From Mytilus californianus (taxonomy: Eukaryota): 64,000 nucleotides of DNA. The position numbers and the translations under genes are program-made. Every line of letters starts with the position of its first letter. The stretch's first letter is position 1. The notes beneath the pieces were generated by a model that worked only from the letters and a program-made list of their open reading frames with translations, had not been told where the DNA came from and searched no databases. Shown here piece by piece: positions 1 to 64,000 of the stretch. Location of the stretch: positions 116,250,001-116,314,000 of the forward strand of contig NW_026262712.1 of assembly GCF_021869535.1 (NCBI RefSeq). Reading direction: 5' to 3'.

Positions 1-466
1 CCTCCACATGTGCTCACGTATTGGTACGTCCTTGGCTTTCAACGTAGTGGGTCTGAGCGTTCGTGATGTTGTCACTTTTAGAAAAATCATTCAGACGCAC
101 CAAATTGACAAATTCCTAATTTCATTGTACATTTGATTTGAATAAGAAAGGCTTCATTTAAAATATTCTCAAATTAAAATATCACAAATCGAATTTACCT
201 GAAACAACACATACAAACGTTGATCATAAGGAAGTATTTTGAAGGGACAGTTTATCTCTGCTTTTTGTTTTATTGTTTTCTTTTGTTTTATTTGCAGATG
301 CAAAGTAGTAACTCATCGAATTAATTAGATCTTGGTTCACATTCTTTATTAGTCAAAACAGATTTATCATTCCTACTTATTACTATACATTATTATTTAT
401 AATGTAATATATAAGTCTGTAAATTAACATTTATCCTTGATTATTTTTATGTTATTCTTTTGGTAG

Positions 467-609
467 GAAACAAAATCCAGTACTCCTGTCAAGATTTATG
501 AGACAACAAATTGGAAAGAAGAAGATAGGCATTTACCATTAGAAGTCTTATCACAGCTTCTTGATGTGACCAGATTGTCGAAGTCTAAATCAGCACTTTT
601 AATGACCAG
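467..609 (+). CDS. Internal exon of a PTP-fold (receptor-type tyrosine phosphatase-like, catalytically dead) gene: ETKSSTPVKIYETTNWKEEDRHLPLEVLSQLLDVTRLSKSKSALLMT(S)
   Basis: ttcttttggtag acceptor, AG|gtaatt donor, 143 nt open in one frame (phase 0 to 2). Splices in frame to 3685. The W..P segment sits where the WPD loop lies in PTP domains. Confidence 0.8.
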
Positions 610-1727
610 GTAATTGTGTTTATCTGTACAGACTACAATTTGATATGACAAGAACGAAAGGGCACTGTAGAAAAAAATATATATTTATATGATACGTGAA
701 TCTGGAAAGTTTATCAAAATTATTGAAATATAGGACAAATGTAAAATGCGTCATTAGTTTCTACAAATATAGACAAAAAGTAATACGAGGTATTCATTTA
801 TCCCACAATTTCTTTAATGAAATAGACAGAAAATAAATGAGCGTTACATTTTCTTTTCCGTCATCTCAACTCACCGACCATTAACACGAGGTAAAACCAC
901 GAACTTTACTGCCAGTTTACAATGTCGTCTATTACCGGTTTGAACTGCATTCTTTGAGATAGATGCCAATTTTCTTTGACGGACACTGCTGACTAGCATA
1001 TCTAAAAATCACTGTTTATAGAGTACACTATGTATGTGCTATTTTCTTAAATAGAACCACTAGCTATGGATAAAAATGTATCTATCAGATTAAAACCAAA
1101 CTAGTATTGAAACAGGAAAGATTTCTATTGACAGATGTGAAAATGTACCTACTAACACCGTATTTCGGTTTTGTCGGGATATGTGATAAAGTTTTACAAT
1201 AGACTTCTGTTACTAAAAATGAAACAAGGACGTAGATTTTGTGATAAAATACGGACATACATGTTTAGAAATAGATAATTACTATAATCAATAGATCAAC
1301 AACTAATTGACCTAAAATTGGACACAATTACTAAAAGGTCAAAAACAGGAACGGAGACGTATATAAGATTCTTGAATTGTATTTAAACAAACACGATATA
1401 ACTTCTTTTCGTATTGAATGAAGTGTTATCAACATACGTTAAGAATATTTATGATTTAAATAATTGATACTGAAAACCATAAATAAGAAAAACATTTGTT
1501 AGTGCACAATGTTAACATGAATTGTCTCAATCGTGGTTTTACGGATAATGTGTTATTGATATTTTTTGTTACAATATTTTTTAAACTATTTTAAATCTAG
1601 GAATATATCTCCCTAATGCAAAGTTCTGATTCCGTTAATAGCTTTGGTTATACTGAATGTCCTTTTTAGTTTTATTAACTCATCAATGTTTCAAGAAAGT
1701 TTTGGATTTTTAAATGTTTTGGCTCCG

Positions 1728-1770
1728 ACCATCACTGAAATTACGTTAATTGTCGAAATGTGCATCTGGT
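1728..1770 (+). ncRNA. Degenerate type I hammerhead ribozyme (same family as 51358)
   Basis: catca CTGAAAT TAC gttaatt GTC GAAA tgtgc ATC tggt; core CUGAAGA and stem II are mutated relative to the intact copy. Confidence 0.6.
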
Positions 1771-3684
1771 AAAGTAAAATGGAATATGTTATGTAACTAT
1801 AACAGAACTTATCATTACTTTTTTGCAAAAGCATATTGAAACAAAAGAATGAATTATTTTTTGAGTGTAGAAAACTCTTACACTGCTAAACAAAGTTCGA
1901 TCTGAAACGGACATTTTGATCTGAACAACTCTTATCAATGAAGTATTAAGTCTTGCAGTTAATATTTTAACAGCCGCGGTAAATTCAGTACTTTCCAGAC
2001 AATTCGCTTACAGTCAAAAACATTTTTGACTTCATTTTAGATAGTTCAGGTTCACACAAGAAACTCTATACTACACTTTTGGACTAGAGTGATAATATTT
2101 TGTTCTGTTTTGAAATTTCCTTTTGGGTTGGAAGGTGACTTTTATTTTGGTCCCGTTTTGCCGTTTGTATATTTCTGAATCCGCTCTTTATACCAGTGTC
2201 TGCAGTGACATTTAAGATTTCAGTGAACGCAACCTTCGTATAACAAATAAATTATTGAGTCAGAAATTTCGTGACTACGATTACTAAGAATTCCTTTACC
2301 TAATAAGTATTTCTCTCGTTAATATAGTTGTTCGAAATTTTAGTTCAACGTGTTATCATATTGACTGTTTTGACGGGGATGTTGTTTATAGATCTCGGAG
2401 ATAAAAAAAAATGAATGTATATATATATATATATGTATAAACTGTTTCATCCTTTCAATAAGCTAATGTTCATGATACCTCTTCTGCTGGACTGTTAGTC
2501 CTCGAGAGTATCACCAACAGAATGGGCAAGATTTCTGATTGGCATTTTAGTTTGAAAGAACATGGATTAATCAGAAGTTAATTTTGACATCTTGTATAAC
2601 AATTTTCAGTAACTGCAAGGACTCAGAAATTTAATTTGTGTCTTTTGTTTTTCTATTGTTTGTTTTTTCGTTCTTAGTAACGATCTGACTATGTAGATTT
2701 GTTCTTATGTTACACCACTGTGCCGGTAGTGAGAAATGTTAAGCGATCACACATACATTTATCGTCGCCTTATTCTTCTATTTTGTGTCAGAAGGCTATA
2801 ATCCGGTGGTCTTCTTTGCTTTATCGGTCAAAAATGCCGTTGGTGTCTTTTTAGTGATTCATATTTTATCACCCAGGGGTCTTATATGCGGTATGGTTTT
2901 TGCTAATCGTTGAAGGTAGTATGATAACTAATAATATCAACATGCATTAACTTGTGAGGTTATATAACAAAAAACGAGGTACCTAATTCGAGACTATAGC
3001 TTATATATGTAGCTGAGTGAAACTATCTCAACCCTACCCTTTTCATTATATCAATGCACTCACAAAATGCACATAATAGAGCATTACATTAGTTGGAAAG
3101 CATTGATCCCACTTATGAATCAACAGCCATTGCGTCATAAGTCCATACAAATGTATCAAACACCGACCAAAGTATACATCATGATAAAATCAGTAATTCC
3201 ATGGCATGACAAAAATGTTAAAAGTCGGAACTATTCATAAGTAACAACGCTGGACCTATACAGTAACTCGGTGACAAAGGCAGTATTAAAATCAACGTTC
3301 AATGCCACTACAGACTTTTTTTGTACGTTAAATCTAACGTAGAAGGGACGAAAACTGAACGAAAATCTTATTCCTGTCTGACAGTTTTTCGACTTAACAT
3401 TAAATATGTAATTGTTACATCAATGACATAGCAATTATTATTCCGAAAAAATATCTGTTCGATAAAACCAGGAAAAAACAAACCACTATTCCGAATGTGA
3501 TGCACTCACTTTTATCACACTACGTTAACGCTGAGAAATTGTTTTCACAAATAATCACACATTAATAGTATATAAGATAAAAAAAAATATAAAGATATTG
3601 TTAGCATGATTGACCATGTCGTTAAATTTAAAACAGTTTGTAAGTACAGTTATGATATTTTTACTGTATTAATTTGTGTTTCAG

Positions 3685-3826
3685 TGATGAGTTAGGTATA
3701 TGTATGGCTGGGATATTAAAAGTTTGTGCAGATGTGTTACGAGCTATTGATGAGAGCTCAAGCTTTAGTATTTTCCAGCTGGCAAAAGAAGCCAGAAACC
3801 AACATCCAAAGATTTTTCAGGAAATG
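3685..3826 (+). CDS. Penultimate exon of the PTP-fold gene: (S)DELGICMAGILKVCADVLRAIDESSSFSIFQLAKEARNQHPKIFQEM
   Basis: tgtgtttcag acceptor, ATG|gtgagt donor, 142 nt (phase 2 to 0). SIFQLAKEARNQHPKIFQ resembles the PTP motif dvfq.vk.lR.qRp.mvQt. Intron positions match the conserved PTP introns at HCS|AG and before QY. Confidence 0.85.
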
Positions 3827-5056
3827 GTGAGTTTTTATCGCGTAATATATGTTATTGTTTATGAAAAATAGTGTACTTTGCTGCTCAATTTTCCGGTTCT
3901 CTACTTTGGCAATAGTGTCTTTCTTGACGTATAATTTTGTTTAAACGTACCACCAGCTCAATGTCAATACTGTAGAATACATATGTTTCCGAGAACAAAA
4001 TAAACATAACGTGCATAAACTTACAAAGAAAAGCATTGATATTGGTTTTAGCAAAGCCCGGTTTAAAAATGCCCGATCAAAATCTCACCCTTTATACTTT
4101 TGTAATCGGATGTGTTTTTTTTATTAAAGCTGGTATTTTCAAGAAAAGTCTAACAAAAACTTATGTCTGATCTTACTTTACTAGCTGTAACGATGATCTG
4201 AATTTGAAATGGGCATATATTGGTTACGAATAAGAATTCCTCTTGGCTAATTGGTTTATGTAGGATTAATGAAATTTATTCACAAAAAGCATGTAGGCTA
4301 CTACATTATGTGATCTTTACTGCATATAGTAGGATGCATTTGATATTTCCAACTCTGAGCAATTGTATGGTGTTTCAATAAATATCCTATTACAATTTAT
4401 AAAACTACATTTATCTACAACAACCTTTCTAAACAAACCCATGCCAACAAACTATATTTGAACCCCAACTTCTTTTTTATTGGCGATAATAAAGATCACT
4501 TGACAAACAATCTCCTTTCTTTAATTAAAATCGCAGGTATTTTGGAGATGTCATTTAGCATTTCAAATCGTCAGACCATCGAAGAGAATTTTTTTTCTGA
4601 ACACATACCATGCAGTTGAAAGATTTCAGAAATTTCCTTAGTTCAAATATATCATGTTTAGTAATCTTAGTTGTATAAATGACATAGCAATAACATGATG
4701 AGATATATGGTCTTATATTAACGATGGTTAGACAAGCATTATATTTACAGATAAAATACTGATACACGCTGTTAATTTCTTGGAAGAGTTCAAAGATCTG
4801 TGGTATCAATTTCCCTTTAAAAGGAGTTTTTAGGTTGATACAGTTACTCAAAGTTATCTTCATAAGAACAAACTCATAATGCCATGGCAAAAAACGAAAA
4901 ACGACGAAAAGACAAACATCATTCTACAAAACATAAAATAAGGAAAAGGGAAACTAAAGACTAAGCGACACAAACCCAACCAAACACGTTGATATGTTAT
5001 ATCAGGTAATTTGACAACACTCAATACTGGAATGGTAATTGACTCAGTTGGCTATT

Positions 5057-5170
5057 TATGGGCTCTGCTCATTATTGAAGGCCGTACGGTGACCTATAGT
5101 TGTTAATTTCTGTGTCATTTTGGTCTCTTGTGGAGAGTTGTTTCATTGGCAATCATACTATATCTTCTTT
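5057..5170 (-). repeat. Abundant Mytilus-type interspersed repeat (gagatgtggtatgattgccaatgagacaac family)
   Basis: Reverse complement of 63546-63684. Further copies or fragments at about 18190-18265, 26595-26670, 32975-33130, 43523-43562, 57598-57670. Confidence 0.8.
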
Positions 5171-5414
5171 TTTTTTTTATTCTTATCTTTACTTACTCTA
5201 GTTCGCAAATCGTCAAACAAGATTTAGATTTTTTCAAATGTTTATTCAATATTTATTTACAAGGTCCTCCCACAACGTTTATGTCGTCGATGAACGCTGG
5301 GCTATGTTGTCTGTTGTTATTAGTACTTTTTCTAATCCGAAAGCTTTGACAATATCTATTCATGCCCTAAAGAGCAAGTAATTTGTCAAGCAATACATTT
5401 ATAATACAGAAGTA

Positions 5415-5550
5415 AATGCCTGTACCAAGTCAGGAATGTGACATTTTTTCCTTTCGTTTTTTAAATGTGTTTGAGTTTTGATTTTGCCATTTAATCAGAG
5501 ACTTTCCGTTTTAAATTTTCCTTGGAGTTAGGTATATTTGTTATTTTACT
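5415..5550 (-). repeat. Interspersed repeat (cctgtaccaagtcaggaat...ggagttcagtattt family)
   Basis: Similar to 39825-39960 (same orientation) and 15775-15915 (opposite orientation). Confidence 0.75.
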
Positions 5551-5559
5551 TTTTAATGC

Positions 5560-6180
5560 ATGTCAAGGAAAAAGAAAGACAAAGGATACCAAAGGGACAT
5601 TCAAACTCATAGTTCGAAAATAAACGGACAACGCCATGGATAAAAAAGAAAAAGACAAACAGACTAACAACAGTACACAAACTCAACATATAAAACTAAA
5701 GACTGAGCAACACGAACCCCACGAAACACTTGGGGTGATCTCAGAAGCTGCGGAAGGGTAAACTGACCCTGCTCCACATGTGGCACCCGTCGTTTTGCTC
5801 ATATAGACAAAGCCCGGGATACGTCTAATTCGGTAGGTCACATTCGGGGAAAAGGGGGCCGGATTGTAGTGACGACAATTGGAACATATTTGTTGTCATC
5901 CGTGAAACAGGTATTCCTTAACGGTCAACCAATTCTTGATGGCGTCCGTAAAAAATACGAAGGGACGATTTCAAATTCACCACTGAGAACTTGTGGTTTA
6001 ATAGCTTCCTTGTGAACATCAACCTTCTATCAAGGAAATGATTATAGGAAATACAATCCCTGGGATATCGTATCAACTGGGAGATATACACTCCGTATAC
6101 AGGCGCTGCTGGAATGTTGCAAAATAGAAATGGAATTGGGAAGCTGAAATCTTCTCTGTTGTAAAGTTTTGTTTTCAACC
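5560..6180 (-). mobile_element. 3' remnant of a Penelope-like element, probably Naiad type (RT thumb followed by 3' UTR/pLTR)
   Basis: ORF 5918-6178 gives LYNREDFSFPIPFLFCNIPAAPVYGVYISQLIRYPRDC...LRIFYGRHQELVDR, a PLE RT C-terminus with no downstream GIY-YIG. Paralogous pieces at 16690-16775 and 23545-23860. Confidence 0.7.
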
Positions 6181-7209
6181 GACAATCATTGTCAATTTTT
6201 AGATGTTAGTCAAGATATGAGATAGACTTTACTGTATCCTTTATCTCAAGTTCGAATGGATAGATGCGATCAACATAATGACCAAATTTTGAATTAATTA
6301 GTGAGCGATCATCATATATATAGCGGAAAGTGAAGTTAAAGGATACTGCTTACTTCTTTTCTTTCTTCCTAAGAAGTTTCTGTATGAAAACAGCCTCATA
6401 TGAATAAAGGAAAAAATGCATGAGAAACAATTATGAATTTAAACATTTACAAAATTCATAGGCAATACAATATGGAAATGGCACTGCTTAACTTTCATAT
6501 AAACTATCAACTGATGTTCATAATTAGCTTTAAAACAAGTACACGGGCATTCTTTTTTTAATAGCATTTGGCTTTATCATGTATGAGACATATTTGTGCC
6601 ATTTTCTATTGACAAATAACAGTTGAATTTTGTTTTAATTAGATATATTTACAGCATATTGACCTTATATTCTATATTGATGTCTTTATCGTCGAACCAT
6701 TCATTGAAAGTCGAGACATTACCAATGTTTTGCCTTTCGGGCGTTTCTCTTAATGTAAACAGCTGGTAACCAATGCGTTATTTTATAACCATTTACATGA
6801 TAATGTTCAAAACAACATATCATTTAGATAGTTTCATATGGCTATCTCCTTGTTGTTTTTTTTTATTGAACTATGTTCTATGAATAGCCTGCCTTTAAAA
6901 ATAAGAAGCTGATATTTAATCAATACCTTTTTTGAAAAGATGTTTGATATGAGTTATATAGGATGTATATTTCTTGTGATAAGTATGCAATTGTCGAATA
7001 ACAGGCCGATCTGTAGGGCGCAGTTTATTCAATATCAACTTTAAACACACCACCTATCAACTTATGAATCAATTATTTTTACGATATTGTTATGAATATT
7101 CGACGTTTAACGAGATTGAAACTGAATATCATACAATTAATATGATTGTTGATCGACTAAATCACACCAATGAATACGAGACATATTTTTTTCATTTTTT
7201 TCATTTCAG

Positions 7210-7284
7210 ATTGATTATGATCATTGTTACCTGTTGACACAACATCATTTGGAAAGTAATCATTTGTATGATGCAATTGATTGA
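7210..7284 (+). CDS. Terminal exon of the PTP-fold gene: IDYDHCYLLTQHHLESNHLYDAID*
   Basis: Long pyrimidine tract plus tcatttcag acceptor, phase 0. Resembles the typical PTP C-terminus (eQY.fcY.....yl.s...Y). Stop TGA at 7282-7284. Confidence 0.8.
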   Translation: MDYDHCYLLTQHHLESNHLYDAID

Positions 7285-10200
7285 GAAGTGGACAGTAGAT
7301 GTTTTAATGCCTATAGTCAAGTATTGTCAATTTTGAAATTAATTTAAAATATATAAACTTTCCAGCCTACCTTTCGTTAGGTTGCTGTCTTATGGGTGAA
7401 TATCCTTCCAATTCCATTCATTGATACAAAAGTTTCTTATTTATTTACTCTTTATTATTGTACTGCAACAATTCTACTATGAAATACAAATGCTATAGTG
7501 TTAAATTAGTTCAATGCAAAAGTAAATACTGACTTTGTAAAAAAAATAAAACGACGTATAGTTACCACAAAAGTTGCATGAACAAGCTTAGATAGGTTTC
7601 TTACAAAATAAGTAAGAAAGACTTTAGTTCACATCGTATACATGTAGTACAAGTGTGAATAAAATACCTTGATGATTAATTTTTAAGTATAATTACACCT
7701 TATATAAGAATGTCGGATTTTGATTGGTTGATGGCCAGTGTATTTTTCGCATATGCTAACCTTTTTTCCTCAGTTCAAACGAATTTGCCTGTTTTTTTTT
7801 CAACACTGCCGGTGAAAATGCCTCAAATTCCCCTCTATGCCGTGGTATTTGCAATTTTGGATATTGATTTTATACCCTCGCGACCTCTTCCCGCCAAAGT
7901 TATTCGGAACCTTTCTCACCTTATACCGATTTTTAAGGCAACATAATTAAGCAATATAGATTGGTAGAGGTTATCCGAAAACTGTAAACAAAACAACACG
8001 ACTACACGTCACCAATCTCGTGATCGTATATTGAAGAATGCGTTGTGTATATAAAGTGGAAAAAGACGTCTATACAAATGAACGATTTAATGATGGAATG
8101 ACAATGACGTTTACACATAGATACCATGACGTTACATAAAGACAGCGCTAACGCGTATAAGTAGGCCTACATGTATAAATCTAGCGGTACTATGATAATC
8201 TCTACTTATCATCAAAATTATGCATAAACACGTTTATGGATTACAAAAAATGTACAACTTTCTAGTAAAAAAAAACAACATTTCCCTTCACCTGTACAGA
8301 TAGTTTCAATCACAATCTATTCGGTGTAATTAAACAGATATATCATTTTATGGAGGGGTATTGCCGAAAAATACCAATCTTGGGACCAAATTTCACAGTC
8401 ACTTGCCTGGAAATTGAAAACAAAAATTGTCGATTGAAAACAATTACAAAGTTTTTATACTTATTGTTATGACTTCGACACATTTAGCCGAAAGTTTCGG
8501 CCTAGGAAAATTGCTCTCGCGGGTAGCCAGTTACTTAAAAGGATATATCTCGTGGCCTCATTATCCTTTCCAAACGAGAGATTTGTAAACATTGTAAACG
8601 AAAATGTTGAATAAAGTCAAGAAACGTATATAAACTATGACAAATGTGTGATTTTAATTCAATTGTACGATTGCCGTTTACAAGAAAATTAATCATTTGA
8701 AAATGGGAATATGTCCTATCAGGAAACCAAATTGTGGCGTATTATTTTGATATTCGATATTCAGTATAACCGGGCGATACTCGGATATTCGGGTACTCGT
8801 TGACATCCCTAGTAAATGAGGATCAAATAAGTGAATAAAATCAGAAATAGCCATTCAGAAGGACATGATTTGTATAAAGCTAGATAATATTGTTAAAAAT
8901 GTTATATTATGTTTTTTATTATTTGTTTTATTTATCATGCCTGTAGTTGAGAGTTTTTTTTTTATTAATAATGATGATTTTTATTGTACATTCTTGAATG
9001 TGTTTTGTGGGATGGTTGACATTAGTTTAAATATTAGTTTGATAAAACTACACAATACATTCACGTGCTTATTCCGTTACAAAACCCTCGTCAGAGGTTA
9101 TGTGTTGTTGTATATATTTAAATTGATGACATTTGATTTTCATTGATATGCTGTTTTAATGACCCTATCTGTCTTTTTTAAGATGGTATTCGTAACATAT
9201 ATTTCTGTTGGATATTATTCTATCCCAAACTTCTATCAATAACATTATTCACAGTGTGTTCCAACTAATGAATAATCAATCAAAAGGTAAACCTTCAACA
9301 CAAACATTCATTAAATTACAGTGTTCGAGTTAAGCCTGAAGATAATTTAAATGTGATACAATTTGATAATCATTTTGACAGTAAGTGAATTTTGTACAAT
9401 ACTTAAGGTTCGTTTCTTTAATTTTTTTTAAATGTTTTATATTTTCTCTTATTGCAGTTACCATGATTACGGACAATAACTATCTTATAATCCATGGTCT
9501 GATTTTCAAGTGTAGGTTCAATAATTCAGATGTATAACTACATGTAGTTATCAATAGTCTCAAAAACGTTTTAATGTCTGTGCAATTATTTGCCGAGAGT
9601 GTGTCTGAATATCATATGCATATGTATTATTGACGTGCGACATTCATATGTTAAGTAATAACGATTCGCTTCATTGAAATTTTGAAAATGTATTAAAATC
9701 AAGTTACGAGAAAAATGACAGGGACTTTTATTGTTTAGTGTACTGATGTTTTAGAGATACGACGTGATAATTGCTAGCACTACTACATCTCTGTTCTACG
9801 TCGAAAGATCTGATATTTTCCTGCAAAATTTGGATGAGACTAAAATAACTTCAATCTGATATTTAAATGCGGATCAAATGAAGAGGGTGTACTCAGATGG
9901 ATAAGATTTGTATAAAACTAAATGATATTGTTATATTATGTATTGTTGTGTTGTTTTTTGTTTTGCAATTCTATTATACCTGTGTTTTAGAGCTATACAT
10001 GTTTATTAATTATGATTTCTATTGTACATGCTTGATTTTGCTGTTTATTTTTTAAGTGATCGAGTACACAAGTATAGGGTCGAAAAACTTGGAATCAAGA
10101 AATAGAAGTGAAATGTAAATAGCCTTTTTGGTTTTTGTCTTTTTTAAATATTAACATATTTCTGATGTGTATTAAAATACTATGTTTTGTCTCCCCTTTG

Positions 10201-10406
10201 GTTTTATTGTTATAGTCTTTCCTGATCTTTAAAATTGGCCTACAAAATAGTGGCGCCATCAGCTTATGTTAGTAATGATGTTGTCATCTGGTTTTTTTTC
10301 GTGTCATTCTTTGAAAATATCTAGTATGAAAAAAAGGTTTGAATTTGTCCAGGGTTTTTACAGCATAACACATGCACAGACAATCCTTTATTTATATATG
10401 TATCTA

Positions 10407-10620
10407 CTGTGGATTCATTAATATTTGTTGAATACCAACTTTCATGGATTTCGTTGGTACAGGGGAACCACGAATTTAGAAATTCAAGGAAATACAAATT
10501 TTCTGAAGGAATTTATGCAGACTTTGCCAAAACAACGAAATTCAATATGCACGAAAATCCAAGTTTTTCTCAAATGCAATCCACGAAAATTGGTACCCAC
10601 GAAAATAAATGAATCCACAG
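10407..10620. mobile_element. 214-bp MITE with TA target-site duplication
   Basis: TIR CTGTGGATTCATT (13 bp perfect, about 23 bp imperfect) at both ends; TA at 10405-06 and 10621-22. Confidence 0.85.
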
Positions 10621-10830
10621 TATATTGTTGGAAGTATATGGTGTCTGTTTTTTCTACCGGTCTGAATTGTTAAATGTCTGCAGTAGCATAGAAACTACAA
10701 CATTTCAAAATACCACAACTGAAGATTTCTGGTATTTTACTCCATTTCCAAAATAAAAATAATAATATAAAAGCTTTTTGGTAATGTGTTTTCCCTGAAG
10801 GACACATTTGACGTTAAATTAAATGATATG

Positions 10831-11031
10831 ATCTTATTTCAAAACTTTACCAAGAAACAGATATATGCAAGTTGAAACACCTTTCAATGTGACCTTTAAT
10901 GCTAAATTTATTTACGTTTGAAATATGTTTCATTTGTTACATGTGCATATAAATGTAAATAAACTTGCTTCAGCCTATGTTGTTGTTTATATTATCAACA
11001 ATACGATCTACTCTCCTCTGTACATGATAAG
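10831..11031 (+). repeat. About 200-bp direct repeat, left copy
   Basis: Aligns end to end with 15115-15326 (gcaagttgaaacacc..ttcaatgtgacctt..aaatgtaaataaacttg..tcagcctatgttg..aacaatacgat). Confidence 0.85.
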
Positions 11032-11124
11032 GCGTTTGACCGAATACAGTAGAGAATATTATATGTTAGAAGTTATTATAACGATTCATGCATATACATG
11101 ATGAGATACCATTAACAATTAATA

Positions 11125-11222
11125 CAATTTTAACGTCTTTGTTTGAACCGGTCGGGGTTCGAACTTACGACCTGCCGCTCTCGAGGCGAACACGCTCCCA
11201 TAAGACCAGCAAGAGATCGGTT
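11125..11222 (-). mobile_element. tRNA-derived SINE head fragment
   Basis: B-box-like GTTCGAACC on the minus strand (plus 11156-11164 ggttcgaac), in a context typical of bivalve SINEs (ctcgaggcgaacacgct). Confidence 0.6.
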
Positions 11223-11289
11223 ATATAGAATTTCATACCAAAAAATTAAATACAAAAAACAAGTTTCACAGAATTCTCACATAATATAA

Positions 11290-11960
11290 ATGTTCCTTAA
11301 CGGTGATGATTCGAGCATTGATGATGTGTTCAGAGAAGATGATCATAAATCAATTAGTGATCAAAGTAAAACTGTGACACAAGTAAAAGATCATCGAAAT
11401 GAGGGTAACTTACAAACATTCCTTGAAAGATTAATACAATTAGAGAAAAACGAAACTGAAAATAAAAGAACTATTAAAAACCTACAAACTGAAATTGACA
11501 AATTAAAAACAGAACTTTCGAGCACGCATGATCGATTAAATCAACACGTAACAGTTTTGCCCTATAGGACGTGTGAAACGCACAGCGAAGAAAACATAGA
11601 CATTGCGAAAAAAAATACGGAAAACAGTCACATTACGTATAAAATACCCGTTCAACTTAAAGGTTTGACAGGCAAAGTTGAAACGACAAATGAAAACTTT
11701 TTTACGGGTGTTAAAAAAGAATAGAATACCTGTCGGCAATTGACTCAAAATCTACGCGGTCTGGCATCTTAAGTTATTTTGAAAATAACAATGTACATGC
11801 GACATACTTACGTTTATTCAGCACAAAGAACAATCACCGCAGGATATCTACAAAGCTTAATCATGTTAATATCGCAGAAATTGCACAGAAATTGTCGAAA
11901 CAGAAAACTTCTGGCCGAAAGATGTTTATTGTAGAACATGGTTAGGCAACTGTGAATGGA
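11290..11960 (+). pseudogene. ORF1 of an L2/CR1-group LINE (coiled coil plus C-terminal FWP..VYCR.W motif), disrupted
   Basis: Heptad-rich LQTFLERLIQLEKNETENKRTIKNLQTEIDKLKTEL in ORF 11290-11724; FWPKDVYCRTW at 11909-11941 after a stop and frameshift. Confidence 0.7.
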
Positions 11961-12067
11961 ATCAACGCTTTACGAATGATGCTCAATATGAACCGGACTC
12001 ATAATAATCTATTAAAATGCAGTGTCATATACTATTTACTCTGGTAACCTTGGTTACTTTGTTGATT

Positions 12068-14655
12068 ATACTGTCTAGTCTAAAACTTTTAGCATGGAAT
12101 GTAAGACATGTAAGAAGCATTATGTCTTCTACTGTATGTTTAAGTAATTTATTAAAAAATACTGACTGGGATGTTTGTATTATCTCTGAACATAAACTTA
12201 AAAACAGATCCTTGAATGGTTTGTCCAGTATTGAGCGAGGATATAAATGTATATGTAAAGCTGTTTCCTTGTTTAACTTTTATAACGCATATCACGGTAC
12301 AGGCGGAATTGCCATCCTGTATAAGAGCACACTTCAATTTTCTATTAATGAAATTCACGATACGAACGCAAAAAGAATTGTTGGCTTTGAGATCAAAAGC
12401 CCATCTAAAGGGTCATTTTTTATTTTTGGTGCATATTTACCATACGATGAATCTGTAGATAACTATAGAAATGAACTTGGTATATTAGATACATTATACA
12501 CAGATTACAGTAATTATGGCAATGTTATAATCGCAGGGGGTTTAAATGCCAGTTGTCTTGAAAAAGATAGATTAATTTCAAACAAGTACAAGTCTGTTGA
12601 GCTACTGAATTTTGTTAAAAGATGTCAATTGCTTTTTCCAGGTGGAATGATTCAACATGAAGGGCCAGATTATACATTTTTTAATAAGACATCAATGCAT
12701 GATTATACTCTTATGAATGATAGTATATATAGGCAGCTAATTTCTTATGAAATCTTTAGTAATGGTTCGGTTAGTAGTACATCTGATCATTTACCAATTT
12801 AAGCCGAAATAGTGTTGCAACATAATCCTCATCATGGAGTATTGAATTCATTGAGTAAGCTACCAGCATGGTACAAAATAACTGACAATCAAATACAACT
12901 GTATAAACAGTTTTTACACGAACCTTTACAAAATTTGATAGAGAAAATGGACTCGGATAATGAAGACGTATATACTATATACAACGATATGGTGACTATT
13001 TCACATTTTGCAGCAGATAAAACAGTCGTAAATGTAGATTTAATCTATTTACTAAACCGTTTTGGACCTCTGGTGTTAAGATTGCTCACGAGAAAGAGAG
13101 GACATGGAAAAGCCTGGGTGATTGATGGTCGCCCTAGAGGTATGCATCAGGATTCATATAAGATTTACAAGAGAGCAAGACATGAATTCAAAAATATACA
13201 ACAGGCTGCGTATGAACAATATATACAACAAACTAACGATGACATTAATAAGGCAGCTGAATGCGATATCCGTCTTTTTTGGAAACTCTTTAAACGTAAG
13301 AAAACTGTCTCGTCCAAAATTTGTCCTGAAACAATCCAGGATGACAATATATACAACACTCCCGCAAGCATCGCTAATGCGTCTATGGACTACTTTTCGA
13401 AACTTTACAAGCCTGATAGTAATGAAGTTTATGATAATGACACGAAAAAACAGATAGAGCTTGATTACAATAAAATATTAAAATCTTGTTATGAAAAAAA
13501 GTGTATTTGCTAGATGGTATTATCAAACTAAGCGAAGTCGATGGTATAATTAAACTTTTTAAGCGTAGAAAAGCTAGTGGCCATGACAAACTTCAACACG
13601 AACACCTGTTGTATGGTGATACTGTCGTTCGATGTTTAACATTGTAATTCAACCTAGTTGTGAGCAAAGGTCGTATCCCTAATGGCTGGAAACTTGCTCT
13701 TCTTGTTTCGTTTTTTAAAGGCAACACTAATCCTAATACTTTACCGGACAGTAACCGACCAACCACCTTGCTTCCATGTGTACTCAAAGTGTATGAGCAT
13801 GTGATTAAATCAAGATTGTTGTTATATGTCTTTGATGAGAGTGTCTTTCTGAACCCCCAGCACCAAGATTTTCAGATGTCTCTCGGATGTCTTACTGCAT
13901 CTTTTAATTAGCATTAAACTATATTTCATAATATTGAATTGTTTAGTAACATTTTTGTAGCATTCCTGGATAGCAGGAAAGCATTCAATACGGTATTCAG
14001 ACTAGGTTTAATGTACAAGCAGTTTAAACTAGGTGAACATGATAAGCTATGGTTAATAATTAATGACTGCCATTGTAATACAAAAAGTGCAGTTGTTAAT
14101 CAATGTCAATCAGCTTTCTTTCCTGTAATAAAAGTTGTACGAATGGAGGTGTCCTCTCAGGTTTATTGTATTTAGTATTAATAAATGATTTAATTTGTGA
14201 TCTGGAAAAAAATAATCTAAATACAGGTATGTTAAATATCAACTGTGGTGCACCATCTCTTGCTGATGACATCATGTATTGCCACATCACCAGTATCCTT
14301 ACAACGTATGCTTAATGTGTGTAACCAATATTCCAAGAAATGGCGTTTTCGTTACAATGCCAATAAGTCGTGTATTACTCAATTTTTCTGTAAATGCGGA
14401 AGAGATCAATGTCAATGTCCAATAGTTTATTATTGGTAATGAACGTATTCCGATAGCAAATAACAATTTTCTCTTAGGTAAAGAACTAAACTGTCGATTT
14501 AAATCAAATCAAAGAACTGAAAGTTTATGCAGAAAAGGCAGAAAAGCATTCTTTGCGTAAACTGGTATCAAGACAAACACAACGAATCCTTGTGTATTAC
14601 TAACACTTTATAAAACTGTGATACTGCCCATTGTGTTGTACGGGTGTGAGATGCG
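12068..14655 (+). pseudogene. ORF2 of an L2/CR1-group LINE (APE endonuclease plus reverse transcriptase), many stops and frameshifts, 3' truncated
   Basis: APE motifs WNVR, SEH, GGIAIL, IAGGLNA, SDHLPI. RT motifs KASGHD, RPTTLLPC, FLDSRKAFNTV, GGVLSGLLY, LADDI, WRFRYNANKS. LYGCEM at about 14635-14655, then homology stops. Confidence 0.9.
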
Positions 14656-15114
14656 GAGATCGTTTTCACGTGTAGAGAAATTTACTAATTACCAGTGCAT
14701 GATATGATTACATCTTTCTTATTGGTCAATGATCTTGTGGGGTCAGCACGAGTTCACGTGTACGTGCTCAGTAGGCAATTCCTTTTATCATCAGCTTTTG
14801 ACTTGTTAACCTGTAATTCTTATCAAGCAATTTGTGAAAAGTTTAAAACCTCATACCTCCCTTAATTTTATCTTTAGAAAAATATATGTATATATGTTTA
14901 TTAGCGGGGCAGACTTTTCTCCCACTTTGCTATTCTTTTTCATATATTCAATTGATATGATTTTAGTTCATGTAATTTCGTAATGATTATGTATTATAAT
15001 TTCATATCAATTTGGAACTTTTATGTCAAATTAGCTTTTATATCATATAGAAAAACAAGCTCAGACTCTGTATACATAAGTATGTTTATGGTATCTGTTT
15101 ATCTGTCTTAAATA

Positions 15115-15326
15115 ATCTTATTCCAAAACTTTATTAAGAATGTTTAGAAAATTAATAGATTTATGCAAGTTGAAACACCGTTCAATGTGACCTTGATGTT
15201 AAATTTATTTATGTTTGAAATATGTTTCATGTGTAAATTGTGTATATAAATGTAAATAAACTTGTTTCAGCCTATGTTGTTGGTTATATTATTAACAATA
15301 CGATTTACTCCTCTTTACATGCTAAG
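15115..15326 (+). repeat. About 200-bp direct repeat, right copy
   Basis: See 10831-11031; offset about 4.29 kb. Confidence 0.85.
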
Positions 15327-15774
15327 TAGTTTCATACAAGGTAGGCCGACCAATGATAAAAATTAAGACACCACGTTAAATGAAGTTATGTTGGGTAGGG
15401 GCAGACATTTAGCCATAAAACAAACCACTACTGTGAGGAAATTTTCAATTTCTAAGAAATCAGAAAACCAAGAAAGAAGAATAGGTACTCTTAGTCCAAT
15501 CTACCAGCTCTTGGTTATAGTTTAGTTAATTGGTTCTCAAACAACTGGTGTTTCCTGTTTTTATTTTAATATTTTATGTCTTGCTTTGTTTCAAGGTCAA
15601 AAGGGTCAGAAACACCAATGTAAAGTATCAAACTATCTTTCGTTTCATTTAGTTTTATAGTACAAACTAAATGCTAGCCCTTTTCATGCTAAAATGAAAA
15701 TTAAAGATTTGTATAGATCAGTATACTGGTACTGTGAAGATCGGAAACACATTAAAACCAGTGAAATATGAAAT

Positions 15775-16060
15775 CATAATAAAAAGTAAAATCACAAAAA
15801 TACTGAACTCCGAGGTAAATTCAATCGGAAAGTCCCTAATCACATGGCAAAATCAAATGACAAAACACATCAAACGAATGGACAACAACTGTCATATTCC
15901 TGACTTGGTACAGGCATTTTCAAATGTAGAAAATGGTGGATTGAACCTGGTGTTATAGCGCTAAACCTCTCACTTGTACGACAGTCTTATCAAATTCCGT
16001 TATATTTACAACGATGCGTGAACAAAACAGACATTATAAATAAAATAGTCAAAATATGGG
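15775..16060 (+). repeat. Interspersed repeat (aaaatcacaaaaatactgaactccgagg family)
   Basis: Reverse complement of 39825-39960 and 5415-5550. Confidence 0.75.
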
Positions 16061-16399
16061 TACAGCAGTCATCACTGTGTTACATCTATCAAATTAAAAA
16101 CCACATTCATTGCTTCGCGTGTCTGACGTCAGAAAATGTAAACGTCACATAAGAAAAAAGTTTGTCAATCAATGTTTATTCAAAACAATTTTATAATTTC
16201 ACATGGGGAATGTTGGTATACAGGGTTAAAAAATCAAAAGTTATGTTAGAATTAATTTCAGAAATAGACCGAGATTTAAAATTGTCCAGAAGTACTTTAG
16301 AATTTTTAAGAATCCACATGTGGTTAATAGCAATACGCAAGTAAAATAGATTTGTCGTTTGTCGTTCAAAGTATTTTCAAATTTATAATAGAACAATAA

Positions 16400-16775
16400 C
16401 ATAATGACATATAATAGAACAATAATATAATGCCGGGATCTTTTAAAGTACAGAGTCACGTTATAAGAACCACAGAAACACAAAAAGTCGCATATACACT
16501 ACACACCAGCAAAAATGAAAGATAATACCAATACATTGACGGGATGTATAAGTACCGAGCCTCGTCAAATGGATATCACAGAAAACAGACCAAACAGTAA
16601 AAGTAATATTAATAATAGAACACAGACAAATGAAAGAACAATATTACACGTTGTTAAGATGATAAACAACGTCAGTATGCAGAATCTATACTTCAAGACC
16701 ATCATGTATTATTTGTGAAGTTGATACGGAATATTTATCAACAAGGTCTTGGTACCTTCCGATGAACTTTCTTAG
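16400..16775 (-). mobile_element. Second Naiad-type PLE tail (different subfamily)
   Basis: Minus strand 16775-16690 reads LRKFIGRYQDLVDKYSVSTSQIIHDGLEV*, homologous to LRIFYGRHQELVDR of the 5918 ORF, followed by a UTR-like tail. Confidence 0.6.
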
Positions 16776-16839
16776 AATAAGTGGTGATACATCTGGCGAC
16801 ACTACTAAGAAATATTTTGTTTGATGTCATAATGTTTCG

Positions 16840-17260
16840 GAAATGTGTAAAAGAGACAACAACCCGACCTTAGAGCAGAAAACAGCCCTAGGTAGCCAAT
16901 GGGTTTTCAATACAGCGAGAAAATCCCGCACCGCTAGGCGGGCTGCAGCTGGCCCCGAAAAACAAACATTTGTATTATATTAAAGAGAATTGACTTCACA
17001 CTTAACTCCGAAACATATAATAAACCAAAATAAAAAAAATCATACAAGACTAACAAAGGACAGAGGCTCCTGACTTGAGACAGGTGCAAAAATATGGCGG
17101 GGTTAAACAAGTTTTGTGAGATCTCCCCCTATTCCTCTAGCTAATGTAGATTAAACAAACACACAGCAATACGCACAGTTAAACTCAGTTTAAAAGAAGT
17201 CCGATGGCAGAATAGGTAACAGAAGAAAATAGCATACTAACAATGATACAGATCTCAATT
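16840..17260 (+). repeat. Interspersed repeat (aaagagacaacaacccgacc family)
   Basis: Shared with 38245-38310 (+) and 53603-53670 (-). Confidence 0.7.
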
Positions 17261-18640
17261 AAACTGATTGAAAGATTATGTCTTTATTATATGAAAATCC
17301 AGCAAAATTCCTCCCGTTATGTATTTAGTATTATACCATCATAACATATACGAAGAGAACATAACCCGTATCATGCCAGCAACTGGTTTTAGAATAAATG
17401 TGTATATTGCCGATGCAAAGACCCTATGAGTAAATCAATATTCATTCCAAAGATGCAATCTTTAGTGACCTGACAACAGTATCGTAACTATATCCCTTAT
17501 GAATAAGTCTGTTTAAAATTGGTTAGTTTTTTAGGTAAATGACGACATTTTTGTGCTTTGTATAGAATATTACAATAGAAGATTGGATGTGAAATACTAG
17601 AACGTATAAGATGTCTGCATGTTGATGTATATTTACGAATAATGTCCTTTTATCGATGATAAAATTTAGTAAATGCTTTGACAAGAATGTATACTTTAGA
17701 TACAATTATTTGATGTTCATTTTGAGGAGAAAAAAAAACCAAACAAGTAAATGGGAACAAACTGATTCTTAAACTTTATGCTGGATTTAAAGAATTTAAA
17801 AAGTTTTAGTTATTCTAATTCTATAGATAATATCAATTATGCCATTAATATTCAAACATAAAGTTGTATTTGTTTGTTTCAAAATTCAACTTTTAGTCAG
17901 TTTCAATCGTAAATCCTTTGAAGCTGACAAATGTGCTTTGGGGCAGTTGTTACTCATTTACATATTTTTCTTGTTGTGAACTCTCTAAGATAAAATCCTT
18001 TACTAACAACATGATTTACATTAATTCTTCACAATATAGGAACACCAAATTCTACAATTTCATTGGCCGAGAGCACTATGATATATTTTGAAGGTATATG
18101 ATATACTATTTAACTAATAATTATTATAAAACTGGACTTAAACAAGTTTGTCTCCTTTTCTTTCTGTCACGATTGATCGAAGCAAAACCAATACTGCATA
18201 GTCAGCTATAAAAGGCCCCGAAATGACAAATGTAAAACTATTCAAAAGAGAAAAATAGCGGCCATGTGTTTGCTTTCAAGTTTTGATAACGTTCAAATCA
18301 AAATATTTCAAAGTTTAAATGTAGAAATGTTTCCACATGTACAATGTATCCTTATCCGTCTTGTTGTTATCAACATGTAGGAGCTCCAGCATAAAAATAA
18401 TAAATGTTTATATAGAAGAGCTAAAATCGAAAAACAAGATGCAACATACATCTAAATATGTTTATTATGTTAAAGGAAGAAAAACCAAGACAAATGGCGT
18501 TATTTAGAACCGTATGTAGTAGTATACCTGACTCTATTTTACTCAGTTAACTGGCTGATCTTATTTCAACACGTGCAATTTGTCAAAAGTACAGGTGTAA
18601 ATGTCCAGATACATTCTTGTTACAAATTTAGCATTTCTTA

Positions 18641-18858
18641 TTGAAATCATGTTAATGTAGCGACGGTGTCAAGAATTGTGGATTATTCTGTGCATTGAAA
18701 TCATGTTAATGTAGCGACGGTGTCAAGAATTGTGGACTATTCTGCTTATTGAAATCATGTTAATGTAGCGACGGTGTCAAGAATTGTGGATTATTCTGAG
18801 CATTGAAATCATGTTAATGTAGCGACGGTGTCAAGAATTGTGGACTATTCTGAGCATT
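18641..18858. repeat. Tandem repeat, 4 x 54 bp
   Basis: Units start at 18641, 18695, 18749, 18803 (ttgaaatcatgttaatgtagcgacggtgtcaagaattgtgga.tattctg..ca). Stops occur in all six frames. Confidence 0.95.
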
Positions 18859-19850
18859 CACATATGTTGTATCTAGCATGCAGATCGATAACAATACAAA
18901 TATCTTCCAACTACTACAATTAAGACGACCTGAGTTCTTCACACACTTTGTAGTACTAGTACTAACAATCACCATAACACTAATTTACTTAAAAAGAATA
19001 TCCATTGATGTATCATAGTTCTAGTTTGGTTATGAACACTTTTTTCACAAGTTGACATTTTTTCTTTTTCTCAATTAATTATGTAATTTTAGTTTTATAT
19101 GGGTTTTACTAGAACGAGCTTACATGTATCTTAATTGTGGCAGGTTTTGTAAATTAAAAAAAGTGTAAAAAGAGTAACAAACATCATGACTAAAAGGAAC
19201 ACATACCAGTCTACTTAACATTGCACAGAAAACTAAAAATTATGAAACTCAAACCCAAATGAAAACCATAGTGAACTCAAGCGGTGCCTGTTCAAATAGT
19301 GGAAACTGTTGTGTACCTCATGGGAAGTACAACTTAATTGAAAATTCTCACTTTACTGATGTCACATGCATGGAAAAGAGGATATGATTGTGTTGTGATG
19401 TTAAAAATATATGTGGTTATCTGTCAAACAGTATTCAACGTTTATTAAATCATTATATTACAACGCTATAATTGTTCGTTCATTATGAATACATCATTAA
19501 GGAGGAATACAAACGATGTCATGAAGCTCTACATGTTCACTTGGAATTTGCAAATGTTTATGTAAATTTTGTAAAGAAATGAATGTAAAGAGAGATAAAA
19601 AAACATAGTGTACTGTTTCCTAATTAAATATCTTTTTATTAATGTTGCTGCATAAACACTGCTTATGATTACTTTCTACACAATACAAATCGAAAGTTAA
19701 TATTTTTTTCTTTTAGCAGTACTAGTAATTTTGTTAATAATGATTCAAATAACCTGTACATGTTTTTTATTTCAAGTCTCCAAAATTGAATTTATTGTAT
19801 ACCACTAGCACAATTGTAAACTCAACATAGGAAATTCTAGGCTTAAGCTT

Positions 19851-20012
19851 ATGTTATCGTAGACTCTTTAAGCTTATTGTAAACTTTCAAAGTCATCGTA
19901 GGCTCGTCAAGGTTATCGTAGACTTTTAAAGTCACCGAAGGCTCGTCAAGGTTATCGTTGACTTTCAAGGTTATCATAGATTCTTTAAGGTTATTGTAGA
20001 CTCGTCAAGGTG
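19851..20012. repeat. Degenerate minisatellite, about 19-20 bp unit (aaggttatcgtagactc)
   Basis: About 8 imperfect copies of aaggttatcgtagac visible. Confidence 0.75.
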
Positions 20013-21449
20013 GTCTTGCAAAATCGTTAGTCGTTATAATATCTGTGTTTCATTCAAAAGAAAATCCAGATTTACGACTGTTGACTGGTTGATTGTTGGT
20101 GTTTAATGCCACCTTAAGCACCCTTAACTATATTATGACTGTCAGTTTTTATTGGTGGAGGACACCCGAGTGCCGGTGAGAATAACCACCCTTCGGAACA
20201 AAAATCCAGTCAATTAATATCAGTGTCGAATGCACCTGCCACTTACAATTTTCGACGATTGTTGAATTGCTTATAACACAGACCTTTTTAAAATAGAAGG
20301 TGCAACTATCATTTATATGTTACAATTTAAGTACACAAAACGAAACAAATTTTTACGTTAATATGTAACTAAGAGAAAATTTCAATCATTCATCGAGCTT
20401 TATTTCGCGTAGAGCAAAATGTTTGTAATGCATGGCTGATTTTCAAATTTTTTCAAATATTTTTCTTAGAACATTATTTCGTATAATCAAATACGCTAAA
20501 TCACCATTACTGTGCGTGGACTATATTATTTTGCTTAGCACACACTCTTTAATAACATAGCTTTCTATAAAGGTGATAAAAAATTTCCTGATTTTCTTAT
20601 ATATATTTTGATAGTCTATTGACCCTAGTTCTTAATATCCTTCTTAAAATATATTTTAAATGCTGTGCTATTGGTCAGAGGTCGTAAAAGTGGATCCGAT
20701 ATATAGTAAGATAATATCAATTTGACAGCTTCGTCAAACAATTTAAAATTTGAAACGTGGAATGTATTTGCCTTGCCTTCGCATTTCCGCAACTGTTACA
20801 ATCTCTCAGTATCTTGAATATTTATGAATTTATAGTTTTGTTGACATATGAACAAATAAACATTAAAATATTCCTTAGAACTTGCATCAGTTATCGGTAA
20901 ACGCTATAGGTTGGTTTTCTTTCTTTTTTACATCACTCCTTGAATAAAACACGACTTATTGTGCATGTGATTCATTCCCTTTCTAGTGTAACCCTGTTGC
21001 ACCTACAATATAAATCAGGTCCTATTCCCTTGGCTTCTTCTGTAAAGTTAAGTTACAACATGTTACTTTTAAAAACTATTTCAACTATAACATGTTTTAC
21101 GACAATAACCGATTTCTATATTATGGTAGCTATCATAGCGTAAAGTGAAAACTCTTTCTTTATTCCCCCAAAAAAATCCTTTTTTCTAATATTTTCTCAC
21201 TTTATATACATTTAAATGATAATGAAAATATGATGGTAGAAGTACATATTATCATGAAACAAACAAAATGCCTTTATTTATCAGAAAAAGATAAAAAAAA
21301 ATATCTGCTTGAAAATCATACAAATCAGTGTAAACACTAGTTCTTTACTTCAGAAGACTTCAGCACATTTTAAAAATCTAAACTTGTCAATGAGCGCTAT
21401 ATAACTATATACTATTTACTACAGATGTTCTACCCCACGAAGAGATTAC

Positions 21450-21625
21450 CTTAGCTGTATTTGGCAAAACCTTTCGGAATAATTGGCTCGAATATTCTTC
21501 AGCTTCGTATTTTTATTTGGCATTTTGACATTTTTTTATTCCAGCGTCACTGATGAATCTTTTGTAGATTAAACGAGCGTCTGGTTTTTAACAATTATAA
21601 ACCAGGCAACTTCGTTGAGTTTTTT
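21450..21625 (+). mobile_element. Retrozyme-type repeat remnant with inactivated hammerhead (21543-21586)
   Basis: agcgtca CTGATGA ATC ttttgta GAT TAAA cgagc GTC tggt: stem II keeps pairing but GAAA has become TAAA. Upstream gattaccttagctgtatttggc matches my recollection of the Mytilus retrozyme body. Confidence 0.7.
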
Positions 21626-21639
21626 GGACTCATCGACAA

Positions 21640-22030
21640 AATGGGAGATTTCCATCTTATTTGGTCTAAGATCAAAATCGCCAGGCACATGCACCGCAGG
21701 GAATATTTCAACCTCTAGGAATCCTTTGTCCAAAGGTTTCAAAAGTTGGGAAAAAAGAAAATATTTTTAAACAGTTTTATTATAGCAGGTTCTCAGCTTC
21801 AACATGTGAGCAACATTTCTATAAAATTTCAGGAATCTGTGTTGAAAACTGTAAACGGGGTTGTTTACACCAATTATTACTATCTTTTGTAAACTTTGTT
21901 GAATAAACAAACATTGGGTAAAGAATTTTCAAAAAATGTCATAACATTTACATACATTCACCATGTCTGCTAAGTTTCAGTGATCTGGGTTGAAAATTAA
22001 AAGAGGACTGGATTACACAAATTATTATAA
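21640..22030 (+). mobile_element. Fragment resembling a pearl/HINE (Helentron-associated) element with two 148-bp internal repeats
   Basis: aa.tttcag..atctg.gttgaaaa.t..a..gg..t.g.ttacac.aattatta at 21824 and 21972. Confidence 0.45.
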
Positions 22031-23544
22031 CAAGTATAAATTTCTCCCACCTGATTATTAACGTTATTCTCAGGGATATAATCTAGTTATTTGGTTTTAT
22101 GATTACAAAGTTTTTAGCTTTTCTTTTTCATTTCCTATTAATGGGTAAGATTCTCGAAAAATGCAACAATTCAGAACAACTAGCTGTTCACGAGGATTAA
22201 GGGTTGGGTATTGCCTGAGCACAATCGGTTGGGGTATTACCTTGGCACAATCTAAAACTAATAAACTGTTGCAGTCAAACGCAGATATCTTCATGTTCAG
22301 ATATCTTGAATGAAGGTTATTCTTACGATTTAGTACAAAACGATTTTATGGACCAACATATTCATTAATATAGCGTTAACAAAGTTGAATGATTTGTATG
22401 GTAATCAAATAATTACAGCTGATATAAAAAGTGTCTCCTTTGCGTATATTTTCGAACAAGTATATATTTAGCCCTTCTCACGCGGAATTAATATAATTTT
22501 GAAATATATATGCATGTTCATGTATATTATGTTTTTTTTTTAATTATATGTTATGTTGTGTTATGTTGCCATAGCAACGCTTGTCGAGTGTGTTTGCAGT
22601 AGCTTGGTATTCCTTTCTTGTTGATACTCATTCAGATAACTAAATGGTGTTTGTTTATAGATATATGGTGTTTGTGAAGTAAGTGTTCTTCGACTCGTCA
22701 AGAAACAAGTTTTTCGTTGTTTGGTTTTCAACACTTTTTTAGTTTCCAATACCGTTGATTGGAAATGGAAATGTGAAATGTCAATTTTGTGAATCACTTA
22801 TATTCCGTATTATTTTACATTGCATTACACACTAAATGTAAGCTCTTTAAAGCCTAGCATCAATGATTTTGTAGAGAAGGAAACACTTATAGTGTTAGGA
22901 TTGACAACACTTTAAACCAGTTGAAATCACAGTAAGTGGTGATAAATGTGTAAAATCCACAGGGAAGTTAATCAAGTTTATACATTTCTTCGGAAAAATG
23001 TGCTTGTCGAACTGGTTCGTTTTAGATGAAACGTATGATATGCTTATGAGAAAATGTTGTTGATTGAAATACTAAAGTTAGTATACTGATTATGTAGAAA
23101 GAATCGAGAAGATTGAGAACCTTTAACCTTTAAATAATGAAAGTTATGTATGATTGTGCTAATGAACATTATAAAGAGAGTAAGCATATCTTGCCTTATA
23201 TTTAACCTATCAAATTTTAACAATGAAACCATTGATAACTATTTAATCACATCAATTAGAGCAATGCGTAGTTTGCGATTTTCAAACCTCATTATCCTGA
23301 AAGAAAATACAAAGGCAAGTACATAAAGTAACACCGAAGAAATCGCGCGAACCTTCAAACAGAATGAGGTCGCTTGTAAAGGACTACAGTTTTGTTGAAC
23401 ATCAATGGTATCGATTGCATTTGCCACTCGTGCTGTGTATGTGGGGGGATATTTTTTTTTAATTTATTTTATTTGTATGTTTACACTTTTTTTTTACTTT
23501 CCCTTTTCGCAATTGCAATTTGATCGGTTGATAACAAAACATAA

Positions 23545-23880
23545 CGTGAACAGAGATAATTTCAGCTTCCCTATTGTCAACTTTCCATTTCTATGTAGCA
23601 TCATTCCAACAGCTCCTGCATATCGAATATTTATCTCCCAGTAGATACGATATTCCAGAGCTTCCAATTCCACCTATGGTTTCTTGGTAACTGTGTTGCT
23701 GTTAACGAGGATGGTATTAAACCAAAAGTTCCAAGTGGTGAAGTTGAAATCAACCCATTGTCATCATGAGTTGTTTGACAGGTATGGAATATCGGTTTCA
23801 CAAATGAAGACGGATGAGTTCCAATTGTCGTCACCACTTTCCCGTCCTCTATTCATCAAATATGAACTACATAATCACCG
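23545..23880 (+). mobile_element. Third Naiad-type PLE RT-thumb remnant
   Basis: NRDNFSFPIVNFPFLCSIIPTAPAYRIFISQ*IRYSRA, then degenerate continuation. Confidence 0.7.
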
Positions 23881-24674
23881 TTTTAGTACTAATACTAACT
23901 TCTTGTTTGATTGTTAATTATATAAAGAAAAATATAATTTCTTGAAACAACACGCGATTCTTGAATAATCGTCAATTTGGTAAAATTGAATGCATGGAAA
24001 CAAATAGAAAAATCTTGAATCACACTTTTTCTCACAACAAAACTTATTCATCAGAATCATAGCTAAATGAAATTACCGCATGTACTCCTTCTTTTCTTTT
24101 ACACTACATTCAATACCCCCACCCTGTTATTCAAGGGATTTGAAAACCAAACTTTAATTATTGTCAGCATTCTATGTGCATGTTTTCTGACATGAAAGTA
24201 CACTGGTAACAAATTGAAAGCATTTCCGAATACTATAAATGTAATGTTTAATAGTGAATCTTTCCATCATTCAAGATTATATGGTCTTCCTCAGAATTCA
24301 ATTGGGCCCCTATCCATGTGTATTTACACTGGTTAAACTCGCAAGTTGTATCGCTATGAAATGAAACATAGAGATCATATGTGGTAACCAGTTGGTAGGT
24401 AAACAAAAGAAAATATCTATAAAGTTCTCCCCAAAAGAGGCATGGTTTGTGAAACAGCTGTATTTACAAACTGCAACCTACTTTACATAAACATGTCTCA
24501 AAATGTGAGTCATTTGTATTCGTTGTAATCAATGTAGTACATGAAGATACAACCAATTGACATGCTTTATAACACTTTGAACAACAGGAAATTTACACTT
24601 TTATACCTAATTGACACAGTAACTTCCTCAAAGATGAAGCATTTCTTCTCAACAAGATATGTAGCAAGGATTTA

Positions 24675-24856
24675 ATGATGGATGTAAAATTGTATCTTTG
24701 TTTTATTATTACATCATCTGTTATTGCAGGTTTGTTTTAATCTTAACCATATTTAAATTCAATGATAAATTGCATTATTTTTCCAGATTCTCATTTGTAT
24801 ATCTGTCTTGCTCTTTCAAATAAACACTTCTGGCTTAAATCTCACACGGCTACCGA
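24675..24856 (+). CDS. Candidate signal-peptide exon(s) for the Ig-domain gene
   Basis: Model A: 24675-24729 MMDVKLYLCFIITSSVIA-G|gtttgt. Model B: 24675-24683 MMD|gtaaaa joined to ttttccag|24787-24856 ILICISVLLFQINTSGLNLTRLP-A|gtatga. Both end in phase 1, compatible with the Ig exon. Confidence 0.45.
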
Positions 24857-26070
24857 GTATGAATTATAAGATAGTATATTTTTAGTTATTATATCATGTC
24901 TGAGTACGTTAAGACAAATATAATAGCAAACACATCATAATCACCAAGAACAGGGAAACATGATTCACTGCATCTATCCATTAACCTGTCATGGTGACTT
25001 TTGAACTTTTGCAATAATAATGGCAGTTGCCATATTTTACCTCAATAATCTTTAGTTTGAAGTTCCCCTTTGCTAGTGAGGTCACTATATTAAGTAAATG
25101 CTCTGCGATTTCATTTCAAATGTAATGTGTGACGATACAGGGGCGGTTAGTTATCATGCAGCCATTATGGGACAATTGCATAAATCATATGTCCCATTTT
25201 CACTTGAAATTCCTACTTTTTGTTGTTCCTATTAATTTCTTTACTTTTCTTTGAGGTTTTTGTATTGTTTGAAATAGACTTCTGTCGTATAGTTTTTACA
25301 TTTACACAATATTGTACCGTATTATCTCTTTTACAATATCTTTACAGCATTTTTCTTGTGACTGTCATTTTAATGGAATATGTTTTTATTCAAATGTAAC
25401 TGTATATCGATTTCATTAAGCATATATATTATGTCTATTTACGTTACGTTTGGACCGACACTCTTGATGACATATAGTTGCAATGCTTGGAGGCGAAAAT
25501 AAACAAATTATAATCTCTGAAATTTTGTCTTTCTGGTTGCATCAATGATAAAATGAAATATAATAAGATACAAAAGAGAAAAAAAAAACAATCGTAAGCT
25601 TGTGAAAAAGATAACACCGCTGCAAACCAAAAAGACAAACAACAGACACCAAATACTACAAAGCAAAACTTAAAAATAAAGCAAAATGATTCCCACCAAC
25701 AACCAGGTTTTACCTCCAGTAGGCTATGCTGTTCCTGTCACACTAGCAGCACTATTAATGTCCCATCGTGTTATTTGACAAATTAATCCGGAGTTTATAA
25801 TAATTAAAGTTTTGGTTATACATACACTTTCTTTCAGGAACTTTTGATTTTGCTGTACAAAGCACAAGTTGTTTGTATTAAGAGCATAAGTATTCATTAT
25901 TGTCTGCACAATGCAGACAAGACATAAAAAAAACCACATCAAGTTTACACTTCTTACATACTATGATAACTGATAAAATTTCTAAAAGGTGTGAAATGTA
26001 CCATAGAGACACTCTGTCTACTAGATTTCAATAGAAATTAATAAAAGTCTTTTTGAAGGACAACAGATGT

Positions 26071-26071
<1 letters not shown>

Positions 26072-26103
<32 letters not shown>
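26072..26103. repeat. Poly(T)32 tract
   Basis: Direct count. Confidence 0.95.
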
Positions 26104-26105
<2 letters not shown>

Positions 26106-27362
26106 GGATTGACATATCAACAGACAGATCGTAGTACCTACACATTTGAAATCGGACTTGTATTGTACTGTACTCCTATGCAGAATTAAGTAAACAAAAT
26201 CATTCTACAGACAGATTAAAAACCGTCTAGCCAAATATCTCATTTTACATTCAGATATATCGATGACTGTTTTCCTCAATTACAGTTTTAACCTTTTCAA
26301 TTGAGCAGCTCAGTTCAAAATCCATATATATGTTATTTTGATAAAATAAGATGTTTCAAAGCTTACAAGAAACACTTAAGAAAGAATACAGTGGAATTAT
26401 TTAAAAAAAATGTAAGCATTGAAAAATTACTTGGAATTTTAATCAATGATTGTCTTTCATGGAATCAACGGATACATTAAGTACGTACTGTTATTTCAAC
26501 CAAAACAGGTTTACTAAATCGATTGAAGTATTATATTTCACAAAAAAATTATGTTTATTTGTAAATGGATATGTACTTCTTCTCTTTATAAAAATAAAGA
26601 GATGTGGTATGATTGCCAATGAGACAACTATCCATTGAAGTTCAAATGGAGTGGATGTAAGCAATTATACAATTATCAAACAAAAGCATAGACAGGATGT
26701 GGGAGGGTATTTATCCATCCCTCATACCTTACAACAAAAAGACACTAAGTACAGATCTGAGAGTACTCACAGTTACTGACAGGTAGTTCAAAGCCAACAA
26801 CAACTAATAAAAAAGCATGTATCGAAGACTAAAATATCAATCAGTACACATCCAACATCAAGATTTAGTGTAAAAACGTCATTGACAGACATAGAAAAAC
26901 ATGACCTTGTGCAATGCCAAAATATAGGTCTCGACAGATTGTAGTATCATGAAATTACATATGTGTAATATTTAGTATAGTTTTAATTTTACTGATACGA
27001 GCATAGCGAACAAGTTGGGATAAATAAACACCGTTAGAAGGTGCCAAAGAATCATTACCGTCCAAAAAAGAAAAATTAACAATATAGAAAGAAAAATAAT
27101 TAATGATTATTGATGTATAATGTGGACAGAAACATGTGTTGGTTCAAATATGGACAACAATGTTTTAACTACATAAAAAAAGGTCAGCCAGGATCATTCT
27201 TAATAAAGCTTATGCATGTGATGATACACCGTAAACAACTGTATTAAAAAAAAGTAGGATGTTTAACTTTTCAAAGAAGAATTATTTATCACTAAGGAAT
27301 GTTAAATGTTATTTTCACCATTCGCTTGCATAGTAGATGTGTTTATGTAGTTACCTTCTTTA

Positions 27363-27576
27363 NNNNNNNNNNNNNNNNNNNNNNNNNNNNNNNNNNNNNN
27401 NNNNNNNNNNNNNNNNNNNNNNNNNNNNNNNNNNNNNNNNNNNNNNNNNNNNNNNNNNNNNNNNNNNNNNNNNNNNNNNNNNNNNNNNNNNNNNNNNNNN
27501 NNNNNNNNNNNNNNNNNNNNNNNNNNNNNNNNNNNNNNNNNNNNNNNNNNNNNNNNNNNNNNNNNNNNNNNNNNNN
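27363..27576. other. Assembly gap (214 N)
   Basis: Run of n. Confidence 1.
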
Positions 27577-28362
27577 AAACATCGTTGTGATCTTGAAAAC
27601 GGTTGGCTACATAACTATATACTTTTTCTTGGAATTCATCTCGCTGGAATATGTTACATCTATTTATTATACTTCACGTCAAACTGCCAGATTTTAAATG
27701 GATAATACGAGAGTGATAATTTTCTCTATCCCATTGCTCAGCGGGAGACATATTTTTTTAATGTCACCATCCCGTGCATACCAATCAAAAATAGATAATT
27801 TAAAGGACAATAACTGAATTTATATGAATAAATTAAAGACAATGCTGTAGGTCTACGTTTTGGCTTCAGAAGAAATTTTTCAGAGACTGTCAAAAAAATT
27901 GTTTTGCCTTACATCGGTTGTTTTTCTATTAACTGTAACGTTGTTGTGTACGAGACGTCATAGTACTTTCAATTTAAAATTTAACAGTAAAAGACAATAA
28001 TGATTAAACTTTCAGTATAATATTTCAACACATAGATTGAGCAATATAAATCGCAACAAAAACCGTTGTAAGTCTCGTCAGACTAAAAAAGTGCCTGCTT
28101 CTAAAATGGCACCAGTCGCAAAAAGCGCTCGTTAAAATTGACAAATAAAACTGGTCATAAATCGAATTCGCTTCTATGTACATGTAAGACATGTCCTCAA
28201 CAAAAAATGCCACAAAAAATCATGTCCATACTTTTGCTTATAAAAAAAGGAAAATAATCAAGTAAGAGATCTATACTAGCAAGAAGCTTCATTATTTACA
28301 CATATTATAATCAGAATTGACTCTGCGTTGTAATTGATTAGTTTTGTTTTCAATATTGTTAG

Positions 28363-28605
28363 ATGACATCGGAAGTGAACAAACATTAACCTGCAAAAAT
28401 GATGTACGCGCACGAAACTGCTTATGGCAAAGACAAAGATACAACGGAGACTACTATGATCTACCAAAAAATGATTCCAAATACTTTAAACAGTACACTA
28501 CTAAAATGACAATTAAAATGTTGACCAGCAGTGATAGCGGTACATATAGGTGTAGATTATTTTGGGAATCACACAACAACCAATACAGTTTGGCAGTTAG
28601 ACTAT
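28363..28605 (+). CDS. Immunoglobulin-like domain exon: DIGSEQTLTCKNDVRARNCLWQRQRYNGDYYDLPKNDSKYFKQYTTKMTIKMLTSSDSGTYRCRLFWESHNNQYSLAVRL
   Basis: B-strand Cys, C-strand Trp, E-strand MTIKML and DSGTYRC F-strand motif. ttgttag acceptor and T|gtaagt donor; 243 nt, symmetric phase 1-1 as typical for Ig exons. Confidence 0.85.
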
Positions 28606-28782
28606 GTAAGTATTTACTCTGAATAAAGGAAACTAAATCCATAGCATGAAGAGATCTTTATTTATTGTAATACATATTTTTTATATTGATTGTGTTAACA
28701 GAAAAAAATGAAGTATGATTTACCAGGAATAATAATTTCGATGTCAGTGACTTTAATACTGGAAGCCTGCTTTCAGTGCATT

Positions 28783-28890
28783 GGCCTTTTTAACTTCTTT
28801 GAATCGAGCGTCACTGATGAGTCTTTTGTAGAAGAAGCGCGCGTCTGGCTTACAAAATTGTAATCTTGGTATCTATGACGAGTTTATTTA
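28783..28890 (+). mobile_element. Retrozyme-type repeat remnant with degenerate hammerhead (28806-28850)
   Basis: gagcgtca CTGATGA GTC ttttgta GAA GAAG cgcgc GTC tggc; stem II and GAAA are mutated. Confidence 0.75.
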
Positions 28891-29039
28891 TACATTCTTT
28901 GAAATGGTTGTATTAAGTATTTCTTTTCTTGTACCTGCATGTGTTGTGTTGGTTATACTTGTATTACTAGTTTTCAATAAACTGCTTTTGCTTAACTGCT
29001 TATTGTATATATAAAAAAGAAAACAGTAAATACACATAT

Positions 29040-29495
29040 CAATAAATATTTCGGAAAACAGATATCCTTCATCAGTTTGATGTAAATTGAATCTGATCAA
29101 TCTATTCTAATTTTACTTAAACAATACTGAACGTAATACAAATTAAAAACCGTCCATGCTTGTATAATACTAAATTTCAAAATTCTCACAAATCAAATAT
29201 TTACTACGGAACTGAGTATCTATGCATCAAAAATGAAACTAGCAAATCCAGTTGTTGTGGTTAGCCCTCGCGAATTGAACTACACCGTTTTATTGATCCA
29301 CTTTGGTGCCAACGTTTTGATTGCTTATCCAAAATCTTTCCCGCGTGATTCTCTCCTCCATTGATCAAGCAATGTTATGGTATGTCATGGTACTAGTCAG
29401 TCGATTGAGATCTGCCTTAGTGTGGCAAGAGGATCTCAAATGTCGACTGAGAGGAAGGATTGGCTAACATTCATGGTCACTACGATGACCGTTCA
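29040..29495 (-). mobile_element. 3' remnant of a Neptune-like PLE (end of GIY-YIG domain, then UTR with hammerhead core at 29044-29075)
   Basis: Minus strand reads NGHRSD..LPLSRHLRSSCH...ITRERFWIS..(fs)TLAPKWIN, homologous to NGHRSD..PVSQHF...REKFWIKTL at 49370-49560. Downstream: CTGATGA AGGA tatctgttt TCC GAAA TATT. Confidence 0.7.
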
Positions 29496-30257
29496 AACGT
29501 TTGTAAAATGGCTGTTCTGACTCACTAACACACTGTTCACCACATTATTGGCAAAAACGAAAAGGACCAAATCACAAGCAACAGTATACAAAACATAACA
29601 CAGAAAACTAAAGACTGAGCAAGTAACATTGCAAACTAGGGTGTATATTGTACCAGTGAAGTGAGCGTTAAAAGTTGTGGTATTCAGTTTTTGCTTGCAA
29701 GTCAGATATCGTTTGTTCCCGCAGCCCTTTGGAGGATAAAGCATCTCTCACCAGCAAGTCTTTAAGGCTAGAAAAGTAGGCTAGAGGAAGATCTTGGAAA
29801 GTTAAGGATGTGATATTTTTTCAAATTTAGGATAATAAATCAGCACAAACGGGACTCTTTTTGTATCTTTTTATCTTCATATTGTAAAAGTTTATTTTTG
29901 GCTGATGTTGTTAGCACGAGCGAAACTTCTATCAATGACTTTTCTTCTGTAGCTCCGATTGTTTGGGTGACCGAAGTTATTGTAATCGCCTTTCCATAGT
30001 GTCGTTGAGTGAGAATTTAATTAATTAAGCGTAAATTTGCAGATCTATATATTTTTAACATTGTTAGGCTAAATTTAAGACGAAGTATACATATATATAT
30101 ATATATATAAGTGCCTATAAATAGCATCACTTAACATACAAATCTATTTGAGTGTGGATTAATCAGTACAAAGATTAATACAATTACACAATTAAAATTA
30201 TATATTGCATAAAAGTGTAAGTTTAATACACTTTTTAGTATGTAAATATTAAAACAA

Positions 30258-30296
30258 ACGCAATATTTCGTTAGACAAACTAGCTTCATCGAGCGT
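30258..30296 (-). ncRNA. Degenerate hammerhead (GCTAG-tttgt-CTAGC family) inside a repeat shared with 52180-52405
   Basis: acgc TCGATGA AGCTAG tttgt CTAAC GAAA TATT gcgt. Confidence 0.6.
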
Positions 30297-30894
30297 GCAT
30301 CTATTCAGATGAAATCGGATGCAGATAATAAACTTTTGCGGTTCAATGTTCATTTCATTTGTTGCGTAATTAATAAATTGGATGAAGTTCAAGATTATTT
30401 TTCAACGTCCATTGACGAATATTACAGTGATATTAAGGACGATTCCACATAATAAACTTATTCTTGATCTTTCATTGACCTTTTTTCGTCTTTTTCATAT
30501 AGACCATCTTTATATATATTTATGAACGTTACTATGTTGTAACGTAGAGACAATTTGGTTTGTAACGTCGCGTCAGCAGCATTTTACTTTTAATTTCGGG
30601 TTAGCTTTAGCTGGAATTTTCGAATAAAGTATTTCTCGTTGACAGTTCGGAAAGATTTATTTTTAATACATAACTATCAAAAGACTTTTAAAAATATAGA
30701 ATAAACGGAATTTTCCCATTCCTCATCGGTCAAAATGTTTACTGCAAAATTGTCGCTACGTTACCACATACATGTGGTAACATTCATAAACTGTTTGAAG
30801 AGCCGATACGAAGGCTGAAAGTTAATACCATGTAATTATTTGTGTTATGCATTGCTGTACTAAGGAACTTTTCATTTTCGAATACATATATATA

Positions 30895-31518
30895 TGTTAC
30901 AGGCATTTTTCTAAATTTAGTCATTTTGATTAGCAAAAAAGATGAAAAACAACGTAACCTAATCATGCTAATGTTACTTTGAATCTTTTGGAAACACATG
31001 AAAAAGAAGAAATTCATGTATGTGCTGCTTGCTAATCACAATGGTTGTCAAACGTTAGGTGTTCTATCAGAAAAAAATATTGACAAAGCTTAATGTTTGG
31101 TGGTCCGGGTTTCACCAACAGTGGATGTAGTTCTAAGACTAGATCTTACGTCAACAGATGTGTTTACGAAAAATCAAAACAAATGTGCATCAGAACATTC
31201 TATTCAAACATTGTATGAAATAACAAATAATTTTTGAGTTCAGTAGAACAGTAGAATTTATTATTAACCCTCAACATTCTAAAAATGCAAGCTTAACAGT
31301 TCAATAATTATCATAGATATAACTGCTCTGTTGTTCAATAGTTTCAATTGCTCAGTTTTTGTGACATTTCATTTTATAAAATACTTTTCAGGCATTTTGT
31401 AAAGTTCCTGAAATAATTTGGCAATATATAATATGCCGGAATCTAATAGGCATTTTAGAAAATGCCATAAGCTTTCAGGCATTTTACAAAATGCTTAAAT
31501 TTAGAAAATGCTGTAACA
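30895..31518. mobile_element. 624-bp non-autonomous TIR element with TGT...ACA termini
   Basis: Left tgttacaggcatttttctaaatttagtcattttg versus reverse-complemented right tgttacagcattttctaaatttaagcattttg; TA on both flanks. Confidence 0.75.
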
Positions 31519-31653
31519 TAACATAGGTATATATATATAAAAGAGAAAAAAGAAGAAAATGCATATATATTATTGTAATAAAAATCGTTCAAATTGTTCA
31601 CATTGTTCCTACCGGTTTCAATCCTCACGGAAGATATTCATGGTAAACATATA

Positions 31654-33916
31654 TGTAACACTCCCAAACGTGTCCATCCCCCCAAATATGTCTGATACCC
31701 GAAACGTGTCTATTTTGCTCAAATGTGCCCTAAAAATCCAAAATCGCCCAAACTTGTCCTATTTGGCATCCCTCAAACGTGTCCGATAATTGTTATTTGC
31801 CAAAACGTCTCCACTTTAAAACACCAGCGCTAATATGTCAGTGACGTCTCCGGCAATTCAATGATGGGGGACACAATTGAAGACGTCGGGTTTCGGTTAG
31901 ATTCTAAAAAAAGGTAATAGTCATTTATTAGCATTAGTTTGTTCAACGCCGGTTGTTAATATTAAGCATGAATTGCAAGTTAATTTGCAACATAAAGATT
32001 AACTTTTGACTGTTGATTGCTAAATGTCCAGTGGAAAATATGTCATGCACTTAAAAATTGCACTTAGTTAGTTTTGTACAGTAAAATTCATCGTTATATA
32101 AAGACACATAAACAAGAGGAATAAATTCCAGTGGCAAATGTTTCATGCATGCCCAGGACGATAACATATTAACAATAAACCCAATAGGTAGGCTTATAAT
32201 TAGGGGGCGGGAGGTTATTTTTTCGGGACTTCGGGATTGGGCCTTTATTTTTGCGGAAAATTGGGATTAAGCCTGCATTTTTAAGGGTAATTCGGGATTT
32301 ACACTAATCGGGAATTAAATATTAGTTCTTCGGGGTCTCGGAAAGAATGCTTAATTTTTTTGGGAAATTGGGATGATATCCCTTCATACCCCCCTCACAT
32401 AATACGGGTCGTTCGAAATGCAGGTATGGAAAATTTTGACTGCCACTGGTATATTGGATAGGGACAGAAATGTTGCTTTCCAACATGCCACCGACGGACA
32501 CCACAAGTGTTGTTGAAAGGGTTCTTAACTTGCAGAGAGAGGGACACTCTCCCTACAGGAGGTATCGAATTTAATTACCACATTCTGACCGGACGTGGCT
32601 ACATATTTTTACATCCCGCACAACCAAACGGACGCCCCTCTTTGGCAAGGGTTTCACTGCCGGGTGGAAAAATACCTTAATTCCGCTCAAACCGGTGCTA
32701 GGGGCCGTCTTAAACTTACAGTGAGGTGAGAGTTTTTCTTCTTTTTTTTTTTTGGCTCCGTGTTGAAAGCCTCACTGTGACTTTGAGATGAAGAACTGAA
32801 ATACAGCAATACAAGCGCTGTTCCTTTGCTGTGCATATACAGATTGTGTGTCATGGATGGGTACCCCATATCCTTTCTTTTCTATTTAGTGACCATGTTT
32901 CTATTCTCCAGCCAACCGTGGGGGTGGGACAATAGATGAAAGAGTAAAATGAGTATACGTCAATAAAAGATAGATATAGGAAGATGTGGTATGAGTGCCA
33001 ATGAGACAACTCTCCATCCAAGTTACAATTTATAAAAGTAAACCATTATAGGTCAAGGTACGACCTTCAACACGGAGCATTGGCTCACACCGAACAGCAA
33101 GCTATAAAGGGCCCCCAAAAATTACTAGTGTAAAACCATTCAAACGGGAAAACCAACTGTCTAATCTATATAAAAACGAGAAACGAGAAACACGTATGAA
33201 CTACATAAACAGACGACAACTACTGTAATCAGATTCCTGACTTAGGATAGGTGCAAACATTTGCAGCGGGATTAAACGTTTTAATGGTACCAAACCTTCT
33301 CCCTTTTCTGTATAACATCGCAACATAGAAAAACACACTATAAAATATCAATTGGAAGGCTTAACTCAATCAAAAAACGTAAATTAACACACAATGAACG
33401 AATAAATTTGACCTGTGACACCTGAATGCAAATACACAGTTAATAAAAAATTACAAGGGATAAATAATTAAAGTCAAAAGCAAATAAACAGGTTTAAACA
33501 AAGTTAAAGTATGATATCACTGAAATGTCAAACAATTTTTAGAAAATCATCACTTTTGAAGAAACCTGCGTCATATTATACACAGGTAAATGAAAATAAT
33601 GTTGTTGTTAGTATACTTCTTCTTCTGTGTGTATAAAATCTTCCGTTTAGGAATACCAAGAAATTTCTTTAATATCAATAAAACTAATCTAACACTTGGT
33701 ACATATGGGGTGAATATCAACAATAAAACTATACAATTAGTGCTAGATAAAACTTTTAGGGGATTGGACACGTTTGGGCGGTTTGTTTTGAGTGGACACG
33801 ATTTGGCGTTCATAAAAAGGACACGCCTTGGCGCCCTTTAACAACTAGACATGTTTTGCAGTTCAGTGACGTCATATGGACACGTTTGGGAAATGAACAC
33901 GTTTCTGAGTGCTACA
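31654..33916. mobile_element. 2.26-kb non-autonomous TIR element (TGT...ACA, TATA flanks, Ginger-like) with nested insertions
   Basis: Left tgtaacactcccaaacgtgtcc versus reverse-complemented right tgtagcactcagaaacgtgttc. Multiple subterminal aaacgtgtcc / ggacacgttt motifs in inverted orientation. TATA at 31650-53 and 33917-20. Confidence 0.7.
32975..33480 (+). repeat. Long variant of the gagatgtggtatga.tgccaatgagacaac repeat, nested in the TIR element
   Basis: Homology to 63546-63684 in the first about 150 bp. Confidence 0.7.
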
Positions 33917-35115
33917 TATATACATCTCTTATATATACATGTATATATAGAAACACTCGTTTTTCTAATTCATTTTTTCTTGAGTATATTATTCTGTGCA
34001 TGAGAACATTTTTTTTCATTTATTTATACATTATATAAACAAAAGGAATAAATGTTGAACTTTATACTATTTACTAACACAATTTTTTGTTCTGATGTAT
34101 TAACCCTTTGACTGCCAATATATTGGAAAACGCTTTACCTTTGACTGCCAAGAATCGGCCCGGCGTCGTACGTTTTCAAACAGCGCCATGGCAACCTTTA
34201 CAACAATTGATAACGTCACGCTATTGTGCATGGTACCTGCATAGGATTGCTCGTTTTGATGACACCACACAGCTGTCTGCTTTGTTGATTTATCGCTCTC
34301 AAATTTATATATTTAGGCTGTAGGTTGATAAAATAATATAAAAAAATGTACTGTACTAAAAGGTGAAATATATGGGTCAAATGAAATACCTTTCTAATGA
34401 GTCATAAAAACAGAGTAGGTGTGTTCGAATAACAAAATTTTACTAAAAGTACTTGACGACAAACTTTTCTGTTGGGTCTTGAAAATGAATAACTTCAAAA
34501 AAATTTCAGTTTTTGTGTGTGTTATCTACGGTAATCATTCTTCAACCTCTGAATATTTTTAGTCTGCCCTTCCACGAAATACTCAATTAGAATTTTTTTA
34601 AATATTTTTGAACTTTCGAAAATTCCCCCTGACAACCGATCAGACAATATTTTTTTTAAAGTTGAACAAATGCATAAAAGTACATTAAATGATGCTCAAA
34701 AGCTAGTAGATACATTTGTCTTTTAAAATACAACTGGCGTATAAGGATCGTACTGATACTATGTGGATAAATTTATCGGTTTTCAAGGGCTAAATTGACA
34801 GCGCGTCATCACTACAATGGCTTCCATTTATACGATTATAAAAATTAGGTGGCGTAATGGGGAGATAATTATGACGAAGTAGAATCCTGACTGAAAGGAC
34901 ATTAAAACAAAAATGTTTTTTCGTGGTGAAATTATAAATATTAAAACATATCTGCCGCCGAAATATAATGCGAATTGTGAAAGAAGGTACATTTTTAATT
35001 TGTGTAAATGTTTAAAATCTCTCGTAAATGTGTACCACATACTGAGGCACTTTGGACAATAAAAGACACCAGACAAATGTAATTATATAATACAATATTA
35101 ACAATGTATTTCTGA

Positions 35116-36412
35116 TTAACATTCGTGCCTCTGAAGGCAAGCTGCATGTAGTCCTCTGGTACAGTGCACACAAGAGGTTCTTGATCTTTTTCTTATATTT
35201 CGCTTTCTGTCGGAACAAACGACACAATCTCGTTCTTTTCGACCGTCAAGTTTTTTCACTCTTGCTTGCCGATTCACGTTACCATGTCTGTGTGTCAAAT
35301 GAGCGGACGCTAAACTTTCTATTACAGATTGGTTGAACTGAAGTCGGGACATAACCGGTAATGAGGTGTTATGACTGTATAGAATATACGCGTTTAACAT
35401 AATGCGGTGAAATATGTGATATATAATTTTTTTCCATACTTTACTGCATTTCCTGTGATCATTATATGCGCCAATCAATTGGTCGCTAAGGTCGACACCG
35501 CCCATAAATGTATTATACGCGCCTATGATCCTAGGTTTACCGTTTAGTGTATCAATAGCATTGTAGTAAGTAGACACCAATGTGACGGGTTTTTTTCTGT
35601 TGTGGTCGCGGAAACGGCAAAGCATGATTTGTCTTTGTCTAGCGTAAACAGCATTCCCTGCCTGCGGACGTGCATTTTTTATCATCTGTGGCATAGGTCT
35701 ATTAGTTCTCATTGTGCCTGTGAGATACGTACGCTCTCTCAATAATTTGTTAGCTAAATTAAGTGAAGCAAAAAAGCTATCGGCGAAAACATGAAAGCCT
35801 TTCCCAAGAAGATGCGAATTCTTCATTAAATTTATTACTACATTTGTTCCTTGTAATGTTCCAGCAGGAGTGGGATCGAAACGTTTCCCGTGATATACAT
35901 CCATCTGTAAAACATACCCGGTGACGGACTCGACCAACATCCAGAATTTAACGCCAAACCTTGAACGTTTACTTGGTATATACTGTAACATACTTGTCTT
36001 TCCTTTTGTACCAACAAGGGATTCATCTACAGCAAGTTCTCTGCGGGGATTATAATACCGTAAAAATTTCCTGTTAACGAAATCAAGTAACGGTTTGAAC
36101 CTTTGAGATGGTTTGTAAGCTGGATCATTACGCTTAGGGAGTTTTTTGGTGTCCACTAGGTGCAAAAATTTTAAGATGTTTTGGAATCGGTTTCGACTGA
36201 ACATACAACGGAACCAGGGTGTAGACTGAGATGGACTGTGCTTATTCCAATATTCTTCAAATGATACTTTCCTAATTAAGCCCATGTTATAAAAAACGGC
36301 AAGGAATCCCTTAAACTCAGGTATGGTCAGTTTACCCTCCTTCTGCCACTGCATTTTTCTCGAAAATCGACTGGTTTGGCGAATGGTTTCATTACAAAGA
36401 TTCTTTGCATAT
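35116..36412 (-). CDS. piggyBac transposase, exon 2 (DDD core plus C-terminal cysteine-rich domain)
   Basis: Uninterrupted frame with VDESL, KYIP-like QYIPSKRSRFGVKFW, FADSFF, GTMRTNR, YNTFMGGVDLSDQ and CVVC...CVHC..GLHAACLQRH. tttttttgtag acceptor. Confidence 0.9.
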
Positions 36413-37110
36413 CTACAAAAAAAATCAAAAATAATCATATACATTTATTATATAAAGTCGTAGAATCTTTTATGTAAATATCTATTTTTTTAAGGGAACG
36501 ACCATATTACTTTGAAAATGTATATTTTTTGGTGGTGGTGATTAAGTGGGGTTATTTTTATTTTCTTCATTTGTTTTTGGATTTGGTGATTTGTTGATGT
36601 CTTCGTGCCAGTAACTTATATCCGTTCTTTTTAATGTTTTGTTTTCGTATACTGCCCGAATAACCGTTTCTTTTGAGTTACACGTGCTTTTGTGATATTT
36701 TATATCCTGTCATTGGGGCGCTTCCCCTGTATCTGAGCAAGCTGCAACGCAACCACAGAAAAACATAATGTTCATTACTCTTTATTGAGCTGAACGAACA
36801 AACAGTCGTGTTAGGCTGTCTTTCTATTATCTTGACCGGTCTACACATACCATTTCAGCAGGTGGATATAAAAGTGAAAAAGTGTTCAAAAAATTTCTAA
36901 ATTATGTTTTAGAAAGAACAATGTCATAAAATGAAACAACTTGTAATCACAAAGACTTAAATTGTATGACTTTGTTGATTATTTTATTGACTGTGTCATT
37001 AACATATCAACGGCGCGTTGGTTCTATATTGATGGTAAAAAATTGCAATATGGCTATGAAAGATACGTCTAGTAACTATAAACTAACTCAGAAAAGATTA
37101 TTTTACCAAC

Positions 37111-37295
37111 CTGTTTGTTTGTTTGACAAACTCTTTGATAAGGTCAATAGAAAACAGCAAATAAAAGTAAGCTATTGGCGCGGCATCTCTGGGCGGCATA
37201 TTAATGGGTCCAGTGGGTGCTCTATTAAACGGTGGGTCATTCATTGGCTCTGGTGGGAGAACACGGAACCATGGATTAGGTTCAATTGCAGCCAT
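37111..37295 (-). CDS. piggyBac transposase, exon 1 (MAAIEPNPW...YFYLLFS..LIKEFVKQTN-R)
   Basis: AG|gttggt donor at 37110. Splicing to 36412 gives TNR-YAK, the conserved PGBD TNxYA motif. Joined CDS is 1482 nt (493 aa). Confidence 0.8.
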
Positions 37296-37546
37296 GTTTT
37301 CTTCAGCGCTGCTCAAGGTCTATGACGTCAAGATTACGTCATTGATGCTGCACATCGGCCAAAGCAGTCAAAGGTACATTTTTAAAATCGGCGCGTTTTT
37401 TTGTTGTTGTGTGTATGAGGGATACCCCCTTTTGGCACGTGATATTCCAGGTACATGAAAAAAAGAGTATTCTGTACTCAAAGGAATGGTACACAGTATT
37501 CAGAAATTAACGTGTTGGTACTCGATACGCCGGAATCATAATTGTT

Positions 37547-37648
37547 TCTGTTTATGCCCCCACCCACCGGAGGCGGCATTAAGTGACTCTTAAGTGTTAA
37601 CTTTGACCACCCGTCCGTCCGACCTGGTTTTGGTTTCCGCGCTTAAAA
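37547..37648 (+). mobile_element. 5' module resembling a pearl/HINE element inserted in the piggyBac
   Basis: tttatgccccaccc..ggaggcggca short hairpin, ccgtccgtccg microsatellite seed, tggtttccgcgct. Confidence 0.45.
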
Positions 37649-38790
37649 CCGAAGTAAAAAGTCGAAGACGATTATGAAAAGTTTATAGAGGGATAAATGC
37701 AATAAAAAAATATAACTTAAAAAATAATTCCTTCATGTCATGCTCTATGCTCATTTTAACATGGGTAGTCATTATATTTGTCTATATTTTACACTGAGTG
37801 TTATGTCGATTCTAATAGGGCAAATACAGTATTTTTATAGGTCGAAGCGCACGAAAATACCTTAAAAATGTTTGGCTGTTCTCGTTTCCTCCCAATGGAG
37901 TCTGTACATTACATTTTCATATTTAATTACTTTAAAAACTAAAAGCAGGGTAAATATGTGTTGTTTGATAAACAATACATAATAAAAGTTTATGTAAGCT
38001 GCTAAAATATATATACTTTATTAGAATAACAATGAAAATAACGAAAATATAAACAGTAAATTTGTGCCCAGGTGTCAAACATATTTTGTGCTAATTAGAA
38101 CACGGCTTTGTTTCCAAGGCGTAACAAGGACGTCATATTAGAATGATAAATGATTTATGCTTTTTAAGTCCCTCATTGGTCCATATGCACGTCAACAAAA
38201 TAAAAAAAAATTTGGTTTTATTCCTATATCATAAAATTGAGAAAAGAAATGGGGAATATGGCAAAGAGACAACAACCCGACCAAAGAGCAGATAACAGCC
38301 GAAGGCACCCGGAGTATGATAAAGACGCATTTATACAATGAAGATATTGGAGCTGGGACGACTTTTAAACATATCCGTTTATTTGGAAAAATCAATCAAA
38401 AGAAATATGTGAATGTAATCAAATGACAATGCACTTCTGGGTAATAATGTAATAATAAGGATGGCTGGATCATGATGGGGCTTCATCGAAAGAAAAGTCA
38501 ATGAGCCCGGTAGCAGAACTCTGAACAACGGCTGATTTTCTTTCCACGCCGGCTTCGCTGGGCGCTGCAAATTCTCTATGACGTCAAGGAACAACGTCAC
38601 AGCGGAAAACAACATCGGCTTTGGGCCGATCCTTGGCAGTCAAAGGTACTGTTTCTGCATCGGCCAAATCGGCCCTATGGCAGAAAGGAGGTTAAACGCA
38701 ATGTACAAAAAGCTGCAAAACTATATTTAAAAGAGGTACGAAAAGTTGCAAAATTTTCCAAACAGCATCCGATTTTACCTTAATGGATGC

Positions 38791-38823
38791 ACGCGCCTGA
38801 TGAAGCTAATTTGTTTAGCGAAA
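38791..38823 (+). ncRNA. Hammerhead core with perfect stem II (GCTAA-tttgt-TTAGC), 3' side disrupted
   Basis: acgcgc CTGATGA AGCTAA tttgt TTAGC GAAA then taaaa instead of TATTgcg. Confidence 0.65.
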
Positions 38824-38947
38824 TAAAATATAACAACTATTTTTATAACACTCATTAGCGTGATAAAGTTACATTCTTAGGCATTTATATACATATATAT
38901 TTATATATATAGAATTTAGAAGGGAAAAGGGGAATGTTTAAATAAAG

Positions 38948-39650
38948 TGTTACGGGATTGCTTCCCTTAGTACATGTAGTAGCTACTTCGGTAGACGTAA
39001 GCTAGGGAAATACTTCTTTAGCTCAGCCGGTTAGATGCGTTGCCTTGTAACACAGAGGTGACGAGTTCGAGTCCCGCAGGAGACAACGTGATTTTGTAAG
39101 ACGAATCCAGCTCTCCGGTTATAATTGGAGCTCAACTTAAAAACCCACGGCGGTAAGAGAGGATTTCTAGCCAGGGTATGTGTTGTTTGAGTCATAATGG
39201 TATGATCACTCTTGAGGTGGGTTCGTGTCACGGAGGAGAAACAGTTGTGTTATGGGGGTCATAATGGTATGATGAATCTTGAGGAGGGGAAGTGTGACGA
39301 GATAGCTTCCTTTGGTACATGTAGTAGATACTGAGCCAGCCGTAAGCGGTTGAGCTAGGGAAGTACTTCTTGAGCTCAGTCGATTAGAACACTGCCTTGT
39401 TACACAGAGGTCCCGGCCGAGTCCCGATGGAGACAAAGGTGTGTTATGAGAGTCATAATGGTATGATGACTCTTAAGGAGGGGGTTATGTGACATGTAGT
39501 AGATATTTAGCCAGTTGTAAGCGGTTGAGCTAGGGAAGTTCTTCTTTAGCCCAGTCGGTTAGAGCGCTGCCTTGTAACACAGGGATCCCGCGTTCGAGTC
39601 CCGGAAGAAACAAAGTGATTTTGTAAGACGAATCATGCTCTCCGATTACA
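38948..39650 (+). mobile_element. Tandem array of miniature LTR units each carrying a tRNA-like sequence (Helenus/TRIM-like)
   Basis: LTR-like starts TGTTACG (38948), TGTCACG (39226, truncated), TGTGACG (39293), TGTGACA (39488), the last three directly after purine tracts. Ends TTATA/TTACA (about 39122, 39650); TGG after the first LTR; A and B boxes inside each full unit. Confidence 0.65.
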
Positions 39651-39656
39651 ATATGT

Positions 39657-39683
39657 ATGTGTGTGTGTGTGTGTGTGTGTGTG
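39657..39683. repeat. (TG)n microsatellite
   Basis: Direct reading. Confidence 0.95.
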
Positions 39684-39824
39684 AACCGTGATGGTATTCC
39701 GAACCACGACGGTCACTCTGAAGTGCGATGGTTTGACGCTGAAGTGAGATGGTGTCATTGTGACTTTATCCTGTTGATAGCTACGCCGAAATGCTTTTGT
39801 GGTAACGCTGAAGTGCGATGGGAT

Positions 39825-39960
39825 GCCTGTACCAAGTCAAGAATATGACAGTTGTTGTCCATTCGTTTGATGTGTTTGTGCTTTTGATTTTGCCATTTGA
39901 TTAGGGACTGTCCGTTTTGAATTTTCCTCGGAGTTCAGTATTTTTGTGATTTAACTTTTT
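39825..39960 (-). repeat. Interspersed repeat (same family as 15775-15915)
   Basis: Reverse-complement match. Confidence 0.75.
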
Positions 39961-42249
39961 TCATAAACTATATTTCTAATGTTTTTCATGTTCACATTTC
40001 GATTTAGCATTTAAAAGTCAATTTGTTTATTAGAAGCATTTTTTCTGGTTTTTAAGTAAATAATAGTGATCATCGAGAGTATAACTCGTTTACCCTAGTG
40101 TTCTACTTCAAATTAGATATAGTCATGCTCCCGATAAAATAAAAATGGACAGACAGACGTACATGTACGGATTCTTTCAAAGTTTGCCGGCGCTAACCCA
40201 GGCTGTATATGCATGGTGAATTTTGACAATTGTGTACCGGTAAAACGGAATCGAACCGATTACTTATAATGCAAGTCTTTGCCTGTCTGCTATTTAGCAT
40301 TCATGTGAACAATCCTTTAATTACTAAAAGAACGACTTTGTCTATGAACTACGGAGGCCCATTTAAAACCTTGCAAAACCTACGTTGAATTCGAAAAAAT
40401 CGTAAACATGGATTAAAATCATTATCAATAATTGTATAGTCCTTTATCACGAATTTAACATGGATTAAATTCGTGAAAACAATTTTGCAGAATTAGTTTT
40501 TACTTGTTTCTTTAATTCGTGATTTTCTGTTCTTTAATTGGGGAAATATCCTATTTCAGGACCTACCTATTGTGTTAATTGTTTGTTGATTTATTTCTCG
40601 TCCTGAACATGAAATATTTGCCACTGTACGTAAAAAAAACATCAATTAATCTATCAAATTCACTTTTTACGGGAGTGTTTTTTTTTAAATAGCTAGGTAA
40701 TACTTTGTAGTAGAAAGCAAAATGCTGCAAGGTTGTAGATTGCCTTATATCTGTAGGATTATAGTATAGCTTACATACCGAACGGGAAGTGCTGTCTTTT
40801 CCATTTATTCATTTAATTTTTTATACTCAGAAGGGAGAGTAGACACAAGTTCATATGCCATGTTTACGAATTCTGTGAACTAGATTTTCATTTACCTCCT
40901 GCACATGTGTCGGAATATTGGGTTGTCGGACTAATTGGGTTTCGGACCAATGGGGTGACGACTTGTCGACATAGCGGAGCGAATCCGCATACACAGTATT
41001 TAAACAGGTATGATTTGAGCAGTTTCCACAGAATATAAGAAACACTATTGTGTCATTTGGAAAGAAAGGGGAGATAACTAATAGCATCACAGCTACTTAC
41101 CACTTTCTAAGCAACAAATATTTAACTTCCTAACATATTTCCGGGATAAGAATACCGAGTGAGTAAATAACAATACGTGTTGTAAAGAAAGTTTTGAGGT
41201 CAAAAAGAATTATCCTGTCCACACGACTGTAAGTTCAAATTGTAAAATTCAGTAGTATCAACATAATATAAAAATTCAGACTAAATTTGTCCTGGGGCCG
41301 AGTGTTTTGCTGGGGAGGCGGCATTGTATTGTTTGTAGTTTCGCAAATACAGCGGTTGGTTGAATTTCCGTCAAATGAGTACTCACTCTTATGTCCAGTT
41401 TAAGAGTATTGTTATCATGGTTATACTGTATAATATAAGACTATATTCAGAAGCAGCTATAAAGTCTGTCATGTGTTTCCAAGAGAAAATATTTTCCTGA
41501 AATTAATTCCCCCTTTACAAATAAGGATCAATTCAATATTTGTGCATTCTTCTCCAACTATTATAATACTACCCATCCAGAAATATGTATTGCCTTACTG
41601 TAAATCCTTCAAAAGAACTACTTTAAAATATTTTGCTTTGTTGATAATATTTAAAAGTTTTGTTTCCTGGTTAAGGGTAATGGGATAAAGGTAAATTTCC
41701 GGGTTAAGGGCCATTCATGGATAAGTGAATGACAGATGTTGAAAATTCACCAATTCTAATGTATAATTGCCTCTAATCATAGTTATGTTTTTTCTCATAA
41801 AATTTGACACTTTTCTTTCAATCACTTTGTGTCGCATTTGAACAGTGTCAACTGCTGACTGTCAAAAAAATATGTATTACCCAATCAATTATCAAACATA
41901 GAAAACCATTTTACTCGTTACTGCCAGAGGAGAACACAAAACATTTATCAAAAGTGAAATTGAAAAACAATCTTTACTATAAAGGTAGCAATACACAGTT
42001 AGGAGACCATTGCGGTTTCGCATTTGGACATTGGTAATTTTTTCAAATATTAAATTATTCTGTAATTGAATTTATATGTCGACAGCTGAAGAATAATACA
42101 GCCTTCAAATTGGTTTTATAAGAACATAAACCTTTTTTTGTGTATATTTTCCATACTGGTCATAGGTCCAGAAATTAGTGTAATGTTTACAAGCATTGCT
42201 TTTTCTTTACACGAACGAAAAGTAGTTGATTTTTTAAAAAGGCATAAAC

Positions 42250-42420
42250 CACGGGTGTCACTTGGTATATCAAGAGAAATGAAACGATAACTAACGGTGG
42301 TCCAGTATTGCGATCGGATCGTGAATCGTGCAATTAAGAGTAATTCTACTTCAAAATCTGTGAAAAATCTGTTTTATTTTCAAAAGGTGGAACAAATTAG
42401 AAAAACAAATATGTATGTCT
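42250..42420 (+). repeat. Interspersed repeat shared with 56525-56720 (+) and partly 53060-53160 (-)
   Basis: gcaattaag.gt..ttctacttcaaaatctgt...ttttcaaaaggtggaaca..t.agaaaaa common to both plus copies. Confidence 0.7.
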
Positions 42421-42759
42421 TTGAGCTGGTCAAAAAATAAAAACATTTGCCAGTCACATCATCTTTTTATCTGTTTTTCTTTAATACCCATCTTGTCTTT
42501 TCACTTCTTAATCTGGATTATTAGCATTTAAGCACCAACATATTTCTTGATTCTTGCCGAATATCAGTGAAAACCAAGATCATTTACCCAAGGCAAAAGT
42601 ACATTGATCATTTGGCAAAGATAAAACTTTCAAAATCAGAAAATAAGGCAACTATAGACTATTACAATTTGAAATAGTTGACAATTTTTTACCATTTGAG
42701 GTTTGAAAGAATGGAACCTACAGTAATAGAGAATGTTGAGGGAAATTTCTAAGTTTATG

Positions 42760-43390
42760 TTTTTCTAGAGGAACTGTATGGTATTTTGGGAAAAACACAT
42801 AAAGAAATATCAAAGCGGCCTATTATTATTATAGAACGTTGAATAAAACAACCTAATAATGGCTTTGCAAGCATTTTCCATGATTCCATTGTACTGTTTT
42901 TTTCCATTTTGTAAAAATTGTAACATGATAAAATGTTCATAAAGAAGGGAGTAGCATTTAAACCCGTTTTATCTAAAGAGTTTTACAGAAGAAGACAGAT
43001 TGATTTAATCGATTTCCGATCAAAGTAAGATAGAAACTATATTTTCATTATGGTGTACCAAGATCACATAAAAAACTAAATTACTAGAAATTTTACCTCA
43101 AAAAGTGGTTCAAAGGTGGCTTCTAATTTAGTTTATGTTTTAACAATATTTGGTGTGTCACATAAACAGCAAACAGCAAAAGGTCGTGAATTTACAGCTA
43201 AGGTTAAATCTGAATTATTGCTAATGTGGCCAGAACTAGTTATTGTTCACGAGAAGTCAAAACATCTCCAATCAGAGGGTAATATTGAGAGTTCAAACGG
43301 AAATATTTTTGACATGCTTACTGCATGGGTGAGGAACAACGAGTTGATAGTGGTCAATTGGAATAAAATTCGTTCATATATAAAATAATG
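42760..43390 (+). pseudogene. Ginger2/KRBA2(SCAND3)-type DDE integrase remnant
   Basis: YVFLEELYGILGKTH, KPVLSKEF..RQIDLIDF, YQDH, FG..HKQQTAKGREFTAKV.SEL.LMWPELVIVH.K.KH.QS.G.IE..NG.I.DML.AW: decayed H2C2 and rve motifs (QSDNGREF degraded to QTAKGREF) with in-frame stops. Confidence 0.8.
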
Positions 43391-43604
43391 CTGCTCTACA
43401 CAAAGATATTTGACGATCACCAGGTACAAATGCAAGAAAAAATTAAAACTGAAATAGTTGCCATTGCTCCGCACCAATTGGTAACAAATAAATTGCAATA
43501 CAATTATCTATCAATATAGAAATAAGGAGATGTAGTACGATTGCTAATGAGACAACTATCCAGCAAGTTTTTTTTATATTTTAAGAGTTATTTAACGAGT
43601 TAGA

Positions 43605-44172
43605 ACACCCGGCCACCGAAAGCTTTATTATTGTGAAGCCTAGGTGGTCGTGTGGTCTAGCGCGTCGGATACAGTGCAGGCGATTTAGTGTCACGATATC
43701 TCAGTAGCATGAGTTCGAATCCCGGCGAGGGAAGAACAAAAAATTTGCGACTACATATTTACATATCTATTATTGTTGGGCTGATGTTTAGACGAGTTGT
43801 ATATACAGAATGTACACAGCCATGTATCACCATCACTGCTGGTGATCCGATGGATAAATCTGCTGTAGAGTTGTCACTGGTTCAGACGTACTTATAAATA
43901 TAATCATTTCTGTGACTGTATCTTGCATTAATTTGTAGGATCCTTTACAATAGATATTTCAGCTGATCTGTACCAATTCCATCTTCATGCCTTATATATC
44001 ATGTACTGTATTACGACGCTAGATTAAAACTAACCAGGAAAGGTAACACCCGGACACCGAAAGCTTTATTTTTAATGCCTAGGTGGTCGAGTGGTCGGGC
44101 ACAGTGTAAGGCGATTTGGTGCCACGATATCTCAGAAGAATGAGTTCGAATCCCGGCCAGGGAAGAACAAAA
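43605..44172 (+). mobile_element. Tandem 439-bp unit: tRNA-derived head, body, hammerhead-like motif, next tRNA head
   Basis: A box TGGTCG(T/A)GTGG at 43645 and 44084; B box GAGTTCGAATCC at 43711 and 44142. Hammerhead-like CTAACCA gg...cc GAAAGCTT at 44030-44066 and a half motif at 43605-43627. Confidence 0.75.
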
Positions 44173-44174
44173 AT

Positions 44175-46950
44175 AAACACTAAAAAGTGTTGAATATCAT
44201 CGCACAAAGATGGAAAACTGAACAGATGATATAAATTATACAATAATTGCAAATATTTCGGCTCAACAAATGGCCTTCCTCAGTGTTAAAAGTTTTAACA
44301 ATACTGATATATAATGTATAAGGTGTAAACATAGATCAGTAATAATACAGGTAAGTTTTGGTCGATTGATTTTAATCCAAAATCCTGAATATCATAATAT
44401 AAACATTAGACTGTAAATTTAATTATTTCTTTCTATTGATTCAATCTGGATGGAGGACACCCAGTGTTTTTATCCAAAACTTCTCCCGATTTTCTCTTTG
44501 CCTATTTTGCCATGTACAATCCTGTTCGATCACAAGGATCTTCATGTGATCAAAATCTTTCAGATTGTGATCTGGTAACCTGAAGTGTTGGCTGACAGGA
44601 ATATACGTTTTTTTTTGTGAGGTCACTCCTGTGGCCATTAAGGCGTTTGTGAAATGGCTGCATAGATTCACCAACATATTGGAGACCACATATAGGACAC
44701 TCAAGAACGTAAATCACGTTTGAGCTTTTGCAGTTGACATTGCAGAAGATCTTGTATGTCTTTTCTGTGGTCTTACTGTGAAATGTTGATGAATGCTGCA
44801 ATTGGTTGCAACATTTGCGCTTATCCCCACAAGGCTGGCAATTACCTACAGTATGGTTAGGTTTGGAAAGGTCAGCACGGACAAGTATATTTCTCAGGCT
44901 GTTAGGTTGTTTGAAGGCAATCATGGGAGGCTCAGGAAAGATTTTGGATAACTTAGAATGTTTCTCGATTGCTGTCCACTGATCACGAATGGTCTTGAAA
45001 CTATTTCTCAGGCATGGCTGGTAGGTGAGCACACATGGGATTCTTTTACTTTTCTGTTTTTCTTTGTAAGTTAGCAGACTGCTTCTGGGGATTGATTCCG
45101 CTTTTCGAAAACAATTTTTGCTGTGTTTGTGTTTATATCCCCTTCTTTTCAAATGTCCTTTGAGCTGCCCCAGACGTTGTTTTGCAGTGTCTTCAGAGGA
45201 GCAGATTCGCCTTATTCTGAGAGCTTGGCTGTATGGAATGCTCTTCGTGCAGTGTGGAGGATGGCAATTTTCAGGCGACAAGTATTAATGAGTATCTGTA
45301 GGTTTAGAGTATATCTGTGTTTATTATACCTACAGAGAGGGTGCTAGATGTATCAAGGAAGTTTATGGTGGAATTAGATGTTTCATGGGTGAATTTGATG
45401 GTAGGGTGTTGATTGTTAGCATTTGTTATAAAAGTTTGTAATTCTTGGTCTCTCTTGTCCCATTTTATGTCAACGTGATCAATGAATCGATACCAGGAAA
45501 GCGGTTTTTCGATGGAGCACTCCAGCAGTTGCTTTTCAACTTTACCCATCCGCATGGGGAATATTCGTATAGAGGGAGGTGACATCCATTGTGACAAGAG
45601 TAGTATTGGCAGGTAGAGGGTTTAAATCCTGCATTTTTAGTAGGTAATCTGTAGAATCTTTTATAAAAGATGGCAAGTTTTCTACATGTGGTCGAAGATA
45701 GTAATCAATGAATTCGGATATTTTTTCGGTGGGATGACCATTAGCTGAGACGATTGGTCTTCCTGGGTTACCAGGTTTATGAATTTTAGGGAGCAGGTAG
45801 AATCGCCCAGGTTTAGAATCTTCAGGTTTTAAATATTTGAGAGTATCTATATCAATGATGTTATTGTCACACATTTCCTTTAAACATTCTGTTATTTTCT
45901 CACTGAATTGGAGGGTGGGGTCCGAATTAAGTTTTTTTTAAAACCGGTCATCATCTAATTGGCGAATGGCCTCTTGGACATAGTTAGATTTGTCCATGAC
46001 GACAACTGCACTCCCTTTGTCTGCAGGTTTAATAACAATGTCGTCATTATCTCTCAAATTTGTTAAAGCCACACGTTCACCAGGTGTTAAATTGTCATAG
46101 GTCTGATTATTTATTTTTACATTTGTAAGTATATCCGTTTTAACATTGTCTATAAATGATTCTAAGGTGGTATTTTTGCTTGGTTTAGGGACCCAGTTAC
46201 TTTTCTTTCTAAATCTATATTCGTTGGAGTCGTCAGAGTCACTATCTGAGGTGGTGCTATCGTCCTCTTTCGATGCAAAATGTTCCTTGATGCGGAGGCT
46301 CCTGGAAAATTATCCAGTTCATCAGACAATTTAGTATCATTCACTGGACCTGGGACTGGACAAAAGTTTAGGCCTCTGGATAGTAATGAAGTTTCGTCCT
46401 CAGTAAGTTGTTTGCTGGAGAGATTGACAACGGTATTGATCTTGTTGCTGAGGACTTGAGGTCTACGTCTGAAATGTCTGTTTTTGGTTTTATCATTATT
46501 TTTTTCTTTTGTACTAGTGGATGGGAAAGAAGTACCATCCCGTTGAAATTTGCATCTTTGTCTGGAGCGGAGAGTGGCGGTCTTAGTGTTGGTTAAATCT
46601 CTCAAGCGCTCTTGGATGTTCTCGAATTCGCTTGCTGTTAGATCTTTTTTGCAAGCGTGAGACAAGGAGTCAAATTGAAGTGTTAAGTTTTTAAGATGTT
46701 CAATACAGTGTCCTCTAAGGAGTATGAGAAGACGGAGGGAACAGTGAAATAGGGTCTGATCCCACCTACGTAGAAATGTATCAGACAGGTTGCCGGTAGT
46801 TTGAGGCAGTGCTTTAATACATAAGCCACTGGGAATAACATTATTGTCAATATAATGACAGTAATTAGAAAGATGATGTCTAGTACTAATTTGTTGTTGT
46901 TTAGTGATCCTTAGTTGTTTGAAATATTGATCATAATTCATTTTGTACAC
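44175..46950 (-). mobile_element. Neptune-clade Penelope-like element, left arm (carries the N-terminus; disrupted)
   Basis: ORF fragments 46162-46950, 45542-45874, 45304-45597, 44550-45281, 44441-44704 are collinear with the right arm. 188-bp deletion at ATGG microhomology, several frameshifts, TAC>TAA stop near 45945. Confidence 0.95.
44251..44283 (-). ncRNA. pLTR hammerhead-like motif of the Neptune left arm
   Basis: Mirror of 49724-49756. Confidence 0.6.
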
Positions 46951-46958
46951 AGTTGGAA

Positions 46959-49879
46959 TATATTGACAATAATGTTATTCCCAGTGGCTTATGTATTAAA
47001 GCACTGCCTCAAACTACCGGCAACCTGTCTGATACATTTCTACGTAGGTGGGATCAGACCCTATTTCACTGTTCCCTCCGTCTTCTCATACTCCTTAGAG
47101 GACACTGTATTGAACATCTTAAAAACTTAACACTTCAATTTGACTCCTTGTCTCACGCTTGCAAAAAAGATCTAACAGCAAGCGAATTCGAGAACATCCA
47201 AGAGCGCTTGAGAGATTTAACCAACACTAAGACCGCCACTCTCCGCTCCAGACAAAGATGCAAATTTCAACGGGATGGTACTTCTTTCCCATCCACTAGT
47301 ACAAAAGAAAAAAATAATAATAAAACCAAAAACAGACATTTCAGACGTAGACCTCAAGTCCTCAGCAACAAGATCAATACCGTTGTCAATCTCTCCAGCA
47401 AACAACTTACTGAGGACGAAACTTCATTACTATCCAGAGGCCTAAACTTTTGTCCAGTCCCAGGTCCAGTGAATGATACTAAATTGTCTGATGAACTGGA
47501 TAATTTTGCCAGGAGCCTCCGCATCAAGGAACATTTTGCATCGAAAGAGGACGATAGCACCACCTCAGATAGTGACTCTGACGACTCCAACGAATATAGA
47601 TTTAGAAAGAAAAGTAACTGGGTCCCTAAACCAAGCAAAAATACCACCTTAGAATCATTTATAGACAATGTTAAAACGGATATACTTACAAATGTAAAAA
47701 TAAATAATCAGACCTATGACAATTTAACACCTGGTGAACGTGTGGCTTTAACAAATTTGAGAGATAATGACGACATTGTTATTAAACCTGCAGACAAAGG
47801 GAGTGCAGTTGTCGTCATGGACAAATCTAACTATGCCCAAGAGGCCATTCGCCAATTATATGATGACCCGTTTTACAAAAAACTTAATTCAGACCCCACC
47901 CTCCAATTCAGTGAGGAAATAACAGAATGTTTAAAGGAAATGTGTGACAATAACATCATTGATATAGATACTCTCAAATATTTAAAACCTGAAGATTCTA
48001 AACCTGGGCGATTCTACCTGCTCCCTAAAATTCATAAACCTGGTAACCCAGGAAGACCAATCGTCTCAGCTAATGGTCATCCCACCGAAAAAATATCCGA
48101 AGTCGTTGATTACTATCTTCGACCACATGTAGAAAACTTGCCATCTTTTATAAAAGATTCTACAGATTATCTACAAAAAATGCAGGATTTAAACCCTCTA
48201 CCTGCCAATACTACTCTTGTCACAATGGATGTCACCTCCCTCTATACGAATATTCCCCATGCGGATGGCATTGAAGCATCTAGAGAAGTTTGGGACTCTC
48301 GATCTCTTAAAATTCCACCTACTGAATGCTTAGTAGAAATGCTTACTATGGTCTTGAAAAAGAACAACTTCACATTCCAAGGAGAACACTATTTACAGAC
48401 AAATGGCACTGCTATGGGTACTAAAATGGCTCCATCTTATGCCAATATATTCATGGGTAAAGTTGAAAAGCAACTGCTGGAGTGCTCCATCAAAAAACCG
48501 CTTTCCTGGTATCGATTCATTGATGTCGTTGACATGAAATGGGACAAGGGAGACCAAGAATTACAAACTTTTATAACAAATGCTAACAATCAACACCCTA
48601 CCATCAAATTCACCCATGAAACATCTAATTCCACCATAAACTTCCTTGATACATCTAGCACCCTCTCTGTAGGTATAATAAACACAGATATATACTCTAA
48701 ACCTACAGATACTCATCAATACTTGTCGCCTGAAAGTTGCCATCCTCCACACTGCACGAAGAGCATTCCATACAGCCAAGCTCTCAGAATAAGGCGAATC
48801 TGCTCCTCTGAAGACACTGCAAAACAACGTCTGGGGCAGCTCAAAGGACATTTGAAAAGAAGGGGATATAAACACAAAAACATAAAAAATAATTTTCGAA
48901 AAGTGGAATCCATCCCCAGAAGCAGTCTGCTAACTTACAAAGAAAAACAGAAAAGTAAAAGAATCCCATGTGTGCTCACCTACCATCCATGCCTGAGAAA
49001 TAGTTTCAAGACCATTCGTGATCATTGGACAGCAATCGAGAAACATTCTTAAGTTATCCAAAATCTTTCCTGAGCCTCCCATGATTGCCTTCAAACAACC
49101 TAACAGCCTGAGAAATATACTTGTCCGTGCTGACCTTTTCAAACCTAACCATACTGTAGGTAATTGCCAGCCTTGTGGGGATAAGCGCTGCAAATGTTGC
49201 AACCAATTGCAGCATTCATCAACATTTCACAGTAAGACCACAAAAAAGCAATACAAGATCTTCTGCAATGTCAACTGCAAAAGCTCAAACGTGATTTACG
49301 TTCTTGAGTGTCCTATATGTGGTCTCCAATATGTTGGTGAATCTATACAGCCATTTCACAAACGCCTTAATGGCCACAGGAGTGACCTCACAAAAAAACC
49401 GTATATTCCTGTCAGCCAACACTTCAGGTTACCAGATCACAATCTGAAAGATTTTGATCACATGAAGATCCTTGTGATCGAACAGGATTGTACATGGCAA
49501 AATAGGCAAAGAGAAAATCGGGAGAAGTTTTGGATAAAAACACTGGGTGTCCTCCATCCAGATTGAATCAATAGAAAGAAATAATTAGATTTACAGTCTA
49601 ATGTTTATATTATGATATTCAGGATTTTGGATTCAAATCAATCGACCAAAACTTACCTGTATTATTACTGATCTATGTTTACACCTTATACATTATATAT
49701 CAGTATTGTTAAAACTTTTAACACTGAGGAAGGCCATTTGTTGAGCCGAAATATTTGCAATTATTGTATAATTTATATCATCTGTTCAGTTTTTCCATCT
49801 TTGTGCGATGATATTCAACACTTTTTAGTGTTTTGTTTTCCATCTATTTATCGGTATTGTTACACAATCTTTTAGACTC
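46959..49879 (+). mobile_element. Neptune-clade Penelope-like element, right arm (RT plus GIY-YIG, one frameshift, lacks first 29 codons)
   Basis: [56 protein letters not shown]....SIPYSQALRIRRIC, CQPCGDKRCKCC, NVIYVLEC..CGLQYVGES, REKFWI. 1-nt insertion near 49050; ends next to (AT)10 at 49880-49899. Confidence 0.95.
49724..49756 (+). ncRNA. pLTR hammerhead-like motif of the Neptune right arm
   Basis: CTGAGGA AGGC catttgttga GCC GAAA TATT with palindromic AAATATTT stem III; stem I pairing is weak. Confidence 0.6.
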
Positions 49880-50039
49880 ATATATATATATATATATATT
49901 GTCATAGACTCTGGTATTGAGATGACTGCGGTAGTCAAATTCGGGGTAAATGTAAAAAAAATGATGATTATGAAGCTCTATATGTGGTGTCTGTGATCTC
50001 TTGTTCATGACTATTTATGGGACCCAATCAGAAAAGTTT

Positions 50040-50290
50040 GTATTGTTAATGGAAAGATCATATTCAATATACCTGTATGTAAATTTAAAATATTCTGTGA
50101 CTGCATCTTACATTAATTTATAGGATCCTTTACAATAGATAATTCAGCTGATCTGTAACAATTCCATCTTCATGCCTTATATATCATGTACTGTGTTACG
50201 ACGCTAGATTGAAACTGACGAGGAAAGGTAACACCCTGCCATCGAAAGCTTTATTTTTAGAGCCTAGGTGGTCGAGTGGTCTATTCGTCT
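50040..50290 (+). mobile_element. Further copy of the tRNA/hammerhead unit with an intact core (50204-50260)
   Basis: ctagattgaaa CTGACGA GG aaa GGT aac ACC ctgcca TC GAAA GC TT tatttttag, then gcctaggTGGTCGAGTGG. Confidence 0.7.
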
Positions 50291-50312
50291 AAATTCGTCT
50301 AAATAACAAAAC

Positions 50313-50710
50313 CGAATCGGGATTCGAACTCATGCTACTGAGATATCGTGGCACCAAATCGTCTTGCACTGTGCCCGACGCGCTAGACCACTAGTATAAT
50401 TTACAGTTGTCACTACATATAGGCAGACATATATTTCTTGGTAGAGGGGTCTAAATACAGCACAAACAACATTTTCTAAAAGACCAAAAAAGTGAAAAAG
50501 TATATTTTAACAATCATTTGACTAGCAGGTCGAACAACGGATGTTCTTAAACCCTGCTGACTGCCATTGGCGATTGCCAAATAAACGGTTCATCAGAACC
50601 GGGTGTTACCTTTCCTCGTCAGTTTTAATTTAGCGTCGTAACACAGTACATCATACATGTATATAAGGCATGAAGATGGAATTGTTAAGGTCAGCTGAAT
50701 TATCTATTGT
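50313..50710 (-). mobile_element. Inverted fragments of the same tRNA/hammerhead unit (tRNA head 50313-50393; body plus 5' half hammerhead 50590-50710)
   Basis: Reverse complement of 43650-43722 and of 43950-44052; CTGACGA intact on the minus strand at 50615-50621. Confidence 0.7.
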
Positions 50711-51047
50711 GGATGCTGTATTTAGACCCCTTTACCAAGAAATTTGTTTTCATTGCACACGTATAAAAATTGCGGTTTTTATTCAACGCAATCATAAGTT
50801 TGAACGTTGTTTTCAATTAAGACTTGTTTATATATATATATCGAATTGTTAAAAGTCTTGAGTATAGACAAATATATCTAAATAAAAAGTCCAATATTGC
50901 CGGATATATGCATTATCCGGCAATATTGGACTTTTTTATTTAGATATATATATATATGAGTTTTCGTTTCGGCAGTTATTACCTTCTTGTAGGAATTAAA
51001 CAAGGACATCTTAAACGCAATACATAAAGTAGGTTTAAGTGTACAGA

Positions 51048-51078
<31 letters not shown>

Positions 51079-51675
51079 CTTTTTCACTTTTTTTGTTTTT
51101 TGGAAAATGTTGTTTGTGCTGTATTTAGACCCCTCTACTAAGAAATTTGTTTTGCATGCACACGTATAAAAATTGCGGTTGTATTCCAATTCGTTTTTTT
51201 CAATTTAGACTTGTTTATATTTTTTCGTTTTGGCTTGTAATATATTTGCCTTAAGGTTTATATGATCCGTTCATCCTATTTTGACTCCTCAAAATTCAAG
51301 AGTCTATCCTAAATTGAGGTAAATTGTTGGGCTTTCCAAATACCGTTTCGATTCCTCACATCACTGAAGAGACATTATTTGTCGAAATCCGGATATGGTG
51401 TACAAAAACCTGTGTACCTTTTGTTTGCGGTATATCATCTTTTCCGCAAGTTTATTGTTTTTCTGTTTAGTATTGAATTTGAAATTAAGATCCATTTATA
51501 ACATCGGTGATCCGTTTATTTGGCAATCGCCAATGGCAGTCAGCAGGGTTTAAGAACATTTGTTGTTCGACCTGTTAGTCAAATGCGTTTTGTTAAAATA
51601 TATTTTTTCACTTTTTCGGTCTTTTGGAAAATGTTGTTTGTGCTGTATTTAGACCCCTTTATTCCAACAAGAAAT
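50433..51675. repeat. Inverted repeat pair (50433-50588 / 51512-51675) plus additional copies of its gctgtatttagacccc segment
   Basis: ggtctaaatacagcacaaacaacattt...ccctgctgactgccattggcgattgccaaataaacgg matches in reverse complement. Confidence 0.8.
51358..51401 (+). ncRNA. Apparently intact type I hammerhead ribozyme (predicted cleavage 3' of A51395)
   Basis: Stem I acatca/tggtgt, core CTGAAGA, stem II GAC-attattt-GTC, GAAA, palindromic stem III ATCCGGAT, AUA triplet. Confidence 0.8.
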
Positions 51676-52242
51676 TTGTTTTGCATGCACACGTATATAA
51701 ATTGCGGTTTTTATCCAACGCAATCATAGGTTTAAACGTTTTTTTCAATTTACACTTGCATATATATATATATGTACAAGTCTAAATTGAAAACAACGTT
51801 CAAACCTATGATATATATAGATATATACAAGTCTAAATTGAAAACAACGTTTGTATTGTTAATGGAAAGAACATATTCAATATACCTGTATGAAAATTAA
51901 ATGATATAGCTTCTTTGATTTAACCCAAACAAAAACAAAAACGTACACATTAGGATATTTCCAGGAGAAGACCACCCACCCCTCTCGCTTCACTCATTTG
52001 TGGATGCATTACGCATTATATATACAAAGACATATACTTTTCGACAATTTACGCTCCTGGAGGTCTAATAATCTTGGATGCCTAGTAGCATTGTCTCTTG
52101 AATGAAAACAGGTTTAAATATGGATAAATATATATATATATATTTAGACTTATAGATTGCTTAACAATGTAATTTATTTTAACACACTATTTAGTATGTA
52201 AATATTAGAATATTTAAAATATTTTCAAAACGATAAAAATAA

Positions 52243-52281
52243 ACGCAATATTTCTCTAGACAAACTAGCTTTATCAAGCGT
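52243..52281 (-). ncRNA. Degenerate hammerhead (GCTAG-tttgt family)
   Basis: acgc TTGATAA AGCTAG tttgt CTAGA GAAA TATT gcgt. Confidence 0.55.
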
Positions 52282-54397
52282 GCATCTATCCAGGTGAAAT
52301 CGGATGTAGATGATAAGAAACTTTTGCAGGTCAATGTACATGTTGCACATGAATTTAGCTGCCTTGTAAATAATACATAATTTGGATGAAGTTCAAGATT
52401 ATTATATTTAGACTTATATATATATATATATTGTATTGTATTGTATGAGGGACTTATATTGATATAAGAAAACTAGTGGGTGTTGTATAATCAAATAACC
52501 AGATCCAATGGCATTGAACCATCATTGCCTTATTCACCAAAAAGTGAAGCGGAATCAGTCATGCAAATCCAATCTTTTGATATACAAATTACAAATATAA
52601 ATTATCACTTGTTTAAAGCAAAATTTGATCGTTTTCGTGGATTCTTAAGCGGCAACAGATCTTTCACGATCCTTTTCACGATCATCAAAATGCGGTACCC
52701 GATCCTTCACGATCCGAAATATCAAATTTCTGAATAAACTAAATCAAAATAACTTTTAGAACTATTTTAAACAGTAATATTAAACGGTATTTCTAAGAGA
52801 AAAGTAGTTTATGCATTAAAAATTTGAAACAAATCATGTTTGTTTATATTTTTATTTCTCATGAAATTTCGAAGAGCAATCTGCCTTTTGTAGTTTTGTA
52901 AAAACGGTGTACTTTTAAGTCTTGATTTTTCTCGGATACTGATCATAATGTTGAACCATTTTGACAGACTTTTTTTTTATCCAATATTTGTCATTATAAT
53001 TGATTAAATTAGATTATTTTCTGACTTTGTATTTGTCTTCTCGATAATATTTCATTCACGATCCTATACCAGATCTTTCACGATCCAATCGCATTACTTG
53101 ACCACCATTACTTATTCTTTCACGATCATGTTTCACGATATACCGAATTACAGCCGTGTTAACTGTTAAATGCATGTTCACCGATTTGAATCAAATTCTC
53201 AAATTTGATTTATAACATAGTAAACATGGTAAAACGTATATTCAAATTACAAAAAGTCTAAAATATACAATTAACAATGCATGGACTCGATAATATTTAT
53301 CAGCGTTTCGTGTTTTTTTGTGTATAGTGTATGATAAGATTGTGTGAGGGAATTCGATGGTTGCTATACAATAGTTCACTTAAAGGCAATTTATGACAAT
53401 ACCAAAAACCGAGAATATAATTAAATTTTACATTACTTTTGAAAATGATTTTGCTATGTATAGGTATACTATTTGTCAAACACATAACCCTTTAAAAAGA
53501 CGAATTTTCTGTATAAAGTCAATAGTTTTGTTGACTTTTGAAGCCTGAACTTTGTATTGTTATAATAACGCTAATTAGTGATCGGAAAACTATGTCAAAA
53601 CAGTTGTTGTCTGCTCTATGGTCGGGTTGTTGTCTCTTTGACACATTCCCCATTTCCATTTTCAATTTTATTTCTATATAGGTTTTTTAAATTTTGGTCT
53701 GGTCAACTATTTTTCGGTCGTTATTAAAACAAATTATCAGAAAAAATCTCTCATTTTCTCGTAGCCAAATTTACCCCTAACACTTATTTTGATTTGGACT
53801 GGTCAATGTTATTCAATTTCATGCAGTTCAATTTAATGAAGTTATTATTTCTTCACTTTTACCTATTGATTTCGTTTTACCCACACGTATACACTATAAT
53901 TTTGCTGTTCCAATTCCAATTTATCACAAAATGAAAGCAGCGAGTTAATAAAGTCAAAATATAACCGATCTACCAATTTTTTATCATCGTTAGTTAATTT
54001 GATCATTTTTAGGACGGATTCGTCTACCTCACAAAATCTTGTTGGGCACTGTAGACGCCGTCATTTTTAACTATCGAGATTACCTCCGCAGAATGCCGAC
54101 GGTCATACAACCCGATATAAACATACATTCAGAATTTAAACATAAATAGATGGCGACCACGTGCACTTGAAATTTTCAAGGTCTGTTTGATTTCACATTG
54201 GAGGTTAAAAGTATGTTTATCATCTTTTACCTGTATAAGAATGATTTTTTGTGGATCGAATCAGTCAACCAAATGGTTCAGCTTTGTTTCACTTTCAATG
54301 TTGACATTCCTTTCCTTTTAATAGCTGAATAATGCGTAACCTATCTCCAGCTACAATGTTAAATTGAAGGTCACACGAGTACCGATTCAATGAGGTC

Positions 54398-54425
54398 GAA
54401 TTATTCACTTGCAAGTGAATAATTC
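54398..54425. other. Perfect 28-bp palindrome GAATTATTCACTTGCAAGTGAATAATTC
   Basis: Checked base by base. Confidence 0.95.
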
Positions 54426-56761
54426 ATCAGCAATGTTTCTTAGCTTATTTTGACAAAAGATGAACCAAATTGGCTGCTTTTAGCATCCTTAATGATTAAA
54501 CCAAACAAATCATATTTATATTTTATATATATCTCGTAGCCAATGCTCCTTTAATCGATCTGTTGATACATTAAATTGTTGTTTTTTTTTCAGAAAAGAT
54601 ATTACACCAAGCAAAATTTTAGGAACAAATATGTTATCTTCAAATCCATTTTGAAATATTGTAAAGTAAATAAATGCTAATTTATCGCCATTTTAACAAC
54701 TGGAAAAATCTATGGAAGGTAATAATAACACACGTATATTTTGTATGTACATATATGACACAAAGAGAAGACTAGATTTGTCAGAAAGCAAGAGAATGAT
54801 TTATGAGGGTTATTCTGAATATAACTTCTTCTAGTCAACAATTCATTCTTGAGACTTTCGCATTTCTGAATGTCACGACAGGAGAGAAATATTTTGATCA
54901 TTTGTACAAACTTTAGTTTTCATTATTATATATGTTTATTTTTCATCCTTAAACAATAATTTACTGTGAAGACAATTATTTTTTAAGGTTAATTTGTTCT
55001 AGCAGGTGCCACATGATTCTGTTGTGTCAGTCATATGCACATTGATCTGTTAAAATTTGGTACCTTTAGTCCTTTGCCATTGTCATATGCTAAATATTCT
55101 ATTCAAAACTCATAATATTTGGCTTTCAGCGTACCTGTTGAATGTAAATCCAGAAAAGCGCTTCGGAAGCACAAATCTATCAAGTGTTATTTACATGGTT
55201 TTTTTTTTACATAAGACAAGAAACTGACATCGCCATGGCAAAAAACGAAAGAAAACGAAAATACAAAAAATACAAAGGTGCTCTTGAACAGTCAACATGT
55301 TCCGCTCCAATAATGGAATCCATAGTGTTATCATAATTATTAGAAGACGAAAAATCTGAAGGATAAAGATGATTCGAGATATGCTATATTATTCACTATT
55401 CTAGATCTGTGGAATAGTGTTTAACAACATGTTCAGATTAAGATACGGTCAAAGAAATTATGATTATATGTGTAAGTAAAATATCCCGTTTTGTATACAT
55501 CTTCGGTGCTAAGTATACAGGCTTAACCCTATGCTTACGGTGAAAAATGTTTAGATTGAATATCATGAGATCAGTAGTCAGTGATTAGGTACTGACATGA
55601 TGTACAACATTTTTTTTCTAAAACGTCCTTTTGATTAATTGAATAAATTACTAAGCATCTACATGGTTCCAACTCACTGAGGCAAAGTTGACAGTAGCTG
55701 AATTTGTCTATCCTTTCAATGGCACTTTTGTATATATGACTCACAATTTGTCGACATATTTGGTTTTCAAATGTTTGTTTTTGAGCTTTCCTGATAAAGA
55801 TAATTCAGAAAAGTGCTTCTAAATGGAGATATCTATTTATTTTTCACTTTTTAAAAAATTACGGGAAGATGCTTCCTCAATTCTGGCATATGATTTAGAA
55901 TTGAATTATCAATAAACAATGTTTGGTGTTCTCTTTTTACTCCTCCCCGTTTTATACCCTCTAAACGATTCATCGTATAAACAATATTTCTAGCCAAAGG
56001 ATCGCGTCCAACAAAATCTGTTTTTAGATTTTCTATAAAGTATCCACCAGGATTTTATGCCTCTTCATTACATAACATACATCAGATATATACTCAGGAG
56101 AAATATCGTTTCGTGAGATCGGATTAACAGCTATTTGATAACAAACACGCCCTTTTTATCTGTAGGGCTGCAGATTTACGATTAGTGAAAGTGAAATGCA
56201 TGTTATTTAATAAGGCTACATTAATTTTACCTGTTTATCGTCATCGCAGACCATTGTGTCAGTCCATATAAACCTCAATTCTAGACTTTGCTTTATCGCT
56301 TAATAGGGGGAAATCAGGTTGATACGTTGTGAGACCACAATGCTTTTATTACCTAGATGAGCTAAAAATATCATTTTCTTTAAATTTGAAATAAACAAAG
56401 AGTCAGAATCTAGCTGTCTGTAACCATTTATTAAATATTCCAGACCTTTTTAAAATACCGTAAATGGCGTTGTAACTGCGGATAAATAATTATCTGCAAG
56501 AATTACGTTTATTGAATGTGACCATAATCACGGGGTCATACGATATATCGAGAAAAATTATCGTAAAAAAATAACTAACGATAGTCAAGCATTGCGGTCG
56601 AATCGTGAAAGATCTGGTATCGTGCCGGGAATGCAATTAAGTGTTGTTCTACTTCAAAATCTGTAAAATTATCTGCTGTATTTTCAAAAGGTGGAACATA
56701 TAAGAAAAAAGAAATATGTCTGTCAAAATGATCCAACTTCCTTCATAATACTAACACTACT

Positions 56762-59700
56762 AGCAAGATTTCAGTCTGAAACGGTCATTTTAGTCTGATC
56801 AAGTCTTAATCGACTGGATTTACCGCTAGAGAAAAACGTCAAGACTTTTTCAGACTTTCAGACGCCGTTTCGATCGATAGTCCCATCAGGTAAATGAGTC
56901 CGCTAAGGCATGTCAAGATAAACAAGACTGAATGTTCTAGCGAGCGATAAAGATCTGTTAAGACGGTTTCAGACGAAATCAGACCAAACCTAAAAAAAAA
57001 CTTTCAAATTTGTCAGACCGTGTTTAGATCCATTCAGTATGCTAGTATGATACTACGAGTTACGCCCTTTCTGATTGATGATACATTTTAAATTGAAAAA
57101 TATATGCTAGAATTAAAAGCGTAACTTTCAAATAAATAAAAAAAGACAATCCTCTGTTGATTATTTATTTCTGTTGTTGTTTTGTTGAGGAATTAAAAAA
57201 TTATTCGTCTATAAATGTTGTTGGTTTTATTGTTTTAATTAATATTAGTTTATTTATTTTTTTATTTTTTTATTGTATATCGGTGAATAAAAGTTTACCA
57301 TTATTTGCTGAAAACTGTATTTCAAGATATAGAATTTATACATGTATATTAACTAAGGGTTATAAATATTAACCTCAGAAGTTACCGTATTTAAAACAGA
57401 TTTGCAAAAAAACGGAAATTGCGTGTATTGGAGAAATCGTTTTTTTTTTATGCAATCGTTTCTTACAAAACATGTATGTTATACACTAAACCTGGCAGGT
57501 AAAGAATGTAGTCGTTATCCCAAATAAAATGTGTACGGTAATTGATTTTCGTCTTTGAAAAGAAGTAACTGGACATTTTAAACTTAACAATATAAATTTA
57601 AGGAGATGTGGTATCATTGCCAATAAGAGAACTATCCGCCATATTTCAAGTAAAGTGGACATACGCAATTAAATTAACACATGTTAAGTATGTTTTATGT
57701 CAGGTGCTGTCGTTACCTTCCTAGTAAACTAGATATTTACTTTGGAGCATTTTATAAACTTGTTACTGTCGTGCGGGTTACTTTGTAAAACTTGGAAAAG
57801 TTTCTATTTTCTTAGATTGTATTGTACAATATATTTCTAAACAATGATTTACATCACAGAGTGGTGCATCTAAACATTGCCAATGCCGCCTAAGTGCATT
57901 AAGTTTCTAAAACTGCACTTAGCCCTTGATGAGACGGTAATAAAATTATAAATAAAATACCATCGGATAGAGCGTTTCATTAATACAATAAATTCTAATT
58001 TATTTTTCAAAACCCATAGAATTTTTAGTGTAACCAAGGATGTATATAGTAAGATCAAACGATCACCCACGAGATTCCAATCCTTCTTACTATATAAATC
58101 CTTGGCGTAATTTAGTATGTTCTGTTTTTAAAGATTGAGATCAATGACACGTGCTAGTAATCAACCGGGTCAACAGGTAATAAACCCAATGATCCATAAC
58201 GCATGAAAGAAGATTGGCAATTACATGACTATTTTACAATTACACCTATAATAGTATCATAGCTCAGTATGTGTAGTTTATAAAGTTCGAACAATATTAT
58301 AATGGCTTCTTTCTGAACACTATAAATGACACAGTTAACCCTAAACCTGAAGATATTGCAAAACCGCAACTTTGAGTAGTCATTAAATAGATTGGAGAAT
58401 AGCTGTAATAAGTGAAAAACCCAAAATTCCGGAGGAAGCAGTATATTCTTATATCTTGTCTTTCGGAAATACATTATTTCTTTTTGTTCATAGTTGTGTC
58501 CTCCGATACAAAATTTTACAAAAACATTTCAGTTCGGAAGTTTCCATAAAGTAACTAATCCTTAATTCACAACCGTCCATGTACATGCAAAAATCTGCAT
58601 TCATTTTTGATATTTACCTGAGAGATCATAGAAGACATATCTAACAAGAACTTCGATGGCAAAAATAAAAATAAATGGGTTTTTTTTTTTGTAGACGAGT
58701 AGCAATTTGAATGAGGAAATTTTGTTGAAATAAAATTAAAATATATGCACATTTTTCTAAGTAAAGTGACAAAAACACACATATAGAGTTACGCAGATGC
58801 AACAGAATTATTATATTAATAGTAATTTATGACTATTTTATAGATTAAAGGATTATAGGTCGAACACAACACTCGCTCAATGTACATAATTTAAATAGAG
58901 ACATATATATATACATGTGTATATATGTCTCTGATTTAAAACAGGTTTATTGGTTTTTTCTATAGATTGCATTCCGAAGTGCACATGCTTGGCTAAGATA
59001 GTTGAATGTTCAGCGAACAATATTACATGATATGCGAATAATATCAATCGAAAGCAAAAGAGAAAGATTTAAGTTTTGAAATCAAGGATTCCTTAATTTA
59101 AACATTTGAAACAGGTTTTTTAAGCACCAACATGCCTTCAACAAATCTTGAAATAATTACTTTTTATTACATATATTCTTTTTACAGTTTTTAGCCTTGA
59201 TAAATGAAGATTTATTAAATTTTAATCATTAAAAGGATATATTTCTTAACACCATGAAGGCGTTTAGGTACCAAGCCACTTTGACATTTTGTTTTTAAAA
59301 TTCGAAGTTAACACTGGTGCTCTAAAAACAAATCTGCTACGAAACAAAAATATAAACCGTACACTAGATTTATATATAATTATGTACATTTTCTTTTTAC
59401 CAATCGTTTCATTACTTATTCCGTTTTATATTTTTCTATAATATAGTTTGTTCTTTTATTAGTTCTTGCTAAAAAAGACTTGATGGTAAAAAACGTCAGA
59501 GAAGTATCAAAATCGGGCTTTATAGGTACCTATACTAAATATAAACTGTTACCTAGATTCTTGAAATATGCTTGTATTCTTGTTGCATTTATTTTGAAAT
59601 AAAGTTTTATAATTTGTAAATGTAATAATGTTACCCGGTGTATCCTTATTTATGATAAAACATGGAAATATATTTCACTTTACTTCCATGGATAAAACAG

Positions 59701-60539
59701 CCTCAGCGTTGCGTGGGTATTTATAATTATTAAAATAGTGTGTGACAATTCGTTTCGGTTGACTGCTCAGATAATCTGTATAATGAAATGTAAATAACTT
59801 TCACCAAACATCTGTCAAAAATTAAAAAATATAAAGTTAATAAGATACTCGGAATATATTTTCCTTGACAAATTTTATATGGCTAAGAACAATTATTTTA
59901 AATGACAGACGGAAATATGTTTAAGAACATTTTTGATATTTATTACTAATCATTATATTTTACAGACGGAATGAATAAATACTAGATTACTTAATGCCAG
60001 AAAGCACGTCTACAAAGTTTTTATGACTTACACACTTTTCCGGTTACAACAATTATTCTTTCCTTATATAACCAATTAAATATTGAGTATAACATCGGAA
60101 AAAAATGAATTGCAACTTTGCAAACGTTATTTAATGAAATAGACATACAATATAACATTAAAAGACCACAAAAGAATATCCTCCAAGCTTTTCCGATGTT
60201 ATTCATAAAGGGGGAACAACCCTGATAATTACATAGAAAGTGTCGCCCGTTTTGCATCCGAATATTTAAAATCTTAAAACGACTGAACACGATCTTGCAA
60301 AATCTAAACAGCATTTTTACCTTTGGTCTGATTTGATCTGAACGTGGTCTGATCAAGTTTTTATCGAACGCTAGAACAATCTGTCTTGTTTATCTTGACA
60401 TGACTATACGGACTGAACACGATATATCGGGACAGCGTCTGAAAGTCTGTAAAAGTCTTAACGATTTTCCCTAGCGGTAAAATCAGTGAAATTAAGACTT
60501 GATCAGACCAAAATGACCGTTTGAGACTGAAATCTTGCT
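56762..60539. mobile_element. 3.78-kb element with about 280-bp TIRs and a 3-bp ACT target-site duplication (PIF/Harbinger-superfamily-like, non-autonomous)
   Basis: First 49 bp AGCAAGATTTCAGTCT(G/C)AAACGGTCATTTT(A/G)GTCTGATCAAGTCTTAAT differ at 2 positions. Homology continues to about 57040/60280. ACT at 56759-61 and 60540-42. Confidence 0.6.
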
Positions 60540-61079
60540 ACTTGTGTGATGACTACATATGCAGCCGTCACACTGTCCCGATATTGACACCAGATGGTCA
60601 TACGAATATTGAATTTGAATTTCGTGTTAAAATTGGCCCCGAACTTGGTCAACAGCCAATCATCAGCCGAAGCAAGTACGATGCCTACAGCAGGTCACAC
60701 AATACCACCCGAACTACACACGCAGGCAATTAAAATATGTGACTTTTATTAAGATGTCTACCCGCAGGACAAACGAAGGCCAAAAAATGGCTAAACGTAT
60801 TGCGAGTATTATGCGTTCGAACTAGGCCACGAGGGCGTCACGAGTCCTGCTGATAGTATTAAACCTTGGGCCGACTGCGGCAAATTTAATTAAATTGCCT
60901 AATGTTTTGGTCCTTTACCCTTACTTTACAAGATATTTTAATTTCTATATTAAATTAATTTTCAATCAAAATTTCAAAAACTAAATTTATTTCTCTATAC
61001 ACATTATGCTTTACGTTACCATGCAATATGTGAAAATAACATTTGTTCATCATCACAGTGTCTATGTATGAATTTTACT

Positions 61080-61870
61080 GTCACTGCTTTGTAGCAGAAA
61101 TAACAGGATCATCCTGTCCTGTCATGGCACCGACATTTGAGGTAGGTATCTTCTGATTTGCCTTCCCTCCTTGGTTTCTTGTCATTACTAGGTAGGGATT
61201 TTTCATGAATTTATTGTTCGGACTTTCCTGGCCTTCCATTAGTAATGACTTATTGTTGATACTGGCATCGTGGTTGGAACCATCAGAGCCGACATTGATC
61301 TAGAGAAGTAGTAGTCTGCGTCGATCAAGGCTACAACAACAATGGAGAAGAAGCCATTGTAGTTTCTGTACACAGATCCAGTATTCCAAGGACAGATGAT
61401 CGCCACATGATTGCCATCCAGAGCACCATAGTAGTGTGGAAATTGATATCTATTCTCGAAGTGCACATCAATGGTGGCCCAATCCTCAGTTGTAGTAAGA
61501 TCACATCAGCAGCAAACTCGGTTTTGAAGACATCGCAGACTACATTGATGATAAGGGGCATGGCATTTGAAGCAACTCTAAAGTTGTAGGACAGGCTTGT
61601 ACAATTGTCAGGCTATGTGTCGTAGAGTTATGGACAACCCGAGACGTGATGGCGAGACTTTTTGTTCCATGTGTTCTTATCTATTCTGCCTTCTACCCTT
61701 CGCAGATCTTTCGTATAGGCCTCTATGAAATCTTGTCTGATTGTAGAAGGCCTTCTCATCTTCTGTCCTCAGCTCCTTTAGTAGTTATCTACATTTTTTT
61801 GTCAGACAGCCATTTCCTTACCCACATAGACATCGGTTTCCTCCCTCGTCTCGGTTTGTCACTGCCCTAG
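61080..61870 (-). pseudogene. Harbinger (DDE_Tnp_4, HARBI1-like) transposase remnant
   Basis: MWVRKWL, LLKELRTED, ITLRH, FRVASN, YQFPHYYGALDGNHVAIICP.NTGS.YRNYNGFFSIVVVALIDADY.F, (fs) DVGSDGSNHDAS; frameshifts and an internal deletion. Confidence 0.85.
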
Positions 61871-63284
61871 AAAATAAAAAGCAAAACAAGATAGATACAT
61901 TGCCGAATGATAGAAAGGCAAATAGCAAGAAATGTGACGTAAGGCAAGTTTTACCTGTAAGAGGAGTAAGGAGTTAGTGGGATCAAAGTATGTCATTCTG
62001 TAGGAACTGTATTGTGATCAACTGTAATTGAAGCTTTTGGGGCTACACAAGTCTATGTTCTGTAGAGTTCCTAAGGACTGTCTGAGGAAGATGGTCTATT
62101 GCTGGACTTTTAAATATTCACATTACCATTACACATGTGACTAAAATTTGGCTGTCTTCGTGGTCCAATCTCAATGTCATGCGTAATACGATTGCTACAC
62201 GACTGCATTGAAAGGGTTTCACGTTGTCGTGTTGCCTTCCTAAGACAATCGGACAGCTTCTTGTTTCCTTCGTATTGTCATCGTCAGGCGAAATATATCC
62301 GATGGCAGTAAAGATGGAGATAATTCGGTTTAATATGATGCCATCACGATGGCCTTATGAAGTGCAAAATGGACATACGAATTCAACACGAAAACAAACC
62401 TTCGCTAGGTCTTTTGGTAATTTTTTGGCATGCCAAAGATTTTGTTACTGAACCGCTTAAGATGCACACAAGAAACACCCGATGTGTTTACGTCAGACTC
62501 GAATTTGAACATTTCCTTTACCGTATGTCCATCTTAGCCAATTTCAGGACAGTGTGATGCAGGCATGAAGAAAAAATGCAGTTCTTTTTTTTAAGAAAAC
62601 ACAAAAAGTGACAAACAATCCTTTGTGAATCCTTAAGGAAAAATCACGTTTTGTATCTATAATGGTCACATATTTGAAACTTGATCTTTTCTCTGGCAGA
62701 TAATTCAGTAAAAGAAAAAGTTCATTTTATTTTTGAATAGGTATAACTTGGTTGATTTTTAATCAAAATTGATAGTGAAAGATCTGGCAACGCATTATTT
62801 TGATCGTGAAAGACGAGTTGTGACCTGACTTTGTGATATGAAAACATCAATGAAAGATCTACTTAAAAAAATTAGCATTGCCGGACATGTACTAATTCTC
62901 CATTCTCTTGTAATATGATACAAAATTCATGATGAGGCATACTATGTACTAAATCATCTGCTTAGCTTAATGTTCATTTCAGTTTATAAAGCACATTATG
63001 TTTCTAATAAAAAGGCTAAACGGTAGACACGTTAAGAATTTTCAAATATGAAGTAAAACATATAGTAGAATTATATAGTATTGCAAATATCGAGATAAGC
63101 TGTTTATTAACAAATTAAAGGTGATGAATAATTTGAGAAACAACTTATGTCATTTTATAGAATTAAGCTAGTAAAAAAAACCCAGATGTTGTCAATGTTA
63201 ATGCATGTGATACTGAAATTATAAATGTTCAATGTTAGAAAGTATCCACATATGTTATAGTTTGTACCTTGGGTGCCTGTGCTG

Positions 63285-63290
<6 letters not shown>

Positions 63291-63348
<58 letters not shown>
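63291..63348. repeat. (GT)29 microsatellite
   Basis: Direct count. Confidence 0.95.
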
Positions 63349-63352
<4 letters not shown>

Positions 63353-63545
63353 TTTTGGGAATAAATTTGTTTATAAAAGATATGCTTTAATAAGTTCACA
63401 TATGATGTGAAGAAAACAATATGCAATGTATGTATCATATAGTTTACTTACAAAAGTGCTCTTTACTCTGAGCAGAAATTGATGTAATTTTATAAAATTG
63501 AGCTGGTACTATTGTAGTCCAAATGGTACTGTCGTCTTGAAATAT

Positions 63546-63684
63546 AAAAAATGAGATTTTGTATGATTGCCAATGAGACAACTCTTCATAAGAGACCAAA
63601 TGACACAGAAATTAACAACTGTAGGTCACCGTACGGCCTTCAACAATGAGCAAAGCCCATACCGCATAGTCAGCTATAAAAGGC
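63546..63684 (+). repeat. Mytilus-type interspersed repeat (gagat..gtatgattgccaatgagacaac family)
   Basis: Near-identical reverse complement of 5057-5170. Confidence 0.8.
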
Positions 63685-64000
63685 TATTTATGTGTTTGAT
63701 TTGAAATCGCAGGAAGGCGTCAAAGCAAAAGTATAAAATAGCCTTTCCAAACGTCATAATTATTTGGACTAGTACTACTGGCAAAGCTGCAGAAAGTATT
63801 TTTTGTATACGTAGCTAAAGGAATGTGATACTGTAATTGCAGAAGTGTGTATGTACTTTGTACAAAATGTATTGTATAATTAAGTTGTAACAGAAAACAA
63901 AATGTATCAGTACAATAACTTACCTTTTCGAATCATTATTCCAAATTTTCAAAACCTCGTCCATTCATGGCGTTGTCAGTTTTTTTTTTTTTCGATCTAT

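What the first reader, a model, noticed from the sequence alone, without database searches (positions are those of the whole stretch)
38948..39650. Tandem mini-LTR retroelement whose LTRs contain a tRNA-like Pol III cassette
Seen: units of about 160-175 bp start TGT(T/G)AC and end TTACA/TTATA. Each holds ttctt-TAGC(T/C)CAG.CGG-ttagag..ctgcc-TTGTAA-cacag..GTTCGAGTCC..aagaa (A box, B box, TTCTT/AAGAA acceptor-like stem). A short linker has TGG after the LTR and a purine tract (gaggaggggaag, aaggaggggg) before the next TGT. Established: TRIMs carrying small-RNA-derived promoters in their LTRs exist (Cassandra with 5S; Helenus with tRNA). Inference: a Helenus-like family arranged as a shared-LTR tandem with deletions from unequal recombination; it would be mis-annotated as tRNA pseudogenes or SINEs.
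Basis: partly seen in the sequence, partly recalled or inferred. Interest (0 to 1): 0.7.

Follow-up and report, generated by a model that had tools for sequence, protein, structure and literature searches.

The report
Decayed tandem copy of mussel Helenus TRIM
This is an old, rearranged tandem copy of Helenus-1, a miniature LTR retrotransposon of mussels whose repeats carry a tRNA-like RNA polymerase III promoter; the class and this mussel family were published in 2024, so it is real but ordinary.

Summary
Window 38948-39650 contains four LTR-derived and three internal-domain pieces of one TRIM family.

Family-wide evidence from the host genome (1.65 Gb):
- Copies have sharp TGTGAC...GGTTACA ends and occur as solo LTRs, canonical LTR-internal-LTR elements (about 454-473 bp) and shared-LTR trimers.
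- 38 of 56 copies with intact ends carry perfect 4-bp target-site duplications. A shifted control gave 0 of 40.
- The internal domain starts with an 11-nt primer-binding site complementary to the 3' end of the host tRNA-Lys(CTT). It ends in a purine tract directly before the next LTR.
- Each LTR holds a tRNA-like module with A and B boxes. It is not a true tRNA: ARAGORN finds almost none, and Rfam scores are 25-38 bits against a threshold of 29.

LTR and internal sequences match the published consensuses Helenus-1_MyCo and Helenus-1_MyGa (Kojima 2024, PMC10886601), so the family is already known. Shared-LTR tandem TRIMs are also known.

The window copy is dead: the primer-binding site is mutated, two LTRs are truncated, there is a locus-specific 194-bp duplication, and no duplication flanks the array.

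New here: some copies have identical LTRs, and one insertion is absent from other individuals, so mobility was recent. RNA data gave no verdict on Pol III transcription.

The scan had already found this family elsewhere in this genome (s1-302503, s1-312311).

The parts
38948..39123 (+). LTR a. Near full length (176 bp, with an 8-bp deletion). Starts TGTTAC and ends GGTTATA, a mutated TTACA.
   Evidence: Aligns to positions 1-181 of a natural reference LTR. Boundaries were defined from 14 solo copies.
39013..39085 (+). tRNA-like module of LTR a. A box 39019-39030, B box 39064-39074 (AGTTCGAGTCC). A TTTT run lies just downstream of this span, at 39092-39095.
   Evidence: Read directly from the sequence. 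Homologous to the Rfam tRNA match in LTR d.
39124..39225 (+). Internal domain a, complete. Decayed PBS TGGAGCTCAAC at 39126-39136 (9 of 11 positions match the family PBS TGGCGCCCAAC). Hairpin at 39189-39211. Decayed purine tract at 39214-39221.
   Evidence: Aligned with 36 genomic internal domains. The PBS is complementary to host tRNA-Lys(CTT). Matches the published Helenus-1_MyCo-I.
39226..39244 (+). LTR b remnant: LTR positions 1-8 joined to about 136-147.
   Evidence: Repeats D2 and D5; mapping to the L058 element.
39245..39292 (+). Internal-domain 3' part only: hairpin plus PPT gaggaggggaag (39281-39292).
   Evidence: INT 56-98.
39293..39438 (+). LTR c: positions 1-147 only. A box mutated (GAGCTCAG), B box broken, 3' end missing.
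39439..39487 (+). Internal-domain 3' part only: hairpin plus PPT aaggaggggg (39475-39484). Joined directly to LTR c at the same illegitimate junction seen at 39244/39245.
   Evidence: (D5, 194-bp spacing). The junction is unique to this locus.
39488..39650 (+). LTR d: TGTGAC, then a deletion of about 18 bp, then the rest through to GATTACA.
39540..39612 (+). tRNA-like module of LTR d. A box 39547-39558, B box 39591-39601. A TTTT run lies just downstream of this span, at 39619-39622.
   Evidence: Rfam tRNA 25.6 bits, below the gathering score of 29. ARAGORN finds nothing. No cloverleaf in the minimum-energy fold, z = -0.35.

Best explanation
Window 38948-39650 is a dead, rearranged shared-LTR tandem copy of Helenus-1. 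Helenus-1 is a non-autonomous miniature LTR retrotransposon (TRIM) of mytilid mussels.

Family structure:
- The LTR is about 183 bp, TGTGAC...GGTTACA, with a tRNA-Thr-like module carrying Pol III A and B boxes at about positions 66-148 and a TTTT run about 10 nt further on.

Shown here: integration is of the integrase type (TG...CA ends, 4-bp TSDs), and the family was recently mobile.

Inferred:
- Reverse transcriptase and integrase are supplied in trans by an autonomous Gypsy-type element, as Kojima 2024 proposed.
- The genomic RNA is made by Pol III from the tRNA-like module, reading through the TTTT of the 5' LTR and ending at that of the 3' LTR. R would then be about positions 66-150.

The window array most likely arose from one or more insertions by unequal LTR-LTR exchange. 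A 194-bp local duplication carrying an LTR147-to-internal junction followed, then deletions and 13-19% point divergence.
For: - Boundaries and solo copies.
- Architectures L, L-I-L and L-I-L-I-L.
- TSDs: 25 of 40 perfect plus 9 with 3 of 4 matching, against 0 of 40 in the shifted control; 13 of 16 perfect in a second sample.
- An empty-site allele skips exactly 468 bp (464-bp element plus 4-bp TSD) at the L058 copy. It appears in two contig sets and in 3 RNA reads.
- LTR pairs within one element reach 100% identity (L079, L094). The median is 0.90-0.95, against 0.87 between elements.
- The host tRNA-Lys(CTT) gene ends GTTGGGCG (plus CCA), the exact complement of the family PBS.
- tRNA-like but not tRNA.
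- Word matches and a by-eye match to the published Helenus-1_MyCo and Helenus-1_MyGa LTR and internal consensuses.
- Definition of Helenus, the 4-bp TSD in animals, tRNA-Thr-like modules and tRNA-Lys PBS in bivalves.
Against: - The window array itself has no matching TSD (AAAG upstream, ATAT downstream). Its PBS is mutated and two of its LTRs are truncated, so its identity rests on homology to the family.
- Pol III transcription is not shown. RNA-seq depth on the element was 0-3 reads, in a library unsuited to small Pol III RNAs.
- TTTT runs are not rarer in the element than chance predicts.
- The related published consensuses Helenus-3_MyGa and Helenus-1_LimFor have only TTT at that site.
- No autonomous partner was identified.
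Confidence: 0.95

Rival explanations
1. A tRNA-derived SINE (SINE2) mobilised by a LINE, here in a head-to-tail cluster next to a (TG)n tail.
For: It has a tRNA-like head with A and B boxes. A (TG)15 run follows the last unit at 39654-39683.
Against: Fourteen solo copies end sharply at GGTTACA with no A-rich or simple-repeat tail. TSDs are a fixed 4 bp. The tRNA-like part starts about 65 bp inside the unit. A PBS and PPT lie between the units.
Confidence: 0.01
2. A non-autonomous DNA transposon (MITE, for example Ginger-like, with TGT...ACA ends and 4-bp TSD) that happens to contain a tRNA-like segment.
For: The unit's termini form a short imperfect inverted repeat (TGTGACGGGA versus TGTAACCGGA). 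TSDs are 4 bp and solo units are common.
Against: Whole L-I-L and L-I-L-I-L structures, not single units, are flanked by the TSD. The linker begins with an 11-nt complement of the tRNA-Lys 3' end and ends in a purine tract. LTR pairs within one element are up to 100% identical.
Confidence: 0.02
3. A satellite-like tandem repeat (period about 280 bp) unrelated to retrotransposition, with scattered monomers.
For: Some loci carry arrays with a period of about 279 bp (L016, L078, and pairs of hits). The window copy is tandem.
Against: Most sampled loci are single L-I-L elements or solo LTRs at unrelated sites with TSDs. Arrays seen had at most 3-4 LTRs.
Confidence: 0.01
4. A cluster of real or recently decayed tRNA genes.
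For: Nine LTRs in 20 loci just pass the Rfam tRNA threshold, at 30-38 bits.
Against: ARAGORN finds none in the window. It finds 4 in the 51 loci scanned, all labelled 'tRNA-???' with an abnormal anticodon call (4-nt tgta in three, 2-nt tg in one). Minimum-energy folds give no cloverleaf. True host tRNA genes look different.
Confidence: 0.01

Closest known systems
Helenus-1_MyCo (Mytilus coruscus) and Helenus-1/1B_MyGa (M. galloprovincialis), Kojima 2024, Biology 13:119 (PMC10886601), DataS1
   Same: LTR of 182-183 bp beginning tgtgacgggattgcttccc and ending ctctccggttaca. The same tRNA-like core (tagctcagtcggtta...ccttgtaacacag...gggttcgagtccc). The internal domain begins ttggcgcccaac and ends ...cataatggtatgatgactcttgaggtgggggaag. 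4-bp TSD. Total length about 466 bp.
   Different: Nothing at family level. The window copy is a degenerate four-LTR tandem with deletions. Both the MyCo-type and the 1B_MyGa-type internal domains occur in this genome (L026 and L029 flanks).
Cassandra (plant TRIM with 5S rRNA in its LTRs; Kalendar 2008, 2020)
   Same: A TRIM with a Pol III gene-derived promoter and terminator inside the LTR. It forms LTR-I-LTR-I-LTR tandem arrays.
   Different: 5S-derived rather than tRNA-derived; found in plants; 5-bp TSD. Its Pol III transcripts have been shown experimentally, whereas here they are only inferred.
biv-TRIM (Satovic et al. 2019, PMC6934838)
   Same: A bivalve TRIM with solo repeats and TDRx_I(x-1) tandem arrays, also present in Mytilus.
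   Different: biv-TRIM has no clear PBS and carries a conserved TGATCCCAAAGGAC block in its inner domain. That block is absent here. No tRNA-like module is reported in its repeats.
tRNA-derived SINEs (SINE2)
   Same: A tRNA-derived Pol III promoter head; short, abundant and non-coding. Kojima proposes that Helenus arose by insertion of a SINE2 into a TRIM LTR.
   Different: No LINE-type tail, a fixed 4-bp TSD, and LTR/PBS/PPT architecture.

Membership tests
[quoted passage not shown] | Short non-coding element with two direct LTRs flanking a short internal domain | tested here: met
   The family has many L-I-L copies of 454-473 bp. The window copy is a rearranged derivative with four LTR-derived and three internal pieces.
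[quoted passage not shown] | tRNA-like sequence with box A (TRGCY..YGG) and box B (GGTTC) inside the LTR | tested here: met
   Rfam tRNA scores of 25-38 bits in LTRs. The motifs are read directly in the sequence. LTR c in the window has a broken B box.
[quoted passage not shown] | PBS complementary to a tRNA directly downstream of the 5' LTR | tested here: met
   The family PBS TGGCGCCCAAC is the complement of the 3' end (GTTGGGCG plus CCA) of host tRNA-Lys(CTT). The window copy matches at 9 of 11 positions.
[quoted passage not shown] | Polypurine tract directly upstream of the 3' LTR | tested here: met
   GAGGTGGGGGAAG lies directly before TGTGAC in 36 copies. In the window: 39281-39292 and 39475-39484.
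[quoted passage not shown] | 4-bp TSD (animal Helenus) | tested here: met
   38 of 56 copies are perfect, against 0 of 40 in the control. The empty-site allele skips 464+4 bp. Not met for the window array itself (AAAG versus ATAT).
[quoted passage not shown] | Sequence homology to a published family consensus (Helenus-1_MyCo / Helenus-1_MyGa) | tested here: met
   Three 11-13-mers from the window unit hit the published FASTA. The full consensuses were read and matched by eye.
[quoted passage not shown] | Transcription by RNA polymerase III from the tRNA-like module (the TRIMp3 proposal) | tested here: inconclusive
   Paired-end cDNA RNA-seq gave 0-3 reads over the element and no start or end pile-ups. 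No small-RNA data were available.
SINE2 (tRNA-derived SINE) | LINE-type 3' tail (poly-A or simple repeat) and variable-length TSDs | tested here: not met
   Sharp GGTTACA ends without tails and a fixed 4-bp TSD.
Cassandra | 5S rRNA-derived sequence in the LTR | tested here: not met
   An Rfam scan of 38000-40500 finds only a tRNA match and no 5S.
biv-TRIM | Conserved TGATCCCAAAGGAC block in the inner domain and no canonical PBS | tested here: not met
   The block is absent from 39124-39292, and a canonical PBS is present.

The most novel reading that the evidence does not exclude
Helenus-1 may still be moving in this mussel, with a life cycle that uses cis-elements not yet described.

Evidence for current or very recent mobility: LTR pairs that are 100% identical, and an insertion absent from other individuals.

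The undescribed cis-elements would be:
- an R region bounded by the Pol III start at the tRNA-like module and the TTTT run about 10 nt after it;
- a strong palindrome pairing box A with an upstream inverted copy;
- a stem-loop just before the PPT whose stem sequence differs between bivalve Helenus families while the structure is kept.

That would make it a tractable animal model of a Pol III-driven LTR retroelement.
Probability: 0.3. Interest if true: 0.4.

Novelty: already known. Interest (0 to 1): 0.15.

Why it matters
There is little new here. The class (Helenus / TRIMp3) and this Mytilus family were published in 2024, and shared-LTR tandem TRIMs are known in bivalves, plants and zebrafish.

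It has practical value for annotation. About a quarter of these LTRs pass the Rfam tRNA threshold, so hundreds to thousands of copies can be miscalled as tRNA genes, tRNA pseudogenes or SINEs in mussel genomes.

Two modest additions could guide an experimental test of whether Pol III really drives an LTR retroelement in an animal, a question Kojima 2024 left open:
- direct signs of recent mobility;
- two structural motifs, the box-A palindrome and the pre-PPT hairpin, for which a term search of the paper's main text (hairpin, stem, palindrom, inverted repeat, packaging) found no mention.

Tried and rejected
- **tRNA genes.** ARAGORN found none in the window and only 4 odd calls in the 51 loci scanned. 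True tRNA genes are rejected.
- **Tandem Repeats Finder.** It did not see the array, because the units differ by indels. The repeat finder and blast mapping were needed.
- **Depletion of TTTT runs as a Pol III signature.** Observed 39 against 40 expected from shuffles, so no depletion. Only the position of the run is suggestive.
- **Is the LTR147-to-internal junction a propagating subfamily?** No. It is unique to this locus.
- **RNA evidence.** One paired-end cDNA RNA-seq run of raw reads gave 0-3 reads on a young copy and no start or end pile-ups. No verdict. Only one read-laying run was allowed, and I used it on L058 rather than on the window copy.
- **Search for the autonomous partner.** I listed the 68 genomic sites with the hairpin+PPT 35-mer and fetched the surroundings of 20 of them. 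All 20 were Helenus copies.
- **Consensus sequences.** I built none. Natural copies (L018 LTR, L058 element) served as references. The published consensuses were compared by short words and by eye only.

Full report
**1. The observation**

Reading 38500-40100 and running repeat finder confirm related units at 38948-39650. The 5' parts at 38945 and 39290 are 81% alike. The cores at 39317 and 39492 are 87% alike. The 3' parts at 39037 and 39564 are 84% alike. A 54-nt linker motif occurs three times (39179, 39246, 39440).

Rfam gives one sub-threshold tRNA match at 39540-39612 (25.6 bits, gathering score 29). ARAGORN finds nothing in the window. Tandem Repeats Finder misses the array. The window is AT-rich eukaryotic DNA (about 32% GC) from a 1.65-Gb assembly.

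**2. What the unit is, from its other copies**

A search of the host genome with the last unit gave at least 760 first-look candidates. The linker gave 182. Both counts are lower bounds.

Fourteen solo copies aligned with their flanks show sharp ends, TGTGACGGGATTGC...CTCTCCGGTTACA. There is no A-rich or simple-repeat tail, and a 4-bp duplication of the target is visible.

I mapped a natural LTR (from L018) and the window linker onto 60 loci. This gave solo LTRs, many canonical LTR-internal-LTR elements of 454-473 bp, and shared-LTR trimers (L016, later L078).

- Of 40 copies with both ends intact, 25 had a perfect 4-bp TSD and 9 more had 3 of 4 matching. The next four bases outward matched perfectly in 0 of 40.
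- A second sample of 20 loci gave 13 of 16 perfect. These loci were chosen from the 68 sites that match the hairpin+PPT 35-mer with at most one mismatch. They include the trimer L078, which is flanked by TATC on both sides.
- LTR identity within an element has a median of 0.90 in the first sample and 0.95 in the second, and reaches 1.00 (L079, L094). Identity between elements is 0.87.

**3. The internal domain**

Thirty-six genomic internal domains align well. Each starts, 1-2 nt after the LTR, with TGGCGCCCAAC. Each ends with a hairpin (GAGTCAT...ATGACTC) and then GAGGTGGGGGAAG directly before the next TGTGAC.

The host has a tandem array of at least 43 units on contig C110. Each unit holds a tRNA-Lys(CTT) gene and a tRNA-Arg(TCG) gene. 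The tRNA-Lys gene ends ...CACGTTGGGCG. With CCA added, this is the exact complement of the 11-nt PBS.

**4. The tRNA-like module**

It lies at LTR positions of about 66-148, with box A TAGCTCAGTCGG and box B GGTTCGAGTCC. A TTTT run follows about 10 nt after its end.

- ARAGORN calls only 4 modules in the 51 loci scanned. All are labelled 'tRNA-???' with an abnormal anticodon call: a 4-nt tgta in three and a 2-nt tg in one.
- Rfam scores 9 LTRs in 20 loci at 30-38 bits and the rest lower.
- Minimum-energy folds do not give a cloverleaf.

So it is a promoter-like relic, not a tRNA gene. The loop sequence CTTGTAA would read as a UGU (Thr) anticodon. This is an inference, and it agrees with Kojima's statement that bivalve Helenus modules are tRNA-Thr-like.

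**5. Comparison with what is known**

Kojima 2024 (PMC10886601) defined Helenus as TRIMs with a tRNA-derived sequence in the LTR, plus a PBS and a PPT. Animal Helenus has 4-bp TSDs. Bivalve families occur in five pteriomorph orders, including Mytilidae, and use PBSs for tRNA-Lys among others.

Short words from the window unit hit the paper's FASTA supplement. Reading that file shows the following:
- Helenus-1_MyCo (LTR 182 bp, internal 102 bp, total 466 bp) and Helenus-1/1B_MyGa are the same family as the window element, in both the LTR and the internal domain.
- The window's internal domain is of the MyCo type.
- The flanks of L026 and L029 show the 1B_MyGa type, so both types are present in this genome.

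The host is therefore a Mytilus-like mussel.

Shared-LTR tandem arrays are already described for biv-TRIM in bivalves, for Cassandra, and for zebrafish Helenus LTR-11_DR. I found no later experimental work on Helenus. The scan had already met this family twice on other pieces of this genome, and an earlier follow-up reached the same verdict. I reached mine, before reading those notes.

**6. Anatomy of the window copy**

| Piece | Coordinates | Content |
|---|---|---|
| LTR a | 38948-39123 | Near full length |
| Internal a | 39124-39225 | Complete; PBS decayed to TGGAGCTCAAC |
| LTR b remnant | 39226-39244 | Positions 1-8 joined to about 136-147 |
| Internal 3' part | 39245-39292 | Hairpin plus PPT |
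| LTR c | 39293-39438 | Positions 1-147 |
| Internal 3' part | 39439-39487 | Hairpin plus PPT |
| LTR d | 39488-39650 | About 18 bp deleted near the 5' end |

The junction 'LTR position about 147 to internal position about 233' occurs twice, 194 bp apart. It is found nowhere else in the genome. It is therefore a local duplication of a deleted unit, not a transposing variant.

The three large LTRs differ from each other by 13-19%, so the array is old. The bases flanking the array (AAAG and ATAT) do not match. The (TG)15 run that follows is coincidental, because other copies lack such tails.

There is no other Helenus piece in the 64-kb window.

**7. How it works**

Shown here:
- integrase-type insertion (TG...CA ends, 4-bp TSD);
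- a tRNA-Lys PBS and a PPT in the canonical places;
- recent mobility. Some copies have identical LTR pairs. At the L058 copy, an empty-site allele skips exactly 468 bp (464-bp element plus one TSD copy, with 4 bp of ambiguity at the joint). It appears in two contig sets of one organism label and in three RNA reads of another.

Inferred:
- mobilisation in trans by a Gypsy-type element, as Kojima proposed;
- transcription by Pol III from the A and B boxes, with R running from the tRNA-like start to the TTTT run. This requires read-through in the 5' LTR, as in Cassandra.

The RNA run gave 0-3 reads over the element and no start or end pile-ups, so there is no verdict on transcription. TTTT runs are not depleted overall (39 observed, 40 expected). 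However, 32 of the 39 sit at the one conserved LTR site. That site has only TTT in two related published consensuses, so the terminator idea remains tentative.

**8. Side observations**

- A 26-nt near-palindrome pairs the box-A region with an upstream inverted copy (window 39343-39386). In the young copy L058 it folds at -25.8 kcal/mol, z = -3.75, and 0 of 200 shuffles fold as well.
- By eye, every bivalve Helenus consensus I read in the published FASTA has a stem-loop of about 6-11 bp just before the PPT. The stem sequences differ between families.
- A search of the paper's main text for hairpin, stem, palindrom and inverted repeat found no mention of either feature.

**9. Limits**

Natural copies served as references.

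**10. Verdict**

The element belongs to a published family, so novelty is 'already known' and interest is low.

Noticed in passing
L071-L076 (G000:C110:103.75-103.84 Mb): A tandem array of at least 43 units with a period of about 1135 bp. Each unit holds a tRNA-Lys(CTT) gene and, on the opposite strand, a tRNA-Arg(TCG) gene. This tRNA-Lys is the predicted primer of Helenus-1.
   Followed up: partly
window 39343-39386; L058:1360-1420: A near-palindrome of about 26 nt in the LTR pairs the box-A / acceptor-D region of the tRNA-like module with an upstream inverted copy. In L058 it folds at -25.8 kcal/mol, z = -3.75. Similar palindromes with different centres (GTAC, GATC, TCGA) are visible by eye in other published mytilid Helenus LTRs. 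A term search of the paper's main text found no mention of it. Its function is unknown.
   Followed up: partly
window 39189-39211, 39256-39278, 39450-39472: A stem-loop sits just upstream of the PPT and is nearly invariant in 36 genomic copies. By eye, every bivalve Helenus consensus I read in the published FASTA has a stem of about 6-11 bp at this place, with a different sequence in each family. It may be a cis signal shared with the autonomous partner.
   Followed up: partly
L058:1317-1788 (G000:C35, about 14.578 Mb): This Helenus-1 copy (464 bp, TSD TTAT, LTRs 97.8% alike) is an insertion polymorphism. Contigs from two runs and three RNA reads join 1316 to 1785, skipping 468 bp.
   Followed up: yes
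L089:113-833: A Helenus-1 copy whose internal domain is interrupted by about 620 bp of unrelated sequence, probably a nested insertion.
   Followed up: no
window 39654-39683 and 39711-39821: A (TG)15 microsatellite directly after the array. Further on, three copies of a 21-nt motif (GGTCACTCTGAAGTGCGATGG-like) of unknown nature.
   Followed up: no
L002 and L005 (G000:C1:74.726 and 74.766 Mb): The same solo LTR, with the same flanks and the same TSD (AATA), occurs twice about 39 kb apart in inverted orientation. This points to an inverted segmental duplication.
   Followed up: no
window 34104-38691 and 43605-50710: Other first-reader notes on this window describe a piggyBac element just upstream, and tRNA-promoter/hammerhead units around a Neptune palindrome downstream. 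The Helenus LTR and internal domain have no blast match there.
   Followed up: partly

What the first reader, a model, noticed from the sequence alone, without database searches (positions are those of the whole stretch)
44175..49833. 5.7-kb head-to-head palindrome made of almost an entire Neptune element
Seen: arms 44175-46854 (-) and 46959-49833 (+) are near-identical by eye, separated by a 104-bp spacer that holds the only copy of the start (ATG 46941, MNYDQYFKQLRITKQQQISTRHHLSNYCH). Both 3' ends face outward. Lesions are complementary: the left arm has the N-terminus and an intact KHSKLSK junction but a 188-bp deletion (right-arm 48269-48456, ATGG microhomology), while the right arm has the RT core but a +1 frameshift near 49050. 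The consensus reconstructs an ORF of about 897 aa. Established: PLEs form inverted pLTR structures, usually short. Inference: an extreme fold-back or template-switch product that could form a cruciform or about 2.7-kb dsRNA and act as a silencing trigger for the family.
Basis: partly seen in the sequence, partly recalled or inferred. Interest (0 to 1): 0.75.

Follow-up and report, generated by a model that had tools for sequence, protein, structure and literature searches.

The report
Head-to-head pair of mussel Penelope-like retrotransposons
Two dead, nearly full-length copies of a Penelope-like jumping gene sit nose to nose in a mussel genome; the layout is the usual insertion scar of this element class and is unusual only for how long both arms are.

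Summary
Arms 44175-46854 (-) and 46959-49833 (+) are 98.6% alike around a 104-nt centre that belongs to the left copy.

Corrections:
- The right copy runs to the family's true 3' end at 49884, inside a (TA)n tract.
- The left copy lacks the family's last 51 nt.
- The left copy carries four frame-breaking indels, not one.

The element encodes RT plus a C-terminal GIY-YIG endonuclease with a CX4CxxC linker, so it is a canonical Penelope-like element (PLE) of Neptune type. The nearest proteins (94-95% identity) are from Mytilus edulis.

The palindrome is not exotic. About half of the sampled copies of this family have an inverted 5'-truncated partner joined head to head by 0-12 nt of microhomology. 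In 12 of 12 such pairs an 86-nt "tail" sits on exactly one arm. The literature describes this as standard PLE architecture.

The two arms are sister copies. They share variants that are absent or rare in other copies, and nearly all of their differences are private to one arm.

The locus is exceptional only in arm length: it holds two of the eight places in the genome that keep the element's 5' end.

No evidence supports a silencing-trigger role. There is no promoter region, and only eight RNA reads were laid. Short-read contigs could not verify the central junction. Other first-reader and follow-up notes of this scan describe similar PLE pairs elsewhere in this genome.

The parts
44175..46962 (-). 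Left PLE copy. It keeps 21 nt of 5'UTR and the ATG (46941). It is 5'-truncated about 150-170 nt short of full-length copies and 3'-truncated by 51 nt, with no tail. The reading frame is broken at about 46306, at about 45549 (188-bp loss), at about 45315 and at about 44609-16.
46959..49884 (+). Right PLE copy. It is 5'-truncated 104 nt further in than the left copy, so it has no start codon. The ORF is open from 46953 to 49052 (RT), followed by one 1-nt frame break near 49049 and then the GIY-YIG ORF 49018-49566. It has the canonical 3' end ...TTTTAGACTCATATA and no tail.
46959..46962 (.). Head-to-head junction: 4-nt TATA microhomology shared by the 5' ends of both copies. The junction 31-mer is unique in the 1.65-Gb assembly.
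46855..46958 (-). The '104-nt spacer'. It is the left copy's extra 5' sequence (the first 29 codons plus the start of the 5'UTR) and is collinear with the 5' ends of the other long copies.
49876..49898 (.). (TA)n tract at the right end. This is the family's usual target microsatellite.
43600..44174 (+). Left flank: about 1.3 units of a ~440-bp tandem repeat with a tRNA-like module, broken mid-unit where it meets the truncated left arm. It is not part of the PLE.
49899..50089 (+). Right flank: a fragment of another dispersed repeat, broken mid-element at the (TA)n. It is not contiguous with the left flank, so no target-site duplication can be read.

Best explanation
This is a genuine genomic head-to-head pair of two sister, dead copies of one young (TA)n-targeting Penelope-like retrotransposon (RT plus C-terminal GIY-YIG, Neptune-type linker) in a Mytilus-like mussel. 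Both copies were laid down in a single integration event. The confidence given (0.85) is for this general claim.

Preferred mechanism (inferred; about 55:35 over fold-back):
1. The element's endonuclease cut both strands of a (TA)n tract.
2. Each 3'-OH primed reverse transcription of element RNA inward from the element's 3' end.
3. The two cDNAs, both of which unusually got almost to the 5' end, were joined at a 4-nt TATA microhomology and filled in. This gives two arms with 3' ends outward.

Since then each arm has decayed independently. The left arm has also lost its outer 51 nt and the expected tail in a later deletion or rearrangement against a neighbouring tandem repeat.

Shown here: the anatomy, the family-wide recurrence of the layout, the sister relationship of the arms and the microhomology. 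Inferred: the double priming and the later deletion.

The structure has no demonstrated function. It is an insertion scar.
For: Identity of the element:
- Pfam RVT_1 and GIY-YIG.
- A CX4CxxC linker and CCHH residues conserved with ~900-aa relatives.
- Nearest proteins 94-95% identical, from Mytilus edulis.

Recurrence of the layout:
- Of 27 distinct loci holding long copies, 12 have a head-to-head partner and 3 more have an inverted stub.
- In a length-unbiased sample taken through the 3' end, 6-7 of 13 new loci have one.
- Junctions show 0-12 nt of overlap or 1-2 nt of filler.

One concerted event rather than two insertions:
- In 12 of 12 pairs with both outer ends visible, the 86-nt tail sits on exactly one arm. 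The chance of this is 1.2e-4 if the arms were independent.
- The window's arms share variants that are absent from all 38 other copies at one site and carried by 1 of 38 at a second (element positions 2557 and 2606), and absent from all 5 other long copies at positions 126 and 338.
- Of the other 37 differences, nearly all are private to one arm. Three tested private k-mers, including the 188-bp deletion joint, are unique in the genome.

Literature:
- An inverted 5'-truncated copy adjacent at the 5' end and a one-sided tail are described as standard PLE features (PMC8557442, PMC3846280).
- A purified PLE protein cleaves and extends both target strands in vitro (PMC11167929).

Geometry: priming from both ends of a break gives exactly minus-left / plus-right with 3' ends outward (inference).
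Against: - Near-full-length copies are very rare. Only 8 places in the genome keep the 5' 840 bp at 98% or more, and two of them are these arms. Two independent cDNAs both getting that far is unlikely unless the arms are coupled.
- Across 21 pairs the two 5' ends are closer than under random re-pairing (p about 0.02). This fits a fold-back copy at least as well as double priming.
- No target-site duplication can be read, and the flanks are two unrelated broken repeats.
- The left arm's outer end is missing, so the one-tail rule cannot be checked at this locus.
- The central junction was not confirmed by reads. Logan contigs of three DNA runs are collapsed family contigs, and they run on from 46962 into the canonical 5'UTR.
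- The strongly uneven spread of arm differences (1 in 876 inner bases against 36 in 1813 outer bases) is not explained by this model.
Confidence: 0.85

Rival explanations
1. Fold-back (self-priming) product, a sub-mechanism within the single-event reading. One target-primed cDNA reached 21 nt upstream of the ATG. Its 3' TATA end then folded back onto an internal TATA 104 nt behind and copied the cDNA itself outward, making the second arm.
For: - The arms' 5' ends are only about 104 nt apart, although copies this long are very rare.
- 10 of 21 pairs have 5' ends within 300 nt of each other, more than random re-pairing gives (p about 0.02).
- Self-complementary TATA sits at the joint.
- Short inverted stubs occur that start next to the main copy's truncation point (L023, L025, L027, L065, L070).
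- Arkhipova et al. proposed self-priming for PLE head-to-head repeats (PMC3846280).
Against: A copied arm should inherit the first arm's outer end. Instead, 12 of 12 pairs have the tail on one arm only. The tailed arm is the shorter one in 5 of 12 pairs, which simple fold-back cannot give. Eleven of 21 pairs have 5' ends 570-2500 nt apart.
Confidence: 0.3
2. Assembly artefact. A false inverted join of two separate copies or haplotypes, or a chimeric palindromic long read.
For: - The junction 31-mer occurs once in the assembly, and no contig of three DNA runs was seen to cross it.
- The inner 877 bp of the arms are almost identical.
- PLE inverted structures are known to trouble assemblies (PMC8557442).
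Against: - The arms differ by 37 substitutions and 7 indels that are private and unique in the genome, so they are two distinct molecules' worth of sequence, not one read folded.
- The joint has the same microhomology-type anatomy as at least 20 other pairs on other chromosomes.
- A false join needs overlap, and there is none at a head-to-head joint.
- The contig evidence is uninformative rather than negative: contigs that fit both arms were laid on one only, and rare branches are dropped.
Confidence: 0.05
3. Two independent insertions. A second copy happened to land in inverted orientation exactly at the 5' end of an older one.
For: The family targets (TA)-rich sequence, and the joint is TATA.
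Against: - The arms share variants that are absent or rare in other copies.
- There is no (TA)n, tail or 3' end at the centre. Both 5' ends meet there, which target-primed insertion of a second copy would not give.
- The one-tail rule across pairs (p = 1.2e-4) argues against independent events.
Confidence: 0.03
4. The palindrome is, in addition, a working source of hairpin RNA that feeds siRNA/piRNA silencing of the family.
For: - A read-through transcript would fold into about 2.7 kb of near-perfect dsRNA.
Against: - Both copies lack the family's upstream region (loose end at 46962).
- One RNA-seq run gave 8 reads at 98% or more, none over the central 4 kb.
- Hundreds of other inverted pairs of the same family exist, so this locus would not be special.
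Confidence: 0.08

Closest known systems
Canonical EN+ Penelope-like elements with complex tandem/inverted insertions (Evgen'ev & Arkhipova 2005; Arkhipova 2006; Craig et al. 2021, PMC8557442, fig. 2)
   Same: [quoted passage not shown]
- Heavy 5' truncation.
- An inverted 5'-truncated copy abutting the 5' end, so that inverted repeats flank the unit.
- A short extension ('tail') at one end only.
- AT-rich / (TA)n targets.
- Full-length copies preceded by a partial direct copy (pLTR), as in L003 and L004.
   Different: - The tail is 86 nt here, against 30-40 nt as described.
- No hammerhead ribozyme was detected by Rfam in the window (40-54 kb) or in the pLTR-bearing loci L003/L004.
- At this locus there is no pLTR at all, only two bare arms, both almost full length.
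Adineta vaga Pen2/Pen3 inverted structures (Arkhipova et al. 2013, PMC3846280)
   Same: Head-to-head inverted arms with palindromic or microhomology joints, a one-sided tail, and assembly difficulties.
   Different: The rotifer inverted parts are mostly pLTR-sized (about 200 bp) and flanked by 8-10-bp TSDs. Here the arms are 2.8 and 2.9 kb and no TSD can be read.
L1 twin priming (Ostertag & Kazazian 2001; from my own knowledge, not checked here)
   Same: Use of the second target strand as a primer during one retrotransposition event, with the joint resolved by microhomology.
   Different: Twin priming starts the second cDNA internally on the same RNA and yields an inversion with only one 3' end. 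Here both arms start at the element's 3' end and face outward.
Both-strand cleavage and extension by a purified Poseidon PLE protein (Frangieh et al. 2024, PMC11167929)
   Same: It gives the biochemical basis for two outward-facing cDNAs at an AT-rich target, and for initiation at defined internal RNA sites.
   Different: It concerns a different clade (Penelope/Poseidon, lizard). Complete inverted insertions were not reconstituted in vitro.

Membership tests
Penelope-like elements, EN+ (canonical, C-terminal endonuclease) | Reverse transcriptase domain | tested here: met
   RVT_1 E = 2.8e-8, above the gathering score, at residues 361-524 of the right-arm ORF. 3080 homologues, most carrying PF00078.
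Penelope-like elements, EN+ (canonical, C-terminal endonuclease) | GIY-YIG endonuclease C-terminal to the RT, with the CCHH residues | tested here: met
   GIY-YIG E = 4e-6, above cut-off, in ORF 49018-49566. The CxxC ... H ... H columns are conserved with 10 relatives of about 900 aa.
Penelope-like elements, EN+ (canonical, C-terminal endonuclease) | pLTR / partial tandem, inverted 5'-truncated partner, one-sided tail | tested here: met
   Family level: pLTR pieces upstream of L003 and L004; inverted partners at about half of loci; tail on one arm in 12 of 12 pairs. At this locus only the inverted partner is present.
Penelope-like elements, EN+ (canonical, C-terminal endonuclease) | Hammerhead ribozyme motif in the pLTR | tested here: not met
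   No Rfam hammerhead at E <= 1 in window 40-54 kb or in L003/L004. Minimal or dimeric PLE hammerheads can escape these models. The feature is typical of PLEs, not obligatory (Naiads lack it, PMC8557442).
Neptune clade of PLEs | [quoted passage not shown] | tested here: met
   C-GDKR-C-KC-C, preceded by CQPC, lies upstream of the GIY-YIG domain and is conserved in relatives. The motif is shared with Nematis and Naiad, so it is not sufficient for Neptune on its own (PMC8557442).
Neptune clade of PLEs | Placement of the RT within Neptune in a phylogeny with reference elements | not tested
The N-terminal-EN clades (Naiad, Chlamys) are excluded by domain order. Penelope/Poseidon is unlikely because of the linker motif.

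The most novel reading that the evidence does not exclude
The strict 'one tail per pair' rule may reflect a fixed odd-numbered stagger of the two endonuclease nicks in (TA)n. One 3'-OH would then end in T and can only pair at the RNA site GACUC-A-UAUA (no tail). The other would end in A and can only pair at GACUC-UAUAU, 86 nt further on (tail). If so, every insertion of this family is in principle two-armed, and 'single' copies are pairs with one arm of zero length. The window's palindrome would then be the rare case where both polymerisations ran almost to completion. That would make it a natural read-out of a dimeric, two-strand PLE integration complex.
Probability: 0.15. Interest if true: 0.55.

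Novelty: new member of a known kind. Interest (0 to 1): 0.28.

Why it matters
Mainly as a calibration: a striking 5.7-kb palindrome turns out to be the ordinary integration scar of a Penelope-like element. It should be annotated as two dead copies of one repeat family, not as a new structure or a regulatory locus.

For specialists in PLE integration, a mechanism that is still unresolved, this young and abundant mussel family offers many clean natural products. The one-sided 86-nt tail in 12 of 12 pairs, the microhomology joints and the partial coupling of arm lengths constrain models (double-strand priming against self-priming) and could guide in vitro work.

Long near-perfect inverted repeats are also fragile sites and assembly hazards, so this locus is worth checking with long reads.

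Tried and rejected
1. **Read-level check of the junction.** The only runs served were Logan short-read contigs plus one raw RNA run. The contigs are collapsed family sequence; those reaching the centre run on from 46962 into the canonical 5'UTR, and none was laid on 47040-47235 in any run. This gives no verdict either way.

2. **Arm-to-arm gene conversion as the cause of the near-identical inner 877 bp.** Considered but not adopted. Only 2 shared derived sites lie there, and an unlinked copy (L002) shows the same 5'-low / 3'-high pattern.

3. **Import of variants from paralogues by ectopic conversion.** Rejected: the tested private k-mers are unique in the genome.

4. **Search for the missing left-arm end and tail elsewhere in the window.** Absent.

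5. **Search for an empty site or TSD through paralogues of the flanks.** The flanks are two unrelated repeats, both broken mid-element.

6. **L002 as a possible allelic copy.** Rejected: it is a separate (TA)n-flanked single insertion on another chromosome.

7. **Hammerhead search.** Nothing found.

8. **tRNA genes in the flanks.** None found by ARAGORN.

The 897-aa figure is arithmetic only. I did not use the large representative-protein search, because the family scans and the word search settled the protein's identity.
Full report
**Observation**

The repeat finder recovers seven collinear inverted segments (96-100% complementary) that together pair 44169-46854 with 46959-49839, with 104 nt between the innermost arms. 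Base skews flip sign at the centre. A global alignment of the arms gives 37 substitutions in 2689 aligned bases and seven indels. One indel is the 188-bp gap in the left arm, which is flanked by a 4-nt CCAT/ATGG microhomology.
- On the minus strand an ORF starts at 46950/46941 (MYK-MNYDQYF...).
- On the plus strand an ORF of 699 aa runs 46953-49052, followed after a frame break by 49018-49566.

**What the sequence is**

The plus-strand ORF carries RVT_1 and the downstream ORF carries GIY-YIG, both above Pfam's cut-offs. RT followed by a C-terminal GIY-YIG domain is the defining architecture of canonical EN+ Penelope-like elements (PMC8557442).

An alignment of the endonuclease ORF with ten relatives of about 900 aa shows two conserved features:
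- A Cys cluster in the linker (CQPC-GDKR-C-KC-C, which fits CX2-5CxxC).
- The CxxC...H...H residues inside GIY-YIG.

The linker motif marks Neptune and Nematis (and Naiad) as against Penelope/Poseidon (PMC8557442). A Neptune label is therefore reasonable, but I did not test it by phylogeny.

The closest database proteins are 94-95% identical and come from Mytilus edulis. More distant ones are from M. trossulus, oysters, scallops and a newt. The assembly is 1.65 Gb in 175 contigs. RNA runs labelled mollusc metagenome hold the element, which fits a Mytilus-like mussel as host.

**True limits of the two copies**

I compared the outer ends of some 40 copies. The family's 3' end is ...TTTTAGACTCATATA followed by (TA)n. 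The right copy therefore ends at 49884, not 49833, and sits in a (TA)n tract that runs to about 49898.

Many copies carry a further 86 nt (ATTTTCCCTG...TTATAGACTC) before the (TA)n. In the two pLTR-bearing long copies (L003, L004) these 86 nt are the first bases of the unit, directly after the upstream partial copy. They correspond to the 'tail' of the PLE literature (PMC8557442, PMC3846280).

The left copy stops at 44175, 51 nt short of the family's end. Neither its missing end nor a tail exists anywhere in the window.

At the centre, contigs from three DNA runs follow the left copy up to 46962 and then continue into the sequence that L003 and L004 show to be the canonical 5'UTR (loose ends). 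From this:
- The left copy is itself 5'-truncated, 21 nt upstream of its ATG.
- The '104-nt spacer' is simply the stretch by which the left copy reaches further 5' than the right one.
- TATA at 46959-46962 is microhomology common to both.

**Lesions**

Relative to the other copies, the left copy has these changes:
- a 1-nt loss near 46306;
- the 188-bp loss;
- a 2-nt loss near 45315;
- an in-frame 3-nt loss near 44817;
- a 1-nt gain near 44609-16.

Its frame falls into at least five pieces.

The right copy lacks the first 29 codons and has one extra base near 49049. The 897-aa estimate follows from lengths alone and agrees with relatives of 899-930 aa.

**Is the palindrome unusual?**

No, not in kind.

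A search of the whole assembly with the right copy scored 40 of at least 1798 candidates. Among 27 distinct loci holding long copies, 12 have an inverted partner abutting the 5' end and three more have a short inverted stub.

A second sample, taken through the 3'-terminal 245 bp and therefore not biased towards long copies, gave an inverted partner or stub at 6-7 of 13 new loci. The joints show 0-12 nt of overlap or 1-2 nt of filler.

[quoted passage not shown] Other first-reader and follow-up notes of this scan describe comparable PLE pairs elsewhere in the same genome.

What is exceptional here is arm length. Only eight places in the genome keep the element's first 840 bp at 98% identity or more, and two of them are these arms. 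The next-largest pair I saw has arms of about 1.8 kb.

**One event or two?**

Three lines point to one event.

1. The arms share variants that are absent or rare in other copies. At element position 2557 the variant is in 0 of 38 other copies. At 2606 it is in 1 of 38. At 126 and 338 it is in 0 of 5.
2. Of the remaining differences nearly all are private to one arm, with the other arm agreeing with all other copies. The private k-mers I tested, including the deletion joint, occur once in the genome. This is independent decay of two sister copies.
3. Across the family, every one of 12 pairs with both outer ends in view has the tail on exactly one arm. Among single copies 13 of 21 have a tail. 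Under independence the chance of 12 of 12 is 1.2e-4.

The central junction's 31-mer is unique in the assembly, so the locus has not been copied further.

**Mechanism**

Priming from both 3'-OH ends of a cut target gives exactly the observed geometry: a minus copy on the left, a plus copy on the right, both 3' ends outward and both 5' ends meeting in the middle. A purified PLE protein has been shown to cleave and extend both strands, unlike R2 or L1 (PMC11167929).

The alternative is that the first cDNA folded back on itself and served as template for the second arm, as proposed for rotifer PLEs (PMC3846280). It is favoured by two observations:
- The arms end close together (104 nt) despite the rarity of long copies.
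- There is an excess of pairs with closely spaced 5' ends (10 of 21 within 300 nt; p about 0.02 against random re-pairing).

It is disfavoured by the one-tail rule. A copied arm should inherit the first arm's end, and the tailed arm is the shorter one in 5 of 12 pairs.

I put double priming at roughly 55%, fold-back at roughly 30-35%, and everything else at about 10%.

A speculative refinement follows from the sequences. The tail-less site reads GACTC-A-(TA)n and the tailed site reads GACTC-(TA)n. A (TA)n primer must therefore end in T for the first and in A for the second. Two nicks an odd number of bases apart would always give one of each.

**Things the model does not explain**

1. The differences between the arms are very unevenly spread: 1 in the inner 876 aligned bases against 36 in the outer 1813 (Fisher p = 1e-5).
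   - Arm-to-arm gene conversion near the centre is the obvious idea.
   - However, only two shared derived sites lie there.
   - The unlinked single copy L002 is also nearly identical to both arms in that stretch, yet 1.6-1.9% different further 3'.
   - I leave this open.
2. There is no target-site duplication.
   - The left arm abuts a ~440-bp tandem repeat mid-unit.
   - The right (TA)n abuts another dispersed repeat broken mid-element.
   - A later deletion or rearrangement on the left is the simplest reading.

**Assembly artefact?**

Logan contigs from three DNA runs are collapsed family sequence and do not address the joint. The arguments against an artefact are indirect:
- The two arms have different private variants and indels.
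- The joint has the same anatomy as about 20 others on other chromosomes.
- There is no overlap that could cause a false join.

I keep 5% for this.

**Silencing trigger?**

Untested, and so far unsupported.
- Both copies lack the family's upstream region. By analogy with other PLEs (PMC8557442, PMC2377424 title/abstract) a promoter would be expected there.
- In one raw RNA-seq run of the same species label, 8 reads were laid at 98% or more, none between 44688 and 48607. Only about 6% of that run was read.
- With very many inverted pairs of this family in the genome, this locus would not be a privileged source.

**Verdict**

This is a real, correctly described structure. It is an ordinary Penelope-like insertion product with unusually long arms, and so a new instance of a known kind.

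Noticed in passing
window 43600-44173 and 50080-50380: A ~440-bp tandemly repeated unit with a tRNA-like module (GGTTCGAATCCCGG box) lies on both sides of the palindrome. Elsewhere in the genome it forms arrays of 10-20 units (e.g. C99:34.27 Mb, C2:44.22 Mb). ARAGORN calls no tRNA and Rfam finds no hammerhead at E <= 1. Another first-reader note (s1-328156) proposes a Pol III-driven retrozyme here.
   Followed up: partly
L023, L025, L027 (C154:50.20 Mb, C113:0.23 Mb, C121:102.20 Mb) versus L024 (C110:33.00 Mb): Three loci share the same inverted 85-nt stub (element 1408-1492) next to a copy starting at 1420. This is the same joint as in the full palindrome L024. They also share at least 120 nt of unrelated sequence upstream, but their 3' flanks differ. 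This may be a chimeric sub-family that carries a head-to-head joint as part of its transposed unit.
   Followed up: partly
window 46959-47835 / 45978-46854: The inner third of the palindrome is almost identical between the arms (1 substitution and 1 indel), whereas the outer two-thirds differ by 2%. Six differences cluster at 47836-47916, right at the boundary. Several differences private to opposite arms lie on adjacent bases (48525/6, 48883/4, 48891/2).
   Followed up: partly
window 50433-51900; also flanks of L002, L014, L016, L058, L069, L070: A MITE-like repeat with a central (TA)n (palindrome 51723-51812, which gives weak sub-threshold miRNA-family hits in Rfam) recurs as the sequence next to the (TA)n target of this PLE family at many loci (AAGTCTAAATTGAAAACAACGTTCAAACC...).
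   Followed up: no
window 49899-50089: This is a fragment of a dispersed repeat with at least 944 candidate copies (84-88% identity). It starts exactly at the (TA)n with TTGTCATAGACTC, an 8-mer (ATAGACTC) that it shares with the end of the PLE tail. This may be coincidence or a microhomology joint.
   Followed up: no
e.g. C143:103249442-103254332, C132:65911470-65917794: A second, more abundant PLE family is about 71% identical to this one over element positions 424-842. It also often occurs as nearby copies on opposite strands.
   Followed up: no
Near-identical 31-mers of this element (55-63% of sampled words) are held by runs of three differently labelled organisms (A, B, C). The family is therefore shared, nearly unchanged, among closely related taxa or hybridising species.
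   Followed up: no
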